Below, one piece after another: positions 1 through 64,000 of a stretch of DNA of 64,000 nt (positions are counted from its first letter, which is position 1; every line of letters begins with the position of its first letter). Below the pieces are notes generated by a model, which was not told the origin of the DNA, searched no databases, and saw nothing but the letters and a program-made list of their open reading frames with translations. The translations under genes and the position numbers were made by a program. This DNA comes from an uncultured archaeon (lineage in GTDB: Archaea > Asgardarchaeota > Hermodarchaeia > Hermodarchaeales > Hermodarchaeaceae). The stretch is taken from the NCBI GenBank assembly GCA_964347045.1, contig CAYFXC010000003.1:102701-166700 (forward strand), in the 5' to 3' direction.

Positions 1-15
1 TAGGTAACTTCTCAT
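1..15 (-). CDS. 5' end of a gene running off the left edge (MRSYL...)
   Basis: On the minus strand an ATG at 15 is preceded by GGAGG (SD-like); only 5 codons are visible. Confidence 0.35.
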
Positions 16-167
16 GATTTTAAAGCCTCCAAAGTTATGTGAATCCTGTACGTAGGCTTTTTATTCCTACTCAATGCGGCATCATCTTTGAACATAATGT
101 ATTGTGACGGAAAATCCGAAGGCTATATGTACACAAACCATGGCAAACCTTTGTTTGGGCGACTCTA

Positions 168-740
168 ATGTCACATAAGCCACGTCTTCCCCCCGGTCAA
201 CGTTGGATCACAGGGTTCCCCGTTCGTAATGTAGAACGGATGCCAGATTCCTTTGACCCGAACACTTGGACTCTGACTGTGGATGGCAAGATTGAAAAAC
301 CCCACATCTTTTCCTATGAAGAACTCCGTGCATTGCCAGTATCCACTCAAATAAGTGATTTCCATTGCGTTGAAGGGTGGTCGGTGCCTGACAACAAATG
401 GGAAGGTGTTCTCTTTAAGGAAATTGCTAAACATGTAAAACCCAAACTCTCTGCAAGATTTGTTTTATTTCATGCTGAGCATGAATATTCCTCTGCCATT
501 GCCCTTGATGTTGCCATGGAAAATGATGTCATCTTAGCCTGGAATCGTAATGATGAACCGCTCCGCATTGAAGATGGCGGGCCTCTCCGTCTTATAGTTC
601 CAAGATTGTATGCTTGGAAAAGCGTCAAATGGGTTCGTCGCATTGCCTTTCTCGAGGAAGTAGAACTTGGCTTTTGGGAAAAGCGCGGATATCACCAGGA
701 TGCAGATCCCTGGCTCAACCAGCGATTTGCCGAAAGCTAG
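168..740 (+). CDS. Sulfite-oxidase-family molybdopterin-dependent oxidoreductase (MsrP/YedY-like catalytic domain)
   Basis: DFHCVEGWS (Mo-ligating Cys), GGPLRLIVP, YAWKSVKW, GFWEKRGY motifs. Confidence 0.9.
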   Translation: MSHKPRLPPGQRWITGFPVRNVERMPDSFDPNTWTLTVDGKIEKPHIFSYEELRALPVSTQISDFHCVEGWSVPDNKWEGVLFKEIAKHVKPKLSARFVLFHAEHEYSSAIALDVAMENDVILAWNRNDEPLRIEDGGPLRLIVPRLYAWKSVKWVRRIAFLEEVELGFWEKRGYHQDADPWLNQRFAES

Positions 741-744
741 GAGG

Positions 745-759
745 TTTTTTTTAAAAAAA
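745..759. terminator. Bidirectional oligo-T terminator
   Basis: T8 (745-752) directly after the stop at 740, then A7 (753-759), which is T7 on the minus strand. Confidence 0.55.
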
Positions 760-763
760 GAGG

Positions 764-868
764 TTAAGGCCCTTGCGGGCCTTAAGGACTGGGACGAAGA
801 GAAGTTTATCTCTTCATGATCCGTTGCGGATCTGGGAGAGCTCAAACACTTCTTGTGGTGGATTTGAG
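764..868 (-). ncRNA. Candidate structured ncRNA (four consecutive hairpins)
   Basis: Stems at 764-785 (9 bp; GCAA loop on minus strand), 796-815 (7 bp), 818-832 (6 bp) and 841-868; followed on the minus strand by T7. Confidence 0.4.
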
Positions 869-1046
869 TATAAGGTTAGGTACTTCAATGGTATGTGTCT
901 ACATATCACCTACTTCTAGGTCTGCATATTATGGGGGCATTTAAAGAAAAAGTCTACAAAGCGGGTTGTTAGTTGCAAAAGCTTTTGATGAGGATTATCT
1001 GTCCAGATGCTAGATGAATTGTTAGGCACCAAGAATTTATGGTCGT

Positions 1047-1763
1047 ATGCTGGTGTTAGTGTTTATGGCTGCGAAAACCGTTCGGAAAGTTTTAGATGAT
1101 TTCTACTGGATTGTTGCACGTGAAGGTATGTTGCCCGATAGCAACATATTCCTGGTTAAACATGGAAACTATTTTGTGCTATTTGATGCGGGCATTCATC
1201 ATTTTTTCAATGACACAGTCGCCGCGATTAACGAATTAGGATTGGAGCTAAAGCAAATGGATCGATTAATACTGACCCATACGCATTTAGATCATTCAGG
1301 GTCAACTCCTGAGTTTAAGGGTCGATTAAAAGATCTTGAAGTTTGGGTATCGGAAGAAGAAGGAGTTCTTCTGGAGCAAGGTGACGACACTATTGTTTTG
1401 GGAAACATGTTAGGGCAACAATTACCACCCATACCTGTGGCGAAAAAGCTCCACGACGGAGATGTCATCGAAGTGGGTCCCTATTCCTTTCAAGTTTTGT
1501 TGACGCCCGGTCATAGTGCGGGAAGTCTGTGTTTCTTCGAACCTAAGCATCAATTGCTGATTTCTGGAGATGTGGTTTTTCGCCATGGATCCTTTGGGCG
1601 TGTTGACTTTCCAACAGGGAATGGTACTGTTTTGAAGCAATCTATTGAACGATTAGCAGCCCTCCCTGTTGAAATGTTACTCCCTGGACATATGGGGATT
1701 GCTTTGAAAGACGGACAGCGAGAAATCAAGTTATCCCTTCAATTTGCCCGACAAGTACTCTAG
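1047..1763 (+). CDS. Metallo-beta-lactamase-fold hydrolase (glyoxalase II-like); true start may be ATG at 1065
   Basis: THTHLDH, TPGHS, SGD and PGH motifs. Confidence 0.9.
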   Translation: MLVLVFMAAKTVRKVLDDFYWIVAREGMLPDSNIFLVKHGNYFVLFDAGIHHFFNDTVAAINELGLELKQMDRLILTHTHLDHSGSTPEFKGRLKDLEVWVSEEEGVLLEQGDDTIVLGNMLGQQLPPIPVAKKLHDGDVIEVGPYSFQVLLTPGHSAGSLCFFEPKHQLLISGDVVFRHGSFGRVDFPTGNGTVLKQSIERLAALPVEMLLPGHMGIALKDGQREIKLSLQFARQVL

Positions 1764-1823
1764 CTAAATTCTGATAGAATGAGGCGAGGACTTAAGTGAG
1801 AATGAAAGGTGTAACCGGATAGT

Positions 1824-2621
1824 ATGGTGCTTGAGATAGGAAAAAACCGCAGTCGGATAGTCGCTTACTTAGCAGTATTCATGGCCTTAGTTACAGTTTT
1901 TGATGCCATTCCTATGCTTCCAGGGTTCTACGGTGGCATCTGGGACTCTTGGGTTTTTTTGCTCGCACCAATTATTGGAGCTTTGCTTGGTCCGCTTATT
2001 GGTATGATAGCAGTGGGATTGGGAAGTTTACTTGGTCATATGATTTACTTCCGAGACCCTTTCGAGCTTCTTTTCATGCTGGGTGCAGTTGTAGGAACAG
2101 CTAGTGCTGCGCTCATTTTTCAACGCCGCTGGAAGCCTGTCCTAATCTTTTACACAATACTACTCGGTGGATACTTTCTTTATCCTGTAACCTGGATGCT
2201 TCCTCTCATCGGAATCTGGGACATTCTTCTGGCGTATGTCTTACTCCTGCTTTTTTCGGTGTTAATAAGCAATCAGTGGTGGCCCACAGATCAATGGAAA
2301 GATATTTGGCTCCTGTTAATGTTTGCCACAGTTATTGGGCTCGAAGCAGACATTCTTTTCCGTGTTTTTATTCTCGTTCCAGGACAAACTTATTGGCTTT
2401 TTTATGGATTGACGCTCGACGCTCTCTACTGGATGTGGCTCACCGCAGGAATAATTACGCCTACTAAAGTTGCTCTGGGTACACTATTTACAGTCACTAT
2501 TGGTTATAGTCTTCTTCGTCTTCTTCCACGAACTGAGATTGGTCTGACCGAATATTATGGAACTCTAAAGACAGCTCCTCCTATTCATGAGGAAGAAAAA
2601 ACCAATAATAAACGAACATGA
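1824..2621 (+). CDS. Multi-pass membrane protein, ECF transporter S-component-like
   Basis: N-terminal AVFMAL helix, LAPIIGALLGPLIG motif, about 7 hydrophobic segments. Confidence 0.6.
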   Translation: MVLEIGKNRSRIVAYLAVFMALVTVFDAIPMLPGFYGGIWDSWVFLLAPIIGALLGPLIGMIAVGLGSLLGHMIYFRDPFELLFMLGAVVGTASAALIFQRRWKPVLIFYTILLGGYFLYPVTWMLPLIGIWDILLAYVLLLLFSVLISNQWWPTDQWKDIWLLLMFATVIGLEADILFRVFILVPGQTYWLFYGLTLDALYWMWLTAGIITPTKVALGTLFTVTIGYSLLRLLPRTEIGLTEYYGTLKTAPPIHEEEKTNNKRT

Positions 2622-2780
2622 AAACATGTTTCATCTCAATCAATCCGTAACGATACATAATAGGATTTCAACGACTATTCTAGCTAATTTCCATGGAACA
2701 TTATTGTCTATCGTGACCCAGAAGGTTTTTACGGGTAGATTCCTAGCCTGAAGGCAGTCTCAGATTTATCGGTATCGAGG

Positions 2781-4397
2781 TTGACGGATATGGCTAAATT
2801 ACCTAAATTAAACACTAAAATTAAATCAGTCACGATTTACCGAAATGGTGCTAAAATCGAGCGGACAGGTGTAATTGAATTAAAACCAGGTATTCATAAA
2901 CTCGAAATTGCTAATCTAACACGCTTTTTAGACAAGGAAAGTGTTCGCGTTTCGGGTCGTGGACACGCCACTATCGTTGGCTTCGACACGGTTGACACAA
3001 CCGTCGAAGTAAGTGGATATTCCAAACTGGATACACTGATCAAGAAGCGAGAAAATTTGCAGAAACAACTTGCTCAAACCCAGAGTGAACTCGAACGTAT
3101 AACTCGGCGTGTGACCTTCTATTCCCAAGTACTTGAAAATTCTGCAGGTGAATTCTCTCGGTGGATTCCTGCAGGAGAAAGTAATGTTGATCAATTAAGC
3201 TCCCTTGAATCCTTGGTGACAACACAACTAGATACACTCTACAAGCATCAATTCAAATTACACGAGGACCGAGAAAAGATTCAAAAAGAAATTTCAATGG
3301 CAACTCGGGAAATCGATAAGTTCCGCAGCGAAGTCAACCAATATGAAGTTTCTAACAGCATTTTGATTAATGTTAAAGCTCATAAACTCGGAAAGTGTGA
3401 ATTCAACATTTCCTATTTTGTGGAAAACGCCTATTGGGAACCAACTTATGATTTTATCCTCTCTGAGGATTCAACGGATGTTACAATGTACACTGTTGTA
3501 CAGAATAATACTCAGGAAGACTGGGATGGTGTGAATCTAACAGTTTCAACTGCTTCAAGGCGTACAGCAAAAATTACTGAACCATCTCCGTACTTTGTGT
3601 CAATCTATACCCCTCCACCGCCACGCCCAAGGAGAACGATGGCAAAGGAAAGAAAACTAGCAGCTCCTGCCGCTACCGGGGCTATTGACGACGAATTAGA
3701 AGCTGAGGAATTAGCAATGATACCGGAGGAACCACTTCCAGAAATGGCTCCACCCCCCGTCACAGCTATGGCTATGGATATTGGCGGAGTATATGTGTTT
3801 GTACTCCCTAATCGAGTAAAGGTAGCTGCAGATGGAGAACCTCATGCATTTCCAACAAGCCATATCCAACTAGAAGCTGACAGGAAATTCTTCTGGAATG
3901 CCGTAGACTTCGCCGAAGCAATTGAAGCAACCACTATCGAAAATGCTGACACTGTTTTACTCCCCGGTCGAGCGCGAATCTACTTCTTGGACGAATATCT
4001 CGGTGAAACCCATCTTAACCTCGTAGCTCCTAATGAGAAAGTCGATGTGGGTATGCGCTTTTCGTATGATCTCAAAGTGGAAAAGAAACTAGTTGCGAAA
4101 AGTACAGAAAAGAAGGGATTACTCAAAGGGAATGTCGCACGAGATTACGCCTATGAACTGACCATTACCAACTACCGGAAGAAAATGAGTACTGTAAAGA
4201 TAATGGATCGCATTCCTCATAGCGATTCAGAAATCATCAAGATAGAAGACCGGAAATACTCTCCTCAACCCTCTAAAGATGAGCTTGGGATTCTCACTTG
4301 GGAAATTGAAATTCCAAAAGAAGGTGAAACAAAAATCATCTATTCCTTCAAAGTGGAGTATCCGCGTGGTGAAACAATCACGCCACCATTACCCTAG
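2781..4397 (+). CDS. DUF4140/DUF4139 protein (MuiA family)
   Basis: IKSVTIYRNGAKIER N-terminus, coiled coil, AYWEPTYD, VQNNTQEDW..V.LTVST, GILTWEI C-terminus. Confidence 0.9.
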   Translation: MTDMAKLPKLNTKIKSVTIYRNGAKIERTGVIELKPGIHKLEIANLTRFLDKESVRVSGRGHATIVGFDTVDTTVEVSGYSKLDTLIKKRENLQKQLAQTQSELERITRRVTFYSQVLENSAGEFSRWIPAGESNVDQLSSLESLVTTQLDTLYKHQFKLHEDREKIQKEISMATREIDKFRSEVNQYEVSNSILINVKAHKLGKCEFNISYFVENAYWEPTYDFILSEDSTDVTMYTVVQNNTQEDWDGVNLTVSTASRRTAKITEPSPYFVSIYTPPPPRPRRTMAKERKLAAPAATGAIDDELEAEELAMIPEEPLPEMAPPPVTAMAMDIGGVYVFVLPNRVKVAADGEPHAFPTSHIQLEADRKFFWNAVDFAEAIEATTIENADTVLLPGRARIYFLDEYLGETHLNLVAPNEKVDVGMRFSYDLKVEKKLVAKSTEKKGLLKGNVARDYAYELTITNYRKKMSTVKIMDRIPHSDSEIIKIEDRKYSPQPSKDELGILTWEIEIPKEGETKIIYSFKVEYPRGETITPPLP

Positions 4398-4419
4398 ATG
4401 AATCTCTGTGGTTAATTAA

Positions 4420-5007
4420 ATGTCATATTACGATGAACCGAAGAAGCGTATTATCTCTTCAATGGATTCTCGTCAGACTCTCCATTATGTCCTCAAATCT
4501 TCTCTTCATCATCACGGATGGAAATTAGAAGTGAGGGAGTTGAAAGGGCCACTTCTTTTCAAGGTAATCAGACATCCAATACATCCTTCTTATTACAAGC
4601 TACAATCACTCAACTCACAGAAAATCAATCCGATGAAAATCAAATCCTTATTGTTCGAAGATACTTTTCGGTACGTTCTGTATGATGGAAATAAGGAGCA
4701 AGTATCAATTCTTTCCGACCAAAATTCTCCTGAGGTTTTGTTTCGTAATCACCAACGAAAAACCATTGCCCGATTCTCGCCCCTAAGCTCTGAGGTGGTT
4801 TTATTACGTACTCCAAGAGCAACTGTTGCTCGTCTTCGATTCAAAGAAAAACCAACGCCTTTGAGTTTTAAAGTCGAATGCGAGGCTGAAGTAGGTCTTC
4901 AATGGCTATTCGCTCTCATTCTCTATTCAGTCGCTCATATAGAAAATACAAAACCAACTCCACATCCAGAGAAAACAGAACTGGAAGAGGATGAAAAAAC
5001 TGAGTAA
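4420..5007 (+). CDS. Hypothetical protein, possible Tubby-C/LURP-one/scramblase-like beta-barrel
   Basis: Repeated short beta-hairpin-like segments ending in one hydrophobic helix (LQWLFALILYSVA). Confidence 0.45.
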   Translation: MSYYDEPKKRIISSMDSRQTLHYVLKSSLHHHGWKLEVRELKGPLLFKVIRHPIHPSYYKLQSLNSQKINPMKIKSLLFEDTFRYVLYDGNKEQVSILSDQNSPEVLFRNHQRKTIARFSPLSSEVVLLRTPRATVARLRFKEKPTPLSFKVECEAEVGLQWLFALILYSVAHIENTKPTPHPEKTELEEDEKTE

Positions 5008-5084
5008 CACATCTGTAACTCCTTAATCTTTTAGAATAAGGAACACCCAACCTCTTCATTGAAGCTAGTATTCAGATAACCTGG

Positions 5085-5870
5085 ATGTGTAAGTTTCATA
5101 TGCAAATCGAAGTATTAGGAAGCTCATCCTTCATTCCCACCCTAAAAGGCAGCTGGTCTAGCTTCTTTGTTAATCTTGGAAAGGGTGATCGAATCCTCAT
5201 TGATGCTGGCACCCGACGCCTTCTCGGTCTACGGAAAGACGTTCTTTCTATAAACCACATCTTCATTACCCATCGTCACCCAGACCATGTCATGTTTCTC
5301 GGTGCATTATTACGTCGCATGAAACGAAACAAACGTAAAAAACCACTAACGATATTCTGCCCTGTTAATGCGTTCTATCATGTAATCGGATACATCCGCT
5401 TCTATAATCCGAAAGGTGTTCCAGATTTTGTTAATTTCGAAACTTTTACGCCTGGGAAACCCGAATATCTCATTTCACTTTCCAAATCCAACACGGAAAT
5501 GTGGGCTGCCGCTGCTTGTCATACAACGATGGCAGCAGGATATGGCATTATTCAAGGAGACACCAAAGTAGTTATTGTACCTGATACTGCTCCAAATTGT
5601 AAACCACTTTTGGCGTTGGCAAAGGGTGCCCGTGCACTATTTCATGATACCACGTTTCCCACTGCTAAATACGGCTTCGCAGTAGCAAAAGGACATTCAA
5701 GTCCAGAAGGTGCTGGCTTGGATGCCGAAAAGGCTAGAGTGCAAACATTAGTGTTAATTCATACTAGTCGCGCGCGTTCTCGTGACGCACATACTCTCTT
5801 TGCAGGTGCTGCGAGATATTTTGGTGGCGAAATTCAAGTAGGTTCAGATACTTCGACATTTACATTTTAA
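5085..5870 (+). CDS. RNase Z-like MBL-fold hydrolase (likely start ATG 5100)
   Basis: LGS N-terminus, IDAG, THRHPDH, CHT, PDT, HDTTF, GHS, LIH motifs. Confidence 0.8.
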   Translation: MCKFHMQIEVLGSSSFIPTLKGSWSSFFVNLGKGDRILIDAGTRRLLGLRKDVLSINHIFITHRHPDHVMFLGALLRRMKRNKRKKPLTIFCPVNAFYHVIGYIRFYNPKGVPDFVNFETFTPGKPEYLISLSKSNTEMWAAAACHTTMAAGYGIIQGDTKVVIVPDTAPNCKPLLALAKGARALFHDTTFPTAKYGFAVAKGHSSPEGAGLDAEKARVQTLVLIHTSRARSRDAHTLFAGAARYFGGEIQVGSDTSTFTF

Positions 5871-6889
5871 TGTACAAAGCAAGAAATGGTTCCTTGATGA
5901 CCTCTTCTCATTCAAAAAGAAAAATCCCGACTGTTGCTTGTTTAGGCGAAGTAATCATTGATTTTATTGCCGAAGAAATTGGAACCCTAGACACAGTCAG
6001 TTCTTTTTCTAAGTATCCAGGAGGCGCTCCTGCCAACGTTGCTGTGGGAGTTGCAAGATTGGGTGTTGCTACTGGATTCATCGGAAAGGTAGGTTTTGAC
6101 GCTTTTGGAGACTATTTAATTTCTATACTTAAACAAAATGGAGTGGACATAAGGGGCATCACTCAAACCAAGGACGCACCGACAGCAGTAGCTTTTGTGA
6201 GTCGTTCTACATCCAAAGACCGTGATTTCCTTTTCTACCGTAATCCGTGTGCTGATCTTCTTTTGAAAAAATCTGAGCTCCCACGGGACTGGTTGACTCA
6301 AATTAAGTATTTGCATATCGGTGGTGTGAGTCTAACCCAAGAACCAAGTCGACAAGCAACCATGTATGCAACAAAAGTTGCTAAACAGAGTGGGGTGAAT
6401 GTTACTTTTGATCCCAATCTAAGAGTAGATCTTTGGTCAAATGGGCTTCCTGAATGTCGTAAAGTGATTCACTCAATCCTTGAAAATACCGATGTCTTTC
6501 TTCCCTCTTATGAAGAATTACTGACGCTCATGGCCACTGATAATTTAAACAAGGCATTACTCCGTGCACACGATATGGGGCCTTCTATAATTGTTGTAAA
6601 AATGGGATCCGATGGGAGTTTAGTCTCAGAGACAAGTCATAAAGGGGAATATCGACAATTTACTCAATCTGCTATTGATGTGAAGGTAGTAGATACAACG
6701 GGAGCAGGTGATGCCTATGATGCGGGTTTCATTGTAGGGCTTGTTCACGAATTATCAATTGAAGAGGCAGTTCTATGGGGGACTGCTGTAGCATCTCTTG
6801 TGATTACAAAAATTGGTGCAATGACAGCTCTTCCAACAAAAACCGAACTAGCCAATTTCCTAGATGGCTTTGAGAGAATTGGTTGCTAG
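5870..6889 (+). CDS. PfkB-family carbohydrate kinase (fructokinase-like)
   Basis: PGGAPANVAVG, GKVG.DAFG, FDPNLR, DTTGAGDAY. Confidence 0.95.
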   Translation: MYKARNGSLMTSSHSKRKIPTVACLGEVIIDFIAEEIGTLDTVSSFSKYPGGAPANVAVGVARLGVATGFIGKVGFDAFGDYLISILKQNGVDIRGITQTKDAPTAVAFVSRSTSKDRDFLFYRNPCADLLLKKSELPRDWLTQIKYLHIGGVSLTQEPSRQATMYATKVAKQSGVNVTFDPNLRVDLWSNGLPECRKVIHSILENTDVFLPSYEELLTLMATDNLNKALLRAHDMGPSIIVVKMGSDGSLVSETSHKGEYRQFTQSAIDVKVVDTTGAGDAYDAGFIVGLVHELSIEEAVLWGTAVASLVITKIGAMTALPTKTELANFLDGFERIGC

Positions 6890-7473
6890 GCAACACAATA
6901 TCGAAAAACGACATGACGACCGGCGGTTTCTGAATCACGAATTATCCGAATTACATCGCCAGGTCGGGCGCCAATTGCCTTTGCAGCAGGATCTCCTGCC
7001 TTGATTTTGGGTAATTGCATCCGGTCAATTCCATATTCTTTCTCAATCGCTTCAATTTCTTTTTGAGTAATAATATCGTGCTCTGGAACCAGATCATGTT
7101 GAAAAAGATCGATTGAAAGAAATCGGTGATGTAAAAGTTCAACATCCATTTCTTTGGCTTCACGTCGAGCGGCATAGGTGTATCGTTCTCCGCCAATGAT
7201 GATAGCGTGTGTAAACTCGCCAATATCTCGCGCTTTTATTGTATTTCGTAAAATTTCAACACCAACTGTGGGTGTATCGAGAATAACCCGAACCAATAGA
7301 TTGGCTTTCGATTTCTCGATTGTCTTTTTAGCATGGATATCAATAACCCCTTCTTTTTCTCCTTCAACTCGCTTTGTAATCTTATATCCTCGTCGCTCAA
7401 TAAGTCGCTTAAGGTAATTGAACTGCTTGTCTGTTAACACAAATCTCACCAAAGATTCCGGAGTTTTTCCCAC
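6886..7473 (-). CDS. rpoH: RNA polymerase subunit Rpo5/RpoH with an N-terminal RPB5-like jaw domain (start GTG 7473 or slightly downstream)
   Basis: C-terminal HDLVPEH...QLPKI..GDPAAKAIGARPGDVIRIIRDSETAG..V.FR; ~110-aa N-terminal domain with RRGY and PTVG; TTTATAAG box just upstream. Confidence 0.93.
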   Translation of the reverse strand: MGKTPESLVRFVLTDKQFNYLKRLIERRGYKITKRVEGEKEGVIDIHAKKTIEKSKANLLVRVILDTPTVGVEILRNTIKARDIGEFTHAIIIGGERYTYAARREAKEMDVELLHHRFLSIDLFQHDLVPEHDIITQKEIEAIEKEYGIDRMQLPKIKAGDPAAKAIGARPGDVIRIIRDSETAGRHVVFRYCVA

Positions 7474-7536
7474 GCTCGCTTCGCGACAGAGGATGAACAA
7501 CTTATAAACATTTGTATCCTCTGGGTTTCTCTTCTC

Positions 7537-8331
7537 CTAATGGACGGGTTTGAGTAAGGATTTCCGGTAATCATGAGGGTCAATCTGTGATGACAATATC
7601 TCGATTTCTCTCTCCGAAGGAGGCGCTGTTACTTCAAACTTATCAGGAATTTTAAACAAAAAACCAGTTTGTTCTTGCACTTGTCTCAGCCCTATACCTG
7701 GATGAATTGATTTTAGAAATATTCTTCTGTCACTCCTATTAAATTGAAAAACGCATAAATTTGTAACAATAACATCTGGCCCTCCGTGTCGGTGTCCCTT
7801 TGCTGCAGAAATCCATCCAGGGCTTGTTATAAATGGGACCTGCTTTACTAGGCTACGCTGGCTATGATTCGTTCGCCATGAAACAATCCGTCGAAAGCTT
7901 CGAATCATAAGTGGGCCACCCGCTCCTCCAGGCAAACGAACTTTTGGTTGTGTCGGGTCTTTGCCAATTATGCTCATGTTCAAATTCCCAAACTGATCAA
8001 TCTGAACACCACTAAGAAAAGCCACATCCATTCGACCGTTGTTCGCTAAATCAAATATCTCAGGGAAAGTAATTGCGTTCTCACAATCATCAAAGAGATG
8101 TGGATCACCAGTGGAAAAGGGTAGAGTATGAGGCTTTGGATTAATAGTTCCAAGAATTGTGAAATACAACAGGTTAGGTGCATGTGTTGCTTTAGCAAGC
8201 AGTGTTGCGAGCATTTGCACTGGGCTTGCCACTCCTGTAAAAACTCGGTCTCCATCTTTTAATTGACGGGCCAATGTTGACAAAATCAGTTCATCAAAGC
8301 TATAATCCCTAGATAATTTTGTCATTTGCAT
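7537..8331 (-). CDS. Family I CoA-transferase-fold beta subunit (GctB/AibB-like) lacking the catalytic Glu
   Basis: LARQ..DG..VFTGVASP, ATHAPNL, QIDQFGNLN, RLPGGAGG, EQTGF. Confidence 0.85.
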   Translation of the reverse strand: MQMTKLSRDYSFDELILSTLARQLKDGDRVFTGVASPVQMLATLLAKATHAPNLLYFTILGTINPKPHTLPFSTGDPHLFDDCENAITFPEIFDLANNGRMDVAFLSGVQIDQFGNLNMSIIGKDPTQPKVRLPGGAGGPLMIRSFRRIVSWRTNHSQRSLVKQVPFITSPGWISAAKGHRHGGPDVIVTNLCVFQFNRSDRRIFLKSIHPGIGLRQVQEQTGFLFKIPDKFEVTAPPSEREIEILSSQIDPHDYRKSLLKPVH

Positions 8332-8334
8332 CCC

Positions 8335-9234
8335 CTAATTCACTGAATTAGCTTGAGGCGTTCTCCAACTAGGAGGTAGCCCCACTTTTTCCAAAAAGGT
8401 TTGATGATCAGAACAGGCATGGATATATTCTTGCAGATACTCATCGAAGCCTTTCTGAGTTTGAGCTTTTTCTTGGTAAAATGAAATATGTGCGGTATCT
8501 GTTTCGTATTTTTTATTGAGTGCGGTGGGTGTAGCACCGTACGGAACTATCGATATTGCATCAACAAGAAAATGAGGAATTGCGATTTGACTCGGTTCAA
8601 ATATTTCCGACTCTATGCCCTCTTCGACTGTGACTAATACTTTATTACATGCTTGGGCTGTGGTTAACGTGAAATTTGTCCATGGTTCAAGCAGGCGCAC
8701 ATTTCCTTTCGAGTCCGCTGAGTGAGCATGGAGCAATAAAACATCGGGACGTAAAGCTGGAACTATGATGATCGTTTCTTTTGGGTCATAGGGGGACTGC
8801 ATCAAAAGATAATCTTTACGAATGGAGAGTAAATCAGATCCCCGAAAATCTGGTAGTGGGATGAATGGAATACCAAATGCTCCTGCGCGTAGAGCCATGC
8901 AGATGGCATAACCCATACTTTCCTTTACACGAATCAATCTATTTTCGACAGCTTCTCGGAAACGGCGCATTGTTGCAAAACCATTTTGGGTCATAAAACC
9001 CAGAAAATAGAATTCGAGTTCTGAAACAGTACCAGCTCCAACGAGCTGATCTATGGCTAAACCATTAGGTGCACTAACAATTCGGAGATCTCGGAGCTCA
9101 GCGCGGATAATCTCATGAACTGCAGCCATAGGTAAGCGGTTGATCAGTAATCCTTCCAAATAGATATGGCTCTTATGAGAGATGTTCTGACGTACTAGCT
9201 GGTGTAGCGACGTGAACTTATGGGATTTAGACAT
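8335..9234 (-). CDS. Family I CoA-transferase-fold alpha subunit (GctA/AibA-like)
   Basis: R.PMAAVHEIIR, DQLVGAG, LRAGAFGIPF, GSDL, PALRPDV.LLHA..AD..GN, VTVEE, PYGA.P. Confidence 0.88.
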   Translation of the reverse strand: MSKSHKFTSLHQLVRQNISHKSHIYLEGLLINRLPMAAVHEIIRAELRDLRIVSAPNGLAIDQLVGAGTVSELEFYFLGFMTQNGFATMRRFREAVENRLIRVKESMGYAICMALRAGAFGIPFIPLPDFRGSDLLSIRKDYLLMQSPYDPKETIIIVPALRPDVLLLHAHSADSKGNVRLLEPWTNFTLTTAQACNKVLVTVEEGIESEIFEPSQIAIPHFLVDAISIVPYGATPTALNKKYETDTAHISFYQEKAQTQKGFDEYLQEYIHACSDHQTFLEKVGLPPSWRTPQANSVN

Positions 9235-9293
9235 GATTAATCCAACCAGGGCTTTTTTTCAAATGGTCGATTTTTTGGAGATGCGGCGCTTAG

Positions 9294-10331
9294 TTATTTG
9301 GTATTTTCTTTGGGTTCCGTAATGCGGATCCAGCCTTTCCTTATCACCCAAATTAGTGGGATGATAATTGCTGGAACAACAATCAGTAACTGAATTTGCC
9401 AAGTATACACAGGAATCCCGTATGGTAGATAGAATAGGGGCAAGGGCCAAAAGACGTTATACATCCCTAGGATGTTCGCAACAAGGGATGGAACCGCAAC
9501 GGTAACAGTAATTGCAGTCAAGATCACGATTACCCGGTTCAAGCGATTGGCGAGTAATATCGAATGTAATGAGACAAGGTCCGTTAGGTTGCGTGCATTA
9601 ATCTCCAGAGCTTGTTGTTGTCGTTCTAGTTCTGAAATAGTTGTGCTAAGAAGTGCTCTCAACTCATCTGTTAGTTGCAAATTGCGCGGAACGTGTTGAA
9701 GCATCATATCGATGAATTGACGCTGAGAGGTAAGATGTTGGTAAAATTCGTTTTGAAGAGAGCGAATTCGCTGGATTTCTGAAAGTAATGTATTGATGTC
9801 GATATCAGCGTATCTCGATTCCAATTCTTTGGTTGCTTCTACAATTTGATTAATTATTAGTGCGTTTCGCTCTATAATTTCTTGTACAATACGAACAGCA
9901 ACTAAAGATGGATTCACTTGTTGTCCGGAAGTCACAAGGTTTCTAAGGGTTTCTTCAACTTCAACAATGGCATCATCTGGGATTCTCTTGCCAACGGTAG
10001 CAACCATTTTCTCTCCTAATAATATCAGAACTGGTTCTGAATGCTGTATTGGTTCTAGAACTATGGTTGGTACATGAAATGCTGAGTAGTCATAAAATCT
10101 ATGATAACGACCTTTGTGTGATTGTTCTAAAACGCGGGAGAGGCTTTTTGAATCAACTGACAAGAACAAACCTAGTTCACTATACTCCTCTGCGATGGGG
10201 TCTACAGCAGAAAGCCAAATGAAATCAGTTTTCCTCCAGATTTTCTGGAAATCTTCACCTTTTGCTAGTTTATGAAACTCATTGTTTCTGGTATAGTACA
10301 CTTGTAGCATAGTGATCCTAAACCTCCACAA
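9294..10331 (-). CDS. corA: CorA-family divalent cation transporter (true start may be ~10310)
   Basis: FIWL N-terminal domain, long stalk helix, NRLNRVIVILT, P.LVA.ILGMYN, two C-terminal TM helices. Confidence 0.85.
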   Translation of the reverse strand: MWRFRITMLQVYYTRNNEFHKLAKGEDFQKIWRKTDFIWLSAVDPIAEEYSELGLFLSVDSKSLSRVLEQSHKGRYHRFYDYSAFHVPTIVLEPIQHSEPVLILLGEKMVATVGKRIPDDAIVEVEETLRNLVTSGQQVNPSLVAVRIVQEIIERNALIINQIVEATKELESRYADIDINTLLSEIQRIRSLQNEFYQHLTSQRQFIDMMLQHVPRNLQLTDELRALLSTTISELERQQQALEINARNLTDLVSLHSILLANRLNRVIVILTAITVTVAVPSLVANILGMYNVFWPLPLFYLPYGIPVYTWQIQLLIVVPAIIIPLIWVIRKGWIRITEPKENTK

Positions 10332-10397
10332 TTTGGCTGGACCAACAATTCATGTATTAGGAGGAGGGGGTATTAAAAGATTGAAAATTAGCACGAC

Positions 10398-11504
10398 CTA
10401 CTTCATTCGACGTGAAAGTGTTATAGTCTCACCCTTTAGTTCTAGAAGTCCTGCCCGGACAAGTTCTTGTACACGTCGTCGGGCTTCGTAAATACCCACA
10501 CCTAGAATCTTACTCATCTCTTCAAGGGTGCGTTGACCAGTTTCACGCACCAATAAGTAAATTCGATATTTAGAATCTTTTTCAAGAGCTTTTTTCAAAT
10601 GGTCCAGCTCAACTTCCAAATCGTTGACTCGCCGCCGTAAAACAGTTGTATCTTGCACGGCTTCTCGTTGTACAATTTCTACAGTTCGAAGTTTAGATGC
10701 CTCTTCTTGAGCGTCTTGAGCCAAATCCTTTTTCACAAGTATGTCTTTTTGCAGAGCAACCAGTTCTACATCGCGTTTTTTAATGACTTCACGTAACTTC
10801 CCAATCTGTTCAGCCATTGCCTCTAGCTGAATTAACAGGTGCTCTTCTCGCTCTTTTGATGTGTTTTCTAAATTTTTGTGATCTTTTTCAAGTTTCAGAA
10901 GCTTCTGTGTAGCCTCTGAAAGTTCCCCTTTTGTTCCTTTGAGCTTTTTCGTCTTATCTTTTTCGCTAATAGTGACCTTGTTCAATTCAGTTTCTAAGTC
11001 AGTTATCTGCTTTTGTAGTTCTGCGTTATCATTATTTGCTTGATCAAGTTGTTGAGTAAGGGAGGCTACCTGTTCATTAAGAACTGCTTTCTTAGTGCTA
11101 GTTTCATCAACTTGATTTAGAAGATCAGCAACCTGCTTAGAAATCTCTTGATTCTCATGTTTTACTTTCCTAAATTCAGCAGTTAACGATGTAATTTCAT
11201 CACGCAATAGAGCTGTTTCATCTTCGATTTCTTCACTTATTGCTTCAACATGTTCTGCTGGCGTTTCGGTGACTTCTTTCTCCGATAAAATTTCTGACGG
11301 GTCGTCAATTAGTTCAGTATTTGGTTCTTCTGTGGGTTCTTCTGTGGGTTCTTCTGTGGGTTCTTCTGTGGGTTCTTCTGTGGGTTCAGAAACGGGCTCA
11401 TCAACAGGTTCGATTGTGTATTCGCTTTTTTGTTCTCCTAGTTTTCGATATCTCCATTTCTTATCAGTTGAATTTGGTGAGTCCTCAGGCAGCTCAAATG
11501 GCAT
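10398..11504 (-). CDS. Acidic PTEE-repeat region + long coiled coil + C-terminal winged-helix protein
   Basis: Heptad-rich region of ~200 aa; C-terminal KYRIYLLV..TGQRTLEEMSKILGV...ARRRVQELVRAGLLELKG wHTH pattern. Confidence 0.75.
   Translation of the reverse strand: MPFELPEDSPNSTDKKWRYRKLGEQKSEYTIEPVDEPVSEPTEEPTEEPTEEPTEEPTEEPNTELIDDPSEILSEKEVTETPAEHVEAISEEIEDETALLRDEITSLTAEFRKVKHENQEISKQVADLLNQVDETSTKKAVLNEQVASLTQQLDQANNDNAELQKQITDLETELNKVTISEKDKTKKLKGTKGELSEATQKLLKLEKDHKNLENTSKEREEHLLIQLEAMAEQIGKLREVIKKRDVELVALQKDILVKKDLAQDAQEEASKLRTVEIVQREAVQDTTVLRRRVNDLEVELDHLKKALEKDSKYRIYLLVRETGQRTLEEMSKILGVGIYEARRRVQELVRAGLLELKGETITLSRRMK
11323..11387. repeat. Perfect 12-bp tandem repeat GGTTCTTCTGTG x5 plus a partial copy, encoding (PTEE)n on the minus strand
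   Basis: Five exact copies at 11323-11382, then GGTTC. Confidence 0.97.
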
Positions 11505-11618
11505 ACGAATTCCCCTTTTAGTACTAGATTATCAATTCAAATACGCAAAAAACTTTGTGGCGCTCTTATACAAGAGTATAGAATCTCGCGTAACACAAAA
11601 TGTCAAAACTACTTCTTT

Positions 11619-12812
11619 TCAGTTCTCATTTTCGAAACAATAGGTTGTGGTTTGAAATTTGTTGGTAAGCGCATGCACTTCTTTTTTGACTTGTTTACGA
11701 TCGGCTCCCTTAAGGCGTTTGGCGATTAATTGTGCAATAACTGGCATTTGCTCGTTTTTCATACCCCGCCGTGTAATTTCTTGTGACCCTAAGCGCACGC
11801 CTGCATCCGCAATGATATCTGCTGCTTCTAATTGGGCACAGAATTTTTGTCCCTGGGCATAGTTTTCTACTTGCAATAATACTTGATGTGACTTTGTATA
11901 TCCCCAATCTTCTCCAATTACCGGAATGTTCATCTCTACTAACGCTTGAGCTAACCTTTGTGAATTCTCGACAACCTGTTTTGCATAGTTTTTCCCAAAA
12001 GTGAGCAATTCAGCTAATGCAATAGCTAATGCTGCGACTCGATGATGATGGTAGTTATCAACTAGCACAGGATAAGGACGTAATGTCAAATCAATTTGCT
12101 CAGCTAGTTCTGGATCTTTTTTCACTAGTACAATTCCTCCTTGAGGACCAAAAAACGTCTTATGTGTACTCCCTAACATGATCTGTGCTCCTTCTTTGAA
12201 GGGGTTCTGGAACTGTTCACCTGCAATAAGACCAAGAACGTGTGATGCATCGTAAACTAATGTTGTTTCTACTTCTTTGCAAATTCGTGTAAGTTCAGCC
12301 ACGGGATGGGGTTTCAAAAAAAAACTTGCCCCTAAGATTACAAGACGTGGACGTACACGTTCAATTAGCTCAATAGCACGCTTTACGTTCATTGTATACC
12401 GATCTGATAGATATGGAAAATAGTGAACCTCAAGTGGAAAACGTGCTTGTAGGTTCAATGGATATCCGCCGTTATCAAAATGTGAAATAACGATCGGGTC
12501 ATTCGGTTGACACAAACCCATAATCACTGACATCAATGAAAGGTGTCCGGATAGGGGTCGAACATTAGCATATTGGGCGTGAAAAAGTTTCGTTGCGGCT
12601 TTAATTGCTAATTCCTCAACCTTCCTAGAATATTTTTGCCCACCATACCATGGTTCATCCCATGCATATCGGTGTCCAAAATCAGAAGCTAGCATTGCCC
12701 GGACTTGTGGGCTGGTTAAATTTTCTGAGGGAATTAGGTTCAAACAATTCTGTCGCCATTGCTCGTGTTCACGAACGATTGAATGGATTGTTTGAGCAAT
12801 TTCTGCACACAT
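11619..12812 (-). CDS. glyA: Serine hydroxymethyltransferase (archaeal type)
   Basis: LIPSEN, HRYA, YGG, NVRPLSG, YDASHVLGLIAG, GSTHKTFFGPQGG (PLP lysine). Confidence 0.96.
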   Translation of the reverse strand: MCAEIAQTIHSIVREHEQWRQNCLNLIPSENLTSPQVRAMLASDFGHRYAWDEPWYGGQKYSRKVEELAIKAATKLFHAQYANVRPLSGHLSLMSVIMGLCQPNDPIVISHFDNGGYPLNLQARFPLEVHYFPYLSDRYTMNVKRAIELIERVRPRLVILGASFFLKPHPVAELTRICKEVETTLVYDASHVLGLIAGEQFQNPFKEGAQIMLGSTHKTFFGPQGGIVLVKKDPELAEQIDLTLRPYPVLVDNYHHHRVAALAIALAELLTFGKNYAKQVVENSQRLAQALVEMNIPVIGEDWGYTKSHQVLLQVENYAQGQKFCAQLEAADIIADAGVRLGSQEITRRGMKNEQMPVIAQLIAKRLKGADRKQVKKEVHALTNKFQTTTYCFENEN

Positions 12813-12926
12813 AATTACTCTACTCCGATTGAAGTTATTGTTGAATCTGGTTATATACTAATTAGAATGTATGTACTTGAACAAGCTTTTTCAATTGATA
12901 CATCTCAAAGCATTTTCTCATTGTAG

Positions 12927-14216
12927 TTGCAGGCGATGATTTTGACCGATGACGATACTTCCGAAGAGGCGCCTTTGAAGCAACAATCAGTCCGGATTTC
13001 TACTCTTTGGTCGTCTTGGCAAATCGGGGCAAATCTATTGTGGGCTTATACTGGGGCACTTGCAGTTGATTTAGGGGCTACTGGAGTTCAGCAAAGCACT
13101 GTAACTGGTGTTCAGACTCTTGGTAATGCTTCAATGCAATGGGCATGGGGAAGTCTGACCGACCGATTTGGACGACGCCCTTTTCTGTTCCTTGGGCTAC
13201 TCGCTATCGGCATGACTGCTGCTTTGGTTCCTTTCGCTCAAAATGCCTGGCAACTCATTTTGCTCTTATTAGTACCTACTATTATCGGAAGTGCCGCAAT
13301 CCCCGCTTGGAATGGCTTGCTCGGAGATATTACGACCATGCAGGGGCGCGGGCGGTTTGTGGGTATAATAACTGCTATTGGTACAATTGCTTCTGCTCTA
13401 ATTCTAGTAATTGTTGGTTTTGTTGCAGTATCTATTGGATTGATGGGTCTAGCCCAATTTCAAGTCCCCATGTATACAGCTGCCATCTCTATGGTAATTG
13501 CGGTAATTTGTGTCTTGGTTCTAACCGAAACTGTTCGCCCCTCAAAACGGCGAGTATTCGAGATACGTCAATCAATTCAGGGGACCCCTCGCTTTGTTCG
13601 GTTTTTAGGTATTAACACTCTCTTCTTCGCTGCTATGGGAGCGGCTTGGCCGCTCTTTCCGATAATTACCCGAGGCATCCTTCATGTTGATTTGTTTTTC
13701 ATTGCGATTTTCACCGCAATTTTTAGCATTAGCTCAGGAATTGCACAACTGTCAGGAGGTTATTTGACGGATCGTTATGGGCGAAAACCCATTATCATTA
13801 TTAGTCGTACTGTGATTTTTATTGCGCCTCTTAGTCATACTTTGGGTGCGATAACGGGGAACTTTTGGTTTCTATTACCAAGTAATATCACCGGGGGTTT
13901 TCTAACCGGATTATTTATTGTTAGTAGTACTGCATGGTTGCTTGATTCCGCACCAAAGATTCACCGGGGAACGATCGTGGCGCTCTTTAATTTCGCTACT
14001 GGCGTGAGTGCATTTTGCGCGGCAATGGTTTCAGGATTTGTGCTAGATTTCCTCGTGCTGTATGTTCCTTATGAAACAGTAGTAATCCTGATGATGCTTT
14101 CAATTGTGGTGATTCGAATCTTTGCTTCATTTGGCTACTTTGGCATTAACGAAACTCTTGTAAAAATCCCTGTACCAACTTTTCCTCATGTTCCAGAACC
14201 TGAAAAGGTTCCCTAA
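12927..14216 (+). CDS. MFS transporter
   Basis: GSLTDRFGRRP and GYLTDRYGRKP motif A in both halves; about 12 TM segments. Confidence 0.92.
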   Translation: MQAMILTDDDTSEEAPLKQQSVRISTLWSSWQIGANLLWAYTGALAVDLGATGVQQSTVTGVQTLGNASMQWAWGSLTDRFGRRPFLFLGLLAIGMTAALVPFAQNAWQLILLLLVPTIIGSAAIPAWNGLLGDITTMQGRGRFVGIITAIGTIASALILVIVGFVAVSIGLMGLAQFQVPMYTAAISMVIAVICVLVLTETVRPSKRRVFEIRQSIQGTPRFVRFLGINTLFFAAMGAAWPLFPIITRGILHVDLFFIAIFTAIFSISSGIAQLSGGYLTDRYGRKPIIIISRTVIFIAPLSHTLGAITGNFWFLLPSNITGGFLTGLFIVSSTAWLLDSAPKIHRGTIVALFNFATGVSAFCAAMVSGFVLDFLVLYVPYETVVILMMLSIVVIRIFASFGYFGINETLVKIPVPTFPHVPEPEKVP

Positions 14217-15571
14217 GGGTTCGGAAACTGGTGTAGAGCGCGGACTAGCTCTGTATAAAATTTCGCGGTTTGCGGAATTGAATCAAGAAGTACATGCTCG
14301 TTAGAACCATGCACACCATATCCAATGGGACCAAAATCTATGGCTTGAATTGGACGGTCAGTAAAATGGCGCGTATCACTTGCCCCACCCAGTTCAATGG
14401 GTTCGGATTCTAGAGTGAGTTGAGTTGCGATAATCTGAGCCATTTGGACTAATTGAGAATCCTGAGGAGTGTTCATGAAGGCTTTGCCAACTCGTACAGA
14501 CATCTCATATTCGATTTGTGCAAGTTTCTCAGATAGAACTGTGTTCAGAGCCTTTTCAATTGGTTGACTGTCAGACGTCATTGCCCTTCCATCAAAATAA
14601 ATCTCCCATCGATTATTTTGCTCATATAACAAATTAGGGCAAAAGGTGATGCCATAATCACTGGGGTAGGTAGGGAATTGTATCCGAGTTATAGGTAATA
14701 GTGCTTGAAGAAGTTTTGTGAGGTTCTGATCACAAGTGCGAGTGTCTTCTTTTACCGAGTGAGTAGCATCAATTCCCTCAAATTCAAACCAATCTGGTAC
14801 TACATTGCTTTTAACGTAGCTTCCAGCGGTTGAAGAGATATTAATATTTGGGTTTTGAAGGAGAAAACTGGATGCAGCAAGTAGAGCGTGTTTATCAACT
14901 CCAGGCAAAAAATAGGCCGAATGCCGAGTTTGTCGTCCGGCATAATTTGTGGTGAATCGGTGTTTTTCGAATTTTCCATTACAAGGCTCCGGGTTTTGTG
15001 GAACCGAAACAGTGACCGAGACCGTGTTTCGTCGACGGGTGACTATTTGCATTCCAACTCCGTCAGCAGTAATTAGGTAATCAGGAAACAGGTCTTGTTT
15101 TTCTAGTCTAGCTCGGACAATCGGTGCTCCATTAATTCCCCCAATTTCTTCATCGCCTGTAATAACAAAAACTATGGTGCCTTCTATTTTGTGTTGAATT
15201 ATTTCTTCTGCTGAAAGGAGTAGAGCGGTTGTGTTTCCTTTGTCATCAGCGGTTCCACGTCCATATCCCATTCTGTCTCGCACCGTTAGCTCAAAAGGAT
15301 CAGTATCCCATCCTGGACCAATAGGAACTACATCAAAATGAGCTAGCAACAAGGTTACTGGACGACCCCTTCCGTGAATGGCAAGAACTGAAAAAAACCC
15401 GTTTTGTTCAAGAATCTGAGCATCATATCCCATCTCTGCTAGACGCTCATTCAGATATTCAGGGCATTCTCGTGTAGGCCGTATCATATTTCCTGGGTCA
15501 TTGACTGTGGGAAATGCGATAAGATGTTGCAATATATTGATGTAATCCAATCCATATTCACTCCATTTCAT
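14213..15571 (-). CDS. M20 metallopeptidase (ArgE/DapE family); start ATG 15571 overlaps the map stop
   Basis: AHFDVVP, YGRGTADDKG, GDEEIGG, GGASD, HGSNE. Confidence 0.92.
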   Translation of the reverse strand: MKWSEYGLDYINILQHLIAFPTVNDPGNMIRPTRECPEYLNERLAEMGYDAQILEQNGFFSVLAIHGRGRPVTLLLAHFDVVPIGPGWDTDPFELTVRDRMGYGRGTADDKGNTTALLLSAEEIIQHKIEGTIVFVITGDEEIGGINGAPIVRARLEKQDLFPDYLITADGVGMQIVTRRRNTVSVTVSVPQNPEPCNGKFEKHRFTTNYAGRQTRHSAYFLPGVDKHALLAASSFLLQNPNINISSTAGSYVKSNVVPDWFEFEGIDATHSVKEDTRTCDQNLTKLLQALLPITRIQFPTYPSDYGITFCPNLLYEQNNRWEIYFDGRAMTSDSQPIEKALNTVLSEKLAQIEYEMSVRVGKAFMNTPQDSQLVQMAQIIATQLTLESEPIELGGASDTRHFTDRPIQAIDFGPIGYGVHGSNEHVLLDSIPQTAKFYTELVRALHQFPNP

Positions 15572-16506
15572 CAATGTCGTGCGGTTGTTACGGTGCATCC
15601 GTTTTTTTCTACTATTAATGTGTGTTCAGCCTGGGCAATAGGGCTTCCATCCTTTAATCCTAATACTGAATAATTATGAATGCATCCCTCTCGTTTAAGC
15701 ACGTTTAGTATTTGGGCTACTTTGTCTGGTTCTACTAGCTCAGCCATCCAACGGGACGCAAAAGGTAATTGACTAAATTTAATTTTCATCTGACTAAAAA
15801 GAGAGCGTAATTTGGGATCCTTTGGATTTCGCACGTGAGTAAATCCAAAAATATGCCCTGGTTCCAAATTATCAACATGAGGATTTTGGCTATAAGTGGC
15901 GAAGGGTTCAATAGCTACAACCATGTTTTCCTTTAACCGAGGCGAGCTTGTACGTTCCGTTGCGTATGTCACCGAAGGAACAGATATTCCAGCATGAAGA
16001 TTAAATTGTTCGATACTATGGCCTGTGAGGTTTTCAATCGGGCGCGTTTTCATCTGTTGCATTGCGGCTGAAATGGCTTTAGATACATTCCAAATGCGGA
16101 TTCCTGCTCGAACGGTGTTAATTGCTGCCTCCAAACCTGCTTCTGCTCCATCAATAAGCTGTTGAAGGCCTTCATCATCACCGACTAAAACAGTTCGAGC
16201 ATTATCTGCAACAAAACCATCTATGTGTACACCCAGATCAATCTTTACGAGAGCAATATCCGGAATTTGCGTAGAATCATCTAAGCTTGGTGTATAATGA
16301 GCCGCATGATGATTTATCGAGATGTTAATAGGAAACGCAGGTTTTCCACCAAGGCTTTGGATTTTAGTTTCTCCTGCTTCAGCAATTGAATATAATGGTT
16401 CACCTGCTTTTACGAGATCACAAGAAAATACTAGTGCTTCCGAAGCGATTTTTCCAGCACGCTGTAATTTTTCGCGTGTTCGTTCAAACATTGCCATATC
16501 ACGCAT
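15571..16506 (-). CDS. map: Methionine aminopeptidase, type II
   Basis: AFP.NIS.N..AAHYTP, KIDLGVHIDGFVAD, NLTGHS, LHAG, AIEPFAT, AQAEHT. Confidence 0.96.
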   Translation of the reverse strand: MRDMAMFERTREKLQRAGKIASEALVFSCDLVKAGEPLYSIAEAGETKIQSLGGKPAFPINISINHHAAHYTPSLDDSTQIPDIALVKIDLGVHIDGFVADNARTVLVGDDEGLQQLIDGAEAGLEAAINTVRAGIRIWNVSKAISAAMQQMKTRPIENLTGHSIEQFNLHAGISVPSVTYATERTSSPRLKENMVVAIEPFATYSQNPHVDNLEPGHIFGFTHVRNPKDPKLRSLFSQMKIKFSQLPFASRWMAELVEPDKVAQILNVLKREGCIHNYSVLGLKDGSPIAQAEHTLIVEKNGCTVTTARH

Positions 16507-16637
16507 ATCAAATCGTTTCCGTTAAGTGGATTTGTCTAATTTCACGTGAAATTAAGACAAAATTTGTCGTTGACTTTAATTTAGGTATTACTCCTAGTTT
16601 AGCTAAAGGTCAAAAAGAGTTAAGAATAGACTTTCCA

Positions 16638-19382
16638 ATGGTTAAGAAAGGTGGATGTAAGCCACTTACCTCGGGGGCTCCGAATGTGACTACATTAGCA
16701 GAGCTTCGCAAGTACTACTCCATGCTAAAAGATATTAGTGCAAAATGTCGGACAATTATGGGTGGTCTCCCTTCTGAAATTAAAACCTCATTGGAAGATG
16801 TGGGACGGGAACTTGTAAGCCTAGAAGGTTTTGATAGGGATGCAAAAACGAGTTGGTCCCTAAGTCCGAAAAAACGTCGTCTTATAAAGCAAATTGATCA
16901 AGGGCTGCCAAAAATCGATGAAGATCTCTCTCGTTCACTTCGACTTCACATTGAGCTGTTGAAGACTTACATGACTGAGCTTGAAGAGCTAAAAGCAACA
17001 ATAATGACTTTTGATATTAAACTAGGACGTGATCTCAACAATCTCACCTTTCCTTCGACACAAGGGGGACATTCAGTTGTTTTGCCGGTTCTTTCACGAT
17101 TTGTAGCTAATTTTGAAGGTCTTTCTAAACAATTACGTGACGCTCTACTAAAGCAAACGAATGATATGCTTGAACAAAATCGGGCGTTGATTAAAACCTA
17201 CGATCGGTTTGTTGGTATTGACACGAGTGATGTTTCAATTAGTGCCGAGCGGGAAACTGTTGATGTGAGTACTATCCCGGAGCTTTTTGAAATTCGCAAG
17301 ACACTACGCCAAGAGCATGAATATCTCACAAGTCGACGTGGCGAAGTTGTTGATACATTACGAGCGAAACTGCAAGCTAGTATTGAATCCTCCGTATCCC
17401 TCTTAGAGACTGCTCGTAGTTTGAGTCTCAAAGTTCCTATGGCTATTTCTACATCACTTGAAGCGCTGAAAAAACAACTCAAAGGTGAGACTAATCTCAC
17501 CACACTTCTCGGGTTGGTTCAACAATATGATGGGCAAGTGTTAAAAGCCTCAAGTGAAGTCAGAAGCCAAATACTTGAATTTGGTCATAATCTTAACCGC
17601 ATTCTTGCTAGCGCTAATATCGCTAGTGAAGCCACTTTTCTTCCTCCTTTACCTCCTGAAGTTCCCAAAGATGCGGATTTAGCTGCGCTAGTTGCAAGCT
17701 ATGAACGCCTACAAGCATACCATACCAATGTTGAAACAGCTATCCGTGCTGAGATCATGCGTATAGTAGATGATTTGACTCGTGCTGTAAAACGGAATGT
17801 GCTTCCAAACACTGCGGAACTAGATAAATTCGTGAAAAATGAATCGAAAAAGGTAAAGAAAGGAGATCTGAAAGTTCTTGTCAAGGTATACTCCGAGGTT
17901 GCGGCTCAAATAATTGATGAACATGGAAAATTACTAGCTGAAATTAGAACTCAAGAAGCTTTACTAACTCGAATCTCAGAAACCGCTAGTACAATTCTTG
18001 ATAAAACCACAATGGGTGCAGCTCCTGCTCCTGTTCGAACCACAGACATTAGCTTCCCTGAGTTGGTTGAGGCGTATGCAAGACTACGAAAGCATGTTGA
18101 GAATCGGATCGATCTGTTCCGAAAAGCTTGGGAACGTGAACTCAACGCGCTTCTTGCTGAAATCCAAGTGATAAAACCAACCTATCGGGAATCTTTCAAA
18201 ACCATGGAAGAATTTTTGGAAAGTGCTATTGCACATATCCGCGCTAGTACTAGTTTCGAGGAAATTGAAGAAGTCGCCCGTGAGGCTCAAGGAGATGCTC
18301 TATATAAAGCGCAAGACGCCATTGAAAATCTCAAATATCGCCTAGATCTCAAACTGCGATTGGCGGTTTCAAAACTTTTAGGTATGGGGTTAACTATTCC
18401 TTCGGAAGTCCAGTCAGCCATTCAAGAACTGACAACGGTGGTCCCCGCTAGTGAAACCTATGAAGAAGCGATTCGTAAGGCCCATCACATTGTTGAACTT
18501 TTCGAAAAACGAATTGTGGGATACTTCAACCAGACTCTTAATGAACAAATCAAAGCCTTCTCAGAGTTAACAAGCGTGTCTGCTTCCTTGGGCATCAAAA
18601 CAGACTCTTATGTCAAAGAATCAATGAAACTGCAGGACAAATTACCCGCAAATATTGAGGAACTCCCTGACCGGTTCGACGAACTTCGTGAATTACTTAC
18701 CGACCCTAAGTTGCTTAAGGATATCCGTTCGAAAGCCAACGAAGTCTGGCGAAATCTCAATTCAGTTACTGATCTTCTTGAACGTCATGGACAAGCCGAG
18801 ATTGTAGCTAAACTAAAGGATCTGCTCGCTCGTGTTCCCGACGCCTTAGAAGCTGAACAAGTAAACACTGTTCTTGAAATTTGTATGGCTCTCATTGAAG
18901 CGCAAAATAGTGTACTTGATATTCTTCGCAACATGGAGCAAAAGACTGGACAAGCATACGAGCAGTTATTAGAAAATACTACCGAATACTACTCAACGAT
19001 TAAAAGAGTATACGCGGCACGACCGCTTGAATTTAGCAAAATCATATTTCCGTTAGATACTTTGCAGAATTTGCGTGGAAAATTAGAAACCGTTAATTCT
19101 CTACCCGAATCTATTGATATATTCACAACCATCCGCAGTTTAGAACAGCAATGGTTAGAAAAAATCAAAGAGCTTGATGAATGGCACAAGGCGCTCCGCG
19201 TTTTCCTCGCTGACTTTAATCCAGCGGCGCCTAAAGCTGAACGTAATCGTCAACTCAACGAAATCGAAAAAAGAATTCGCGAAACCTATACGCGCGAGGA
19301 TACTGCAAACTACCTCACTTGGGCTGCCAGAGAACTTGCAGCTGTCATGATCGAACAAAAAACAAAAGCAAAGAAAAAATAG
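16638..19382 (+). CDS. Large all-alpha-helical repeat/coiled-coil protein (~900 aa; start ATG 16638 or GTG 16686)
   Basis: Long ORF rich in L/E/K/A with no TM segment or catalytic motif; 12 bp before the tubulin-like gene; the ORF-track start at 16386 overlaps map on the other strand. Confidence 0.85.
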   Translation: MVKKGGCKPLTSGAPNVTTLAELRKYYSMLKDISAKCRTIMGGLPSEIKTSLEDVGRELVSLEGFDRDAKTSWSLSPKKRRLIKQIDQGLPKIDEDLSRSLRLHIELLKTYMTELEELKATIMTFDIKLGRDLNNLTFPSTQGGHSVVLPVLSRFVANFEGLSKQLRDALLKQTNDMLEQNRALIKTYDRFVGIDTSDVSISAERETVDVSTIPELFEIRKTLRQEHEYLTSRRGEVVDTLRAKLQASIESSVSLLETARSLSLKVPMAISTSLEALKKQLKGETNLTTLLGLVQQYDGQVLKASSEVRSQILEFGHNLNRILASANIASEATFLPPLPPEVPKDADLAALVASYERLQAYHTNVETAIRAEIMRIVDDLTRAVKRNVLPNTAELDKFVKNESKKVKKGDLKVLVKVYSEVAAQIIDEHGKLLAEIRTQEALLTRISETASTILDKTTMGAAPAPVRTTDISFPELVEAYARLRKHVENRIDLFRKAWERELNALLAEIQVIKPTYRESFKTMEEFLESAIAHIRASTSFEEIEEVAREAQGDALYKAQDAIENLKYRLDLKLRLAVSKLLGMGLTIPSEVQSAIQELTTVVPASETYEEAIRKAHHIVELFEKRIVGYFNQTLNEQIKAFSELTSVSASLGIKTDSYVKESMKLQDKLPANIEELPDRFDELRELLTDPKLLKDIRSKANEVWRNLNSVTDLLERHGQAEIVAKLKDLLARVPDALEAEQVNTVLEICMALIEAQNSVLDILRNMEQKTGQAYEQLLENTTEYYSTIKRVYAARPLEFSKIIFPLDTLQNLRGKLETVNSLPESIDIFTTIRSLEQQWLEKIKELDEWHKALRVFLADFNPAAPKAERNRQLNEIEKRIRETYTREDTANYLTWAARELAAVMIEQKTKAKKK

Positions 19383-19394
19383 GGTTGGATTAAC

Positions 19395-20744
19395 ATGGAA
19401 GCAACTGATGAAGGACCGCGAGTCGCGGAAGTATTTGCCATCGGAATTGGAGAATGCGGAAGCAACCTCGTTGGGGCCTACCTCAAGCAAGCGCGTGAAC
19501 GCATGCTACCACCACGTATCCGCGGATACTTGTGCATGAATACTGATCGATCCGACATAACGAAGCTCCGTCAAAAATATGACATTCCCAAAGAAAACAC
19601 TCTCCTTTATGGCGCATCAGATATTGGTTGTGGCGGGAATTTTACTGATGGTTATAATTACGTTCATGACTTTAAAGATGTCATCATGGGTCAGTTGACG
19701 CAACTGGGGTTTGAGGGAGTCTCTGGGTTTGTCATATTTACGTCATCGGGCGGTGGAACTGGCTGTGGAGGCGCCCCCGCTTTAATTGAGATATTAAAGG
19801 AAAGATTTCAAGAGGAAGAAGGCCGTCGCATTTTCGTCTACGTCTTTACCGTACTTCCTTTCAAGGATCAAACCTCTGAAGCTCTCAACACTATGTGGTC
19901 GCTCTCCAAACTTCTGCGTGGGCAATTAGAAGATCGCGGAGCTGATCTTGTTTGTCTCCTTAGTAACCGCGCTATGCTTCGACGTATTCTGGCTTGGCGA
20001 GAAGGCGAAGTAGCTGATTTCTTACAAAAGCAGTTACAAATTGATGTGGCTAAAGTTACCGATGTTGAAGGAATGGTTCCTTCAACTGTCGATGGTGCCG
20101 ATGATGTGTCCAAGGCACAAGAATCAGCTTTTGTGGAACTCGTGAATCCTCTTGCGCTTAGGTTTGTTGAGCACATGCTAAGTCCTGGCGTCGTTGAGCC
20201 GGGTAAAGAAGTTTTTCCGACAACGGACATCGCAGACTACGCAAGGAAACTGGATCCTATTGTGGTGCCCTGTCTATATACTGATGTAAGTCTAATTCCC
20301 TCTGCTGGAAACATTCCGACGCAACTAAAAACAATGGTCAAATATGCCGTTGAACATTGTAGCTTTGCCGAAATCGGTTCAGAGCCAGGGGCTTCATCGA
20401 CATATTATACCTTCTCAGGAACTCGTGAATATGCACGAGCTGAATACGATCCACATATTAAACAGGCGCTTCGCCCTTATATTGCAAAGGGCGCAGCGAT
20501 TACACCCTGTTTTGTGTCCTATGATGAGGACACCCATCCATCTGATTTACTTCTTCTTTTGGGACTTCCTCAGATTCCTGAAATTGAGGATTTGGTAAAT
20601 TCAGCTACTGAACTTGTGGATCTTCATGCAGGTCCCTCGCCACTTCGAAGAGGTTGGTTTAAGAAATCTAAGGGTGTCGGTGAAGAAGTTCTTCGTGCAT
20701 CCATCCGTGATGTTGCTGAATTATTCAATCTCGAAATGAAGTAA
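19395..20744 (+). CDS. Divergent tubulin/FtsZ-superfamily GTPase (CetZ/tubulin-like)
   Basis: T1 GIGECGSN, T2 MNTD, T3 GCGGN, T4 SSGGGTGCGG, T5 VLPF, T6 LSN, T7 TTDIADY. Confidence 0.92.
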   Translation: MEATDEGPRVAEVFAIGIGECGSNLVGAYLKQARERMLPPRIRGYLCMNTDRSDITKLRQKYDIPKENTLLYGASDIGCGGNFTDGYNYVHDFKDVIMGQLTQLGFEGVSGFVIFTSSGGGTGCGGAPALIEILKERFQEEEGRRIFVYVFTVLPFKDQTSEALNTMWSLSKLLRGQLEDRGADLVCLLSNRAMLRRILAWREGEVADFLQKQLQIDVAKVTDVEGMVPSTVDGADDVSKAQESAFVELVNPLALRFVEHMLSPGVVEPGKEVFPTTDIADYARKLDPIVVPCLYTDVSLIPSAGNIPTQLKTMVKYAVEHCSFAEIGSEPGASSTYYTFSGTREYARAEYDPHIKQALRPYIAKGAAITPCFVSYDEDTHPSDLLLLLGLPQIPEIEDLVNSATELVDLHAGPSPLRRGWFKKSKGVGEEVLRASIRDVAELFNLEMK

Positions 20745-20771
20745 ATTAAGCATTAGTGGAGAAGAAGAAGG

Positions 20772-21782
20772 TTGATAACAGCAGAAGAATTGCTGGAACG
20801 CATCCTCATTCTCACCACAGTCAACTCCACTCTTATTCATGCTCTTATTACCATAGAAGCCGAAGGAGATCTTAATCCTAAACAAATCAACCAGCTTGCT
20901 AGAGGAGTCCGGGCGGTTCGAGAATCGGTTGAGCAAGCACTAGTCGACTCAAAAAATAACAATATTTCTTCAGGTTCGTCCTTTGTGGATGACACCATCA
21001 AAGTTATTCTCACTCATCTTGAACGCATTGAAGCAGCCTTGGACTCATATGCGAAATCGCGAAAGAGAAAAATCTCAAAAGTGGAAGTAAAAGAACCCAT
21101 TATTGCTACCCAACAACTAGTTGCTGAAGCTAGCGAGGATCTTGCGGGACTTACTAGTAAGCCATTTCAACGTCGACTTTCTGTTTTTGATCCGGATAAG
21201 CTTCTTCCACCTATTCAGCAGTTATTGGATAAGTATTCCAGCAGGAGTCACCTTCTTTTACCCAATTATTGGTTCGAATCATGTCGGGAGCTATTCCGAT
21301 ACAGTGAACCACGTGAGGTGATCAAAGAAGTTACGCGTATAGCAAGTCAAATTTTCTACTCTCTTACACGCCGATTTCTTGCTGAAGCACCCTGTGCAGG
21401 TCTGCTTCAAGAACTTTCACGAAAAGGTTCACTAGGCAACGAATTAAACAGCCGTGAACGGAATAAAATCGCGGGAACTAGTAGTGAGTTCTATGATCAG
21501 CTTGCTAAAGCTCTAAAAGAAAATTCAGTAAAATCGAGTATTTCAGATGCTAAACGGAGTCTTCGCTCCTTTGATTGGGGTCCGGCTGACGTAGAGAAAC
21601 GGGTAGTTGGTGTAATTCATCGCAGTGCACGAGAACTTGTGGACCAAGCTGCAGATGGTAAGACTCTTTCAGTCCTAGAACGAATTATCCACGCTGAGCT
21701 TAGTCGCTACATCTCTGCGTTAGCTACGAATCTCCATAACTTACCGCGATTAAACAAATTGTTAACCGATATGAAGGTCTAA
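20772..21782 (+). CDS. Hypothetical all-helical protein, third gene of the tubulin-like operon
   Basis: 336-aa ORF, TTG start after purine-rich GGAGAAGAAGAAGG, 27 bp after the tubulin-like stop. Confidence 0.8.
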   Translation: MITAEELLERILILTTVNSTLIHALITIEAEGDLNPKQINQLARGVRAVRESVEQALVDSKNNNISSGSSFVDDTIKVILTHLERIEAALDSYAKSRKRKISKVEVKEPIIATQQLVAEASEDLAGLTSKPFQRRLSVFDPDKLLPPIQQLLDKYSSRSHLLLPNYWFESCRELFRYSEPREVIKEVTRIASQIFYSLTRRFLAEAPCAGLLQELSRKGSLGNELNSRERNKIAGTSSEFYDQLAKALKENSVKSSISDAKRSLRSFDWGPADVEKRVVGVIHRSARELVDQAADGKTLSVLERIIHAELSRYISALATNLHNLPRLNKLLTDMKV

Positions 21783-22381
21783 GTTGGGTATAGTCGCTTC
21801 TTTAATTGTGCGTTCCCTGTTTCAACGTCATAATCAATCAAATCTGCTCGAGAAAGGTCGCCCAATGCTTTTCTGATTGCAGTAGCTTCATGTCCGGCTG
21901 TTTTTGTAATCTCGTCGCGGGTCATCTTTTTCTTCTTTCCATGCAAAAGGAACAATGTCTTCGCATGGGGTTGAGCATAAAAGACGTCTTCAAGTAACGC
22001 AATGTATAGGGCTAACAATTCCTGAACCGGGATTGATGTTTCTTGTTCAGCTACCAGCTCTTTGTAGGTGTCAGACATCTTCTCTAATTGTGTCTTAATG
22101 GCGTTAAGTTCTGATTCTAAAGCTCGGTTCTTGACCATCAAATCAGTTGATTTATCCGCTGATTCCTTCAGTTCATTGATTGTTCTTTCCAATCTGTCAA
22201 TGGTCGCATTCTTGTTTTGAAGGTCACTGGTTAATTCCTCTATGCGTGCTTCTGCGGTTTTATTCCGTTCACGTTGCTCTACAAGCTCTTGGTTCATGTC
22301 ATTGACAATTTTTTGAACTTTTTTTACAGTCTTTGTGGCTTCAGCAGGATAATCCTTTTCGGGTGGTTTCTCAGTTGCCAT
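21779..22381 (-). CDS. Coiled-coil + C-terminal winged-helix protein (start ATG 22381 after AGGTGA)
   Basis: About 100 aa of heptads, then PHAKTLFLLH...MTRDEITKTAG....IRKALGDLSRADLIDYD. Confidence 0.8.
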   Translation of the reverse strand: MATEKPPEKDYPAEATKTVKKVQKIVNDMNQELVEQRERNKTAEARIEELTSDLQNKNATIDRLERTINELKESADKSTDLMVKNRALESELNAIKTQLEKMSDTYKELVAEQETSIPVQELLALYIALLEDVFYAQPHAKTLFLLHGKKKKMTRDEITKTAGHEATAIRKALGDLSRADLIDYDVETGNAQLKKRLYPT

Positions 22382-22448
22382 TCTATTCACCTTCTATTGT
22401 CACTTTACATTGCTTAGGGTTTCTTGTATTTATGGCTAGAGTTTTCAT

Positions 22449-23480
22449 CTACTTAGTGTTTTTTTGTTTGCGAGTTGCAATACGGTTGAGTTGAGGTGGT
22501 GGCGGAGGTGCTACAATTGATTCTTGGGTAAAATCGAAAATAGTTATCACGTCATTTTCAAACGTTGCCTTCAGTTGTTGTGTAGAATCCACAGTTCCCA
22601 ATGAGGTGGCTGTTAATTTATGTTCTTTAAAGATGGATATGACCGATTTAACATTATCCGGAATAGTCGTGACGATAAACCCTGTCGAGATGTACATTTT
22701 CAACCAAGTAGTTAAATCAAGATTCTTTGGAACAGGTATAGCCGCAAAATCGATGGTTGCGCCCTTTTGCGCATACTCCAACATTAGAAGGCTTGTCCCA
22801 ATAATGCCTCCGTTGCTCAAATCCTTTGATGCGGTAAGAAGACATCGTTCTGCAAGAACTCGCATTGCTTCATATCGTTTGAGAACATCCTTCGACTTCT
22901 TAAGGGCGGTAGTGTCCCATCCAAACTCATAATTCGGAGAAACACGTCCTTCTAAATCGACTGCTAGAATGAGCTGATCACCTGGCTGAGCTCCACCCGC
23001 ACTGATATAGGCTTCTCTGGGAACTGTTCCACAAATTGATGCACTTACTCCATTAATCGGGGCATTGGGTGTCGTATGTCCTCGGACTACTTCAACTTTG
23101 AACTTTTGCCCCGCGTCACAGATTCCTTCCATAAACTTCACACCTGCTTCCATTTCAGTGAATGCGACGTTAACCATAGCCACAATTGGGCGTCCACCCG
23201 CTGCATAGATATCATTCACATTAACAAGGATAGCAGCATACCCGGCAACATACGGCTTAGACTCCGCTAGTTCTGGGATGACTGCATCTGTTGAAAGCAA
23301 AATAAGATTATCTCCACCCAGGTCAATGGCTGCGGAGTCCTCTCCAATTGAAGAGAGAACATGTGGGCATTTGAACCCTTCATTTCGAAGAATTGTTACC
23401 AGTTGACCAATTGGTTGTTTACGGCGTAATCCCCAATAGTCTTTTACATCAGAAACGATAGTAGACAACTTTTCAGGCAT
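22449..23480 (-). CDS. AIR synthase/PurM-like ATPase (methanogenesis marker 2 / sll0787-like family)
   Basis: GEDSAAI, LLSTD, AGY.AILVNVNDIYAAGGRP, GHT.P, A.PGD.L..AVDL.G, KDLSNGG..GT. Confidence 0.8.
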   Translation of the reverse strand: MPEKLSTIVSDVKDYWGLRRKQPIGQLVTILRNEGFKCPHVLSSIGEDSAAIDLGGDNLILLSTDAVIPELAESKPYVAGYAAILVNVNDIYAAGGRPIVAMVNVAFTEMEAGVKFMEGICDAGQKFKVEVVRGHTTPNAPINGVSASICGTVPREAYISAGGAQPGDQLILAVDLEGRVSPNYEFGWDTTALKKSKDVLKRYEAMRVLAERCLLTASKDLSNGGIIGTSLLMLEYAQKGATIDFAAIPVPKNLDLTTWLKMYISTGFIVTTIPDNVKSVISIFKEHKLTATSLGTVDSTQQLKATFENDVITIFDFTQESIVAPPPPPQLNRIATRKQKNTK

Positions 23481-23586
23481 CTAAATGCAGGCTCCTCAAA
23501 TAGAATCGAGTATGTAGGTTTCGATAAAACTTGTGGTTACAACGCATTATAGAACGAAAAAAGCTATGAAATCATGTGAATTGAAT

Positions 23587-24978
23587 TTAACCAGTTATTG
23601 AAACTCCATCAATGAGCAGGCTTGGGGTTGATACAAATAATGAAGTAATTTCAATATCACTCCCGATTTCACGCAACTGCTCTAATCCTGTATAGAAGTT
23701 GCCTGCAATCGACACAGGTTCAAGAGGATGCTTCTTTTCTCCGTTTTCTATTAGAAACACCGAATTTGCCACTGCTGAAAATTCGCCCGTTGCAACGGTA
23801 CTATGAAAGATTCCAATTGGAATATCCATTATTAGCAATCCTTTCCCGTCAATTGAAGCAATGAGGTCTTCCTGAGATTTCTTCCCTTGTCTGACTTCAA
23901 GATTCTTTCCAAATATTGTGGGGGCATGTTCATAGGGTAAACGGGACCCAAATGGTCCTCCTGAACGAGCACTATTACCTGTTGATCCGGTTCCTGCAAT
24001 CCGCCCATAGTATGAATCAAAAAGGAAGCCTCTCAAAACACCTTTCTCGATAATGGTGGTTTTTCCTTGCGGATGACCCTCCGCATCAATTGCCTCAGTC
24101 GAGATTCCCAGAGGATCTTGCCCATCATCAACGAGTGTTAAACTAGAATGTGCGATTTTTTCTCCAAGCTTATTACTTAATGGGGACACGCCTTCAACAA
24201 CTGCTTGTCCCTTGGCGGATTGTTGAAGACTTGCTAAAATGTAGCTTGCTGCCGCCCAAGGTACCCATAAAGTAGGCAATTTAGTGGTTTGATTCAATCT
24301 CTTTGTTCCTAGCATGCTTATGGCTTTGTCAGCTGCTTTTTGTCCAATACCAGTAACATCGAGTGCCTTCTCTCGAGTGATTAATTCCTCTGAAGCTGTT
24401 CTTCGTTCCTCTCCCTCAATCGCCATAGCGTAAGCACTACAGGCGTTATGTGCTGAGGTTGATGCCTGCTGCAGACCTAGCGAATTGCCAATGGCAAAAC
24501 CACCCCACGTTCTTAGACATTCAACTGCTGCTAGTATACGACCATTTGCTTTGGTCACGTCTCCAATTAATTGGAGAGACGATTTTACCAAATCCTCTGT
24601 TGTTATCTCAAGAATCTCATTGGAAAATTTACCTTCTTTTCCAGGAGGTTTTGGTTCGCAAAATCCCTTGAAGCGTGTGTCTTTTTCTGAAGTTGCCTTC
24701 AAACTTGCTAAAGCGTCTTTTATGCTTCTTTTTATCTGGTTGGCTGCTATTCCACTCGAAGAAGAAAAACTAACACGTTGGTCTTTTGACATTCGTACGG
24801 CATTTCCTGCTACAATTCCATCGGTTGCTTCTACAATCCCCTGTTTAATTTCCACATTCGACTCACTTCGGTAATACAAGAACAATTCAAAGTCTGCAGT
24901 CTTATCCAAAGATTGCGCAAATTTAAGACCCGAATCCACTTCCGCCAGTAATGTATCCTTTATTTTCTCATATTCCAT
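23587..24978 (-). CDS. pmbA: TldE/PmbA family protein
   Basis: DAEGHP..KT.IIEKGVL, STGNS.R, TGEFS, G.FLIENGE, IAGN, TPSLLI; no HExxxH. Confidence 0.9.
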   Translation of the reverse strand: MEYEKIKDTLLAEVDSGLKFAQSLDKTADFELFLYYRSESNVEIKQGIVEATDGIVAGNAVRMSKDQRVSFSSSSGIAANQIKRSIKDALASLKATSEKDTRFKGFCEPKPPGKEGKFSNEILEITTEDLVKSSLQLIGDVTKANGRILAAVECLRTWGGFAIGNSLGLQQASTSAHNACSAYAMAIEGEERRTASEELITREKALDVTGIGQKAADKAISMLGTKRLNQTTKLPTLWVPWAAASYILASLQQSAKGQAVVEGVSPLSNKLGEKIAHSSLTLVDDGQDPLGISTEAIDAEGHPQGKTTIIEKGVLRGFLFDSYYGRIAGTGSTGNSARSGGPFGSRLPYEHAPTIFGKNLEVRQGKKSQEDLIASIDGKGLLIMDIPIGIFHSTVATGEFSAVANSVFLIENGEKKHPLEPVSIAGNFYTGLEQLREIGSDIEITSLFVSTPSLLIDGVSITG

Positions 24979-24998
24979 CAGAGTTCATCTCCGTTCTT

Positions 24999-26435
24999 CT
25001 AGGCTTTTCCTCCGAACGTCACATCTCGAATGAGGAGTTTCGGTCCTCCAAGACCCGTAGGTAATGGGCGTTGCCCGCTCTTTCCGCAACCTCCAAAATA
25101 TGTCCCCCACAAATTAATATCTCGTGTAGCTCCCTCTACACGTTGAAGTAATTGTAGAATATTCCCTGAAAGTGATACCTCTCGGATTGGATGTTGGATT
25201 TTACCATTTTCTACCCAATATCCTCTATTTGCTTTGAAAAGGAAACTGCCATCTCCTTCCACTTGTCCACCCATCGTTTGTATTGCATAGATACCGGTTC
25301 CCAATTGCTCAAGTGCTTCCTCTTCTGTAAGATCGCCAGGTGTGAAGAACGTGTTTGTCATACGTGGGATAGGCATGAACCCAAAGTGAACCGCACGACA
25401 ATTTCCAGTAGGTTTTTGTTCTAATTTCTGTGCAGTCCCTCTGCTATGAAGAAAATGCTTGAGAACGCCTTTTTCAAGAATTGTTGTCATATCGGCTGGA
25501 GTGCCTTGATCATCAAAGGGAAGCCAAAGCCCTCCTATTTTATTAATATCAGGAATTCCCCCATCAATAATAGTGGCATGTTTAGTTCCAAGTCTTTTTC
25601 CAATTTTTCCTGCTAATGGCGAGACTCCGATTGTAACGAAATCACCTTCGCTGAGGTGGCCAAAACTTTCATGAGCTAGCACGCCGGTTAAGGCATTATC
25701 AATAAGTGTTGAAAATTTTCCCGCGGGGCATGCCTTTGCTTTGAGTTGCTCTGAAGCAAGTTCGCCTGCTGTTTTCCCAATCTCTTCTGGTGTAGTCTCT
25801 TTTTGAGTATAAACTTCTAGACCAAAACTTCCTGCTTTTCGCTCCGATGCAAATACGAGTTCGCCAGAACTGGTTTTTGATATAACACGACAGGTTAAAT
25901 CGATTACAAGAAATTCCCAATCGATATTTGTTTCTTCACTATTGGTAAAGATTTTTTGACCATATAATTCGCCATAGGCTCCTGTAATATTTTCAATATT
26001 TTTTCCGTGATCAGAAGCGTTCTCCACCATTCGGTTGATGAGGTTCATTTTAAATTCTTGGGATTCTGTTTTTGGGTGGATTTTCACAGAGCGTGTATCT
26101 GTCGGTTTACTTTTCACCCTTGATCTTCTTTCAAAATTTAGCTTTAGAGACGCTGCTGTTGAAGCGGCTTTTGCCATTTTAAAGGCACGATTAACTGTTT
26201 CTTCAATATCATTAACAACTTCACTAGCTGTAAAGGAATAACCCGCTGTTCCACCAAAATAACAAGTAACTCCAATCCCTGTACGGAATTTTGAAAGGAT
26301 ATCCTTCCAGGTGTCATCTTTTTTTGTCTTGATTCGCCTTAATGTATGGAGGGTAAAATCATCAAAACGGGCTTCAACAAAATCTGCTCCAAGTCTCTCG
26401 CCCAATGAGACTGCATCTTGAAGTTTATCTAGCAT
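24999..26435 (-). CDS. tldD: TldD metalloprotease
   Basis: HESFGHLSEGD, FDDQGT, TGN.RA, PRMTNT, GGCGKSGQ. Confidence 0.95.
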   Translation of the reverse strand: MLDKLQDAVSLGERLGADFVEARFDDFTLHTLRRIKTKKDDTWKDILSKFRTGIGVTCYFGGTAGYSFTASEVVNDIEETVNRAFKMAKAASTAASLKLNFERRSRVKSKPTDTRSVKIHPKTESQEFKMNLINRMVENASDHGKNIENITGAYGELYGQKIFTNSEETNIDWEFLVIDLTCRVISKTSSGELVFASERKAGSFGLEVYTQKETTPEEIGKTAGELASEQLKAKACPAGKFSTLIDNALTGVLAHESFGHLSEGDFVTIGVSPLAGKIGKRLGTKHATIIDGGIPDINKIGGLWLPFDDQGTPADMTTILEKGVLKHFLHSRGTAQKLEQKPTGNCRAVHFGFMPIPRMTNTFFTPGDLTEEEALEQLGTGIYAIQTMGGQVEGDGSFLFKANRGYWVENGKIQHPIREVSLSGNILQLLQRVEGATRDINLWGTYFGGCGKSGQRPLPTGLGGPKLLIRDVTFGGKA

Positions 26436-26548
26436 ACATTTTCAACCTCAACATCTAATATTAGCTCAGGAGTAGCAGATTTATACTATATAAGCCGTCC
26501 TCAGCAACCGAGTTTAGATTTCTTTCAAAAACGTAGAGGTGACTGTGT

Positions 26549-27490
26549 TTGGAATTTGGTGTACAAATAGAGCCGCAGTTTGGATATTCCTTTGATGACA
26601 TTATTTCAGTAGCTGATGTTGCATTGAAAAATGGTTTTTCGACAATTTGGTTTTCTGATCATTTCATGCTTGACAAGGATTCAGTCGATCGGGTATTACT
26701 TGATCCTTGGTTAATAATGACTGCACTTACTCAACACAACGCGAAGGTGCGAGTTGGCAGCATGGTATTCTGTCAAAGTTACAGGAATCCTGCGCTTACA
26801 GCAAAAATGGCTGCATCTCTTGATGTTTTATCAAATGGACGCTTGGATTTTGGAATTGGGGCTGGTTGGAAAGAAATCGAATACCATGCTTATGGTTATC
26901 CTTTTCCTTCTGCCAAAACACGGATTAAACAACTTGAAGATGCTGTTCAGATTATCCGTGGTATATGGCAGAATGAACGGTTTACTTTCAGGGGGAACTA
27001 TTATCAAGTTGAAGACATTATTTCGGTTCCTAAACCAATTCAAAACCCAATGCCTATCTGGATTGGAGCCCAACAGGGTAAAGAAATGATGCTTCGGGTA
27101 ACCGCTAAATATGGAGATGGAATTAACATCGCATGGATGACCACACCAGATGATTTAGATCAACGCTTCCAACTATTAACAAAATTTACGAAAAAATATG
27201 GTCGTGAAAGTAGTAATATCATGAAATCAGTTGGATTATGGACTAGGCACTTTGATTCCCTAGACGCAATGGAAGCTGCCCTCATTGAGAGTGCGAAATC
27301 AAGAAATGTTCCTCTCAAAGATTATCGAACGCGAGTTTCTCAAGCTTTATGGGGGACACCAGATCATATGATTACACGTCTTCGCGAATTTGAACAAATC
27401 GGGGTCTCTCATGTTGTTCTCATGTTTCCTCATGGGGAAGAAATCAACCATATCAAATCTTTAGGAAAATCCGTTCTTCCAAAGTTGTAA
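26549..27490 (+). CDS. LLM-class (probably F420-dependent) oxidoreductase
   Basis: GF.TIWFSDHF, YRNPALTAKMAASLD.LSNGRL.FGIGAGW..EY.AYG, PKP.Q.P.PIWIG. Confidence 0.93.
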   Translation: MEFGVQIEPQFGYSFDDIISVADVALKNGFSTIWFSDHFMLDKDSVDRVLLDPWLIMTALTQHNAKVRVGSMVFCQSYRNPALTAKMAASLDVLSNGRLDFGIGAGWKEIEYHAYGYPFPSAKTRIKQLEDAVQIIRGIWQNERFTFRGNYYQVEDIISVPKPIQNPMPIWIGAQQGKEMMLRVTAKYGDGINIAWMTTPDDLDQRFQLLTKFTKKYGRESSNIMKSVGLWTRHFDSLDAMEAALIESAKSRNVPLKDYRTRVSQALWGTPDHMITRLREFEQIGVSHVVLMFPHGEEINHIKSLGKSVLPKL

Positions 27491-27668
27491 CAAAGATTTT
27501 GTATGTTCACGTTATCATTGCATGATTCTCCGCTCGCGCAATCTGATCAATTACTATTCATTCTGCAGATACCGGAAACTTCTAATGAAGAATCTTGTAC
27601 ATGCCACTCACTTAACACTCGAAACAGTAATGTCGATTCCATTCCCGGCATAAATCCGTTCCTGCTGG

Positions 27669-28418
27669 TTGGCCACGGTGTCAAGATTGACTCATAAATC
27701 CATCGTAGTCAAATGTGATAATGTTTTCAAGACGTATGAGGATGGAGAACTTAGAGTCGAAGTACTAAAAGGCCTCGATTTTTCTGTAAACACAGGTGAA
27801 TTTGTCGCTATCGTAGGGGCTAGTGGAAGTGGAAAAACAACACTCATAAATCTTATCGCACTTTTAGACTCAGCCACAGCGGGTGAAATTAGCATTGATG
27901 GGCAATCCGTAAATGGTTTGGACGATAAAGCCCTATCATACCTTCGTCGTGATAAAATTGGGATAGTATTTCAGGGTTTCTACCTTTTGGAAATTATGAA
28001 CGCGCGAGAAAACGTTGAAGTTCCAATGGTATTTGCAGACATATCTAAGGAGGAACGTATTACCCGGGCACTCGATCTTCTTGATTTAGTAGGAATGCGA
28101 GATTTTGCGGAACAATATCCGACTGAGATGTCAGGTGGGCAAATGCAACGAATAGCATTTGCAAGGGCCATAGCAAATGACCCCGTTTTGCTACTTGCTG
28201 ACGAACCGACAGGTAACTTAGATACTGCAACGGGAATTGAAATCATCCGATTGTTTCAGGAATTAGCTCATAATTATCGAAAAGCTGTTGTGGTAGCCAC
28301 TCATGATCCTGAGGTTGCCAGCTCAGCCGATAGAATTCTAGTACTCCGTCATGGAAGACTCCACACAGATACATCTATGTATGGACGTGATAGCGATTCC
28401 GAGGAGGAGCAGTCGTGA
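27669..28418 (+). CDS. ABC ATPase, LolD/MacB type
   Basis: GASGSGKT, GIVFQ, MSGGQMQR, LLADEPTGNLD, VATHD. Confidence 0.95.
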   Translation: MATVSRLTHKSIVVKCDNVFKTYEDGELRVEVLKGLDFSVNTGEFVAIVGASGSGKTTLINLIALLDSATAGEISIDGQSVNGLDDKALSYLRRDKIGIVFQGFYLLEIMNARENVEVPMVFADISKEERITRALDLLDLVGMRDFAEQYPTEMSGGQMQRIAFARAIANDPVLLLADEPTGNLDTATGIEIIRLFQELAHNYRKAVVVATHDPEVASSADRILVLRHGRLHTDTSMYGRDSDSEEEQS

Positions 28419-31324
28419 GCAAAGATCCTACTCCTCCTATAATTGCACCAAAGGCTCATGGGAGCCGCCTATATGTAGCCAATTATGTTGGAACCAGCCT
28501 TCGTAAAAACAAAACCCGTTTCTTCAGTTTGCTCATCGGTATAATGATTGGAGTTGCATTAGTTGCTTCTGTTTTTGTATGGACTGATACCGACTCTCAG
28601 GTTGCAGCGGTTGACTACTTTGAATCCAATCTTTACCAATACTATGTTCAACAAGTATACGAATCTCCCGTTGATACCCAGCTCATCTTTGATGTAAAAA
28701 ATTGGTTTTCTGGACAAATAGAGTATCAGGCATCAGATATCATATATCATTCAGTGGGGTTCCTCAACGGAACCAATTGGAATTCATCAACTACCTATCT
28801 CCCATATCCATATTCTCAGGGGATAAAAGACTTTCAAACCTTCTTTGTTGATAACCCTTTTCTTGAGAGGGTCGCGCCCCAGTTCGAATTTAATGGGGCT
28901 TTCGAATTATCTACTGGTGAGTGTCTAATAAGCACAAAAGTAATTGAAGACGCTGAAGCACTTTTCAATCAAACAATTTCTATTGGTAGCTATATTAATC
29001 TCAATATAGCTTCGGTTTATAATGAACCAACTACACTTGGTGATTTACAACTTTTTAACAGTTTTAATCTCCTTGTAGTAGGTATCTACAACATCACCTA
29101 TAGTGACACAATTCTGTACTCGTCTGCCAGAGCGGCTATTCGGTCGAATTTTCCGGGATCACCTCAAACCAATGTTTTTGGTTGGAATGATAGCGTTATT
29201 ATGCACTATAACCAACTAGATTCGATTCAGCGAGATACACTTACAGCAAATTCCCTTTTTCCGAAACTTCTTGTTCAGCTAAATCCAATAGAAGTTTCCG
29301 CCGCTGGATTAGAGGATGTCTCAACTGTTATTCTTGAATTAAAATCTAATTTAGAATTTCAGTTTGCACAAAGAATTATCGTAGAAGGAGAGCACCAAGT
29401 TTTACTCCTTGAACAATATATTGCAGCCAGTCAGTCTCGGCGAACAATGGCTGTCATTACTTTACCGATTATCCTGCTCTCGGTAATTCTGACAATTTTT
29501 GCCACCAACATATTTCTTAGCGGACGACGATCTGAAGTTGCGATTCTACGAGCCAGAGGGGCTAGTTTCCGTCAACTCTATGCTGCTTTCATTTTAGAAT
29601 TCCTGATTGTTGCAATAACTGCGCTCTGTTTGGGAATGGTTCTCAGCATTTTCATAGGTTCCTTAATTCCCGCTTCGGTTGGTTTCCTACAATTTAATCC
29701 CATCATATTCTATCAATTTCTTTCTAATGCCAGACTTGAACCACTGATATGGGTAATTGCCTTTATTGCGTGTCTTCTACCTTCATTGATTTTTACAATG
29801 GTGTATGTACGCAACTTTCTACGAACTGAAATATACAAGGCTATAGTGGGCACTGCTCCACGTGCAGAAGCGGATCCTAGTATCACGATAATCTATGCCA
29901 TTGCCGTTTTTTCATTACTCGGGTTTCTCATTGTCGCGGTTCTACTACTTCCCGTTACTCCATTAATTGCCGTTTTCCTTTTTGGTTATGCTGTTGCAGT
30001 ATGGGCGCTTTTCAGTGATGTCGGTTCTCGTATAGTTCGTCAAATCATTGCAGGATTAACGCGTGGTTTTCAACCAATGTTTGGAGAGAAAGCCTTTATT
30101 TTTGAAAAAAGTATGCGAACTCGGCGAGAACGAATTGTACCACTCCTCCTGATACTGACTTTAACATTCTCCATTACTGTCTTTGCTGTAGTTGAAGCGC
30201 AAACAGTTCAAGATAACGTCTTCACACAAGTTGGCTATTTCATGGGTGCTGATTTACGGGTTGAAAGTAATTCAATTCATCACAATTATACGAATGAAAT
30301 CTTATCTATTCCTGGGGTTGTATCTGCTACTGCACTAATTTCCACAACAAGCACAATTGGCCCCATTTCTCTAACGATTATCGGAGTCGATGTGGATTCC
30401 TATACTAATACCGGCAATTGGGATCTTTCAAGTATGATAGGGGAAGATCCCATCGCAACCCTCCAAAAACTTCGTAACAACTCAAATGGAATTATCCTAC
30501 CTCGAACGGTTGCAGAACGACTTCGAAGAGTTGTGGGTAACAGACTAGTTATTTCCGTTCATCAACAGGGAGGTGGAATAATGGGAGATGTTTCATTCCT
30601 CATTGTAGGGTTGGGTCGTAGTGCTCCTGGGTTGGGTTATTTTGATCCGGATGACCCCATCCGACCACCAGATCCCACTGATGGTTTTCATTTTCAAGCT
30701 CCACAAGTCTTTGCCCTAGTTAACAGGAATCTCCTAATTAATCAGAATATGACGAACACACGACTTATGTTAGCTAGGCTTTCTGAAAATGCTGATATCA
30801 TAGAAATTCAGCATCAAATAAACAACCTTAATTTCTCATCAGCGATTTATTCGCCAAAAACCTATTCGATAGAGGAAGCCTATCCTGAAGGCTATCTTTT
30901 CAATAGGGGCGTAGTAAGTCTTCTATCAATTGGATTCATAGCCTGTGTGATTATTAGTATGATCGCGCTTATTCTTTTTGTGGGAATAATCGTCACGGAA
31001 CGTACAACTGAGTATGCAATCATGCGGGCTGTTGGCAGCACTCAGCGACAAATAAGTGCTATCGTTATTGGTGAATTTGTTGGGCTAATAGTCACCTCCT
31101 TTCTTGTGGCATTATTACTTGGCTTTTTCTTCTCTTGGCTTCTAATGATCATCTTACTCCGTCTCTTTCCCTTTCCCTACGTAATTCCCTTCCAACTTGG
31201 AGTTCCTCTGCTGTTACTGCTTGCAGTGCTAGCAATCGTAGTTATTGGAATAAGCATTGGAACCTATATTCCCGCCCGTCGAGCGGGGCGAACTAATGTT
31301 GGTAAAGCTCTTCGAAATCTCTAA
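28415..31324 (+). CDS. FtsX/MacB-like ABC permease with two extracellular domains
   Basis: RRSEVAILRARGAS and ERTTEYAIMRAVG coupling motifs; C-terminal YIPARRA. Confidence 0.9.
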   Translation: MSKDPTPPIIAPKAHGSRLYVANYVGTSLRKNKTRFFSLLIGIMIGVALVASVFVWTDTDSQVAAVDYFESNLYQYYVQQVYESPVDTQLIFDVKNWFSGQIEYQASDIIYHSVGFLNGTNWNSSTTYLPYPYSQGIKDFQTFFVDNPFLERVAPQFEFNGAFELSTGECLISTKVIEDAEALFNQTISIGSYINLNIASVYNEPTTLGDLQLFNSFNLLVVGIYNITYSDTILYSSARAAIRSNFPGSPQTNVFGWNDSVIMHYNQLDSIQRDTLTANSLFPKLLVQLNPIEVSAAGLEDVSTVILELKSNLEFQFAQRIIVEGEHQVLLLEQYIAASQSRRTMAVITLPIILLSVILTIFATNIFLSGRRSEVAILRARGASFRQLYAAFILEFLIVAITALCLGMVLSIFIGSLIPASVGFLQFNPIIFYQFLSNARLEPLIWVIAFIACLLPSLIFTMVYVRNFLRTEIYKAIVGTAPRAEADPSITIIYAIAVFSLLGFLIVAVLLLPVTPLIAVFLFGYAVAVWALFSDVGSRIVRQIIAGLTRGFQPMFGEKAFIFEKSMRTRRERIVPLLLILTLTFSITVFAVVEAQTVQDNVFTQVGYFMGADLRVESNSIHHNYTNEILSIPGVVSATALISTTSTIGPISLTIIGVDVDSYTNTGNWDLSSMIGEDPIATLQKLRNNSNGIILPRTVAERLRRVVGNRLVISVHQQGGGIMGDVSFLIVGLGRSAPGLGYFDPDDPIRPPDPTDGFHFQAPQVFALVNRNLLINQNMTNTRLMLARLSENADIIEIQHQINNLNFSSAIYSPKTYSIEEAYPEGYLFNRGVVSLLSIGFIACVIISMIALILFVGIIVTERTTEYAIMRAVGSTQRQISAIVIGEFVGLIVTSFLVALLLGFFFSWLLMIILLRLFPFPYVIPFQLGVPLLLLLAVLAIVVIGISIGTYIPARRAGRTNVGKALRNL

Positions 31325-31345
31325 ACAGACAGGTGAAAAAAAATC

Positions 31346-32362
31346 ATGGCTACACGCAATAACCTCATCAGCGGTTTGGTCAAAGAAGAAGAATTCGCTG
31401 AGGTTCCAGAAAATCTAGTCTTGATGGCTAATGACGTCTATAAGATCTATCAAACTGGCGAATTTGAAACAGTCGCTTTACGTGGTGTATCTTTCCAAAT
31501 TTTTCAAGGTGAAATTGTGGCAGTTGTTGGGCCTTCAGGGAGTGGAAAAACTACACTCGTTAATCTTCTAGGTGGGACACTTCGTCCCAGTGCAGGTCAA
31601 GTTTATTGGTCAAATATCAAACAGGATATCGCTAAACTCGATCAACGAATTATAACCAATGCCCGTCGAGGGTTTATTGGCTTCGTTTTTCAAGTTGATA
31701 ATCTACTTCACCACTTGTCAGCTAGACAAAATGTGGAACTTAGTGCCCGTATCGCAGGACTTCCCAAAACTTGGAGGCAAGAACGCTCAACAGAACTTTT
31801 AGAAGCTGTGGGATTAAAAAATCGAATGAATCATGTTCCGGCAAAACTATCCGGAGGGGAACGTCAGCGTGTAGCTATCGCCAGTGCTCTTATGAATAAT
31901 CCCGCTCTTGTTCTCGCTGATGAACCGACTGGTGATCTTGACCTCATCAACGCTGAAGAAATTCTTGATCTCTTTAAAAAACTCAATGAACAGTATGGAA
32001 CCGCCTTTCTAATTGTAACCCACAGCCAATTAATTGCCTCTAAATCACGACGAACTCTGGAACTTCGTGATGGAATCATTAGTGGAACGCACGACGCAGG
32101 AGTTCATCTAAAACAACTTGAAAGAACCCGTGTATTGGAAGTTGATAATCAAGATCGATTACCGATTCCTGAGAATATTTTACGTGAATTAGGTCGTCCT
32201 CGTCGATTCCAAGTTGAAGTTGAAGAGGGACGAATAATTCTTACGCCTTCAATGGTTGAAGATGCTGTTGCGGTAGAAGTCCGACTAGTCACATGTCGGA
32301 TTTGTGGGAAATTAGTTGCATCAAATCGTGTAACCTGTCCTAGTTGTGGTACGGCGCTATGA
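31346..32362 (+). CDS. ABC ATPase, LolD/MacB type, with C-terminal AbrB-like segment and zinc ribbon
   Basis: GPSGSGKT, LSGGERQR, LADEPTGDLD, VTH; C-terminal VDNQDRLPIP...VEEGRIIL and CRIC...CPSC. Confidence 0.92.
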   Translation: MATRNNLISGLVKEEEFAEVPENLVLMANDVYKIYQTGEFETVALRGVSFQIFQGEIVAVVGPSGSGKTTLVNLLGGTLRPSAGQVYWSNIKQDIAKLDQRIITNARRGFIGFVFQVDNLLHHLSARQNVELSARIAGLPKTWRQERSTELLEAVGLKNRMNHVPAKLSGGERQRVAIASALMNNPALVLADEPTGDLDLINAEEILDLFKKLNEQYGTAFLIVTHSQLIASKSRRTLELRDGIISGTHDAGVHLKQLERTRVLEVDNQDRLPIPENILRELGRPRRFQVEVEEGRIILTPSMVEDAVAVEVRLVTCRICGKLVASNRVTCPSCGTAL

Positions 32363-32394
32363 AGTGATAACAATAAAAAGGAGCATAGAGATCT

Positions 32395-35373
32395 TTGGAT
32401 CAAACTTCAGGACCAAATAACAAATCCCCGTATAAAGAGGAGCCAAGCGCTATTACCTATCGAAGGATACCTACGGGTAGTGGCTTTGGTAGACGTCTTT
32501 ATGTAGCTAGGTATATGACGCACGGGATTCGTCATCATAAACGGCGCTCAATTAGTTTACTTATCGGCATCATGGTTGGGGTTGCTTTAGTAAGCTCCGT
32601 ATTCGTATGGACTGAAACCGGGGCCCGTGTAGCTATTGACAGCTATTTTACCAGTTTATCTTTTCACTATTACTGTATACAAAATCCTTCGAATGAAGAT
32701 CCGCAAGCAATTTTCTCCGTGAAACAATATGTTGATTCGCAAATAACAACCCATACATCCCACGTTATTTATAGCTCAATTGCTCTAATCGACTCAACCC
32801 ATCTAGATCCGAGTGATCAGTATCTTCCCTATGCCTACCAACGAGGAATCAAGGATAGTCAAGTCTTTTTTGTTGATAATGTTTTTCTTGAACGCGCCGA
32901 ACGATCTTTTCGGATTATTGATGGGGAATTCAGTCTATCTCCTGGCTCAGTTCTTGTTAGTCAAAACGTGGTTGAAGACCTACAACAGGTAACTGGTCGG
33001 CAAGTGTCAGTGGGAAGCGTAATTGATTTGTCAATAGCTCGGAATTATCAGAGCACAAGCACTATCGGGGCAATTGATCCGACCAATGTCAATGGATTGC
33101 GCATAGCTGGTATTTATGAGGTCATAGCAAGCCTGGAACCTCTTCTTGAATCCTTTCCTTCCCAAAGTCGACTTAATTGGGGTCCGATTCAAGCTTCTGA
33201 AATTGTGTTCGGCTGGTTTGATAGCGTAATTGTTTCAAACGATTTACTTAGCAGTGAGGAATATGATCTCATTGCCCTTGATGTACTGTTTCCTCGTTTA
33301 CTTGTTGAAATCACTCCAGTTCCATTATATTTTCTTAGACTCGAGGAAATAATTGGTGTTTTTCATCAGGTATTCAATGACATTCAAATGCACTCCAATG
33401 TTGCCGTTGGAGGTCGTGATCAACTTTTGTTTTTACAGGATTATGTGGCAGTGTTTTATGAAAGGCAGACGATGGTTTTTTTAGTATTGCCGATGGTGAT
33501 CTTGTCTGGTCTATTAACAACATTCGCTGCGTCGCTCTTTCTTTCCAATCGTCGTTCAGAATTAGCGATTTTAAGATCTCGTGGAGCTAGCTACCAACAA
33601 CTTTACTCCTTGCTTATGTTTGAGTTTTTCATTTTAGCAATTATTGGTGCAATCTTGGGGGGTCTTCTTGGGATTTTACTTGGGTGTATGATACCCTCCG
33701 CCTCCTCGTTCCTGATTTTTGACCTAATTAATCTCTTTCATCACCTAAGTCTGACTTCAGTTAATCTCCTCGCTTGGGCAATTGCAGGACTCATATGTAT
33801 ATTACCTGCTGCATTCTACATTCTCTTAAAAACGCGATCCTTTCTGAAATCTGAAATTTACGGAGAACTTCGTGAAAATACTTCTCACGGGAAACAAAAC
33901 CCACGTCTTCAACTTGTCTACGCATTTGGTATTATTCTAATTTCTATACCCCTAACTTTTGTAGTGTTATCTGTCTCAATCTCCGTGGACATAGCCCTCG
34001 TTTTCTTTATTTTTATAGTAAGTTTCTGGATCCTTCTTGCAGATGCTATTGCCCGTGTTATTCGACCAGGCATAGCTGCTTTTTCTAGATTATTTACCCC
34101 GGCAATTGGTCAAAAGAGTCAGCTCTTCGCAAAGTCTCTTAGAGTACAACGAAGTCGTGTTGTCCCCTTGTTAATGATTTTGGTTCTCACTTTTTCGATT
34201 ACGATATTTTCCGCAGTTGAGGCACAAACCTATGATACCCATCTCGATCAGCAAATTAGCTACTATGTTGGTGGAGATATTCGCGTTTATTCTGATCGTG
34301 TTCTAGCTAATCGAGTGAATGAAATTACATCTCTTTCCCAAATCGGCACTGCAACCTCTTTTATTGAAGTACAATCTGAAATCGGTCAATCTAATTTAAA
34401 GCTGATTGGTGTGAATCCTGCAGCCTATGCCGAGGTTGGTAATTGGGATGAATCGAGTATGGTAGGTGATGATTACCGCGTCGTGCTTGATAGACTAGCA
34501 GCAAACTTCGATGGAATCATTTTGCCTGCACATATTGCTTCTCTCTACGATCGAAGGGTTGGAGACACCATTCCTGTCCAAGTACGTGATCAACGGACAT
34601 TTGTAGTCGACATTAAGATATTCGATGTTGTGGGGATTATGGAGAAAGCTCCAGGGTTAGGTTATGCGAATCCATCAGATCCCGATTCATCGATAACATC
34701 AAACCCTGGGTTTGGCTTCCAAAAAGGTGACCCCTTTGCATTGTGTCATCAACACTACTTTCTAATTGAGATTCCCTCATTTGATCCTTATGCCGTTGTG
34801 GATTCAACCCAATTCTTCCTAGCTGATTTGAATCCTTCATACAGCATCCAATCAGCTCAAGATGCGGTAGAGTCCCTTGAATTTGTATATCGGACTTGGT
34901 CACCATATACTTTTGATTTGGAAGAAGCCTATCATGATGGATATCTATTTTCCCAGGGAATTATCGGGCTCCTCTCCGTGGGGTTCCTTTCTTCACTAAT
35001 AATCAGTATTATAGCTTTAACGATCTTTGTTAGTACTATTGTCTCTGAACGGAAAACTGAGTATGCTATTCTTCGAGCTTTGGGGGGGACTCGCCAAGAT
35101 GTTACCTCAATGGTTCTTGTAGAGTTTATGAGTCTTATCACGTTAACATTTCTTGTTAGTATAATAATCGGAATTGGCTTCTCTTGGCTGCTTATGCTTG
35201 TAATAATCAAACTATTTCCCCAGCCTTTCATTGTTCCATTCACTATCATCTATCCAATAAGCCTGTTAATTTCAGTGTTAGGCCTCGTGTTTCTTGGATT
35301 ACTAACAGGTGCTTATCTGCCAGCCCGCCGTGCAGGACAAGTTCAAGTCAACACGCTTCTTCGCAATCTTTAG
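32395..35373 (+). CDS. FtsX/MacB-like ABC permease, paralog of 28415..31324
   Basis: Shared blocks RLYVA.Y, SLLIGIM.GVALV.SVFVWT, YLPY.Y..GIKD.Q.FFVDN.FLER, GNWD.SSM.G, APGLGY, EEAY..GYLF, PARRAG. Confidence 0.9.
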   Translation: MDQTSGPNNKSPYKEEPSAITYRRIPTGSGFGRRLYVARYMTHGIRHHKRRSISLLIGIMVGVALVSSVFVWTETGARVAIDSYFTSLSFHYYCIQNPSNEDPQAIFSVKQYVDSQITTHTSHVIYSSIALIDSTHLDPSDQYLPYAYQRGIKDSQVFFVDNVFLERAERSFRIIDGEFSLSPGSVLVSQNVVEDLQQVTGRQVSVGSVIDLSIARNYQSTSTIGAIDPTNVNGLRIAGIYEVIASLEPLLESFPSQSRLNWGPIQASEIVFGWFDSVIVSNDLLSSEEYDLIALDVLFPRLLVEITPVPLYFLRLEEIIGVFHQVFNDIQMHSNVAVGGRDQLLFLQDYVAVFYERQTMVFLVLPMVILSGLLTTFAASLFLSNRRSELAILRSRGASYQQLYSLLMFEFFILAIIGAILGGLLGILLGCMIPSASSFLIFDLINLFHHLSLTSVNLLAWAIAGLICILPAAFYILLKTRSFLKSEIYGELRENTSHGKQNPRLQLVYAFGIILISIPLTFVVLSVSISVDIALVFFIFIVSFWILLADAIARVIRPGIAAFSRLFTPAIGQKSQLFAKSLRVQRSRVVPLLMILVLTFSITIFSAVEAQTYDTHLDQQISYYVGGDIRVYSDRVLANRVNEITSLSQIGTATSFIEVQSEIGQSNLKLIGVNPAAYAEVGNWDESSMVGDDYRVVLDRLAANFDGIILPAHIASLYDRRVGDTIPVQVRDQRTFVVDIKIFDVVGIMEKAPGLGYANPSDPDSSITSNPGFGFQKGDPFALCHQHYFLIEIPSFDPYAVVDSTQFFLADLNPSYSIQSAQDAVESLEFVYRTWSPYTFDLEEAYHDGYLFSQGIIGLLSVGFLSSLIISIIALTIFVSTIVSERKTEYAILRALGGTRQDVTSMVLVEFMSLITLTFLVSIIIGIGFSWLLMLVIIKLFPQPFIVPFTIIYPISLLISVLGLVFLGLLTGAYLPARRAGQVQVNTLLRNL

Positions 35374-35400
35374 TCTCATCCTGTTCCAATGGGCTGAAAG

Positions 35401-35424
35401 AAAATAACAAAATAACAAAATAAC
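35401..35424. repeat. AAAATAAC x3 (T-rich on the minus strand; possible terminator between convergent units)
   Basis: Three exact 8-bp copies. Confidence 0.6.
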
Positions 35425-35571
35425 TGAATAATGTCTGAGGGAAGCCTTCTGCGGTCGTTAAATCAAGAAGCTGCTTGCACTCAAAGGAGTTTCACCAGTG
35501 CATTGATCTGGCTCATTGTAATTTCTGATTTCGTTCAATGAGGATATTAGCTTCTAAGATGAAATTAACTT

Positions 35572-35874
35572 CTAAGGGTTCTCTCTTTTCTCAAGAAGAC
35601 CTTCACGTCGAAGTTCGAATACCACAATGTTATGAGGATCTGGGCATGCAATATAGCCGCGGTTGGGATTGGGTTCCCAAGGAATTGTACCATCAAATTC
35701 AAGTATTGTGAGAAAAGGAAACAAAGCGTTGTAAGCCCAACGACAAATTTTCTCTTTTTCCTCAGGTTTTGATAAATCGAATTCGTCGCCAACTTTATAC
35801 AATCGGCAAGGGGTTTTTCCAGTTTCAGCCCGTGTTTCATGCACACGTGCAATAATTCGATATACTTTTGACAT
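35572..35874 (-). CDS. TIGR04076-like small Cys-containing protein
   Basis: C..YKVGDEF, IC.WAY.ALFP, G..PW, CPDP...VVFEL.R. Confidence 0.8.
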   Translation of the reverse strand: MSKVYRIIARVHETRAETGKTPCRLYKVGDEFDLSKPEEKEKICRWAYNALFPFLTILEFDGTIPWEPNPNRGYIACPDPHNIVVFELRREGLLEKRENP

Positions 35875-35943
35875 GGTGATTGCACCCGTAAGCGGCTTGA
35901 TATTAATGCAAGTCTTTTAGTTTTGCTCTAATTACTTTGAACG

Positions 35944-36678
35944 CTAGTTTGTCCGCGCAATGAGATCATCTCGATTAAACAATCGCACGGCAATCCGAAA
36001 AAGAATAATGTCCAGGATAACTAGGATAACAACTCCGGCAATGAAGATAATCCAGCTTAAACCAGATAGGAATCCCGAATATGCAAAGATCATGGCAGGA
36101 AGAATCAAGACTCCACCCAACTGATATGCCTCATACACTGTATTCGCTCGCCCCGAGATAATGACCATGAGCCCCACAGAAAGTATGGAGAAAAGAAAGG
36201 GGAGTATGAGCGACTGAATTAGTGATAACGGATCTGGCCAAGCTAACAGCAGCTGGGGTGCCATAAACCAAACAATCCCATTTACAATTAATACAGCTAA
36301 AACTAGATTACCATAAGCAACCAGTACACCAGGAATCATCGCGGTAAGGAACTTTCCCAGTAGCAACTCCCTATTCGAAAGTGGGGTTGCAAGAAGCGGA
36401 ACGAGTGTATGCCGCTCTTTTTCTCCAACAATTGAATCTGCTGCTATTAGAACTGGAAGCATGATGGGCAATAAAATAACGACTGCACCCATTACACTAT
36501 TCATCATTAGGTTGAAGGTAAATGGATCCATCATTTCTGCAGCAAGCATCAAATAGGTCATAAAACCGCCAAAAGCTACTGACATTGCAACGATAATTAT
36601 AGGAATCATCCGAACTTGGCGACTCTTAAACACCATTCGCATTTCCGTTTTAGCCATAAACCAGGCTTTTTTCCACAT
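35944..36678 (-). CDS. ABC-2 type permease (start 36678 after GGAGG)
   Basis: A.TE.R N-terminus, DSIVGEKERHTL.PLLATPLS.RELLLGK, 6 TM segments. Confidence 0.9.
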   Translation of the reverse strand: MWKKAWFMAKTEMRMVFKSRQVRMIPIIIVAMSVAFGGFMTYLMLAAEMMDPFTFNLMMNSVMGAVVILLPIMLPVLIAADSIVGEKERHTLVPLLATPLSNRELLLGKFLTAMIPGVLVAYGNLVLAVLIVNGIVWFMAPQLLLAWPDPLSLIQSLILPFLFSILSVGLMVIISGRANTVYEAYQLGGVLILPAMIFAYSGFLSGLSWIIFIAGVVILVILDIILFRIAVRLFNRDDLIARTN

Positions 36679-36679
36679 C

Positions 36680-37621
36680 CTAGTTACCTCCAATAACCTT
36701 TCGATAGACTGCTTCAAGATCTGGAATGCGTTCACGAAGTTCTATCACATTGTACCCAGACTCTATTAGTGCTCGGAGAATTTGTGGGTTCTTAACCTCT
36801 GCCTCCTCGACTTCGAAAAGTACTCGTTGTTCATCAACCCTAGCTGATTTGACCAATCCCGTGGATAATATAAGTTCAACACTTTTTTGTAAATCAGGTT
36901 CTTCAACATGTAGTACATAGGTTCGGATTTTCCAGAATTTGCGTCGCAAATCTTTCGGACGACCAACCTCGACTAGTTTCCCTTTAGATATAAAGCCAAC
37001 CCGGTCGCAAAGTGCTTCTACTTCGGATAAGAGGTGCGTACATAAAAAGAAGGTTTGTTTGCCACCTTCCGCTTGAGCATCGATGAATTGCCGAACCTTG
37101 TTTGACATTATGGGGTCCAAACTCGATGTGGGTTCATCCAAAAAAACCACGTTTGGGTCATGAATCATTGAGCGGGCAATCGATAACTTCTGTTTTAATC
37201 CCGTTGAAAATGTTGCAGGTGAGTCGTTGCGTCGATCTGAGAGTTCTAAGAATTCCAATAGCTGTTCAATTCGATCTTCAAGAACCTCTTCAGAAACATC
37301 ATACAACTTTCCAAAATATTCTAGATTCTTAAAAGCTGATAAGCGGTCATAATGGGTTGATGCCCCATCTTCAGGAAGAAGTCCAATTATTGATCGAACC
37401 TCAATAGGTTGGTCTTGAACATCATATCCTTCGATTATAATTGAGCCTTTGGTAGGTTCTAATAATGTTGCAGCAATTTTCACCGTTGTGGATTTCCCTG
37501 CCGCATTTGGTCCTAGAAATCCAAAGACTTCTCCACGTCGAACATCTAGGGAAACCCCATCTACAGCCATTATAGTTTCAAACTGCTTGGTTAATTCTGT
37601 CATTTCAATAGAAGTCGTCAT
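36680..37621 (-). CDS. ABC-2 type ATPase
   Basis: GPNAAGKST, FSTGLKQK, FLDEPT, CTH, C-terminal PDLE.VY. Confidence 0.93.
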   Translation of the reverse strand: MTTSIEMTELTKQFETIMAVDGVSLDVRRGEVFGFLGPNAAGKSTTVKIAATLLEPTKGSIIIEGYDVQDQPIEVRSIIGLLPEDGASTHYDRLSAFKNLEYFGKLYDVSEEVLEDRIEQLLEFLELSDRRNDSPATFSTGLKQKLSIARSMIHDPNVVFLDEPTSSLDPIMSNKVRQFIDAQAEGGKQTFFLCTHLLSEVEALCDRVGFISKGKLVEVGRPKDLRRKFWKIRTYVLHVEEPDLQKSVELILSTGLVKSARVDEQRVLFEVEEAEVKNPQILRALIESGYNVIELRERIPDLEAVYRKVIGGN

Positions 37622-37838
37622 TCCGAAACCTCATGTTGATTAATTTGTGATATTCTTTAGGAGATTTTGGTGATTGCAGAACCTCTAATTGGTAAATACT
37701 TATCCAAGCCCAATTCAAGAGGCATTCTGCAGTCTCATAACTCTTTATACTTTACCATAATACAATGAAAGTGCTATAGTCAGGAGCGAAAGCTTAAGGC
37801 AAAAGTCAGTAGATATCCTCCAGATTTGGTGGGTTCTA

Positions 37839-39059
37839 ATGAGTGCTCCTTTAAGCTATGATTCTGTCATCGCTGCTAGGCATCAGATAGTTCAAGATCT
37901 TCTCACCAAGGAAAATGCCCTTATAGGGTACATCTACCCCCATACGCCGCTTGAACTGTTTTTAGCTCATAATCTAACACCTACGCTCCTTTTTGCTGAA
38001 CCTAAGATATCAAGCGCTTATGAAGCAAGCCTACAAACGTTCTGTTGTGCCTACTCTCGAAATCTTTTCAGTCAACGTTCCAAAGAAAACCTACCACCAC
38101 TTAAAGCCATTGTGTTTCCGGGAGGAACTTGTGATTCGCTTCAAAATCTTGGAGATGTTTGGCAATCACGTTTTCCCGAAGACACTGTTCTACGATTAAC
38201 CTATCCAGTGGTAAACGATGAAGCTGCAGTTAGATATCTCGCTGAAGAGCTTCGAGACTTGAGCCATCATCTCGAAGTATTATTAGGCACCCGTTTTTCC
38301 ATGGAAAAATATCAGCAAGCTGTCGCTAATATCGCAGAATTTCACGCTGCAGCTCAATTCATAAGCGTCGGTCGGCTTCTTTGCCCTTCTATTTATCCTT
38401 ATATCGACTACGCTAGATTAATCCGCCAATTTCTAACAGCGCCTACAGTTCACAACCTTCAAGAAGTAGAAAATGTCGCCACACAAATACAAAAAGAACT
38501 TCGAAAAAAACAACTACTCCCAACAGCAGAAGCACTTCGATTTGGCTTGCTTTCCAAACAGATCTCTGATCAGATTAGCATTGAATCAATAGAGGAACCC
38601 CGAATTATGATTATCGGAGGCATGGTTGACCCTGAAGGCATAGCATTACATTTTGACAGAGCAAAAACAAGTGCTAATCTGGACGATGTAGAATTAACGT
38701 TTGATTTGCTGTCTTTTACCTTTCGCACTACATTTATTAAAGCTCCCAGCTTACAAGGCGATCCCTTTATGGAAATGGCTCATAGCATCCTAACAGCCCC
38801 CCCGGAACCTACCCAAGAAGGATTACGCTCTAGACTACAATTTATCAACCAAGTAATTGATAAGCTTCATATAACGGGGTTAGTTCTCTTTGAGCAGTCC
38901 TTCTGTGATCCTGATCAATTTGAAATCCCCGATATTCTCAAGCTTGCTGAGAAAAAGAAAGTATTTGCAGTCCGTGTTCCACTAGACCCGGAATTTTCTG
39001 ATCGTGCTCGATTGGAAGGCCGACTTCAAAGCTTTCTTGAAACACTTACTGCAAGATGA
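37839..39059 (+). CDS. 2-hydroxyacyl-CoA dehydratase / class I benzoyl-CoA reductase subunit (HgdB/BcrC/BzdN-like)
   Basis: P.EL..AH, LQTFCCAY, TCD, FCDP, RLQSFLE. Confidence 0.82.
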   Translation: MSAPLSYDSVIAARHQIVQDLLTKENALIGYIYPHTPLELFLAHNLTPTLLFAEPKISSAYEASLQTFCCAYSRNLFSQRSKENLPPLKAIVFPGGTCDSLQNLGDVWQSRFPEDTVLRLTYPVVNDEAAVRYLAEELRDLSHHLEVLLGTRFSMEKYQQAVANIAEFHAAAQFISVGRLLCPSIYPYIDYARLIRQFLTAPTVHNLQEVENVATQIQKELRKKQLLPTAEALRFGLLSKQISDQISIESIEEPRIMIIGGMVDPEGIALHFDRAKTSANLDDVELTFDLLSFTFRTTFIKAPSLQGDPFMEMAHSILTAPPEPTQEGLRSRLQFINQVIDKLHITGLVLFEQSFCDPDQFEIPDILKLAEKKKVFAVRVPLDPEFSDRARLEGRLQSFLETLTAR

Positions 39060-39079
39060 TAACGAAAAGGTGAACAACA

Positions 39080-40315
39080 ATGTGTCCTGAAGTACCATCC
39101 GGTTCCCCTAAGTCAAAAGAAAAAGCCTACCGGAAACTCAATTCGAGCAAACTTTTGCGTGAAACCATGACCCTTCATATCTTAAGTACAAAACAAGCTT
39201 CTCAAGACGGTCGGTTGGCATGGGTTACTTCAGGATTTCCTGTCGAAATTCCCGTGGCGTTCGATGTTACTGCCGCCTACCCCGAACAGTATGGGGCTAT
39301 AGTTGGGTCAGATAAGTGTGGACCTTTGCTTTGTGGATTTGCCGAAGAACTCGGTTTTTCACAGGAGCTTTGCTCCTATGCTCGGTCCAGTATTGGTTCG
39401 ATTCAGCATCCTGAACAAAGCCCTTTAACTGGTCTTCCACCGCCTCAAGCTCTTCTGGCTTGCAATAATATCTGTGGAACGGTGCTCCCTTGGTATGAAG
39501 CCGTGTCTGAACTGACAGGCGCACCAGTATATCTTGTAGATACTCCACCATTAGAGGGAGACCAATCCGCCCACCATCTCGCTTATGTGAAATCTAGCCT
39601 AATGGGGCTGATTGATTTTCTAAGCAAAACCTTCAACAGAGAATACGATGAAGCAAAATTACTTCAAGTTGCTGAGACATCTAATGAAGCGATTAACCTT
39701 TGGACTCGTGCCTTGAAAGCCTGCAGAAACAAACCCTCTCCCCTTAATTGTGCAGACCGGTTCTTATCGATGGCTCCAATTGTCGCCTTGCGTGGAACTC
39801 AACAGGCTACTAGCTTCTACCAAACTTTTCTAGCTGAGGTCGAAGACCGTGTTAAAAACGGAATAGGCGCCATCGTCGACGAAAAAGTCAGACTACTCTG
39901 GGATAATATACCGCCTTGGTTTACAATTTACAACTTCTTCAACACGCTTGCAAAACGTGGAGTAGTCTTCCCTGCGGATTCATATACGCATGCCTGGTCG
40001 GCAAATATCCCCAGTGGGGCTGTAATCGAAAGTATTGCCAAGGTCTATTCCAATGTTTATTTGAACAAAGGACTCACAGCTAAAATTGACAAAATGTGCA
40101 CTCTCATTAAAGACTATGATTTAGAAGGGTTCGTTTTGTTCTCGGTCCGTTCGTGTAAACGTTATTCATTGGGACAGATGGTGACAAAGGAAGAGATTAC
40201 TCGGAGAACAGGGGTTCCTGGAGTTATAGTTGAAGGCGATATGGTGGATAGCCAACAATACAACGAAGCACAAGCACAAACTCGAGTTGAAGCCCTTCTT
40301 GAAATGATTGTATAA
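39080..40315 (+). CDS. 2-hydroxyacyl-CoA dehydratase / class I benzoyl-CoA reductase subunit (HgdA/BcrB/BzdO-like)
   Basis: AWVTSGFPVEI, YPE, AE..GFS.ELCSY, NNICG, RSCK, EGDM.D, TRVEALLE. Confidence 0.88.
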   Translation: MCPEVPSGSPKSKEKAYRKLNSSKLLRETMTLHILSTKQASQDGRLAWVTSGFPVEIPVAFDVTAAYPEQYGAIVGSDKCGPLLCGFAEELGFSQELCSYARSSIGSIQHPEQSPLTGLPPPQALLACNNICGTVLPWYEAVSELTGAPVYLVDTPPLEGDQSAHHLAYVKSSLMGLIDFLSKTFNREYDEAKLLQVAETSNEAINLWTRALKACRNKPSPLNCADRFLSMAPIVALRGTQQATSFYQTFLAEVEDRVKNGIGAIVDEKVRLLWDNIPPWFTIYNFFNTLAKRGVVFPADSYTHAWSANIPSGAVIESIAKVYSNVYLNKGLTAKIDKMCTLIKDYDLEGFVLFSVRSCKRYSLGQMVTKEEITRRTGVPGVIVEGDMVDSQQYNEAQAQTRVEALLEMIV

Positions 40316-40324
40316 GAGCCGATA

Positions 40325-41107
40325 ATGTTGGTTGAAAAATCTCAGCTTGGCATTGGCATAGATGTGGGTTCAACCACTACCAAAGCCGTTCTACTTGACG
40401 CAGAACTAAATGTTATTGCCAAGTTTCTTTTAGCCACTGGTGCCTCTGCTCAGAAATCCGTTCAACGATGCCTTGATGAACTCTCTGCGATTTCTCAAAA
40501 GGACCTCTCAAAGGTTCCATCGATTAGTACCGGATATGGTCGACGTCAAGCTATAACCGCAATGAAATCTGTTACCGAAATTACATGTCACAGTATTGGA
40601 GTCCATACATTAAATCCAGAAATCCAAACGCTCATTGATGTTGGCGGACAAGATTCTAAGATCATTCGCATTGGTCCTGATGGACGCCCAAAGGATTTTG
40701 AGCTCAACGACAAATGTAGTGCAGGTACGGGACGGTTCTTAGAAGTAATGGCGCAAGTCCTCGAACTATCAATCAACGAGTTAGGTCCTCTTTCGCTGAA
40801 AGCTGAAACCCCTTCAGTCATCAGCAGCACTTGTACTGTATTTGCTGAAAGCGAAGTAATCGGGCGCATAGGCGCCGGTGATAATCCAGAAGATATCGCT
40901 GCAGGCGTCCACAAGGCGATGGCTGTTAAAATTGCAACCCTCTCACAACGTGTCAGGGTAGAACCGCCTGTTTCACTAACCGGTGGAGTTGCATTAAACC
41001 CTGGATTTAGTCACTATCTGGGCAAAGAACTGCAAATCGCGCTTTGGGTGCCGAAGGCACCTCAATACACAGGTGCATTGGGCGCCGCTATTCTAGCCCT
41101 AGGCTAG
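40325..41107 (+). CDS. ATP-dependent acyl-CoA dehydratase activase (HgdC/BadF/BzdQ, ASKHA 4Fe-4S)
   Basis: GIDVGSTTTK, TGYGR, EITCH, DVGGQDSK, NDKCSAGTG, STCTVFAESE, GGVA.N. Confidence 0.95.
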   Translation: MLVEKSQLGIGIDVGSTTTKAVLLDAELNVIAKFLLATGASAQKSVQRCLDELSAISQKDLSKVPSISTGYGRRQAITAMKSVTEITCHSIGVHTLNPEIQTLIDVGGQDSKIIRIGPDGRPKDFELNDKCSAGTGRFLEVMAQVLELSINELGPLSLKAETPSVISSTCTVFAESEVIGRIGAGDNPEDIAAGVHKAMAVKIATLSQRVRVEPPVSLTGGVALNPGFSHYLGKELQIALWVPKAPQYTGALGAAILALG

Positions 41108-41172
41108 AAGCGAATTAGTAACAGTTATGGTATGAAAGAACTATCCTGCTCATTTGTTAAGGACGTGAATAA

Positions 41173-41703
41173 ATGACCATTATCTCCTATAAAGATAAGA
41201 AACCAACAATAGCCAAGGATGCCTATATCTCGCCCCGCGCTACTGTTATAGGTGCCATTACCATTGGTGCTCGTAGTAATGTGTGGGAACATGCTGTTAT
41301 TCGTGCAGACTATAACACTATCACCATTGGAACTGATTCGAGCATCCAAGACAATAGTACAGTCCACTGTGATCTCCGGTTTCCAACCAAGATTGGGAAC
41401 CGCGTCATCCTAGGACACAATTCTGTGGTACATGGGTGCACTATAGAAGATGATGTCCTTGTTGGAATAGGTGCTGTTATTCTAAATGGCGCTCATATCG
41501 GACAAAAGTCTATAATTGGCGCAGGAAGTGTCATCACACCTGGAAAGAAAATTCCCTCAGAGAGCCTCGTCATCGGCGTCCCTGGCAAAGTGGTCCGGTC
41601 CCTCACGCCCGCTGATCTCATGGAACATGATGCCAATTGGAAAGTCTACGTCGAACTCGGTCGTCAATATCTCAAAGAACTCTCCCAACACCAGAAAGGA
41701 TAA
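41173..41703 (+). CDS. Gamma-carbonic-anhydrase-family left-handed beta-helix protein
   Basis: Hexapeptide repeats; IRAD, IQDNS.VH, GH, HGC metal ligands. Confidence 0.92.
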   Translation: MTIISYKDKKPTIAKDAYISPRATVIGAITIGARSNVWEHAVIRADYNTITIGTDSSIQDNSTVHCDLRFPTKIGNRVILGHNSVVHGCTIEDDVLVGIGAVILNGAHIGQKSIIGAGSVITPGKKIPSESLVIGVPGKVVRSLTPADLMEHDANWKVYVELGRQYLKELSQHQKG

Positions 41704-41846
41704 TTTGTTTTTAATCAGATTCAGGAATTGAACTGAACACGCAAGTGTGCCTAAAAACCAAATTATTTAATAATGATAAGATAATCTGCCATCTGCGTGT
41801 TGAACTTCAACACCCTATACAAAGAAGCACTTTGCAGGTGGACCCT

Positions 41847-42947
41847 GTGAAAATTACTGTCACTGTAATCAAGGCAGATATTGGTAGTATTGGTGGTCAC
41901 ATCCGAACTTGTGATGTGACAACTGACGTCATCTGTCAAGCCATCGATGAAGCCCATCAATCCGGACTAATAATTGACTACAAAATCTGGAATGCGGGTG
42001 ACGATAGCGAAATATTGATGACACACACTCGTGGAGTTGACGACGAAAAAATCCACAAAACAGCATTTGACGCGTTGATGCAAGGCGCAGAGAATGCAAA
42101 AGAACGTGGTCTATATGGAGCTGGACAGGATATACTGAAGGAAGCCTTCAGTGGAAATGTCCGTGGAATGGGTCCTGGTGTTGCTGAAATGGAGTTTGAA
42201 GAACGTCCCGCTGAACCCTTCATTGTTTTCACAGCAGACAAGACGGCTCCAGGAGCCTTCAATTACCCAATCTACAGGGTCTTTGGTGATCCTTTCAACA
42301 CGGCAGGTTTAATCATCGATCCAAAGATGCATGACGGTTTCATTTTTGAAGTCTTTGATATCAAAAACAATAAAACCGTGAAACTAGAAACACCGGCTGA
42401 AACTTATGACCTTTTGGCGTTAATCGGGTCAACAGAAGACTATGTTGTTAAACGAGTTTACTCCAAGGATGAATCACGGGGAATTGGAGCTGTAATCTCA
42501 ACCGAAAAACTCTATGCAGTAGCAGGCAAGTATATTGGAAAAGATGACCCAGCCGCCATCGTAAGAGCTCAAAGCGGATTTCCAGCGACAGGTGAAGTCC
42601 TTGAGGGCTTCGCGCTAGGACATCTTGTCACAGGGTGGATGCGTGGTAGCCATAATGGCCCCCTCATGCCTGTGCCCCTCCATTACTCGCAGTGCACTCG
42701 ATTTGATGGTCCGCCACGAATCACCGGGTTAGCTTTCAGCATGAAAAACGGGATATTAACTGAACCCTTGGATGTTTTTGATGATCCCGCATGGGACTTA
42801 ACTAGAGACCAATGCATGTATGTGACTGACTATCTGCGTCGACATGGCCCCTTTGAGCCTCATCGACTTCCCCCTGCATCAATGGAATATACGACTCTTC
42901 CGAATGTCCTAGAGAAACTAAAAAGTCGTTTCAAGCCCATAAAATGA
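41847..42947 (+). CDS. fbp: Bifunctional fructose-1,6-bisphosphate aldolase/phosphatase (start GTG 41847 after AGGTG)
   Basis: KITVTVIKADIG..GGH, GDD, GLYGAGQD, FSGNVRGMGPG, AGKYIGKDDP, GWMRGSH.GP, RFDGPP, RHGPFEPHRL, EYTT. Confidence 0.97.
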   Translation: MKITVTVIKADIGSIGGHIRTCDVTTDVICQAIDEAHQSGLIIDYKIWNAGDDSEILMTHTRGVDDEKIHKTAFDALMQGAENAKERGLYGAGQDILKEAFSGNVRGMGPGVAEMEFEERPAEPFIVFTADKTAPGAFNYPIYRVFGDPFNTAGLIIDPKMHDGFIFEVFDIKNNKTVKLETPAETYDLLALIGSTEDYVVKRVYSKDESRGIGAVISTEKLYAVAGKYIGKDDPAAIVRAQSGFPATGEVLEGFALGHLVTGWMRGSHNGPLMPVPLHYSQCTRFDGPPRITGLAFSMKNGILTEPLDVFDDPAWDLTRDQCMYVTDYLRRHGPFEPHRLPPASMEYTTLPNVLEKLKSRFKPIK

Positions 42948-42997
42948 TGTAGATATAACTCTAATCATCTAAACCTTCCTGAAACCAATACTACCTA

Positions 42998-43052
42998 ATG
43001 ATCTGGATAGGCGCCGACTTTGATTTAGTGAGAAGTAGCCCCAAACCTCTGA
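42998..43052 (+). ncRNA. Candidate C/D-box guide sRNA
   Basis: C-like ATGATCT (42998), guide, D' TTGA (43020), C' GTGAGAA (43028), guide, D CTGA (43049-43052); 55 nt with typical spacing. Confidence 0.45.
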
Positions 43053-43091
43053 AAAAAGATTTCACAATTTTATTCGTTACAGGATAAATAG

Positions 43092-43167
43092 TGGCGGGCC
43101 CGCAGGGATTTGAACCCCGGATCTACAGGTCCGAAGCCTGTCGCCGTATCCACTTGGCCACGGGCCC
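43092..43167 (-). tRNA. tRNA-Arg (anticodon TCG), no intron, CCA encoded
   Basis: GGGCCCG acceptor stem; ACAGG-CTTCGGA-CCTGT anticodon arm; GTTCAAATC T-loop; 3' GCCA; 76 nt. Confidence 0.97.
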
Positions 43168-43304
43168 ATAATAGAACAGTCGAGTTACGATATCCCCCAT
43201 TTTAACCGTTTCGTTCTTCTTTTTCATTTTTCTAAAGGAACTCGATAAAGACGAAAGAGAAAAAAAGGTTGGCTCTGCGTACTCTCAACAGGATTTAGAT
43301 TACG

Positions 43305-45173
43305 GTGAAGATCGAAAACCCTTGGGCAGAATTTCAGAAACAAGTTAACGATGCCCTACGTCTTTCCAGTGGTCAAGATCTCAATCAGTACCTAGAGATA
43401 CCTGCAGATCCGCAACACGGCGATTTGGCATGTACAGCTGCTTTTCATCTTACCCAGCAACGAAAAAAGAGTCCCGCAGATATTGCCAAAGAACTCGCGG
43501 TTTTTGATCCTAGCCGGTTTCCTCTTATTGAACAGGTCGTTGCCCATGGTCCCTATGTAAATTTCTACATTAGCATCATTCCATATCGTCGTATTGTTTT
43601 CGATTCAATTCAAGCAAGTGGCGGAACCTATGGCACTTCTTCAATGTTCGCGGGAAAACATGTGGTCGTCGAATATCCTGCCGTGAATCCTAATAACCCG
43701 CTGCATATCGGTCATGCTCGAAACGCAGTTTTAGGTGATACCACAGCGCGACTATTGAAAACCGTTGGCTATGATGTCACTCGAATGGATTATATCAATG
43801 ACTTGGGGTTACAAATTGCTGTTGCTTATTGGGCTATGAAGCACTTGGATGCTTCAAAATACAAAGGAAAATATGACCAAGTCATAGGGCGCTTATATGT
43901 GGACGCTCAGGAAAAGTACGATGAATCACAGGTACGCATGTACTTGAAACTCATGGAACAGGGAAACAACGAGGTGGCTTCGGAAGTCCGAGCGATGTCT
44001 GAAAGAGTGCTTCGAGCACACCACAAAACCCACAAAAAACTAAATGTGATGCATGACCTCTTAGTCTGGGAAAGTGATATTGCACATTCGGGTCTTTTTT
44101 CTGAAGCGCTCGAAAAAATACTCGAGTCACCAACCACATCACGACCAACCAAAGGTGAGAAAGCTGGTTGTGTGATCGTTGACCTTAGCGCTTACGATGA
44201 ATTCCGGCGTTTAAAGGATACTGATAAGGTGCTAGTTCGTTCTGATGGAGTTGCAACATACACTGGGAAAGATATTGCGTTCCACTTCTGGAAATTTGGC
44301 ATTATTAAAGATCCATTCAAATATAAGCCGTTTAAAAGCCCTAAATCTGAAGAAAACGAAATTTGGACAACTACTCAGCAAGGAGAAATGGGGCGCTATC
44401 AACCCGCAGATATTATTTACAACGTCATTGGAATGCCCCAAAGTCAGGAACAACGCACAGTCTATCTGACATTACAAACTTTGGGCTATGAGAAGGCATC
44501 AAGGAACTACTATCATCTAGCTTATGAATTCGTCAATCTCCCTGAAGCTAGATTTTCTGGAAGAAAGGGAACTTGGATTGGGTTCAGCACTGATGATATT
44601 AACCGCGAAGCCACACGGCGTGCTCGCAAAGAAGTAAAAAAACGAAATCCCGGAGCTGATTCTCGGTTCCTTCGAGAAGTATCAGAATCTATCGGATCAG
44701 CCGCAATCAGATACTCCCTTCTCAAGGTTGCTGTGGAAAAACAAATTGTATTCAAGTGGGAGGATATGCTGAACTTTGATGGCAACGCAGCTCCTTATCT
44801 TATGTATACCCATGCTCGCGCCTCTTCAATCCTCAGAAAAGAAAACCCGCCGACTACTGCTCGGTTGAGCGAATTAACTAGCCCCTTTGAAGCTGAGCTC
44901 ATAAAGCTCCTAGGTCGTTTTCCCGCTGTTCTCATTGAAATTGTCCAAGGTATAAAACGAGAAATCTGGGGCACCCGAATTGAACTTTTCCACCTCGCGG
45001 AGTACACTCACGCTCTTTGTGTTGCCTTCAATTCCTTCTATAATCACTGCCCGGTCATCAAAGCCGAAACGACTGCATTAAAAATGGCTCGGCTTCTTCT
45101 CGTCGATCGTTGTCGTCAAGTCCTTTCCAACGCGCTTGACTTGTTAGGAATTACATCTCTTGAACGCATATAG
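43305..45173 (+). CDS. argS: Arginyl-tRNA synthetase
   Basis: HGDLA, GPYVNF, VEY..VNP..PLHIGHARN, YINDLG.Q, RSDG..TY..KDIA, FSGRKG, PYLMY.HAR..SIL, C-terminal ERI. Confidence 0.96.
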   Translation: MKIENPWAEFQKQVNDALRLSSGQDLNQYLEIPADPQHGDLACTAAFHLTQQRKKSPADIAKELAVFDPSRFPLIEQVVAHGPYVNFYISIIPYRRIVFDSIQASGGTYGTSSMFAGKHVVVEYPAVNPNNPLHIGHARNAVLGDTTARLLKTVGYDVTRMDYINDLGLQIAVAYWAMKHLDASKYKGKYDQVIGRLYVDAQEKYDESQVRMYLKLMEQGNNEVASEVRAMSERVLRAHHKTHKKLNVMHDLLVWESDIAHSGLFSEALEKILESPTTSRPTKGEKAGCVIVDLSAYDEFRRLKDTDKVLVRSDGVATYTGKDIAFHFWKFGIIKDPFKYKPFKSPKSEENEIWTTTQQGEMGRYQPADIIYNVIGMPQSQEQRTVYLTLQTLGYEKASRNYYHLAYEFVNLPEARFSGRKGTWIGFSTDDINREATRRARKEVKKRNPGADSRFLREVSESIGSAAIRYSLLKVAVEKQIVFKWEDMLNFDGNAAPYLMYTHARASSILRKENPPTTARLSELTSPFEAELIKLLGRFPAVLIEIVQGIKREIWGTRIELFHLAEYTHALCVAFNSFYNHCPVIKAETTALKMARLLLVDRCRQVLSNALDLLGITSLERI

Positions 45174-45287
45174 GTTTTATTACAAGCCCGTAAATAGTCT
45201 TATATGACAAGAATTAAATATTAATTAATGTACTAATATTCTCACAAAACGAGAATTTAAGCCTCGTTTTAATGTAGGCGAATTCTT

Positions 45288-46220
45288 TTGAAAATAATAT
45301 ATCGTCATTGGGAGCCCGGTCAAGGGCTAGAAGATATTCAAGCAAAAATCTATACAGAAGCTTCTGGACTTCCAGTACGAGCTGAACAAATTCGGGCTCG
45401 AAATATGAGTCGCGATCCAAAAATGACTCGCTATGCATTAACTGAGGAAGGGGACCCTCTAGCGTATATCACCTCGCGGGATTCAACCTCTGAACGGGGA
45501 AGAACGTATATCGGATATCCGTGGACTTTACCTGATGCTCCCGGTGAGGTTCAAGCGAAGTTATTTGAAGAACAATACGCATTCTTAAAAAAACGAAAAG
45601 AAACGGAGGAAATCGCCACAACGGTTGTCCTCTCCGCAAAGATTGCAGAAAAACAACTTGCCTTTTGGAAAGAAAAAGGATTTGTTGAGGACGAAAGACT
45701 GTATCGTTATTTTCTTGATTTTGACATCAAAGAAATCAGCAAATGGAAATTGGAGGCAAAACTCAAAGAGTTATCGAGTCGCATGGCCACATCAAAGGAT
45801 CTCGAATACTTATATGAAATTTCGCGAGTCGATCCGACCCTTGCTAGAGAGCTTCAAACCGAAGAAGCGCGGGAGAGTTATTTTAAAGATCGTGTTCTGA
45901 AAGATGGTCATGCGGTTCTTCTCTTTGATGAGGGTAAAGTGATTGCCGCCAGCGCCCCGCTCCGAATTGAACCAGACCAACTTTTGATTGTCGGAGAAGA
46001 AGCCCGTGTCATTATGCGTTTTACAGCTATCCGACCTGGCTATCAGCATGCATGGAAACGACTAGTATATGAAATTGCCAAAGAAATCAAAGCAGCCGGA
46101 TGGAGCGACACGCCGTTACGGACTAGCTTCTTTTTTTCAACAAAGGCCCCAATTGCAATTAACTTTGCAGAAATGCGTCCAGAACTTGAAATGTTTGAAA
46201 TCATACTCAAGGAACATTAA
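45288..46220 (+). CDS. Hypothetical protein, probable tandem GNAT-like fold
   Basis: IIYRHW start, MTRYALTE.G.PLAYI, FWKEKGF motif-B-like, second half AVLLFDEGKVIA. Confidence 0.55.
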   Translation: MKIIYRHWEPGQGLEDIQAKIYTEASGLPVRAEQIRARNMSRDPKMTRYALTEEGDPLAYITSRDSTSERGRTYIGYPWTLPDAPGEVQAKLFEEQYAFLKKRKETEEIATTVVLSAKIAEKQLAFWKEKGFVEDERLYRYFLDFDIKEISKWKLEAKLKELSSRMATSKDLEYLYEISRVDPTLARELQTEEARESYFKDRVLKDGHAVLLFDEGKVIAASAPLRIEPDQLLIVGEEARVIMRFTAIRPGYQHAWKRLVYEIAKEIKAAGWSDTPLRTSFFFSTKAPIAINFAEMRPELEMFEIILKEH

Positions 46221-46249
46221 TCACAAAGAGATCAGAATGGTTTGCTACA

Positions 46250-47107
46250 ATGAAGCCAACTGTTGCAATAGTGGATACTGATTCATTCCCTCAAGCCGTT
46301 GAAATCATCGGGGGGTTAAATAGCCTTAATTCTCCAGATCGACAAGTAATCATCAAAGTTGGAATCTACAATCCTGAAACGGGTATTTGCACGAAGGTGA
46401 AGACCCTAAAATCCATCATCACGGCATTTGATAAATCCAAAAAAATTCTAATCGCTGAATCAGATAGCGGTGCTGGTCCTGGATTAAAACGACTAGAAGT
46501 TTGGAACGATTGCTACAATGAAAAAGCAACTCCTTTCAATCTATCTGAGGATCAAAACACTCAACAGGTCAAAGTAGCAGGAGAAACGGTTCCATTTTCT
46601 CAAACCCTTCTTGAACCCAAGACGTTCGTTAGCACCCATGTACCCCGACGATATGAAAAAGCTGGACTCGAGGATCTGATGAATATGGGATTTGTGATCA
46701 AGAATCTGCTCGGATTAATTCTTGATACAAAAAAACATCGTTTTCATGATCACCTAACTACTGCTCTTCTCGATATGTATGAAGCCATCGGTGGCATTGA
46801 CTTGGCAGTCTTAGATGCGACACACGCTTTTCTTGGATGGAAGAAGAAACGAGTCATCATTTCACCTGAATTGCTCATCGTTGGGAGGGATGCGTTTGCT
46901 GTCGAAGCTGTGGGTATGCACTTAATGGGGTTTAATCCTATCGAAATGTCTGTCCTTCAAGAAGCCAAAGAACGAAGGCTAGGCGAAATCCGTATTGATC
47001 AAATCAACATTGAAGGCGAGATCGATGGTCCCAGACAGATGATTAGAACCGCATTTGCTAATATGGTTCCAAGGCGGTTTCAAAAAGAATACGGATTGGA
47101 GAAATAA
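46250..47107 (+). CDS. DUF362-like protein
   Basis: VIIK, ILIAES, IKNLLG, DLAVLDA, LIVG.D.FAVE..G..LMGFNP, A.ER.LGE. Confidence 0.75.
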   Translation: MKPTVAIVDTDSFPQAVEIIGGLNSLNSPDRQVIIKVGIYNPETGICTKVKTLKSIITAFDKSKKILIAESDSGAGPGLKRLEVWNDCYNEKATPFNLSEDQNTQQVKVAGETVPFSQTLLEPKTFVSTHVPRRYEKAGLEDLMNMGFVIKNLLGLILDTKKHRFHDHLTTALLDMYEAIGGIDLAVLDATHAFLGWKKKRVIISPELLIVGRDAFAVEAVGMHLMGFNPIEMSVLQEAKERRLGEIRIDQINIEGEIDGPRQMIRTAFANMVPRRFQKEYGLEK

Positions 47108-47121
47108 AGAACATCTTAATA

Positions 47122-47694
47122 CTAAGAGCCTGTCTTTAATTTCTCCGCGAAGCCTTTCTCAAGTTTCGAGAGTTTTGGAGGAATTACTATTTTTGCATAT
47201 GCTTGGTTGGGATTCCGTGCAAAGAAATTTTGATGGTACTCTTCAGCTTTGTAAAAGGCATTGAATGGTTCAAGAGTCGTTACAATCGGTTTAGAAAATT
47301 TTCCGGATCTACTTAATTCTTGAATCACTTCTTCCGCAATTGCCTTTTGTTCATTATCATGATAAAAAATCACGGACCGATACTGGGTCCCAATATCATT
47401 GCCTTGCCGGTTCAATGTTGTAGGGTCGTGTGTGGCAAAGAAAATCTCCAACAATTCGCGGAAGGAAATGATAGCGTGGTCGTAGGTGATTTGAATCACC
47501 TCAACATGCCCTGTTGTTCCCGAACTCACTTGCTCATATGTGGCGGTTTCAGCGGTTCCTCCCGAATAACCTGATTCAACTTTATGAACACCTTTGAGCC
47601 GAAGAAAAATGGCTTCAGTACACCAAAAGCACCCGCCACCTAATGTGGCATACGCCAAACCCTTGACATCTCGATCTGTTAACACATCGTTCAT
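47122..47694 (-). CDS. msrA: Peptide methionine (S)-sulfoxide reductase
   Basis: [44 protein letters not shown]. Confidence 0.97.
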
Positions 47695-47828
47695 AGCTTA
47701 ATTATTTTCACTCATACTTCAAAAACCCAATGAATTATCGAGAGCAACTTAGACGATCATTAACGAGTCTAAACACTTTAAAGCCGCGTACGCAATTCTC
47801 GCATGACGATCCATGCTGAGGAATCGCC

Positions 47829-48767
47829 ATGTCTCCTGCTATTCCCTATTTCAACACGGAACTAGCCAAAGATTATGTTACCAATTACGAAATCCCCGAG
47901 ATCAATAAGTTCGTCAATTTACTTTTTCTCAGGGATATCGAAGAAATTCCTATTTTCGATTCTTTCTTTCTACAAGAACAGGAAAAACTTCTACCATCTC
48001 TCACCAAGAATATGAGTTTATGGATTGAAAAAAATCGCAAACGTACTTTCCTCAGTTTTCAAGAAGTAATGTCTTTTTTTGGATATTTAGGGCTAAACGG
48101 AACACAAATTCCCGAACTAGTCGACGCGGTCGATCATGTCTTTCGTTCATATAAACGCGTCGGTGGTGCCTTTATTGCGTCGAGCGGCAAAATCAACAAA
48201 TGTGGTAATACTGCCTTTCTTCGTGCTGTTTTAGCTCTAGGATTTGCAGACGATCCCCGCGTAGAACAAGCCTGTATGGAGTATTTGGAATTTATAAGGG
48301 GTCGTGAAGGGGAATGTCATGTCCGCACCGATGGGAATCCTTGTGGTTACGTTATGGTTCGTACACTCCGCTGGCTTAATGAATTCCCTTTAGAATGGCG
48401 TGGGAAGAATTATCGGGCTTCCGTGAAAAATATCCAAGATTATCTACTTGCCTACGATCTCTCATCAGCTGATTACCCTCGCCGGAAACCTGAGCCAAAT
48501 AAAAATTGGTTTAAATTTGGCTATTTCCGTTCCTATCAAAGCAGCATCTTCGAAGCGGCCGAAGCCTTAGTTCAAAGTGGCGTCACTAAACATCCCGTTC
48601 TTACAAGAACTCTTGATGTTATCGGTTCTAACTGCATTAATGGGATTACTTGGAAACCTCAATATATTCGGAAGCACTGGCCAATAAACATCCTTCCACC
48701 ACAACGAGGAAAAAATATAGGGAGCCCTTGGATTTCTCTCCGAGGATTACGAATCACCAAAGTGTAG
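47829..48767 (+). CDS. Hypothetical protein, possible alpha/alpha toroid (prenyltransferase/squalene-cyclase-like)
   Basis: LG.ADDPRV, W.KFG..RSYQS...E..EAL, G.PW patterns. Confidence 0.5.
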   Translation: MSPAIPYFNTELAKDYVTNYEIPEINKFVNLLFLRDIEEIPIFDSFFLQEQEKLLPSLTKNMSLWIEKNRKRTFLSFQEVMSFFGYLGLNGTQIPELVDAVDHVFRSYKRVGGAFIASSGKINKCGNTAFLRAVLALGFADDPRVEQACMEYLEFIRGREGECHVRTDGNPCGYVMVRTLRWLNEFPLEWRGKNYRASVKNIQDYLLAYDLSSADYPRRKPEPNKNWFKFGYFRSYQSSIFEAAEALVQSGVTKHPVLTRTLDVIGSNCINGITWKPQYIRKHWPINILPPQRGKNIGSPWISLRGLRITKV

Positions 48768-48769
48768 GA

Positions 48770-50092
48770 TTATTTTGGGAATTTTTTAAACACGTCATCA
48801 AGAGTGGGTTTTCCAATTTCCTGGAGCTCATAACGCACTCGAACTGAAGGCTTGTTTATTTTGACGACATTCCCTAAATCAATAGGAGTTCCAATAACAA
48901 CAACTTCCGCATCTGCAGCATCAATGGTCTTTTCGAGTTCCTTGACCTGCTTGTCACTATATCCCATAGCCGGGAGAATTTCGCTTAAATGTGGATATTT
49001 CTCGAATGTAGTCTTTATTGATCCAACAGCATGTGGGCGTGGGTCAATGATTTCTGCAGCTCCATATTTTTCAGCAGCTATCCATCCCGCCCCGATTTCC
49101 ATTTCGCCATGTGTTAGTGTTGGCCCATCTTCGATGACAAGCACTCGTTTTCCGCGAATTGCTGCAGGGTCGTCAACAAATAGAGGTGATGCTGCATCGA
49201 TAATTATCGCTCGAGGATTGACCACGCGTGTGGTTCGTCGGACCTGTTCGATGTATTCGGGTTCTGCAGTGTCAATCTTGTTAATTATCACCACATCGGC
49301 CATTCGAAGATTCGTTTCACCTGGATGATACATGACCTCATGGCCAGCCCGATGGGGGTCGGCTATCACAATATGAATGTCAGGTACGTAGAACGGAAAA
49401 TCATTATTTCCGCCATCAAATACAATAACATCTGCATCCTTTTCCGCTTTCTCAAGAATAATGCCATAATCCACCCCCGCGTAAACAATGGCGCCCCGGT
49501 CGATATGTGGTTCGTATTCTTCCATCTCTTCAATAGTGGTGTTATACTTCTTTAGATCTTCAAGAGTTTCGAAGCGTTGGCATACCTGCTCAGCGAGGTT
49601 ACCGTAAGGCATTGGGTGCCGTATCACAACAACTTTCAATCCTTTTTTCCGAAGAATTTCGACGACACGTCGGCTGGTTTGACTTTTACCTGCTCCCGTT
49701 CTCACCGCACAAATAGCAACAACGGGCTTTTTGCTTTTTAGCATCGTTGTATTGGGTCCCATTAATCGGAAATCAGCACCCATTGAGTGAACCCATGAGG
49801 CTAAGTGCATCACATCCAGATGAGCTATATCACTATAAGCAAAAATTACCTGTTCTATGTCGTGCTCTTTTACCAGAGCAGGTAGAATATCTTCAGGGTA
49901 AATTGGGATGCCCCTAGGATAGAGCTTTCCCGCAAGGATCGGTGGATAGATCCTTTCTTCAATTCCAGGAATTTGAGTTGCGGTAAAGGCAACGACCTCA
50001 TATGCTTCATTGTCTCTAAAGTAGACGTTGAAATTATGGAAGTCCCGCCCCGCGGCACCCATGATGATTACACGCGTTCTTTCCATAATCAA
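48770..50092 (-). CDS. Cyclic 2,3-diphosphoglycerate synthetase-family P-loop protein
   Basis: MGAAGRDFHNFN, TGAGKSQTS, RHPMPYG, EE.EEYEPH, DGGNND, YHPGE.N, EDGPTLTHG. Confidence 0.88.
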   Translation of the reverse strand: MIMERTRVIIMGAAGRDFHNFNVYFRDNEAYEVVAFTATQIPGIEERIYPPILAGKLYPRGIPIYPEDILPALVKEHDIEQVIFAYSDIAHLDVMHLASWVHSMGADFRLMGPNTTMLKSKKPVVAICAVRTGAGKSQTSRRVVEILRKKGLKVVVIRHPMPYGNLAEQVCQRFETLEDLKKYNTTIEEMEEYEPHIDRGAIVYAGVDYGIILEKAEKDADVIVFDGGNNDFPFYVPDIHIVIADPHRAGHEVMYHPGETNLRMADVVIINKIDTAEPEYIEQVRRTTRVVNPRAIIIDAASPLFVDDPAAIRGKRVLVIEDGPTLTHGEMEIGAGWIAAEKYGAAEIIDPRPHAVGSIKTTFEKYPHLSEILPAMGYSDKQVKELEKTIDAADAEVVVIGTPIDLGNVVKINKPSVRVRYELQEIGKPTLDDVFKKFPK

Positions 50093-50251
50093 TCACAACC
50101 AGTATTGGGCACGGTAGCATATCTCAGTAAAAGCCTTGTGTTTCATCAGTAAGCGCCTAATATCTACCCGTATTAGTCACTTGCGAGCTACTTAACACAC
50201 AACACCAAGAAGAAACTGTACTACTAACAGTTAAAAGGCTCCATTCATCAT

Positions 50252-50431
50252 CACCAAGATAATGGGGGTATTTCCATGCGGGGAAAAAGTATCCTCCTAT
50301 TTGGTGTAAGGCTCATCAAATTCCTCATTGCTCCTTTCCTTAAAAGGTAGAGATGAGATGATTCCAACACACCTGGTATGAAGTTGTTTTTTCCGTGGAC
50401 GGGCTTCATCCAGGTGAATTCTCTTTTTTTT
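50252..50431 (+). ncRNA. Candidate three-hairpin ncRNA ending in an oligo-T tract
   Basis: Stems at 50252-50306, 50312-50357 and 50370-50416 (CACCTGG-T-ATGAAG/CTTCAT-CCAGGTG); G-U pairs favour the plus strand; T8 at 50424-50431. Confidence 0.4.
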
Positions 50432-50855
50432 ATGGTGCAGGTCGAGCCATGTAACGAGCAACTATCGATAAAACAGCTCCAAGTATGGCTGGTGAATTGA
50501 ATAGGATAACTGGCCAGACAACTGGTGAAATGCCTGTAAGAATGAATCCTATGAAAAGGACAATGAGACTAAAGATGCCCATACCTGCGCCGAGACCAAC
50601 AATGAATCGTCCAGTTCCTATACGGTTGACAAGGAATAGTGTAGACCCAAAGATAACGGCGACGCCACCAAATGCGGCAATCCAATTAAGAACAGAGAGC
50701 AAAAGGTCTACAAAATATGCAACTTCAGGTGGCAAACCAAGAAATGCAATGACTAACGGTAAGTACGCCCATAAGCCAATTCCGCCCACGGCGCTTGCAG
50801 AAATCATTAGAAGGCCACCCACAAAACCAATGATGAAAGAGAATTTGTTTTCCAT
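50430..50855 (-). CDS. Small Gly-rich 4-TM membrane protein
   Basis: Four hydrophobic Gly-rich helices. Confidence 0.75.
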   Translation of the reverse strand: MENKFSFIIGFVGGLLMISASAVGGIGLWAYLPLVIAFLGLPPEVAYFVDLLLSVLNWIAAFGGVAVIFGSTLFLVNRIGTGRFIVGLGAGMGIFSLIVLFIGFILTGISPVVWPVILFNSPAILGAVLSIVARYMARPAP

Positions 50856-51019
50856 TTGGTAGATTCCTCTAGAAAGTAAAGCTCGAAGTGAGAATTTAAA
50901 ATCATTGGCAAGCTAGATTTTAGTAGAAAAAAATGATTGTATTGCTTGTTCTTTGATGATAGAGACAAACTTTTATAACTCCACACTGTGAACGTGCTTC
51001 TACCAGAGGTCGAATTGTA

Positions 51020-51730
51020 ATGATGGAAAGAAGTCTAGCCTATGATCGTGCTATTACCATTTTCAGCCCGGAAGGGCGGTTGTACCAAGTAGAGTATGCG
51101 CTAGAAGCAGTTCGTCGAGGAAAGACCGCAATCGGTGTGAAAGCTACAAATGGAGCAGTGATTGGCGTTCACAAAGAAGCTACCTCCCCTCTGATGGATT
51201 TGGAGCAAATCCAAAAGATCTACGTAGTGGACAAGCACATCGGGTGTGCAATTGCCGGACTCCACGCGGATGCTCGAGTACTCGTTGATTTTGCCCGGGT
51301 ACAAAGCCAGATTAACCAAATTACATATGGTGAGGCCATTGATGTTGAGGTGTTAACAAAAAAGGTCTGTGACTTGAAGCAGAATTACACCCAGGTTGGT
51401 GGCATTCGTCCCTTTGGTGTTTCCTTGTTAATTGCTGGTGTAGACTCTCAAGGTCCGCAGATTTTCACTACTGATCCATCTGGGTCTTATTGGAGTTGGC
51501 GTGCAACTGCCATTGGTTACAACTCGGAAGCTGCCCGGGAGTACTTAGCGAAACACTATAAACCTTCAATCAAACTGATGCCTGCGGCTGTTAAACTCTG
51601 TATTGATACGCTACGCCAAGTGGTTGAAGAGAAGCTCGATGAAGAGGCTATGGAAATCTCGATTGTAGACATGGAAAAGCGGGTCTTTACACCACTCACC
51701 AATGAAGAAATTCGCGATATTCTCGCCTAA
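51020..51730 (+). CDS. psmA: 20S proteasome alpha subunit
   Basis: YDRAITIFSPEGRLYQVEYALEAV, KIY.VD.HIG, GL.ADAR.L, YTQ.GG.RPFGVSLL, TDPSG. Confidence 0.97.
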   Translation: MMERSLAYDRAITIFSPEGRLYQVEYALEAVRRGKTAIGVKATNGAVIGVHKEATSPLMDLEQIQKIYVVDKHIGCAIAGLHADARVLVDFARVQSQINQITYGEAIDVEVLTKKVCDLKQNYTQVGGIRPFGVSLLIAGVDSQGPQIFTTDPSGSYWSWRATAIGYNSEAAREYLAKHYKPSIKLMPAAVKLCIDTLRQVVEEKLDEEAMEISIVDMEKRVFTPLTNEEIRDILA

Positions 51731-51778
51731 GCTAAGTAAGCGATATCAATTGATGGGCGAAACATATCTAAGTCGATA

Positions 51779-52336
51779 TTAGTCTTCGAAATCCCAGTCC
51801 TCTTCGTCATCTTGTGTCTTGCCTTTCTTTTTCTTGCCTTTCATCATTTGGATTTGACTTTCTAGGGGTCGATCAATCCGAAGCACATTATCTGCGGCGT
51901 TTTGCACAGCTACGCTAAAACCTGGGTCAAAGCCGATGGCTAGGGTTTCAAGGCCATGTTCTCTGGCCCGTCGAAGAATGGGTGCTGTTCTGGCGTGGCG
52001 ACTAAAAACAACTAGGAGCTTAGTGGCGTCACCCAAAATGAGATCCATCGATTCGATTGTCATCTGCAAATGAACATCAGATGTGGTTACAACGGGAGTA
52101 AATCCACTATTAGAGATAGCTTCCAATAATTTGGAGCTTGCCCGTTCGTTTAAGTAGACTTTTGCAACGCCAATTTTACCCAATTGTTCAATTTGGTTTT
52201 TCAAATCATCTAAACGAATATCAAATTCGCGTCGAAGCACATTTGGACCATCAATAAGTAATGCAACTCTGCCTGAACGGCGCAATCTGGTTATTAGGCG
52301 TACTAGGCTTCTTATTCGTCCTGTACGGGATGACAT
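51779..52336 (-). CDS. NYN (PIN-like) domain protein, TIGR00288-like, with a degenerate active site
   Basis: LLIDGPN.LR.EF, AKVYLN..AS.KL.EAI.N.GF.P, GFS.A.QNAAD. Confidence 0.85.
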   Translation of the reverse strand: MSSRTGRIRSLVRLITRLRRSGRVALLIDGPNVLRREFDIRLDDLKNQIEQLGKIGVAKVYLNERASSKLLEAISNSGFTPVVTTSDVHLQMTIESMDLILGDATKLLVVFSRHARTAPILRRAREHGLETLAIGFDPGFSVAVQNAADNVLRIDRPLESQIQMMKGKKKKGKTQDDEEDWDFED

Positions 52337-52488
52337 AGATATTCAAACTCGTCTGAGCTGATATAGCTTTTAAAGGGAGGAATGATTGCTCTTTCCTCAA
52401 TTTCCTGTGCTATGCCTTAATTCTTTTGTTTTAATACGGAAAGTTTAACTGCTTGTCTTTGATGTAAAGCAGAACGGGGAAAGTTGTC

Positions 52489-53169
52489 ATGAAACAAGTA
52501 ATCGAGCAAGAAAAAGCATGGGAAATGATCCGGGGCGCGAAAAGTGCCGGTGGTCAAATCGTTTCAGCCACAATCCATGTTCGTATATCAGAAAGTAGTA
52601 ATCAATCGGATTTTAATAAAACCGTAAGCGCCATTCTAGATGATGGATTTTCACAGCCACGTGGACGCGCTGTAATAGTCTGGGGAGAACAAGCCGCAGA
52701 AATAAGGGATCTTGCTAATTTGTGGTTATATTATGGGGTTGTAGAATCTTCAGAAATCCTATCAACCTGTCGGAATTTAGCTGGTAAAGCGGGATTTGGT
52801 GAAACTGGAAAGCTTCGGCTAACTTGTGTATTAGAGTTTTCTGAACGGAATCGTGTTGTAACGCTTCATGATCTAACTTATCCTGCACGTGGTGGTGAAG
52901 CAGTAGCAGATACTGTTGCTCTTCGCCCGTTCAAAGCTACTAATGATAAGGGTGAATACACTTTTCGAACGGTTCCTGAACTAAAAGAATTTCTCACTAA
53001 AGTCAAGGACGCAGAGACGCATAAATTTGATGATAAAACTGGAAAATGGGTCCGTTGGGTTGAAGTCGAACAAACTGAAGATAAACTGGTCGTAAATATA
53101 CCAAGTCAAAAGGGATCACGGAAGTTACAAATCGATCTAGAAACTGGGAAAGTTGAAGAAAAGAAATAA
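52489..53169 (+). CDS. Hypothetical soluble protein
   Basis: 226-aa ORF with a purine-rich upstream sequence; no family recognised. Confidence 0.75.
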   Translation: MKQVIEQEKAWEMIRGAKSAGGQIVSATIHVRISESSNQSDFNKTVSAILDDGFSQPRGRAVIVWGEQAAEIRDLANLWLYYGVVESSEILSTCRNLAGKAGFGETGKLRLTCVLEFSERNRVVTLHDLTYPARGGEAVADTVALRPFKATNDKGEYTFRTVPELKEFLTKVKDAETHKFDDKTGKWVRWVEVEQTEDKLVVNIPSQKGSRKLQIDLETGKVEEKK

Positions 53170-53271
53170 TTCTCCCTTTAAACTATTTTTCTAAGGAGCA
53201 GGCTTATTAGCTCTGACGAACTATTATCTAATCCGCTTGTTAAACCCACTTACTAAATGAGGTGACTATTC

Positions 53272-53937
53272 ATGTCTGATGAAGAGAGATTGGAACAAGA
53301 AGAGGAGAAAAAGAAAGAAGAAAAACGCAACGTAGCAAAGCAACTTACCACTTCTTTCCCGAAGTTTCTTCTAAATGGACTGATAGTCATCGGCTTAGGT
53401 TTGTTTTATATCTTTGTTGTTCCCCTCTTCGTCTTACTTGATTACTATCCCATACTAGTATTACCCACAATCTGGGATCCAACCGGAATCATCATCTTAA
53501 CTGGTTATTCGCTTATTCGAATTGGTGTTCTGCTAGTTATCCTATTATTTGGCATTGAAGCGTTAATGCAATTTGCACGATCCGCTGATGCCTTCTCAGA
53601 TTATATAATCAGCCGTTTACCAGGCATGCGATCAACAGATCGCTACCATCCACGCCGTATTCCCCTTGATTTAATTTACATTTTCATGGTATTAGCAGTC
53701 TATGTTATTGTATCACCAATATTTCTACCAGGAATGTTTCCGATTATTGTTCTCCAACCTTACTTCCAAATTCTTGCAGTTGCTATAGTCCTTTTCTTTG
53801 TCTTGGTCTTCATTTATGACCTTGCCAAATCCATTCAGAAATCAGCCAAACGTGGAATCGATAATTTTGGAAATAGGCTAGGTCGCCGTTATGAAGTTGA
53901 TTCCGAAGAATTAGAAAAAACCGACCAAGAATACTAG
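53272..53937 (+). CDS. Hypothetical 4-TM membrane protein
   Basis: GAGGTGA SD; two TM hairpins; charged termini. Confidence 0.8.
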   Translation: MSDEERLEQEEEKKKEEKRNVAKQLTTSFPKFLLNGLIVIGLGLFYIFVVPLFVLLDYYPILVLPTIWDPTGIIILTGYSLIRIGVLLVILLFGIEALMQFARSADAFSDYIISRLPGMRSTDRYHPRRIPLDLIYIFMVLAVYVIVSPIFLPGMFPIIVLQPYFQILAVAIVLFFVLVFIYDLAKSIQKSAKRGIDNFGNRLGRRYEVDSEELEKTDQEY

Positions 53938-53939
53938 CG

Positions 53940-54833
53940 TCAACTCGATGGGTTAACTGTTGCTTCCACCGTTGTAGAGGTACGTTTTCTACTCGTTTTC
54001 TTTGGAGCAACCTTGGCAATTTCAGCAAGAATTTCAGCAGTCCTTCTGAGCCCATGTAATCTCATGGCTTTACCAGGTGGTGGATCAAGACCCACAAGAA
54101 TCTGAACGGTTGCATTGATATTATTGACGCGTACAAAAGTCCAGAATTCGTTTAGAGCTTTGAGTTGTGGTTCTATATATTCTGTGAAATCTTCGTCTTT
54201 GAATTTCGGAAACTCAATACGCAGATACCAGGTATCCTGCATATCTTTTAGGATTCTTCCCGATAGGCCATGCATATCCATTAGAAAAGTGAGGAGCGGC
54301 TCCAGTGCTTCACGACGAACAATATCACCATCAGGATCTAAACTGACTAAGTTTCTTTTCAGATCGACGATAAAAATCCCATTCCCGACTCCGAAGTACC
54401 ATCGGTTTTCGATTGCATACCCATGAACGGTTTGTTTGGTTTTCGTTTCCAAGAATTCTTTAAATGCAGAAAAATTGGCTTCGGGGTTGTCTTTCTTAAA
54501 CTGAATGAACCTTCGGAAGTAGGAGAGCGGATACCGTGGTTCGTGTGGGTGATCACGTTTTGCTCCCGATTTTAAATAAGCTTCTAGTGCACGGAGACTT
54601 ACTTGGTAACAAAAAGATGGTAGATCATTCGGTCGGGCGCCCAGTGCAATTAGCATATTTAAGAAGACGCGATCAGAACACAGTGGTTTTATTGTGCATC
54701 GCATTCGGTCACGTTGGCATTGTTTACATGTGGTTGCCATCTTTGTAAGGACTTGTGTGAGCATAAAACGTCCCATAGTTGGATTTCCGAGTTCCTCCAA
54801 CTGCTCAAATCGGTCTTGATATTTCATGTACAC
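53940..54833 (-). CDS. Hypothetical protein with an N-terminal Cys cluster
   Basis: CKQC-x6-C-x5-C and a downstream FCY. Confidence 0.75.
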   Translation of the reverse strand: MYMKYQDRFEQLEELGNPTMGRFMLTQVLTKMATTCKQCQRDRMRCTIKPLCSDRVFLNMLIALGARPNDLPSFCYQVSLRALEAYLKSGAKRDHPHEPRYPLSYFRRFIQFKKDNPEANFSAFKEFLETKTKQTVHGYAIENRWYFGVGNGIFIVDLKRNLVSLDPDGDIVRREALEPLLTFLMDMHGLSGRILKDMQDTWYLRIEFPKFKDEDFTEYIEPQLKALNEFWTFVRVNNINATVQILVGLDPPPGKAMRLHGLRRTAEILAEIAKVAPKKTSRKRTSTTVEATVNPSS

Positions 54834-55109
54834 AGTCCGTCACCAAATGCTACCCTGTAAAATCCAGCTCTTCAGCCTTTAATCGATGATAGATTCTATT
54901 AGACAGGCTCTACAAATGCCTAGAGGTTTCTAAACCTTTCGGTGTGTAAATGAGTGGTTATAGCCCAATTAACCATATATTCCTCTCTCCACCGTCGAAT
55001 AAATTTAGAGACAAAAGGGATTTCATCAAGATGAGCAAAGCATAAAAGACTTGAAGCTCTCCATCGAAGCGAATTTCACCAATACCTTTATCACCGGGTG
55101 TAGCGTCTC

Positions 55110-55679
55110 ATGACTGAAAGAATCATTGACCTTCGGTTTCATGGTCGTGGGGGTCAAGGCGCTTGGACTGCCTCTATCCTCCTTGCCCGCGCCGCCATAA
55201 GCGAAGGTAAACACGCGCAATCTTTTCCTTTCTTTGGGCCCGAACGTAGTGGTGCTCCAGTTGAAGCCTTTGCCCGAATAAGTAACAAAGAAATTGAATT
55301 GCATAGCAAAGTGTATGAACCAGATTATGTTGTGGTTATTGATCCCACGCTTCTCGTCCAAGTTCCTCATACAATCATCGCTGGTACAAATGGGAAAACT
55401 AAGCTTATTGTTAATACTCGAGAAGATGGTGCCACCATCGCTCAAAACCTTGGATTCAAAGGAGAAGTCTGGACACTCGCAGCAACAGACTTAGCTCGAG
55501 AAATCATTGGTCGTCCAATCGCAAATACTGCCATGCTAGGAGCCTTGATTCGAGCGACCAACCTCATTAAACTTGAGAGTTTATTTACAGAAGTAACAAA
55601 TCAGTTTGGCGAACGCATCGGAGAACGAAATGTAACCGTTATTCAACGTGCATATGATGAGGTGGAACAAAATGCCTAA
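55110..55679 (+). CDS. porC: Pyruvate/2-oxoacid:ferredoxin oxidoreductase gamma subunit
   Basis: RFHGRGGQG, FP.FGPER.GAPV, NT.MLGA. Confidence 0.95.
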   Translation: MTERIIDLRFHGRGGQGAWTASILLARAAISEGKHAQSFPFFGPERSGAPVEAFARISNKEIELHSKVYEPDYVVVIDPTLLVQVPHTIIAGTNGKTKLIVNTREDGATIAQNLGFKGEVWTLAATDLAREIIGRPIANTAMLGALIRATNLIKLESLFTEVTNQFGERIGERNVTVIQRAYDEVEQNA

Positions 55680-55944
55680 GAAACTACCTGGTTCCAAAGA
55701 CATTCCCCCTGCTGGAATTACTTGGAAACCTGCTACTGAATACAAAACTGGTGATTGGCGGAGCAAACGCCCAATTCGCGATGAAGAAAAATGCACGCGC
55801 TGTCTAATTTGTTGGGTTTTTTGTCCTGATGCTGCCATCAGTTGGGATGGAAATGATATTCACTTCGACATGAATTACTGTAAAGGCTGTGGCATTTGTG
55901 CTGAAGAGTGCCCAGTAATAGCTATCGAAATGGAGGATGAGTGA
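55672..55944 (+). CDS. porD: Pyruvate/2-oxoacid:ferredoxin oxidoreductase delta subunit (2x4Fe-4S)
   Basis: KTGDWR..RP, CTRCLIC..FCPD, YCKGCGICAEECP. Confidence 0.95.
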   Translation: MPKKLPGSKDIPPAGITWKPATEYKTGDWRSKRPIRDEEKCTRCLICWVFCPDAAISWDGNDIHFDMNYCKGCGICAEECPVIAIEMEDE

Positions 55945-57176
55945 GTCAGATGTCAGTTAACCAAATCCTTATGGGTATTAATGGTGACGAAGCTGTCGCT
56001 TACGCCGCTAAACACGCGCTCGTTGATGTTTGTGCTGCTTATCCAATTACCCCACAAACCATTATTGTTGAAAAGTTCGCTGAGTTTGTAGCTAATGGTG
56101 AAGTCGATACAGAATTCGTCCGTGTAGAATCTGAACATAGTGCGCTCAGTGCATGTCTAGGCGCTTCTGCAGCAGGAGCGCGCACCTTCACAGCTAGTGC
56201 TGCAAATGGTGTTGAACTCATGCATGAAGTCATCTTCCTTACATCATCCATACGTCAACCCGTTGTAATGGCCGTCGCTGATCGCTCACCTAGCGGACCC
56301 ATCAATATTCATGGTGACCAAACTGTTTCCCTCGCTCAACGTGACACCGGCTGGATTATGATCTACTGTGAAAATTCCCAGGAAGCGTACGATTCAACTT
56401 TACAGGCTTTCCGCATCGGTGAACACCCCGATGTTCAACTTCCTGTCATGATCATGCTCGATGGCTTTGTCTTAACACATACCCTTGAAAACGTCTATCT
56501 ATTAGACGAAGCTGATGCCCACAAATTTGTTGGACGCCGTCAACCCATGATGATAACTATCGATGGTAAACAAGTTCCTCTCAAGCTTGATCCTAAAATC
56601 CCAATAACTATTGGACCTCTCCAGCTTTTTGACTATTATATGGAATCTAAGCTTCAACACAGTGAAGCCATGGAAAAAGCTCGACCGGTTATCTCCCAAA
56701 TCAACAACGAATGGGCTCAACTCACTGGGCGCAAATACGGTGACGGTTACCTCCAATCTTTTAAGATCAATGACGCTGATGCTGTCATTCTCACCAGCGG
56801 AAGCTCGGCTGGCACTGCGCGTTTCGTCGCTCGCCAACTCCGTGCACAAGGCAAGAAAGTCGGAGTCCTCAAGCTCCGTACCTTCCGTCCATTTCCAGAT
56901 AAGAAAATCGCTAAGATTCTCGCTGATGTTCCTGTCGTCGGTATCTTCGAACGGACTCATACCACTGGCAGCCTTGGTGGTCCAATCTTCAATGAAGTCC
57001 GTAGTGCCCTTTACGACCTCGACACACGTCCTGCTATCATGGGCTACTACGGTGGACTCGGAGGACGGGATGTTACTCCCGGCCATTTTAAAGCCATCTA
57101 CAAAGAACTACTTAAAATCCAGGACACGGGCAAAACCCCACGAAATCCCATCAAATACATCACCGTGAGAAAATAA
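55941..57176 (+). CDS. porA: Pyruvate/2-oxoacid:ferredoxin oxidoreductase alpha subunit
   Basis: AYPITPQT, VESEHSA, GARTFTA, NIHGD, DGF.LTH, GLGGRD. Confidence 0.96.
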   Translation: MSQMSVNQILMGINGDEAVAYAAKHALVDVCAAYPITPQTIIVEKFAEFVANGEVDTEFVRVESEHSALSACLGASAAGARTFTASAANGVELMHEVIFLTSSIRQPVVMAVADRSPSGPINIHGDQTVSLAQRDTGWIMIYCENSQEAYDSTLQAFRIGEHPDVQLPVMIMLDGFVLTHTLENVYLLDEADAHKFVGRRQPMMITIDGKQVPLKLDPKIPITIGPLQLFDYYMESKLQHSEAMEKARPVISQINNEWAQLTGRKYGDGYLQSFKINDADAVILTSGSSAGTARFVARQLRAQGKKVGVLKLRTFRPFPDKKIAKILADVPVVGIFERTHTTGSLGGPIFNEVRSALYDLDTRPAIMGYYGGLGGRDVTPGHFKAIYKELLKIQDTGKTPRNPIKYITVRK

Positions 57177-57192
57177 TCCGGAGGAAAAAATA

Positions 57193-58173
57193 ATGACGCA
57201 AGAACCCTCGCAGTGGCGACCTAAACTCAAGGACGTCGCCGATCAAAAAGAACTCTTCACCAGTGGTCACCGTCTCTGCGCAGGCTGCCCCGCTGGCTCC
57301 ATGGCTCGCATGGCTATGCATGCCCTCCCCAGGCCAAATAATACCATCGTCAGCCAAGCCACCGGCTGCCTAGAAGTCGCCTCGACCATTTACCCCTACA
57401 CCGCCTGGCGGGTCCCCTGGATGCACTCTCTCTTCGAAAATGCCCCGGCTAACGCTAGCGGTATCGAAGCCGCCTACAAAGCTCGAAAACGCCAAGGTCT
57501 CGAAGACGATATTCCCGATTTACTTGTGTTGAGTGGTGATGGCAGCGGATTTGATATTGGAGTTCAGGCCGCTAGTGGCGCCATCGAACGACGACACAAC
57601 TTTCTTTACATTATCTATGACAACCAAGCTTACCAAAATACTGGGATCCAACGCTCAGGTGCGACACCAAAGTATGCTTGGACAACCACTAGCCAGGTTG
57701 GGAAGGTAGTTCCTGGAAAGCCGGTTTGGAAAAAGCCCATCGCATTGGTGTATGCAGCACATGATCCCGAATATTGTGCTACAGCGTCTGTGTATCATTG
57801 GCGTGATTTCATGATGAAGGTTCGCAAAGGGATGGAAAAGGAGGGTCCTGCCATAATTCATGTATTAGCCCCTTGTCATCGAAACTGGCGGTATTCCGAA
57901 GAATTAGGAATGAAAATGGCGAAACTAGCTGTTGAAACATGTTTCCATCCTTTGTGGGAATATGAAGGAGAAACCCGTACATATTCGATGTCTTCTCCAA
58001 GTATGCGATACGTGAACGATCCATCAAAAAAGAAACCGATTGAAGAGTGGTTGGAACCTCAGGGTCGGTTCCGGCACTTGTTCCATCCAAAGCGACGTGA
58101 TGATCTCATCAAGGACTTCCAAAGTCTTGTAGATGAGGATTGGGACTTCACTATACGACTAACACAGATGTAG
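57193..58173 (+). CDS. porB: Pyruvate/2-oxoacid:ferredoxin oxidoreductase beta subunit (TPP-binding)
   Basis: GHRLCAGC, ATGCLEV, FEN, GDG...DIG, YDNQAYQNTGIQRS, APC. Confidence 0.96.
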   Translation: MTQEPSQWRPKLKDVADQKELFTSGHRLCAGCPAGSMARMAMHALPRPNNTIVSQATGCLEVASTIYPYTAWRVPWMHSLFENAPANASGIEAAYKARKRQGLEDDIPDLLVLSGDGSGFDIGVQAASGAIERRHNFLYIIYDNQAYQNTGIQRSGATPKYAWTTTSQVGKVVPGKPVWKKPIALVYAAHDPEYCATASVYHWRDFMMKVRKGMEKEGPAIIHVLAPCHRNWRYSEELGMKMAKLAVETCFHPLWEYEGETRTYSMSSPSMRYVNDPSKKKPIEEWLEPQGRFRHLFHPKRRDDLIKDFQSLVDEDWDFTIRLTQM

Positions 58174-58551
58174 CTCTGACAGCTAACATATGGGAAACCT
58201 TCCCGATCCTACTTCACGCTCCATAAAGAACTCAGTAATCCGTGTCAAATCTTATTACTTGCTTTAGTTTTGGAACCATTTAATCGAGACCCCTTTGTCC
58301 GATGAAATGCAGCCATGCATCAACAGTGATAATTATGGGTAGGCTTTGGTAGTAATACGCTCTTTCACCAACGAAATTACTTCACCAACCTTGGCTGCTC
58401 CTCTTTCTCTTGAATGCTAATACCTTATCCTATCAGCAAATGGGCTTCTTAAATTAATTGAACCCAACTAGCTTCGAATTCTTGGCGATTCATGCGACTT
58501 ATATGGTTTACAACTTTAGGCTAGGACAAAATTCTAAGGTTAGAATGAGAA

Positions 58552-59109
58552 ATGAAGGCGCTGATTGTCTATGGGACTCGGTACGGGGCAACCGCAAGTA
58601 CTTCAGAAGAGCTAGCGAAGACTCTTCGCAAAGAAGGGTTTGATGTTCAGGTTGTGGATGCGAAGAAAGAGAATGTCAAAGACATCTCTGTCTATGAGTT
58701 GATAATTGTTGGCAGCGGTATGCGAATAGGTAAATGGACGAAAGCACCGGAACAGTTTCTGGCGAAGTTCAAACAACAGCTGGCAAAGAAAAAAGTAGCA
58801 ATTTTTATCTCTTCTGCGGTTCAAGCACTATATGAACATGAGGGGAATACTGAGGAGATGGAGAAAGCATGGAGAAGAAATCTTGAAGAAAAGGCTTCGA
58901 AGTATTCCTTGAAACCTATTGCTTTAGCAATTTTTGGTGGCGTTTTTCCCTATGATAATCTGGGATGGATGATGAAAAAAACTGTGGGTCAAATGTGGAG
59001 GCAATTTGAAGAGGCAGGCTTTGAAAAGAAGGACGGTGCGTATGATACTCGTAACTGGGACGACATTCAAAGCTGGGCAAAAGAACTAGCTCAAAAAGTG
59101 CGCTCCTGA
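58552..59109 (+). CDS. Flavodoxin-domain protein (HemG/Flavodoxin_5-like)
   Basis: LIVYGTRYGAT, IIVGS, FGG, DTRNWDDI.SWA. Confidence 0.88.
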   Translation: MKALIVYGTRYGATASTSEELAKTLRKEGFDVQVVDAKKENVKDISVYELIIVGSGMRIGKWTKAPEQFLAKFKQQLAKKKVAIFISSAVQALYEHEGNTEEMEKAWRRNLEEKASKYSLKPIALAIFGGVFPYDNLGWMMKKTVGQMWRQFEEAGFEKKDGAYDTRNWDDIQSWAKELAQKVRS

Positions 59110-59144
59110 TAGTTCAGAAAGTGAAAAACAGATAATCGGATAAA

Positions 59145-60026
59145 TTGACATTGCTCATTCGCTCCTTTCAGCAATCAGATAAAGCCGCAATCGTTGAAAT
59201 CTCCAAGCGGACGTGGGGAGGTTATGATCAACTCCGATTTGAATTGGACGAGCTAATTGCAAATCCCCATTCGTATCTTTACGTAATAGAGTTTAAAGAT
59301 CGAGTTATAGCGTTTGCCAATCTGAACGTAATCGATGGTGGTAAGACTGGTTGGTTGGAGCACATGCGAGTCCATTATCGCTATCGGAAACGGGGTTTTG
59401 CCTGGAAAATGACCCACTGGCTTTTCTCGGAAGCGGAAGCCTTGGGCGTTCAGAGGTTACGGCTTGCAACCACAATAGAAAATAAGGCAACGCAACGGAT
59501 AGCCACACGTATTGGAATGCATCAAGTTCTGCAGATGAAAATATTCTGGAAAGGTAACTTCCGTGGAATCCGCTGGAAAGACACCTCAGTTCCTATCACT
59601 GCATGCTCACATGATGAGGCTTACATGCTTTTAGCCGCTCAATCTGACTTTGTTCCGGAAGGCATTATTACATATTATTGGCAAGCCTTTGATTTAGCAA
59701 AAGAGTTAGTCAAATCAATGAGTGAGCGATTTCGTTTCTGGAAAGGGGAAATTAACAACACGGCGAAGTCATTATCTTTCGGTTATGTTCGACCTTTTCA
59801 CGATGCTAATCTATGGTGTTCAACTATCTATGCACTGGATAAATTATCTTTTTACTCTGCCCTTTCACACCAATTGCAGATTGCTAAAGAGGAGAAAGCC
59901 CAGGGTGTGCTATGTTTTCATTCGGTCCCCTTTCAAGCCGCACACGAAATTCCAGGCTTAAAACACAACACGTTTTCGAGTTCCCTTTTGTTATTTGAAA
60001 AGCATCGCCCCTTTATCGAATCTTGA
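59145..60026 (+). CDS. GNAT N-acetyltransferase with an extra C-terminal domain
   Basis: GWLE.MRVH.RYRKRGFA (motif A), EN.A....A..IGM. Confidence 0.85.
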   Translation: MTLLIRSFQQSDKAAIVEISKRTWGGYDQLRFELDELIANPHSYLYVIEFKDRVIAFANLNVIDGGKTGWLEHMRVHYRYRKRGFAWKMTHWLFSEAEALGVQRLRLATTIENKATQRIATRIGMHQVLQMKIFWKGNFRGIRWKDTSVPITACSHDEAYMLLAAQSDFVPEGIITYYWQAFDLAKELVKSMSERFRFWKGEINNTAKSLSFGYVRPFHDANLWCSTIYALDKLSFYSALSHQLQIAKEEKAQGVLCFHSVPFQAAHEIPGLKHNTFSSSLLLFEKHRPFIES

Positions 60027-60108
60027 CGAAAAGTGTCACAATCCAATAGCTAAAGTGGATGAAATCTTTAATTAAATACAGAACCAGCTAATTGGAGATG
60101 AAAAGTGA

Positions 60109-60585
60109 ATGGGTGATGAACAAACAGCCTCAACATTATTATTAGCTGCTGGAATTATCCAAATTATCTTGGGGGTGATATTCACCATTATTGGAGTAGG
60201 CCTGACAGCGATTTTAATCCCCTCTATGTTCTATTTCACCTATCCGATTTATTTTGGGTGGTGGCTGCTTTTCCCCCTACTCCTCTTTGGGTCATGGGGG
60301 GTTATTGGACTGATTGTAGGTATACTATGGTTAGGTTGGCGAAATAATCCAAGTGAACATAAAACAGGTTTAATTGTTTCAGGAATCCTTGGAATGCTTT
60401 TTCTAGGCACAGTTCCTGGAATTTTGGTATTAATTGCCGGGGCTACCACACCATCTCCATCTGAGTACCGTCCCTATGAACCAGTGAGAAAACCTACAGT
60501 GCGAGTAGTGGTGAGCTGTTCCACGTGTGGTGCTGAGCTTACTAGCGAAGATCGTTTCTGTTGGAGATGTGGCAGTAAAAAATAA
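60109..60585 (+). CDS. Membrane protein with a C-terminal zinc ribbon
   Basis: 3-4 TM segments, then CSTCG...RFCWRCG. Confidence 0.85.
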   Translation: MGDEQTASTLLLAAGIIQIILGVIFTIIGVGLTAILIPSMFYFTYPIYFGWWLLFPLLLFGSWGVIGLIVGILWLGWRNNPSEHKTGLIVSGILGMLFLGTVPGILVLIAGATTPSPSEYRPYEPVRKPTVRVVVSCSTCGAELTSEDRFCWRCGSKK

Positions 60586-60737
60586 TTGACCGAAGACTTC
60601 AATTCCAAGATCAAAAAATACTCATCTTGTGGATTTTGGCTTCCTTCCTACCTACAATAGATTTACATTCAACATCAAGAATCTAGACTAGTATAAAAAA
60701 CAGTATGAGTTGTATCTACCCCCCGCAGGTGAACTGA

Positions 60738-61265
60738 GTGATTGGACTCCGAATATTTGGTTTCACAGATACTCCCCGAAATCTTTTAGTGGGACTCAAG
60801 AAGGCCCTAGATACTCAGTTTTCATTACACTTTAAACCAGTAAGCGTATATCCCGATTTATTGTCAATCCCCGAAACCGCTTATGATTCTCGACGACGCC
60901 AATATAATGCAGCCCCATTTCTAAAGGTCATTGATGCCCATGTTCCATCAATTGAACATGGGCTAGCATTAATCAATTTAGACCTCTTTGTACGAGATCT
61001 TAACTTCGTATTCGGTATTGCTCAACCTGGCGGAAATGGTCTTATAGCACTACCAAGACTCCGACCTAGCTTCTATCAGCAACCCTCGAATGATTCACTT
61101 TATTTTCAACGCATCCTCATTGAGGCGCTCCATGAGCTAGGTCACATACTCGGACTCGGTCACTGTGACCATTATTGTGTTATGCGATTCTCAAATACCT
61201 TAGCGGACACGGATCAAAAACCAGCCCAATACTGTGAAACCTGTTCACACAAATTGCAATTATGA
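60738..61265 (+). CDS. amzA: Archaemetzincin (M54) zinc metalloprotease
   Basis: AYD.RR.QY, DLF...LNFVFG.A, HELGHILGLGHC...CVMRFSN, D.K...YC..C. Confidence 0.93.
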   Translation: MIGLRIFGFTDTPRNLLVGLKKALDTQFSLHFKPVSVYPDLLSIPETAYDSRRRQYNAAPFLKVIDAHVPSIEHGLALINLDLFVRDLNFVFGIAQPGGNGLIALPRLRPSFYQQPSNDSLYFQRILIEALHELGHILGLGHCDHYCVMRFSNTLADTDQKPAQYCETCSHKLQL

Positions 61266-61359
61266 AAAGCACCACTTTTTCCTGCAAGCAGTTCATCTCA
61301 TACCTCAAGAGATGGCTTCTTATTTCATTATTGGCAAGGGAGAGTCAGCTGGTGTGAAA

Positions 61360-61960
61360 ATGTTTCTAGTTACAGATTTGAAAAAAACTTGGCATCTAAT
61401 TGCATATCCCAAACAAACCTTTGATAATGAAAAGATCATTAGTGGATATTGGCCATTACTACGATGGTTTTTACTATTCAATGTTATTCCCGCTATTTTT
61501 AACTCCCCTTGTATGCTGGTTTGAATTTCCTGCAAATATCATTCATTCTGGAACTAACGAGAAAATGGGGACCTATATCTATGCTCCCCTCCTCGAAACG
61601 ACAATCGGCTTTACTCGGTACTTCTGGGTGGGCGTTCTCACCTACCTGCTAAATGTTCTCAAGTTTCCCCTTATCGGACTAATTTATCATATAATTGCAA
61701 AGCTTCTTCGTGGCTCAGGATTTCTACTTGACTCATTTAAAGTGGGAATCTAGGCAGTGGCTCCAACTCTAGTTGTTGGTTGGATCCCCTATTTTGGATT
61801 AATCTCTGGGTTATGGGCAGGATACATGTATGTTGTTGCTTTGCAAAGCCTACATGAGGTTCCGTTAGGACTAGGAATAGCTGTAATCAACTTCTTCATC
61901 GGAATACAAGTTGTCTGGGCTTTCACATTTGGCTGGTTTGGAAGCACAACCTCCTGGTAG
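61360..61960 (+). pseudogene. Yip1-domain membrane protein disrupted by a frameshift and an in-frame TAG
   Basis: ORF pieces join into one Yip1-like sequence (P.QTF..E; HIIAKLL.G.G....SFKV..*A.AP.LV.GWIP; L..LHE); frameshift near 61495-61500, TAG at 61751-61753. Confidence 0.8.
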
Positions 61961-62012
61961 AAGCCCTTCAAAAAGTACATCATCACAAATATCTTTGTTC
62001 CATTCTTGGGCT

Positions 62013-62528
62013 TTAGGCTAAACGCAACTCGACATAATAATGACTCAGGAACCCTGAGAAAATACTTGGCGAGAGATTCGGTGTGGAACAAATGTAATGG
62101 TTATCATAGGTATTCCAAACTGTATCATTTTCTACAAAATGTAACACAACCAAATGACCTTCAATAGTCATTATCATTTGCTCCTCAGTAACTTGAAATC
62201 CCATAACACTATAGCTCCACTTGAGCAAAACATCATTATTCATATAATCTGGTTCAGGTGTGACAACCAGTAACCCAAAACCAGCTTTCACATTTAGGGT
62301 GACATTCCATTGCATAGCCGCTTCAAAGCCGCCATGGTGAACGCCCGAATCGTTGAAATAAAGACTTCCTGTTAAGATCAGACTGGGCTGATTAACGTAG
62401 TTGATGATTCCTACTGAAATGAGGCTTGTGGTAAAAATCACAATCAAGACCGAAATAACAATTAATCTTTTTTTTCCAATACCAAAAACCTCCTTTACAG
62501 ATGGGACATATTCCTCAATAGAAATCAC
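62013..62528 (-). CDS. Hypothetical protein with an N-terminal membrane anchor and a beta-rich extracellular domain
   Basis: KKR followed by a hydrophobic helix, then an aromatic, beta-strand-rich domain. Confidence 0.7.
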   Translation of the reverse strand: MISIEEYVPSVKEVFGIGKKRLIVISVLIVIFTTSLISVGIINYVNQPSLILTGSLYFNDSGVHHGGFEAAMQWNVTLNVKAGFGLLVVTPEPDYMNNDVLLKWSYSVMGFQVTEEQMIMTIEGHLVVLHFVENDTVWNTYDNHYICSTPNLSPSIFSGFLSHYYVELRLA

Positions 62529-62697
62529 AACCTAATATCCTAAGGATTAGAACACCCTTGGGTTCACTGTTCAAAAAAATTGAACAACGTCAAGAATGTG
62601 TAACAGAATTAATTTGCTTGCTCTGGACCTGTAAGACTGCTATATGGTGTGTTTATATAACAAGACTATACTAAAGAGGGGTCTACGAGGGACCAAA

Positions 62698-63930
62698 ATG
62701 GCAGAAATGAAACGTTCTGGCAGATACTTGTTCTTCCTCATTCTGATCATGGGTCTTGTGGGTCAGATGGATGTCTGGCTCTCGCTCATTGAAAGTTATG
62801 CTGCACCATATATTCTCGCAGAAGCTGGAATAGCCGCCACACCTTGGATCTTTGGCTTTTGGCAAGGCGTCTTTGGTGTCATCGTGTTTCTAGTATTTTT
62901 CATTGGGTGGTTCTCCGATTCTTTTGGACGAAAAATTGGAATCCTGGCACTAATTTTGGTAATGGGCATTCCTGCTGGACTAATACTCTTTATACCCGAT
63001 ATCTCAAATCTCTCTAATTTCTTCATTTTCATCCTTCTTTACTCCATAACCATTATGGGCACAACCTCGAATCTCTGGGAAGTGCCAATCGCAGAGGATT
63101 CCCCTGCAAAAAGACGGGGACTCTACGCCAGTATTGCATTTCTCATTAGTGTCATCCCCCTCTACGCCCTTATCGGATCAGATATAATCGATGCCTTGGG
63201 CTGGCGATGGGGCTATGGTATAATGGCCATCTTCATGATTGTTCTTCTTGTCTTCTGGATTTTCATGCAAGAAACCTTCCGATGGAAAGATGTGAAAGAA
63301 GGGCGCGGTGAAAAACGACTCGGTGTCATGGAAGCAATCAGATCACTTAGCCGCAGAGACCTTGCCTATGTAGCTATTGCTTCCTTAGTGTATCTAATGT
63401 GGACAATTTCCTTTAAGCTTGGAACAACTTGGTCTGGAGTCTTCTTTACAAGCTTTATCACCGCCGCAGAGTGGAGCACAATTCTTACTATCGGCGGCTT
63501 GATGTTGCCCATTAGCGCTATCATCTCCGGCGTTCTTCTCGAGAGAGTAGGACGAAACTTCACTCTCATCCTCGGAACTCTTGGTTCCGTCATCAGCTTC
63601 ATTGGTCTTGGGTTGACTTTTCTACCAGCATTCTTCTGGGGTGTCTACTTCTTCATGGCTATGGTCCTAGCCTGGATTTACGTCTATGTAACAGAAATTT
63701 TCCCAACGAAAGTGCGTTCCTCAAGTGTGGGTATTGCAGTCACTGCGTCTCGACTTGGATACATTTTAGCTCCACTAATCGCTGCACTTCTACTGCTTAC
63801 CTTGCCAGGAAATTGGCTGCTTTTCTGGATAATTGCTGGTCTATTCATGGTCTTCCCGTTGCTGTCTTTCCTGACCAAGCCCTATGAAACGAAGGGAAAG
63901 GAACTCGAAACTATTGACGAAGAAAAATAA
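62698..63930 (+). CDS. MFS transporter (sugar porter/SV2-like)
   Basis: GWFSDSFGRK, E.SPAKRRG, LGWRWGY, ERVGR, EIFPTKVRS, ETKGKELE. Confidence 0.93.
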   Translation: MAEMKRSGRYLFFLILIMGLVGQMDVWLSLIESYAAPYILAEAGIAATPWIFGFWQGVFGVIVFLVFFIGWFSDSFGRKIGILALILVMGIPAGLILFIPDISNLSNFFIFILLYSITIMGTTSNLWEVPIAEDSPAKRRGLYASIAFLISVIPLYALIGSDIIDALGWRWGYGIMAIFMIVLLVFWIFMQETFRWKDVKEGRGEKRLGVMEAIRSLSRRDLAYVAIASLVYLMWTISFKLGTTWSGVFFTSFITAAEWSTILTIGGLMLPISAIISGVLLERVGRNFTLILGTLGSVISFIGLGLTFLPAFFWGVYFFMAMVLAWIYVYVTEIFPTKVRSSSVGIAVTASRLGYILAPLIAALLLLTLPGNWLLFWIIAGLFMVFPLLSFLTKPYETKGKELETIDEEK

Positions 63931-64000
63931 TTTACTTAAACTGAAACTGAGCCGGTCGGACAAATCGTTCACTGGCTCCTTTCTTTTCTTTCTCCTTCTC

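What the first reader, a model, noticed from the sequence alone, without database searches (positions are those of the whole stretch)
6886..7473. Eukaryote-length, two-domain RPB5/Rpo5
Established: typical archaeal Rpo5 is only the ~80-aa C-terminal assembly domain, while eukaryotic RPB5 adds an N-terminal jaw domain that contacts downstream DNA. Seen: this ~190-aa subunit has a ~110-aa N-terminal domain with IERRGYKI, DTPTVGVEIL, FTHAIII and YTYAARR. These match, in order, the motifs I recall from eukaryotic RPB5 (DRGY, PKVG, ITRALIV, TPSAK) and run directly into HDLVPEH. The gene is also outside the usual rpoH-rpoB-rpoA operon. Inference: an archaeal precursor of the RPB5 jaw domain (restriction-endonuclease/Mrr-like fold), possibly a second paralog.
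Basis: partly seen in the sequence, partly recalled or inferred. Interest (0 to 1): 0.72.

Follow-up and report, generated by a model that had tools for sequence, protein, structure and literature searches.

The report
Archaeal RNA polymerase subunit with eukaryote-type jaw
This Asgard archaeon's only copy of RNA polymerase subunit Rpo5 carries the extra N-terminal "jaw" domain that textbooks call eukaryote-only, and the same two-domain form occurs in about half of the sampled Asgard genomes and in Bathyarchaeia, so the eukaryotic RPB5 architecture probably predates eukaryotes.

Summary
A minus-strand gene (stop 6886-6888; start most likely GTG 7440 or 7449, not 7473) encodes a 184-187 aa protein. 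Its C-terminal domain is Rpb5_C (Pfam E 1e-26). Its ~107 aa N-terminal domain has a PD-(D/E)XK fold and hits Mrr_cat above the Pfam cut-off.

It is the only Rpo5 in this 89%-complete Hermodarchaeia genome, so it is not a second paralog. The usual rpoH slot upstream of rpoB is empty.

A profile of the N-domain alone hits only eukaryotic RPB5 among PDB sequences (E 3e-8). The full AlphaFold model superposes on RPB5 inside Pol II (TM 0.84, both domains). The lethal-when-mutated Arg of the eukaryotic DRGY motif is invariant, and the nuclease (E/Q)xK motif is lost, as in eukaryotes.

By sequence the domain lies between Mrr nucleases and the RPB5 jaw. It is closer to Mrr (hhalign E 2e-14 versus 1e-6).

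The two-domain form is widespread: 185 of 400 Asgard genomes (19 of 33 families, including Heimdallarchaeia/Hodarchaeales-labelled ones) and 48 of 401 sampled Thermoproteota (the named ones are Bathyarchaeia). Long forms never sit next to rpoB; short forms always do.

Papers from 2006-2018 state that archaea lack this domain, and I found no report of it. The scan flagged this same stretch before, in other windows.

Verdict: a real, nuclease-dead, eukaryote-type RPB5 in archaea. Its role in the polymerase is inferred, not shown.

The parts
6886..7449 (-). rpo5 (rpoH) coding sequence, two-domain form. The 187-aa product starts at GTG 7449 (P0002). An alternative GTG at 7440 gives 184 aa and GTG 7473 gives 195 aa. 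Stop codon at 6886-6888.
   Evidence: ORF list and translation. Homologues of 177-195 aa all carry Rpb5_C plus Mrr_cat. N-termini align at MLTDKQ / MRFVLTD.
7117..7437 (-). N-terminal jaw-like domain (~107 aa). PD-(D/E)XK (Mrr-like) fold with alpha-beta-beta-beta-alpha-beta-alpha-beta topology. Nuclease-dead: (E/Q)xK is replaced by R-V-I. It carries the invariant Arg of the RGY motif, the VGV motif and a T-Y-A-A motif (equivalent to eukaryotic TPSA).
   Evidence: Pfam Mrr_cat E 2.4e-8. Profile A2 hits only RPB5 in PDB sequences. AF2 model pLDDT 93.8. Foldseek and VIA matches. Motif alignment with Mrr nucleases and a eukaryotic RPB5. pN/pS 0.09-0.19.
6895..7110 (-). C-terminal assembly domain (Rpb5_C), expected to bind the largest subunit. 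It keeps H, P, D, R, R at the spacing of yeast H147, P151, D182, R200, R212.
   Evidence: Pfam PF01191 E 1.1e-26, residues 131-202 of P0001. Invariant columns H135, P139, D170, R188, R200. Yeast residues from PMC1802627. Matches archaeal Rpo5 chains at TM 0.87-0.93 of the target.
7502..7508 (-). Candidate archaeal TATA box (TTTATAA). It lies 29 nt after the stop of the upstream CoA-transferase gene and about 25 nt upstream of GTG 7473.
   Evidence: Read directly from the sequence. Inference only: the promoter scanner is sigma-70 type and does not cover archaea.
7446..7450 (-). GGTGA Shine-Dalgarno-like motif 5 nt upstream of GTG 7440.
   Evidence: Read directly from the sequence. Inference only.

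Best explanation
The gene encodes the sole Rpo5 (RpoH) subunit of the RNA polymerase of a Hermodarchaeia (Asgard) archaeon, in a two-domain form built like eukaryotic RPB5.

Shown here:
- The C-terminal 73 residues are a canonical Rpb5_C assembly domain. It has all five residues that contact Rpb1 in yeast, at identical spacing.
- The N-terminal ~107 residues are a PD-(D/E)XK (Mrr-type) nuclease fold that has lost the catalytic (E/Q)xK.
- This N-domain is specifically related in sequence, fold and position to the eukaryotic RPB5 jaw domain.

Inferred:
- The C-domain docks on Rpo1' and Rpo1'' as in every archaeal and eukaryotic polymerase.
[quoted passage not shown] In Sulfolobales that position is filled by Rpo13. 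In euryarchaea it is left empty.
- It acts as a structural, DNA- or factor-contacting module, not as a nuclease.
- Evolutionarily, an inactivated Mrr-like domain was fused to Rpo5 in an archaeal lineage, at a locus away from rpoB. Eukaryotes inherited the fused gene and later added a helical insertion after helix alpha1.
For: Subunit identity:
- Rpb5_C E 1e-26 and Mrr_cat E 2.4e-8, both above the Pfam cut-offs.
- One Rpb5_C match and one N-domain match in the genome.
- Invariant H135, P139, D170, R188, R200 have the same spacing as yeast H147, P151, D182, R200, R212 (PMC1802627).

Link to the eukaryotic jaw:
- With the whole protein, phmmer's best PDB hits are eukaryotic RPB5, and the alignments run into the N-domain.
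- The N-domain-only profile gives RPB5 of human (2.8e-8), Arabidopsis (1.6e-7), S. pombe (6e-4) and yeast (9e-4). No other PDB sequence scores below E 0.1.
- The full AF2 model (pLDDT 89, pTM 0.79) superposes on RPB5 in Pol I/II/III complexes at query-normalised TM 0.76-0.84 over both domains. An Mrr-like protein gives 0.43.
- hhalign to a eukaryotic RPB5 gives probability 90.6% and aligns RGY with DRGY and TxAA with TPSA.
- The Arg of RGY is one of only two invariant N-domain residues. R26E in yeast DRGY is lethal.

Nuclease-dead:
- Mrr Q-C-K is replaced by x-x-(I/P/V) in all archaeal forms. The same position reads F-F-P in the eukaryotic sequence and C-I-P / R-I-P in archaea.

Selection and distribution:
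- Purifying selection is equal on both domains.
- The long form is in 185 of 400 Asgard genomes and 48 of 401 Thermoproteota genomes, as a single copy per genome apart from duplicates in some Asgard and a few Thermoproteota genomes. It is the sole Rpo5 in a complete Bathyarchaeota chromosome.
- In the tree, Rpo5-N plus eukaryotic RPB5-N split from Mrr nucleases with SH-like support 1.0.
Against: - The Pfam RNA_pol_Rpb5_N model does not match the window protein, and matches only 2 of 21 homologues at E ~0.003. That model ends at about residue 94 of RPB5 and so omits the best-conserved block.
- By sequence the domain is closer to true Mrr nucleases (hhalign E 1.6e-14) than to eukaryotic RPB5 (E 1.3e-6).
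- In the 1.8-billion-protein library, Mrr enzymes and a eukaryotic RPB5 score alike (E 1e-11 to 1e-9).
- Only one eukaryotic sequence, aligned over 60 columns, was available for the tree, so its placement inside Asgard (SH 0.90-0.98) is weak.
- There is no experimental evidence that the protein is in the polymerase or touches DNA.
- In yeast the proposed proline-DNA contacts of the jaw are dispensable.
Confidence: 0.78

Rival explanations
1. Convergent architecture. Archaea and eukaryotes each fused a different Mrr-like PD-(D/E)XK domain to the N-terminus of Rpo5/RPB5, so the archaeal domain is an analogue of the jaw, not its ancestor.
Against: - The domain order is the same and the predicted inter-domain geometry is the same (TM 0.84 over the full length).
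- Derived states absent from Mrr are shared: loss of QxK with Pro at the former Lys position, and the invariant Arg of RGY.
- PDB sequence hits are to RPB5 only.
- The eukaryotic sequence nests within the archaeal Rpo5-N clade, and the split from Mrr has support 1.0.
- The long form is present in Heimdallarchaeia/Hodarchaeales-labelled genomes.
Confidence: 0.1
2. The N-domain has a lineage-specific job unrelated to the polymerase jaw. Examples would be a DNA-sensing, defence-related or regulatory module tethered to the polymerase, or a residual nuclease in lineages that keep the first Asp.
For: Hermodarchaeia and some other families keep the first catalytic Asp (I-D-I). Related N-domains occur fused to Zn-ribbon C-termini without Rpb5_C (P0130, P0136, P0148). 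They also occur in threefold repeats before Rpb5_C (P0102). The domain is therefore used in more than one context.
Against: The (E/Q)xK Lys is missing in every sequence examined. The domain is in the sole, essential Rpo5 gene and evolves as slowly as the C-domain. The inter-domain packing is predicted with confidence and matches RPB5.
Confidence: 0.08
3. Eukaryote-to-archaea transfer: the long gene is a eukaryotic RPB5 that was acquired horizontally and replaced the native short rpoH.
For: The long gene is never in the rpoH slot next to rpoB, whereas all 8 short-form Asgard loci examined are. Its distribution within Asgard is patchy: 19 of 33 families.
Against: - The archaeal N-domain lacks the eukaryotic insertions.
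- It is more Mrr-like than any eukaryotic jaw, as expected of an ancestral form rather than a derived one.
- The C-domain is 45-51% identical to archaeal Rpo5 structures, versus ~25% overall identity to RPB5.
- It is widespread and deeply diverged across Asgard and Bathyarchaeia.
Confidence: 0.03
4. Annotation artefact: only the C-terminal ~88 aa (from the internal Met in E-M-D-V-E-L-L) is translated, and the upstream part is not part of the subunit.
For: An in-frame ATG lies just before the C-domain, and its product would have the size of a normal RpoH.
Against: That Met is not conserved even within Hermodarchaeia (L or K in P0025 and P0035). The frame stays open and collinear in more than 230 genomes. 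pN/pS of the N-part is 0.09-0.19.
Confidence: 0.01

Closest known systems
Eukaryotic RPB5 (RPABC1/ABC27), e.g. yeast 1dzf, human 5iy6_E, Arabidopsis NRPB5 7eu0_E
   Same: - Two domains in the same order: a PD-(D/E)XK-fold jaw followed by the Rpb5_C assembly domain.
- Full-length TM 0.76-0.84.
- The RGY Arg, the VGI/VGV motif and the T-x-(S/A)-A motif are shared, as is the loss of the catalytic Lys.
- The five Rpb1-contact residues are conserved at identical spacing.
- It is the single polymerase subunit gene of its kind.
   Different: - About 25-30 residues shorter. It lacks the eukaryotic insertions between helix alpha1 and the beta-sheet and has a shorter hinge.
- Below the Pfam Rpb5_N threshold.
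- Overall identity is only ~25%.
- It serves one polymerase rather than three.
Canonical archaeal Rpo5/RpoH (about 75-85 aa; e.g. 2waq_H, 4qiw_H, 8cro_H)
   Same: The C-terminal domain is 45-51% identical and superposes at 1.2-1.6 A. It has the same Pfam family and the same conserved contact residues.
   Different: The canonical form has no N-terminal domain and is encoded immediately upstream of rpoB: 8 of 8 short-form Asgard loci. The long form is never next to rpoB in about 100 loci.
Mrr-type PD-(D/E)XK restriction endonuclease domain (Pfam Mrr_cat PF04471; AF1548 1y88; NucS/EndoMS 2vld)
   Different: The catalytic (E/Q)-x-K is replaced by R-V-I (other forms have W-C-I, R-I-P and the like), so nuclease activity is not expected. 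It is fused to a polymerase subunit instead of a winged-helix or other DNA-recognition domain.
Rpo13 of Sulfolobales (PMC3479171)
   Same: By inference it occupies the same place on the polymerase: the void between Rpo5 and the clamp head at the downstream DNA entry.
   Different: Rpo13 is an unrelated small helical, partly disordered protein encoded by a separate gene. No homology.

Membership tests
Rpo5/RPB5 polymerase subunit (Pfam RNA_pol_Rpb5_C, PF01191) | Match to the Rpb5_C model above the curated cut-off | tested here: met
   92.8 bits against a cut-off of 23.5, E 1.1e-26, model positions 2-73 of 73.
Rpo5/RPB5 polymerase subunit (Pfam RNA_pol_Rpb5_C, PF01191) | Residues that bind the largest subunit (yeast H147, P151, D182, R200, R212) | tested here: met
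   H135, P139, D170, R188, R200 are invariant in 21 homologues, with spacing +4, +31, +18, +12 identical to yeast (PMC1802627).
Rpo5/RPB5 polymerase subunit (Pfam RNA_pol_Rpb5_C, PF01191) | Physical presence in the RNA polymerase | not testable with these tools
   It is the only Rpb5_C gene in the genome, so it must serve if the enzyme has an Rpo5. No biochemical data.
Eukaryote-type RPB5 jaw domain (Pfam RNA_pol_Rpb5_N, PF03871) | Match to the Pfam Rpb5_N model above its cut-off (27 bits) | tested here: not met
   No hit for the window protein. Only 2 of 21 homologues hit, at best E 0.0028. The model covers only RPB5 residues ~4-94.
Eukaryote-type RPB5 jaw domain (Pfam RNA_pol_Rpb5_N, PF03871) | Significant sequence relationship of the N-domain alone to RPB5 N-domains | tested here: met
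   Profile A2 against PDB sequences: human 2.8e-8, Arabidopsis 1.6e-7 over profile positions 7-94, and nothing else below E 0.1. hhalign probability 90.6%.
Eukaryote-type RPB5 jaw domain (Pfam RNA_pol_Rpb5_N, PF03871) | Fold and inter-domain arrangement superpose on RPB5 | tested here: met
Eukaryote-type RPB5 jaw domain (Pfam RNA_pol_Rpb5_N, PF03871) | Invariant DRGY motif in helix alpha1 and the TPSA DNA-contact motif | tested here: met
   R-R-G-Y with an invariant Arg. T-Y-A-A in the window and T-P-A-A in many homologues, aligned to T-P-S-A. Motif roles are from PMC1802627 and PMC6690254.
Eukaryote-type RPB5 jaw domain (Pfam RNA_pol_Rpb5_N, PF03871) | Eukaryotic helical insertion between alpha1 and the sheet (domain length ~140 aa) | tested here: not met
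   The archaeal domain is ~107 aa. hhalign needs insertions of 6 and 12 residues in the eukaryotic sequence.
Mrr-type restriction endonuclease (Pfam Mrr_cat, PF04471) | Match to the Mrr_cat model above the cut-off | tested here: met
   34.5 bits against a cut-off of 21. 21 of 21 homologues hit.
Mrr-type restriction endonuclease (Pfam Mrr_cat, PF04471) | Catalytic D ... (E/Q)-x-K triad | tested here: not met
   The Asp is kept (I-D-I), but Q-C-K of true Mrr enzymes aligns with R-V-I. No examined Rpo5 N-domain has the Lys.
NACHT-associated inactive REase 1 (Pfam NA-iREase1, PF22722) | Match above the cut-off (27 bits) | tested here: not met
   22 bits for the window protein. Some homologues exceed the cut-off. 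This is a related inactive-nuclease model, not a functional assignment.

The most novel reading that the evidence does not exclude
[quoted passage not shown] On this reading it was not invented by eukaryotes. It arose in archaea when a dead Mrr-type nuclease domain was fused to Rpo5 at a locus outside the rpoH-rpoB operon. It was present in the Asgard ancestor of eukaryotes and was inherited vertically. The archaeal proteins are surviving intermediates that link a restriction-enzyme domain to a core polymerase module.
Probability: 0.6. Interest if true: 0.78.

Novelty: new variant of a known kind. Interest (0 to 1): 0.68.

Why it matters
Reviews and structural papers state that the RPB5 N-terminal module is eukaryote-only:
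- 'only found in eukaryotes' (PMC1802627).
- Listed as 'Eukaryota' in the PD-(D/E)XK survey (PMC3424549).

Finding it as the sole Rpo5 in about half of the sampled Asgard genomes and in Bathyarchaeia has several consequences:
- It moves another piece of the eukaryotic transcription machine back into archaea. It would be an informational eukaryotic signature protein that Eme et al. 2023 does not list.
- It gives a sequence intermediate that explains where the jaw came from: an inactivated Mrr nuclease.
- It predicts that these archaeal polymerases handle downstream DNA more like Pol II than the Sulfolobus or Thermococcus enzymes do.
- It makes the function of the jaw testable in a simpler, single-polymerase system.
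- It raises the question of why the long gene always lies outside the rpoB operon.

Tried and rejected
- **Pfam Rpb5_N** as the test of homology gave no hit. I did not take this as evidence against homology, because the model stops before the conserved beta4-alpha3 block.
- **Second paralog:** rejected. There is one Rpb5_C and one N-domain match in the genome, and the slot upstream of rpoB is empty.
- **Conserved neighbours** that might hint at function: synteny (CoA-transferase genes upstream, sugar kinase convergent downstream) holds only within Hermodarchaeia. Nothing is shared across lineages.
- **ARAGORN** found no tRNA upstream of rpoB. Rfam found two intron-containing tRNAs there.
FastTree was used instead, so supports are SH-like only.
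- **Taxon names for the anonymous genome handles:** only partly recovered, through named NCBI proteins. My guess that the handles follow the alphabetical order of GTDB classes was not used.
- **Profile search for more names** was flooded by Bathyarchaeia.
- **Rpb8 (PF03870) in the genome:** uninformative, because the control genomes did not ring either.
- **Literature:** 9 searches found no paper describing a long archaeal Rpo5. The 2026 paper on archaeal small-subunit evolution (PMC13257274) discusses Rpo6 and Rpo8 but not this. The library holds open-access papers only, so a report elsewhere cannot be excluded.
Full report
**1. What is there**

On the minus strand an open frame runs from 7500 to the stop at 6886-6888. 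The called gene (P0002, 187 aa) starts at GTG 7449.

Most orthologues start at M-L-T-D-K-Q (184 aa). That corresponds to GTG 7440, which is preceded at 5 nt by GGTGA (7446-7450). A TTTATAA box at 7502-7508 lies 29 nt after the stop of the upstream gene. These signals are read from the sequence and are inference only.

Pfam gives Rpb5_C (residues 131-202 of the 204-aa frame, E 1.1e-26). It also gives Mrr_cat (29-125, E 2.4e-8, 34.5 bits against a cut-off of 21). RNA_pol_Rpb5_N gives no hit.

**2. Organism and copy number**

The closest loci are MAGs named Hermodarchaeota or Hermodarchaeia, at 79-87% identity. The genome is 2.58 Mb and 88.9% complete. It holds one Rpb5_C match and one N-domain match.

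rpoB, rpoA', rpoA'', L30e, NusA, S12 and S7 lie on contig C1. Upstream of rpoB there are two intron-containing tRNA genes and no rpoH-like frame. This is therefore the only Rpo5, not a second paralog, and it is indeed outside the rpo operon.

**3. Is the N-domain the RPB5 jaw?**

- *Whole protein.* phmmer's best PDB hits are eukaryotic RPB5 (E 3e-20). The alignments run from D-T-P-T-V-G (aligned to E-E-P-K-V-G) through the hinge into the C-domain. For Arabidopsis and S. pombe they start at residues 49-53.
- *N-domain profile against PDB.* I built a profile of N-domains only (A2: 35 sequences from Hermodarchaeia, 17 other Asgard families and Bathyarchaeia). Against all PDB sequences it hits only RPB5: human 2.8e-8, Arabidopsis 1.6e-7 (profile positions 7-94), S. 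pombe 6e-4 and yeast 9e-4. The next hit has E 0.17.
- *N-domain profile against 1.84 billion representatives.* It finds about 55 two-domain Rpo5 clusters first. After those come a eukaryotic RPB5 (P0153, Pfam Rpb5_N 1e-39) at E 2.9e-10 and genuine Mrr nucleases (P0143, P0157; Mrr_cat about 1e-30 to 1e-33) at 1e-11 to 7e-10.
- *hhalign.* It gives 90.6% probability (E 1.3e-6) to the eukaryotic RPB5. R-G-Y aligns with D-R-G-Y and T-x-A-A with T-P-S-A, and the eukaryotic sequence carries two insertions. To an Mrr nuclease it gives 98.3% (E 1.6e-14).
- *Why Pfam Rpb5_N misses it.* That model covers only RPB5 residues ~4-94 and leaves out the best-conserved block.

**4. Structure**

The full-length AF2 model (pLDDT 89.3, pTM 0.79) matches RPB5 chains from Pol I, II and III at query-normalised TM 0.76-0.84 and rmsd 2.2-3.5 A over about 200 columns. 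Both domains and their mutual orientation agree. Short archaeal Rpo5 chains match only the C-domain. The Mrr-like AF1548 reaches TM 0.43.

**5. Active site and shared derived states**

Aligned to true Mrr enzymes (G-G-I-D-I ... V-I-Q-C-K-D-W), the window protein keeps the Asp (G-V-I-D-I) but has L-V-R-V-I-L in place of Q-C-K. Other archaeal forms have W-C-I-P, V-R-I-P or W-I-F-K. The eukaryotic sequence has V-F-F-P-E-E, and Bathyarchaeia read W-C-I-P-E-E. The catalytic Lys is absent everywhere, so no nuclease activity is expected.

The only invariant N-domain residues are the Arg of R-G-Y and the Gly of V-G-V. In yeast the corresponding R26E change in the 'invariant DRGY motif' is lethal (PMC1802627).

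In the C-domain, H135, P139, D170, R188 and R200 are invariant. Their spacing equals that of yeast H147, P151, D182, R200 and R212, the residues that contact Rpb1.

**6. Selection**

Against seven Hermodarchaeial orthologues, pN/pS is 0.09-0.19 for the N-domain and 0.07-0.21 for the C-domain, with synonymous sites near saturation. The N-domain has net charge +6 and the C-domain -2. The internal Met before the C-domain is not conserved.

**7. Distribution**

- *Asgard.* Of 400 genomes of the phylum, 371 have Rpb5_C and 185 have the N-domain at E <= 1e-17, always in an open frame of about 180-260 aa.
- *Families with the long form (19 of 33):* f1, f2, f6, f7, f10-f17, f26 and f28-f33.
- *Families without it:* f3-f5, f8, f9, f18-f25 and f27, including the largest family (0 of 135).
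- *Names recovered through NCBI proteins:* Hermodarchaeia (own family), Heimdallarchaeota / Hodarchaeales / Kariarchaeaceae labels (82-86% identity to f10), Helarchaeota (100% identity to f16) and Jordarchaeaceae (83% identity to f14).
- *Bathyarchaeia.* The same two-domain protein (~43% identity) occurs in 65 named genomes. It is the sole Rpo5 in a complete chromosome.
- *Thermoproteota.* 48 of 401 sampled genomes have it.
- *Automatic annotation.* One Bathyarchaeial copy was named RPABC1 by JGI.

**8. Linkage**

In 8 of 8 short-form Asgard loci, rpoB starts within about 200 nt downstream of rpo5. In about 100 long-form loci with 4-6 kb flanks, no rpoB is present. Neighbours of the long gene are conserved only within Hermodarchaeia. 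The long form is therefore not a simple in-place extension of rpoH.

**9. Tree**

The alignment had 108 columns and 50 sequences, analysed with FastTree LG+gamma. The ten Mrr nucleases split from all Rpo5 N-domains with SH-like support 1.0. The single eukaryotic sequence (60 aligned columns) falls inside a clade of Asgard families that includes the Heimdallarchaeia-labelled one (supports 0.90-0.98). Bathyarchaeia group with Asgard family f26. This is suggestive only.

**10. How it most likely works**

Shown: the homology, the fold, the dead active site, the conserved contact residues, the single-copy status and the purifying selection.

Inferred: the C-domain anchors the subunit on Rpo1' and Rpo1''. 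The N-domain forms the lower jaw at the downstream DNA entry. In Pol II the jaw cross-links to DNA 15-20 bp ahead of the bubble and contacts it through the TPSA loop (PMC1802627, PMC6690254). In Sulfolobus this place is taken by Rpo13 (PMC3479171).

**11. Comparison with what is known, and novelty**

Papers of 2006, 2012 and 2018 state that the module is absent from archaea. A 2018 review calls Rpo8 the only archaeo-eukaryotic polymerase acquisition that is not universal in archaea. Eme et al. 2023 list informational ESPs of Hodarchaeales without it. A 2026 paper on archaeal small-subunit evolution does not mention it. I found no report in nine searches of an open-access library.

I classify it as a new variant of a known kind: a member of the Rpo5/RPB5 family by every testable criterion, with a jaw domain that is homologous to RPB5-N but falls below the Pfam Rpb5_N threshold, and that is an inactive relative of Mrr_cat.

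The scan had flagged this same stretch in other windows.

Noticed in passing
L100:2554-3839 and L101:3632-4882 (Asgard family f31, genera g77-g79 and g83): Two full-length two-domain rpo5 genes sit in tandem, head to tail, in many genomes of one large Asgard family. Both copies have N- and C-domains and are about 60% alike (by eye). The polymerase there may have two alternative Rpo5 subunits.
   Followed up: partly
P0102 (481 aa) and P0105 (349 aa, cut), from the representative library: A protein with three consecutive jaw-like N-domains, separated by lysine-rich linkers, followed by one Rpb5_C domain and a lysine-rich tail. P0124, P0133, P0137 and P0172 have two or three N-domain repeats. The source lineage is unknown.
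   Followed up: no
P0130, P0136, P0148 (196-251 aa): Proteins with an Rpo5-type N-domain (R-G-Y / R-D-Y, I-D-F, no catalytic Lys) fused to a Cys-rich zinc-ribbon C-terminus instead of Rpb5_C. In the small tree they group next to the Hermodarchaeial N-domains. None is present in this genome.
   Followed up: partly
Asgard loci L103-L110 versus L002-L101: The gene's position tracks its form exactly. Short rpo5 is always immediately upstream of rpoB (8 of 8 loci). Long rpo5 is never within 4-6 kb of rpoB (about 100 loci).
   Followed up: yes
own genome, contig C1:241311-244673 (outside the window): rpoB is read as two frames of 949 and 170 aa, separated by stops at about 244158-244163 (one search reports 1 TGA and 1 TAA inside the match). 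Short-form Asgard relatives have a single frame of ~1120 aa. This could be an unusual split, a sequencing error or recoding.
   Followed up: no
own genome, C1:240691-240819 and C1:240874-240978 (L111:1292-1420, 1475-1579): Two tRNA genes of 129 and 105 nt (intron-containing) occupy the place upstream of rpoB where rpoH usually lies. ARAGORN missed both and Rfam found them.
   Followed up: partly
window 7537-9234 (-) and 5870-6889 (+): Within Hermodarchaeia, rpo5 always follows two CoA-transferase-family subunit genes on the same strand and converges on a PfkB-type sugar kinase whose stop overlaps the rpo5 stop by 4 nt. This synteny holds in 13-16 of the 16 Hermodarchaeial loci examined, including the window's own.
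   Followed up: partly
P0153: The only eukaryotic RPB5 among the top 150 library hits is a faulty gene model. It has an internal duplication of residues ~77-140 and a truncated C-domain, so only its N-terminal part was usable.
   Followed up: yes

Follow-up and report, generated by a model that had tools for sequence, protein, structure and literature searches.

The gene under study lies on the forward strand of the window, the whole 64,000-nucleotide stretch of DNA that was analysed. It is the first of three genes in a fixed order, encoding a predicted helical rod protein, a tubulin-like GTPase (Asg.Tub) and a further helical protein, with gaps of a few to about 30 nucleotides between the open reading frames. 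The genes of this operon are:

16638..19382, forward strand: rod protein gene, with an open reading frame of 914 aa from an ATG start; an alternative GTG start at 16686 gives 898 aa
19395..20744, forward strand: Asg.Tub gene, 12 nt downstream of the rod gene, encoding a divergent GTPase of the tubulin/FtsZ superfamily (449 aa)
20772..21782, forward strand: third operon gene, encoding a 336-aa all-helical protein of no known family

Rod homologues of 864-903 aa start near residue 17 of the window protein, and residues 1-16 have a pLDDT below 50 in the AlphaFold2 model. The protein is rich in Leu, Glu and Lys and has a polar N-terminus; no transmembrane segment is found in it, the highest 19-residue Kyte-Doolittle mean being 1.41 at residue 745. 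AlphaFold2 models the full-length rod as all-helical with pLDDT 83.3 and a low pTM of 0.38, while a sub-model of residues 213-607 reaches pLDDT 86.6 and pTM 0.63. The rod alignments are shallow (18-25 rows).

Twelve helical units in the model

An earlier note, made from the sequence alone, had pointed to a helical repeat of about 60-80 aa marked by ten helix N-cap motifs. All ten motifs lie where they were placed (residues 212, 286, 347, 410, 472, 539, 607, 672, 741 and 821), with exactly the spacings given (74, 61, 63, 62, 67, 68, 65, 69 and 80). In the AlphaFold2 model each stands one residue ahead of a long helix (H213, H287, H348, H411, H473, H540, H608, H673, H742 and H822). These helices, put at 40-50 aa in the note, span 36-49 residues with a mean of 41.5; the turns that it named fall exactly in the loops behind them, and its Pro-rich stretches at 325-347 and 451-472 are non-helical return segments. 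Two further units of 68 residues, with helices H77 and H145, precede the ten motifs, which brings the total in the model to 12 long helices, repeating every 67.7 +/- 5.2 residues; the return helices have 12-23 residues. The units, all on the forward strand, are:

16695..17270: N-terminal helical domain (residues 20-211), a helical hairpin followed by units 1 and 2, with a conserved stretch around N181
16863..17066: unit 1, residues 76-143, H77-117 and H119-135 (AlphaFold2)
17067..17270: unit 2, residues 144-211, H145-191 and short H200-204 (AlphaFold2)
17271..17492: unit 3, residues 212-285, H213-261 (kink at 233), loop and short H268-281
17493..17675: unit 4, residues 286-346, H287-324 and Pro-rich return segment 325-347
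17676..17864: unit 5, residues 347-409, H348-386 and H392-408
17865..18050: unit 6, residues 410-471, H411-450 and Pro-rich return segment 451-472
18051..18251: unit 7, residues 472-538, H473-510 and H514-536
18252..18455: unit 8, residues 539-606, H540-582 and H589-600
18456..18650: unit 9, residues 607-671, H608-650 and H656-667
18651..18857: unit 10, residues 672-740, H673-716 (kink at 688) and H720-731
18858..19097: unit 11, residues 741-820, H742-781 and broken helices 785-818
19098..19379: unit 12 and C-terminal helices, residues 821-914, H822-857, H866-883 and H887-913

In the proposed architecture, each unit would join a helix of about 40 residues to a short return element behind it, either a return helix or a Pro-rich segment. 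A small three-helix bundle is predicted to form from the return element together with halves of the two long helices beside it, the second half of the preceding one and the first half of the following one. Because the two halves are split across successive long helices, neighbouring bundles would share one continuous helix, which is the connectivity of the spectrin, EzrA and Ebh rods. The straightness of the rod and its length of about 30 nm are estimates from helix lengths, as the full-length pTM is only 0.38.

The long helices could instead pair between molecules, either as a dimeric segmented coiled coil or as a filament of the rod's own (of the intermediate-filament or crescentin type), and the monomeric bundles would then be a modelling artefact. 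Such pairing would suit an all-helical rod of this composition with a low full-length pTM, shallow alignments and weak coiled-coil noise in Pfam, but we consider it very unlikely. Pro-containing loops cap the helices at about 40 residues, with similar spacing in relatives, and the model is highly confident about the linkers and the short return helices (pLDDT 86-89 for the Pro-rich linker of unit 4 in the sub-model). The local bundles also superpose on solved three-helix bundles with an rmsd of 1.2-2.4 A.

Sequence signal of the repeat and length variation

The repeat is mainly structural and is faint in sequence, where the signal lies above chance but is weak. Eight of the 12 long helices start at an N-cap pattern, [STDN][LIVFY]xx[LIVA], where 1.2 would be expected by chance (P 2e-5). 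A nine-residue pattern defined post hoc, [DS][LF]xxLVxxY, recurs at residues 347, 410 and 472; one or more matches to it arise in only 52 of 20,000 shuffles. Profile comparisons with hhalign were performed on cut segments of the rod. Using a diverse alignment, residues 145-286 align in register with 287-410 (94%, P 9e-8) and 213-347 with 348-472 (90%, P 1.4e-6). The best forward score is 46.7 versus 26.8 for reversed controls, and single units also score above the reversed control (Mann-Whitney p 5e-6). This excess of forward over reversed scores could in part represent a common helix-loop pattern and not common descent.

Other comparisons return no repeat. Unit-versus-unit profile scores from the close-homologue alignment equal the reversed control (12.6 versus 12.3), the self-comparison mode of hhalign gives an empty match list, and self-BLASTP at E <= 1 yields no off-diagonal match in the window protein or in eight relatives, long forms included. 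Units 7-12 have no detectable sequence similarity to units 3-6. The repeat described in the earlier note is confirmed: its exact positions, the 12 modelled units and the double units found by hhalign uphold it, while BLAST and close-homologue profiles do not register it.

Relatives of different length add a second line of evidence, which centres on one region of the rod:

17274..18053, forward strand: double modules d1 (residues 213-347) and d2 (residues 348-472), detectably homologous; putative spacer region of variable copy number

Rod lengths in 65 full-length genes fall into two classes, with 58 genes encoding 864-903 aa and seven encoding 1152-1156 aa. Long relatives carry a single insert of 237, 243, 261, 376, 381 or 484 aa (about two to four times 122) at a unit boundary, which the alignment places after residue 408, just ahead of unit 6. 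HMMs of d1 and d2 built from the short forms find further copies, in register, in the long relatives (19-24 bits), whereas the best score of each of six double-module models on reversed sequences is 8.5-12.6 bits. Proline clusters occur in the relatives every 45-80 residues or so, inserts included, with some gaps of double length. Sequence comparison shows d1 and d2 (about 125-135 aa each) to be homologous copies, and relatives to have two, three or four additional double modules. By gaining such modules, the variable region would serve as a spacer whose length can be adjusted. The fixed functional ends of the rod would lie on either side of it: the N-terminal bundle (20-211) and the distal part (473-914).

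A different account takes the periodicity to be the common grammar of helices and loops (N-caps and helices of about 40 residues) in place of tandem duplication, and the gene neighbourhood to be co-regulation without contact. N-cap motifs are indeed generic to helices, and the silence of BLAST and of the close-homologue profiles fits this account. It is contradicted by the whole-module inserts, which are matched by d1 and d2 HMMs built without them, and by the same nine-residue pattern at three unit starts. Together with the evidence on the neighbouring gene given below, these points leave it little credence.

Comparison with known helical rods

The likeness to spectrin, plakin and EzrA rods drawn in the earlier note would hold for the predicted architecture of three-helix bundles that share a helix, and fails for unit length and for matches to the spectrin and EzrA profiles. 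A spectrin repeat has about 106 residues in three helices of about 30 residues each, whereas the units of the rod have 62-80 aa. The rod has no Pfam match to the spectrin repeat (PF00435) with hmmscan at E <= 0.1, and no spectrin family appears in 23 family members at E <= 0.01. What the rod is predicted to have in common with spectrin, alpha-actinin and the plakins is a series of three-helix bundles joined by a continuous helix in an extended cytoskeletal linker. Unlike in spectrin, some return elements are Pro-rich segments in place of the B helix, and the predicted partner is a homologue of tubulin, where that of spectrin is actin.

EzrA is reportedly built of five units of about 100 aa, compared with about 12 units in the rod. 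The rod has no Pfam (PF06160), NCBIfam or PDB-sequence match to EzrA, and it lacks the N-terminal membrane anchor of that protein. The global rmsd to this Bacillus/Staphylococcus FtsZ regulator (PDB 4UXV, 4UY3) is about 25 A, so the overall shape of the rod differs. Also unlike EzrA, the rod gene is operon-linked to that of its partner, and the predicted contact is a side loop of the tubulin.

Two other systems have a layout like that predicted for the rod. PRC1 reportedly combines a helical rod with a tubulin-binding domain, also helical, that lies toward the C-terminal end, and the rod is predicted to be laid out in the same way. PRC1/MAP65/Ase1 (PDB 4L3I, 4L6Y) forms the top Foldseek row for both models, with 318/395 residues aligned, although the match is not significant, and the MAP65_ASE1 profile (PF03999) does not match the rod with hmmscan at E <= 0.1. 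In the Ebh protein, three-helix bundles are reportedly strung together with alternating connections, in a double repeat of about 126 aa. Rods of the Ebh/Embp type (FIVAR-GA and DUF1542, in Gram-positive surface proteins) resemble the predicted rod in both respects, and its weak structural rows include DUF1542, GA/FIVAR clusters and Embp 6gv5.

The AlphaFold and Foldseek check that the earlier note had suggested produced the model with 12 long helices, and no PDB match at E <= 0.001 for either model. A search of PDB sequences with the family profile gives nothing below E 0.17, and a shape search of the ESM Atlas gives TM values of at most 0.34. The ESM Atlas feature search returns one row, an archaeal cluster of 897 aa (score 0.88, commonest in Thorarchaeota), which is probably the rod family itself. 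The statement that the protein has no Walker motif and is not an SMC is borne out: [AG]xxxxGK[ST] is absent and no SMC family matches. An SMC/Rad50-type ATPase is rejected on the lack of Walker A and on the capping of the helices at about 40 residues. Weak Pfam rows (MetOD2, ABC_tran_CTD, Ebola HR1-HR2, LexA and, in one relative, ATG17-like) are rejected as helical noise, since all are under the cut-offs and inconsistent between members.

Gene order and the predicted contact with tubulin

The Asg.Tub protein matches Pfam Tubulin at 67 bits, and its closest PDB sequence is CetZ (4b46, E 7e-10). Homologues of the rod (24 close and 25 distant, with full-length homology) belong to a family with members in 129 of the phylum's 400 genomes. 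In 74 of 75 testable loci, the rod gene and the tubulin gene share a strand and the rod gene comes immediately before the tubulin gene. These loci span Hermod-, Thor-, Borr-, Sif- and Hod/Heimdallarchaeia, and the arrangement recurs in all three distant loci. For 74 of the 76 loci that could be tested, the third gene lies downstream of the tubulin gene. It is found in 122 of 400 genomes, its families being almost identical to those of the rod and tubulin genes, and all three co-occur in the same 25-26 of 85 genera. A convergent coiled-coil/winged-helix gene falls outside this conserved module.

The Asg.Tub group was named and described in 2023 by Santana-Molina, del Saz-Navarro and Devos (PMC9871819), who reported unknown genes beside Asg.Tub, most of them with coiled-coil regions. 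The tubulin of the window probably belongs to the same group. That article describes neither the rod family and its repeats nor a fixed order of the three genes, and it reports no binding; new here are the repeat anatomy and the modular length of the rod. A 2026 preprint uses the Asg.Tub clade only as an outgroup. Earlier work centred on homologues of actin, ESCRT and true tubulin. The Asg.Tub group has received no study since 2023, and a literature search found no accessory protein for an archaeal filament of the tubulin family.

The predicted contact involves three features on the forward strand:

18861..19379: best-conserved C-terminal domain of the rod, residues 742-914, the predicted tubulin-binding domain (from the conservation profile and complex prediction)
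19179..19307: predicted contact patch of the rod, residues 848-890, including invariant W849 and nearly invariant Y884
20283..20357: predicted docking site on the tubulin, residues 297-321, comprising the loop after the T7/H8 motif and the next helix

Complex predictions for the C-terminal domain with the tubulin give ipSAE values of 0.67, 0.67 and 0.70, and the best control gives 0.02. At least 72% of contacts agree between runs, and partner pLDDT is at least 85. Of 80 solved complexes, 58 reach the same mark, as do 2 of the 110 mismatched pairs; these counts apply only approximately, because alignments made for this analysis were used in the prediction. The predicted interface coincides with the part of the rod that is conserved best, and interface residues are conserved above the rest of the C-terminal domain (0.63 versus 0.48, p 0.0075). 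W849, H850, I880 and Y892 are invariant in the family; H850 and I880 lie within the patch and are absent from the listed contacts. On the tubulin side, conservation is lower at the predicted contacts than in the remainder of the protein (0.55 versus 0.69), a point in favour of co-regulation without contact. Against co-regulation stand a complex score far above controls that falls on the invariant residues of the family, and a gene order kept across at least five Asgard lineages.

By their position relative to the T7 motif, tubulin residues 297-321 would correspond to the S7-H9 loop and helix H9. The S7-H9 loop makes lateral contacts in tubulins. The C-terminal domain of the rod is predicted to bind the side of Asg.Tub at these elements, so that the docking face would be lateral and the longitudinal polymer contacts would be left free. 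The rod would project about 30 nm from the filament and could space, crosslink or tether filaments through its N-terminal end; the three operon products would be made together. The reading that we favour, with some reserve, is of a long all-helical rod of about 12 strongly diverged tandem units of 62-80 residues that binds Asg.Tub filaments from the side. The proposal of a scaffold for the adjacent filament protein gains backing, in silico only, from the conserved gene order and from a complex prediction that passes its controls.

The rod might bind Asg.Tub and yet regulate assembly, by capping subunits, by blocking lateral association or by keeping subunits unpolymerised, as EzrA acts on FtsZ. 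The predicted site is a lateral-contact element of tubulins, and tight operon coupling suits near-equimolar synthesis. Such a regulator has no obvious need for a long rod that varies by whole modules among lineages, and the conservation of the N-terminal domain suggests that the far end has a function of its own; we regard this alternative as unlikely.

If the rod is a side-binding partner, it is a candidate filament-associated protein from close archaeal relatives of eukaryotes. We suggest more tentatively that it may represent the first family of proteins associated with archaeal tubulin filaments. A MAP-like rod on the lateral loop of every Asg.Tub subunit would set how far the filament stands from what it is linked to, be it a second filament, a membrane or some other partner, and lineages would tune that distance by gaining or losing double modules of about 125 aa. 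In that case the logic of a rod plus a binding domain (of the spectrin and PRC1/MAP65 types) would have arisen in Asgard archaea independently of or before eukaryotes, and the recruitment of connected three-helix-bundle rods to tubulin-type polymers would extend beyond eukaryotes and bacteria. Experiments become concrete with a partner that is conserved, has a predicted docking site and is built as a modular rod. The rod also illustrates how length variants among relatives can reveal a tandem repeat that BLAST does not detect.

Rod gene and helical periodicity

The helical protein considered here, referred to as the rod protein, is encoded by a single open reading frame:

16638-19382, + strand, rod gene, 914 aa counted from the ATG

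Homologues of the rod protein are mostly 864-903 aa long and have their N-termini near residue 17 of the window protein. Residue ~17 corresponds to a GTG at 16686, with a G-run lying ~10 nt before it, and the model shows residues 1-16 as disordered (pLDDT <50). On these grounds, the true start may be the GTG at 16686 rather than the ATG at 16638. The protein has no match above cut-off in Pfam or NCBIfam, lacks a transmembrane segment and, as the earlier note stated, contains no Walker A motif.

The full AlphaFold2 model, built from 18 homologues (mean pLDDT 83.3, pTM 0.38), is helical throughout. The ten helix N-cap motifs picked out by eye in the earlier note are located at residues 212, 286, 347, 410, 472, 539, 607, 672, 741 and 821 with exactly the spacings reported, each lies one residue ahead of a long helix, and the named turns correspond to the loops after the long helices. 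The observation of a helical repeat is confirmed, and two extra units (with helices starting at residues 77 and 145) are present upstream of the first motif. The rod thus comprises 12 long helices of 36-49 residues (mean 41.5) that recur every 67.7 +/- 5.2 residues. In the usual unit, a short loop connects the long helix to a second helix of 12-23 residues. Exceptions are found at 325-347 and 451-472, where a Pro-rich non-helical segment takes the place of the short helix.

Evidence for an internal repeat

Self-BLAST of the rod protein yields no internal repeat match, and 13 rod segments compared profile to profile using the close-homologue alignment score the same as the reversed-template control (12.6 versus 12.3). 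By ordinary sequence comparison, the rod would not be classed as a true repeat. A weak signal is found with a more diverse alignment, A2, which takes in relatives of 17-30% identity: single units score 15.0 versus 12.6 for the control (Mann-Whitney p 5e-6), and double units align start to start across nearly their full length. The A2 profile comparisons pair double unit 145-286 with 287-410 (94%, P 9e-8), 287-410 with 411-539 (90%) and 213-347 with 348-472 (90%), and the best double-unit score is 46.7 forward versus 26.8 for reversed controls. The helix-start pattern [DS][LF]xxLVxxY, which was picked post hoc, is present at 347, 410 and 472, with one copy in only 52 of 20,000 shuffles, and a generic N-cap pattern is found at 8 of the 12 long-helix starts (1.2 expected).

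The strongest evidence for the repeat is provided by length variants. In relatives of 1140-1405 aa, the extra length over the 900-aa forms is contained in one insert, which the alignment positions at a unit boundary following residue 408. The insert is 237, 243, 261, 376, 381 or 484 residues long, or approximately 2, 3 or 4 times 122. HMMs for the two double modules (213-347 and 348-472), built from short forms only, match extra in-register copies within the inserts at 19-24 bits, while the same HMMs score no higher than 8.5-12.6 bits on reversed sequences. Proline clusters, which serve as loop markers, recur across the inserts every ~45-80 residues, with some gaps of double length. In a set of 65 full-length genes taken from named genomes, rod lengths form two classes, with 58 genes at 864-903 aa and seven at 1152-1156 aa. 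The mid-rod therefore consists, as judged from sequence, of diverged double modules (~125 aa each) in variable copy number. Units 7-12 have a structural pattern in common with the double modules but no detectable sequence similarity to them. Separately, two relatives of ~1025 aa (P0040 and P0043) have 150 additional residues inserted after residue 84; this insert lies within the N-terminal domain, outside the spacer, and its size is close to that of two 68-aa units.

Operon partners and gene order

The rod gene is followed by three features:

19395-20744, + strand, tubulin/FtsZ-superfamily GTPase, 449 aa, 12 nt downstream of the rod gene
20772-21782, + strand, third operon gene, helical protein, 336 aa, no known family, 27 nt past the tubulin gene
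21779-22390, - strand, convergent coiled-coil and winged-helix gene, overlapping the operon end

The tubulin matches Pfam Tubulin at 67 bits, and its best PDB sequence match is CetZ 4b46 (E 7e-10), followed by gamma-tubulin and Asgard AtubA. The glycine box of the tubulin signature and an acidic T7 motif are invariant. A CetZ-like Asgard group has been named Asg.Tub, with a genetic context described as just unknown genes, most with coiled-coil regions (Santana-Molina et al., 2023; PMC9871819). The window tubulin probably belongs to this group, where it is placed by the matching description. A 'CetZ-related Asgard clade' serves as an outgroup in a 2026 preprint, and a literature search found no paper describing the rod protein. 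An ordinary FtsZ is encoded elsewhere in the same genome.

Across a sample of 400 genomes from the phylum, the rod is present in 129, tubulin in 124 and the third protein in 122. The three are distributed over essentially the same set of families, and over 26, 26 and 25, respectively, of the 85 genera. A gene-order survey of 80 loci from named genomes finds the rod gene immediately upstream of tubulin, and co-oriented with it, in 74 of the 75 testable loci. The third gene lies downstream of tubulin in 74 of 76 loci, a linkage as faithful as that of the rod gene. The nearest relatives (tubulin 93-97% identical) are mostly labeled Hermodarchaeota or just Promethearchaeota, and the remaining loci are labeled Thor-, Borr-, Sif- and Hod/Heimdallarchaeota. 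Evolutionary rates are very unequal: in loci where the rod proteins share only 20-30% identity, their tubulin neighbors retain 52-66% (window and loci L001-L003).

The convergent gene was rejected as a core module member because tblastn (E <= 1e-5) detects it at this position in just 11 of the 80 loci, all from close relatives in Hermodarchaeia. Beyond it, 22449-23480 (- strand) encodes an AIR-synthase-related protein whose best match, 'methanogenesis marker 2', scores 290 bits against a cut-off of 365 bits, in an apparent Hermodarchaeia genome. Eight of the larger genomes in family f10 (G057, G061, G067, G068, G072-G074 and G077) each carry two rod-tubulin pairs, and several of their second-copy rod matches hold an in-frame stop. 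Only one third-gene copy per genome was found in these with the window query, and the second pair may therefore lack this gene or carry a diverged version. An occasional split of the operon is seen in two genomes (G058:C96 and G061:C230), where tubulin and the third gene remain together and lie 4-10 kb from the rod gene in the same orientation.

Predicted fold and tubulin contact

Residues 213-607 folded alone from 25 sequences give a model with pLDDT 86.6 and pTM 0.63. Each predicted bundle combines the end of one long helix with the start of the next, such that a continuous helix is common to adjacent bundles; one of the main alternatives is an intermolecular coiled coil, in which the long helices would pair between chains. 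A rod length of ~30 nm is estimated from ~10 bundles of ~20-residue helices. The modeled topology resembles spectrin, EzrA and Ebh-type rods, whereas sequence-based tests did not assign the protein to the spectrin or EzrA families. Weak matches in an Atlas search come from DUF1542 and GA/FIVAR rods, Foldseek finds no match to the rod models at E <= 0.001, and all structural-search values are within the background for helical proteins. The rod protein appears to be outside the spectrin and EzrA families. The earlier proposal of a spectrin-like scaffold for the adjoining filament protein appears right in its architecture and is probably right in the filament partnership.

The most likely reading, which we hold with moderate confidence, is that the rod protein binds the sides of Asg.Tub filaments as a modular, rod-shaped partner. 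Conservation is highest in the C-terminal 120 residues, where W849, H850, I880 and Y892 are invariant. Complex predictions of rod 742-914 with tubulin, both supplied as alignments, give ipSAE values of 0.67, 0.67 and 0.70 versus 0.02 for the best control; the runs share at least 72% of contacts, with partner pLDDT of at least 85. In calibration, 58 of 80 solved complexes attained this mark, as did 2 of 110 mismatched pairs; with custom alignments, these counts are only approximate. These predictions support binding of tubulin by the rod C-terminal domain, and they count against another main alternative, that the periodicity is mere helical periodicity with no tubulin contact. A third, that the protein is an assembly regulator, would accommodate such a contact. 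The predicted interface joins rod 848-858 and 879-890 to tubulin 200-201 and 297-321, the latter probably the S7-H9 loop and helix H9 of the lateral face, as judged from its position after the T7/H8 motif. Conservation is higher at the rod contact positions than in the remaining domain (0.63 versus 0.48, p 0.0075), and this is not so for the contact positions of tubulin (0.55 versus 0.69 for the remainder).
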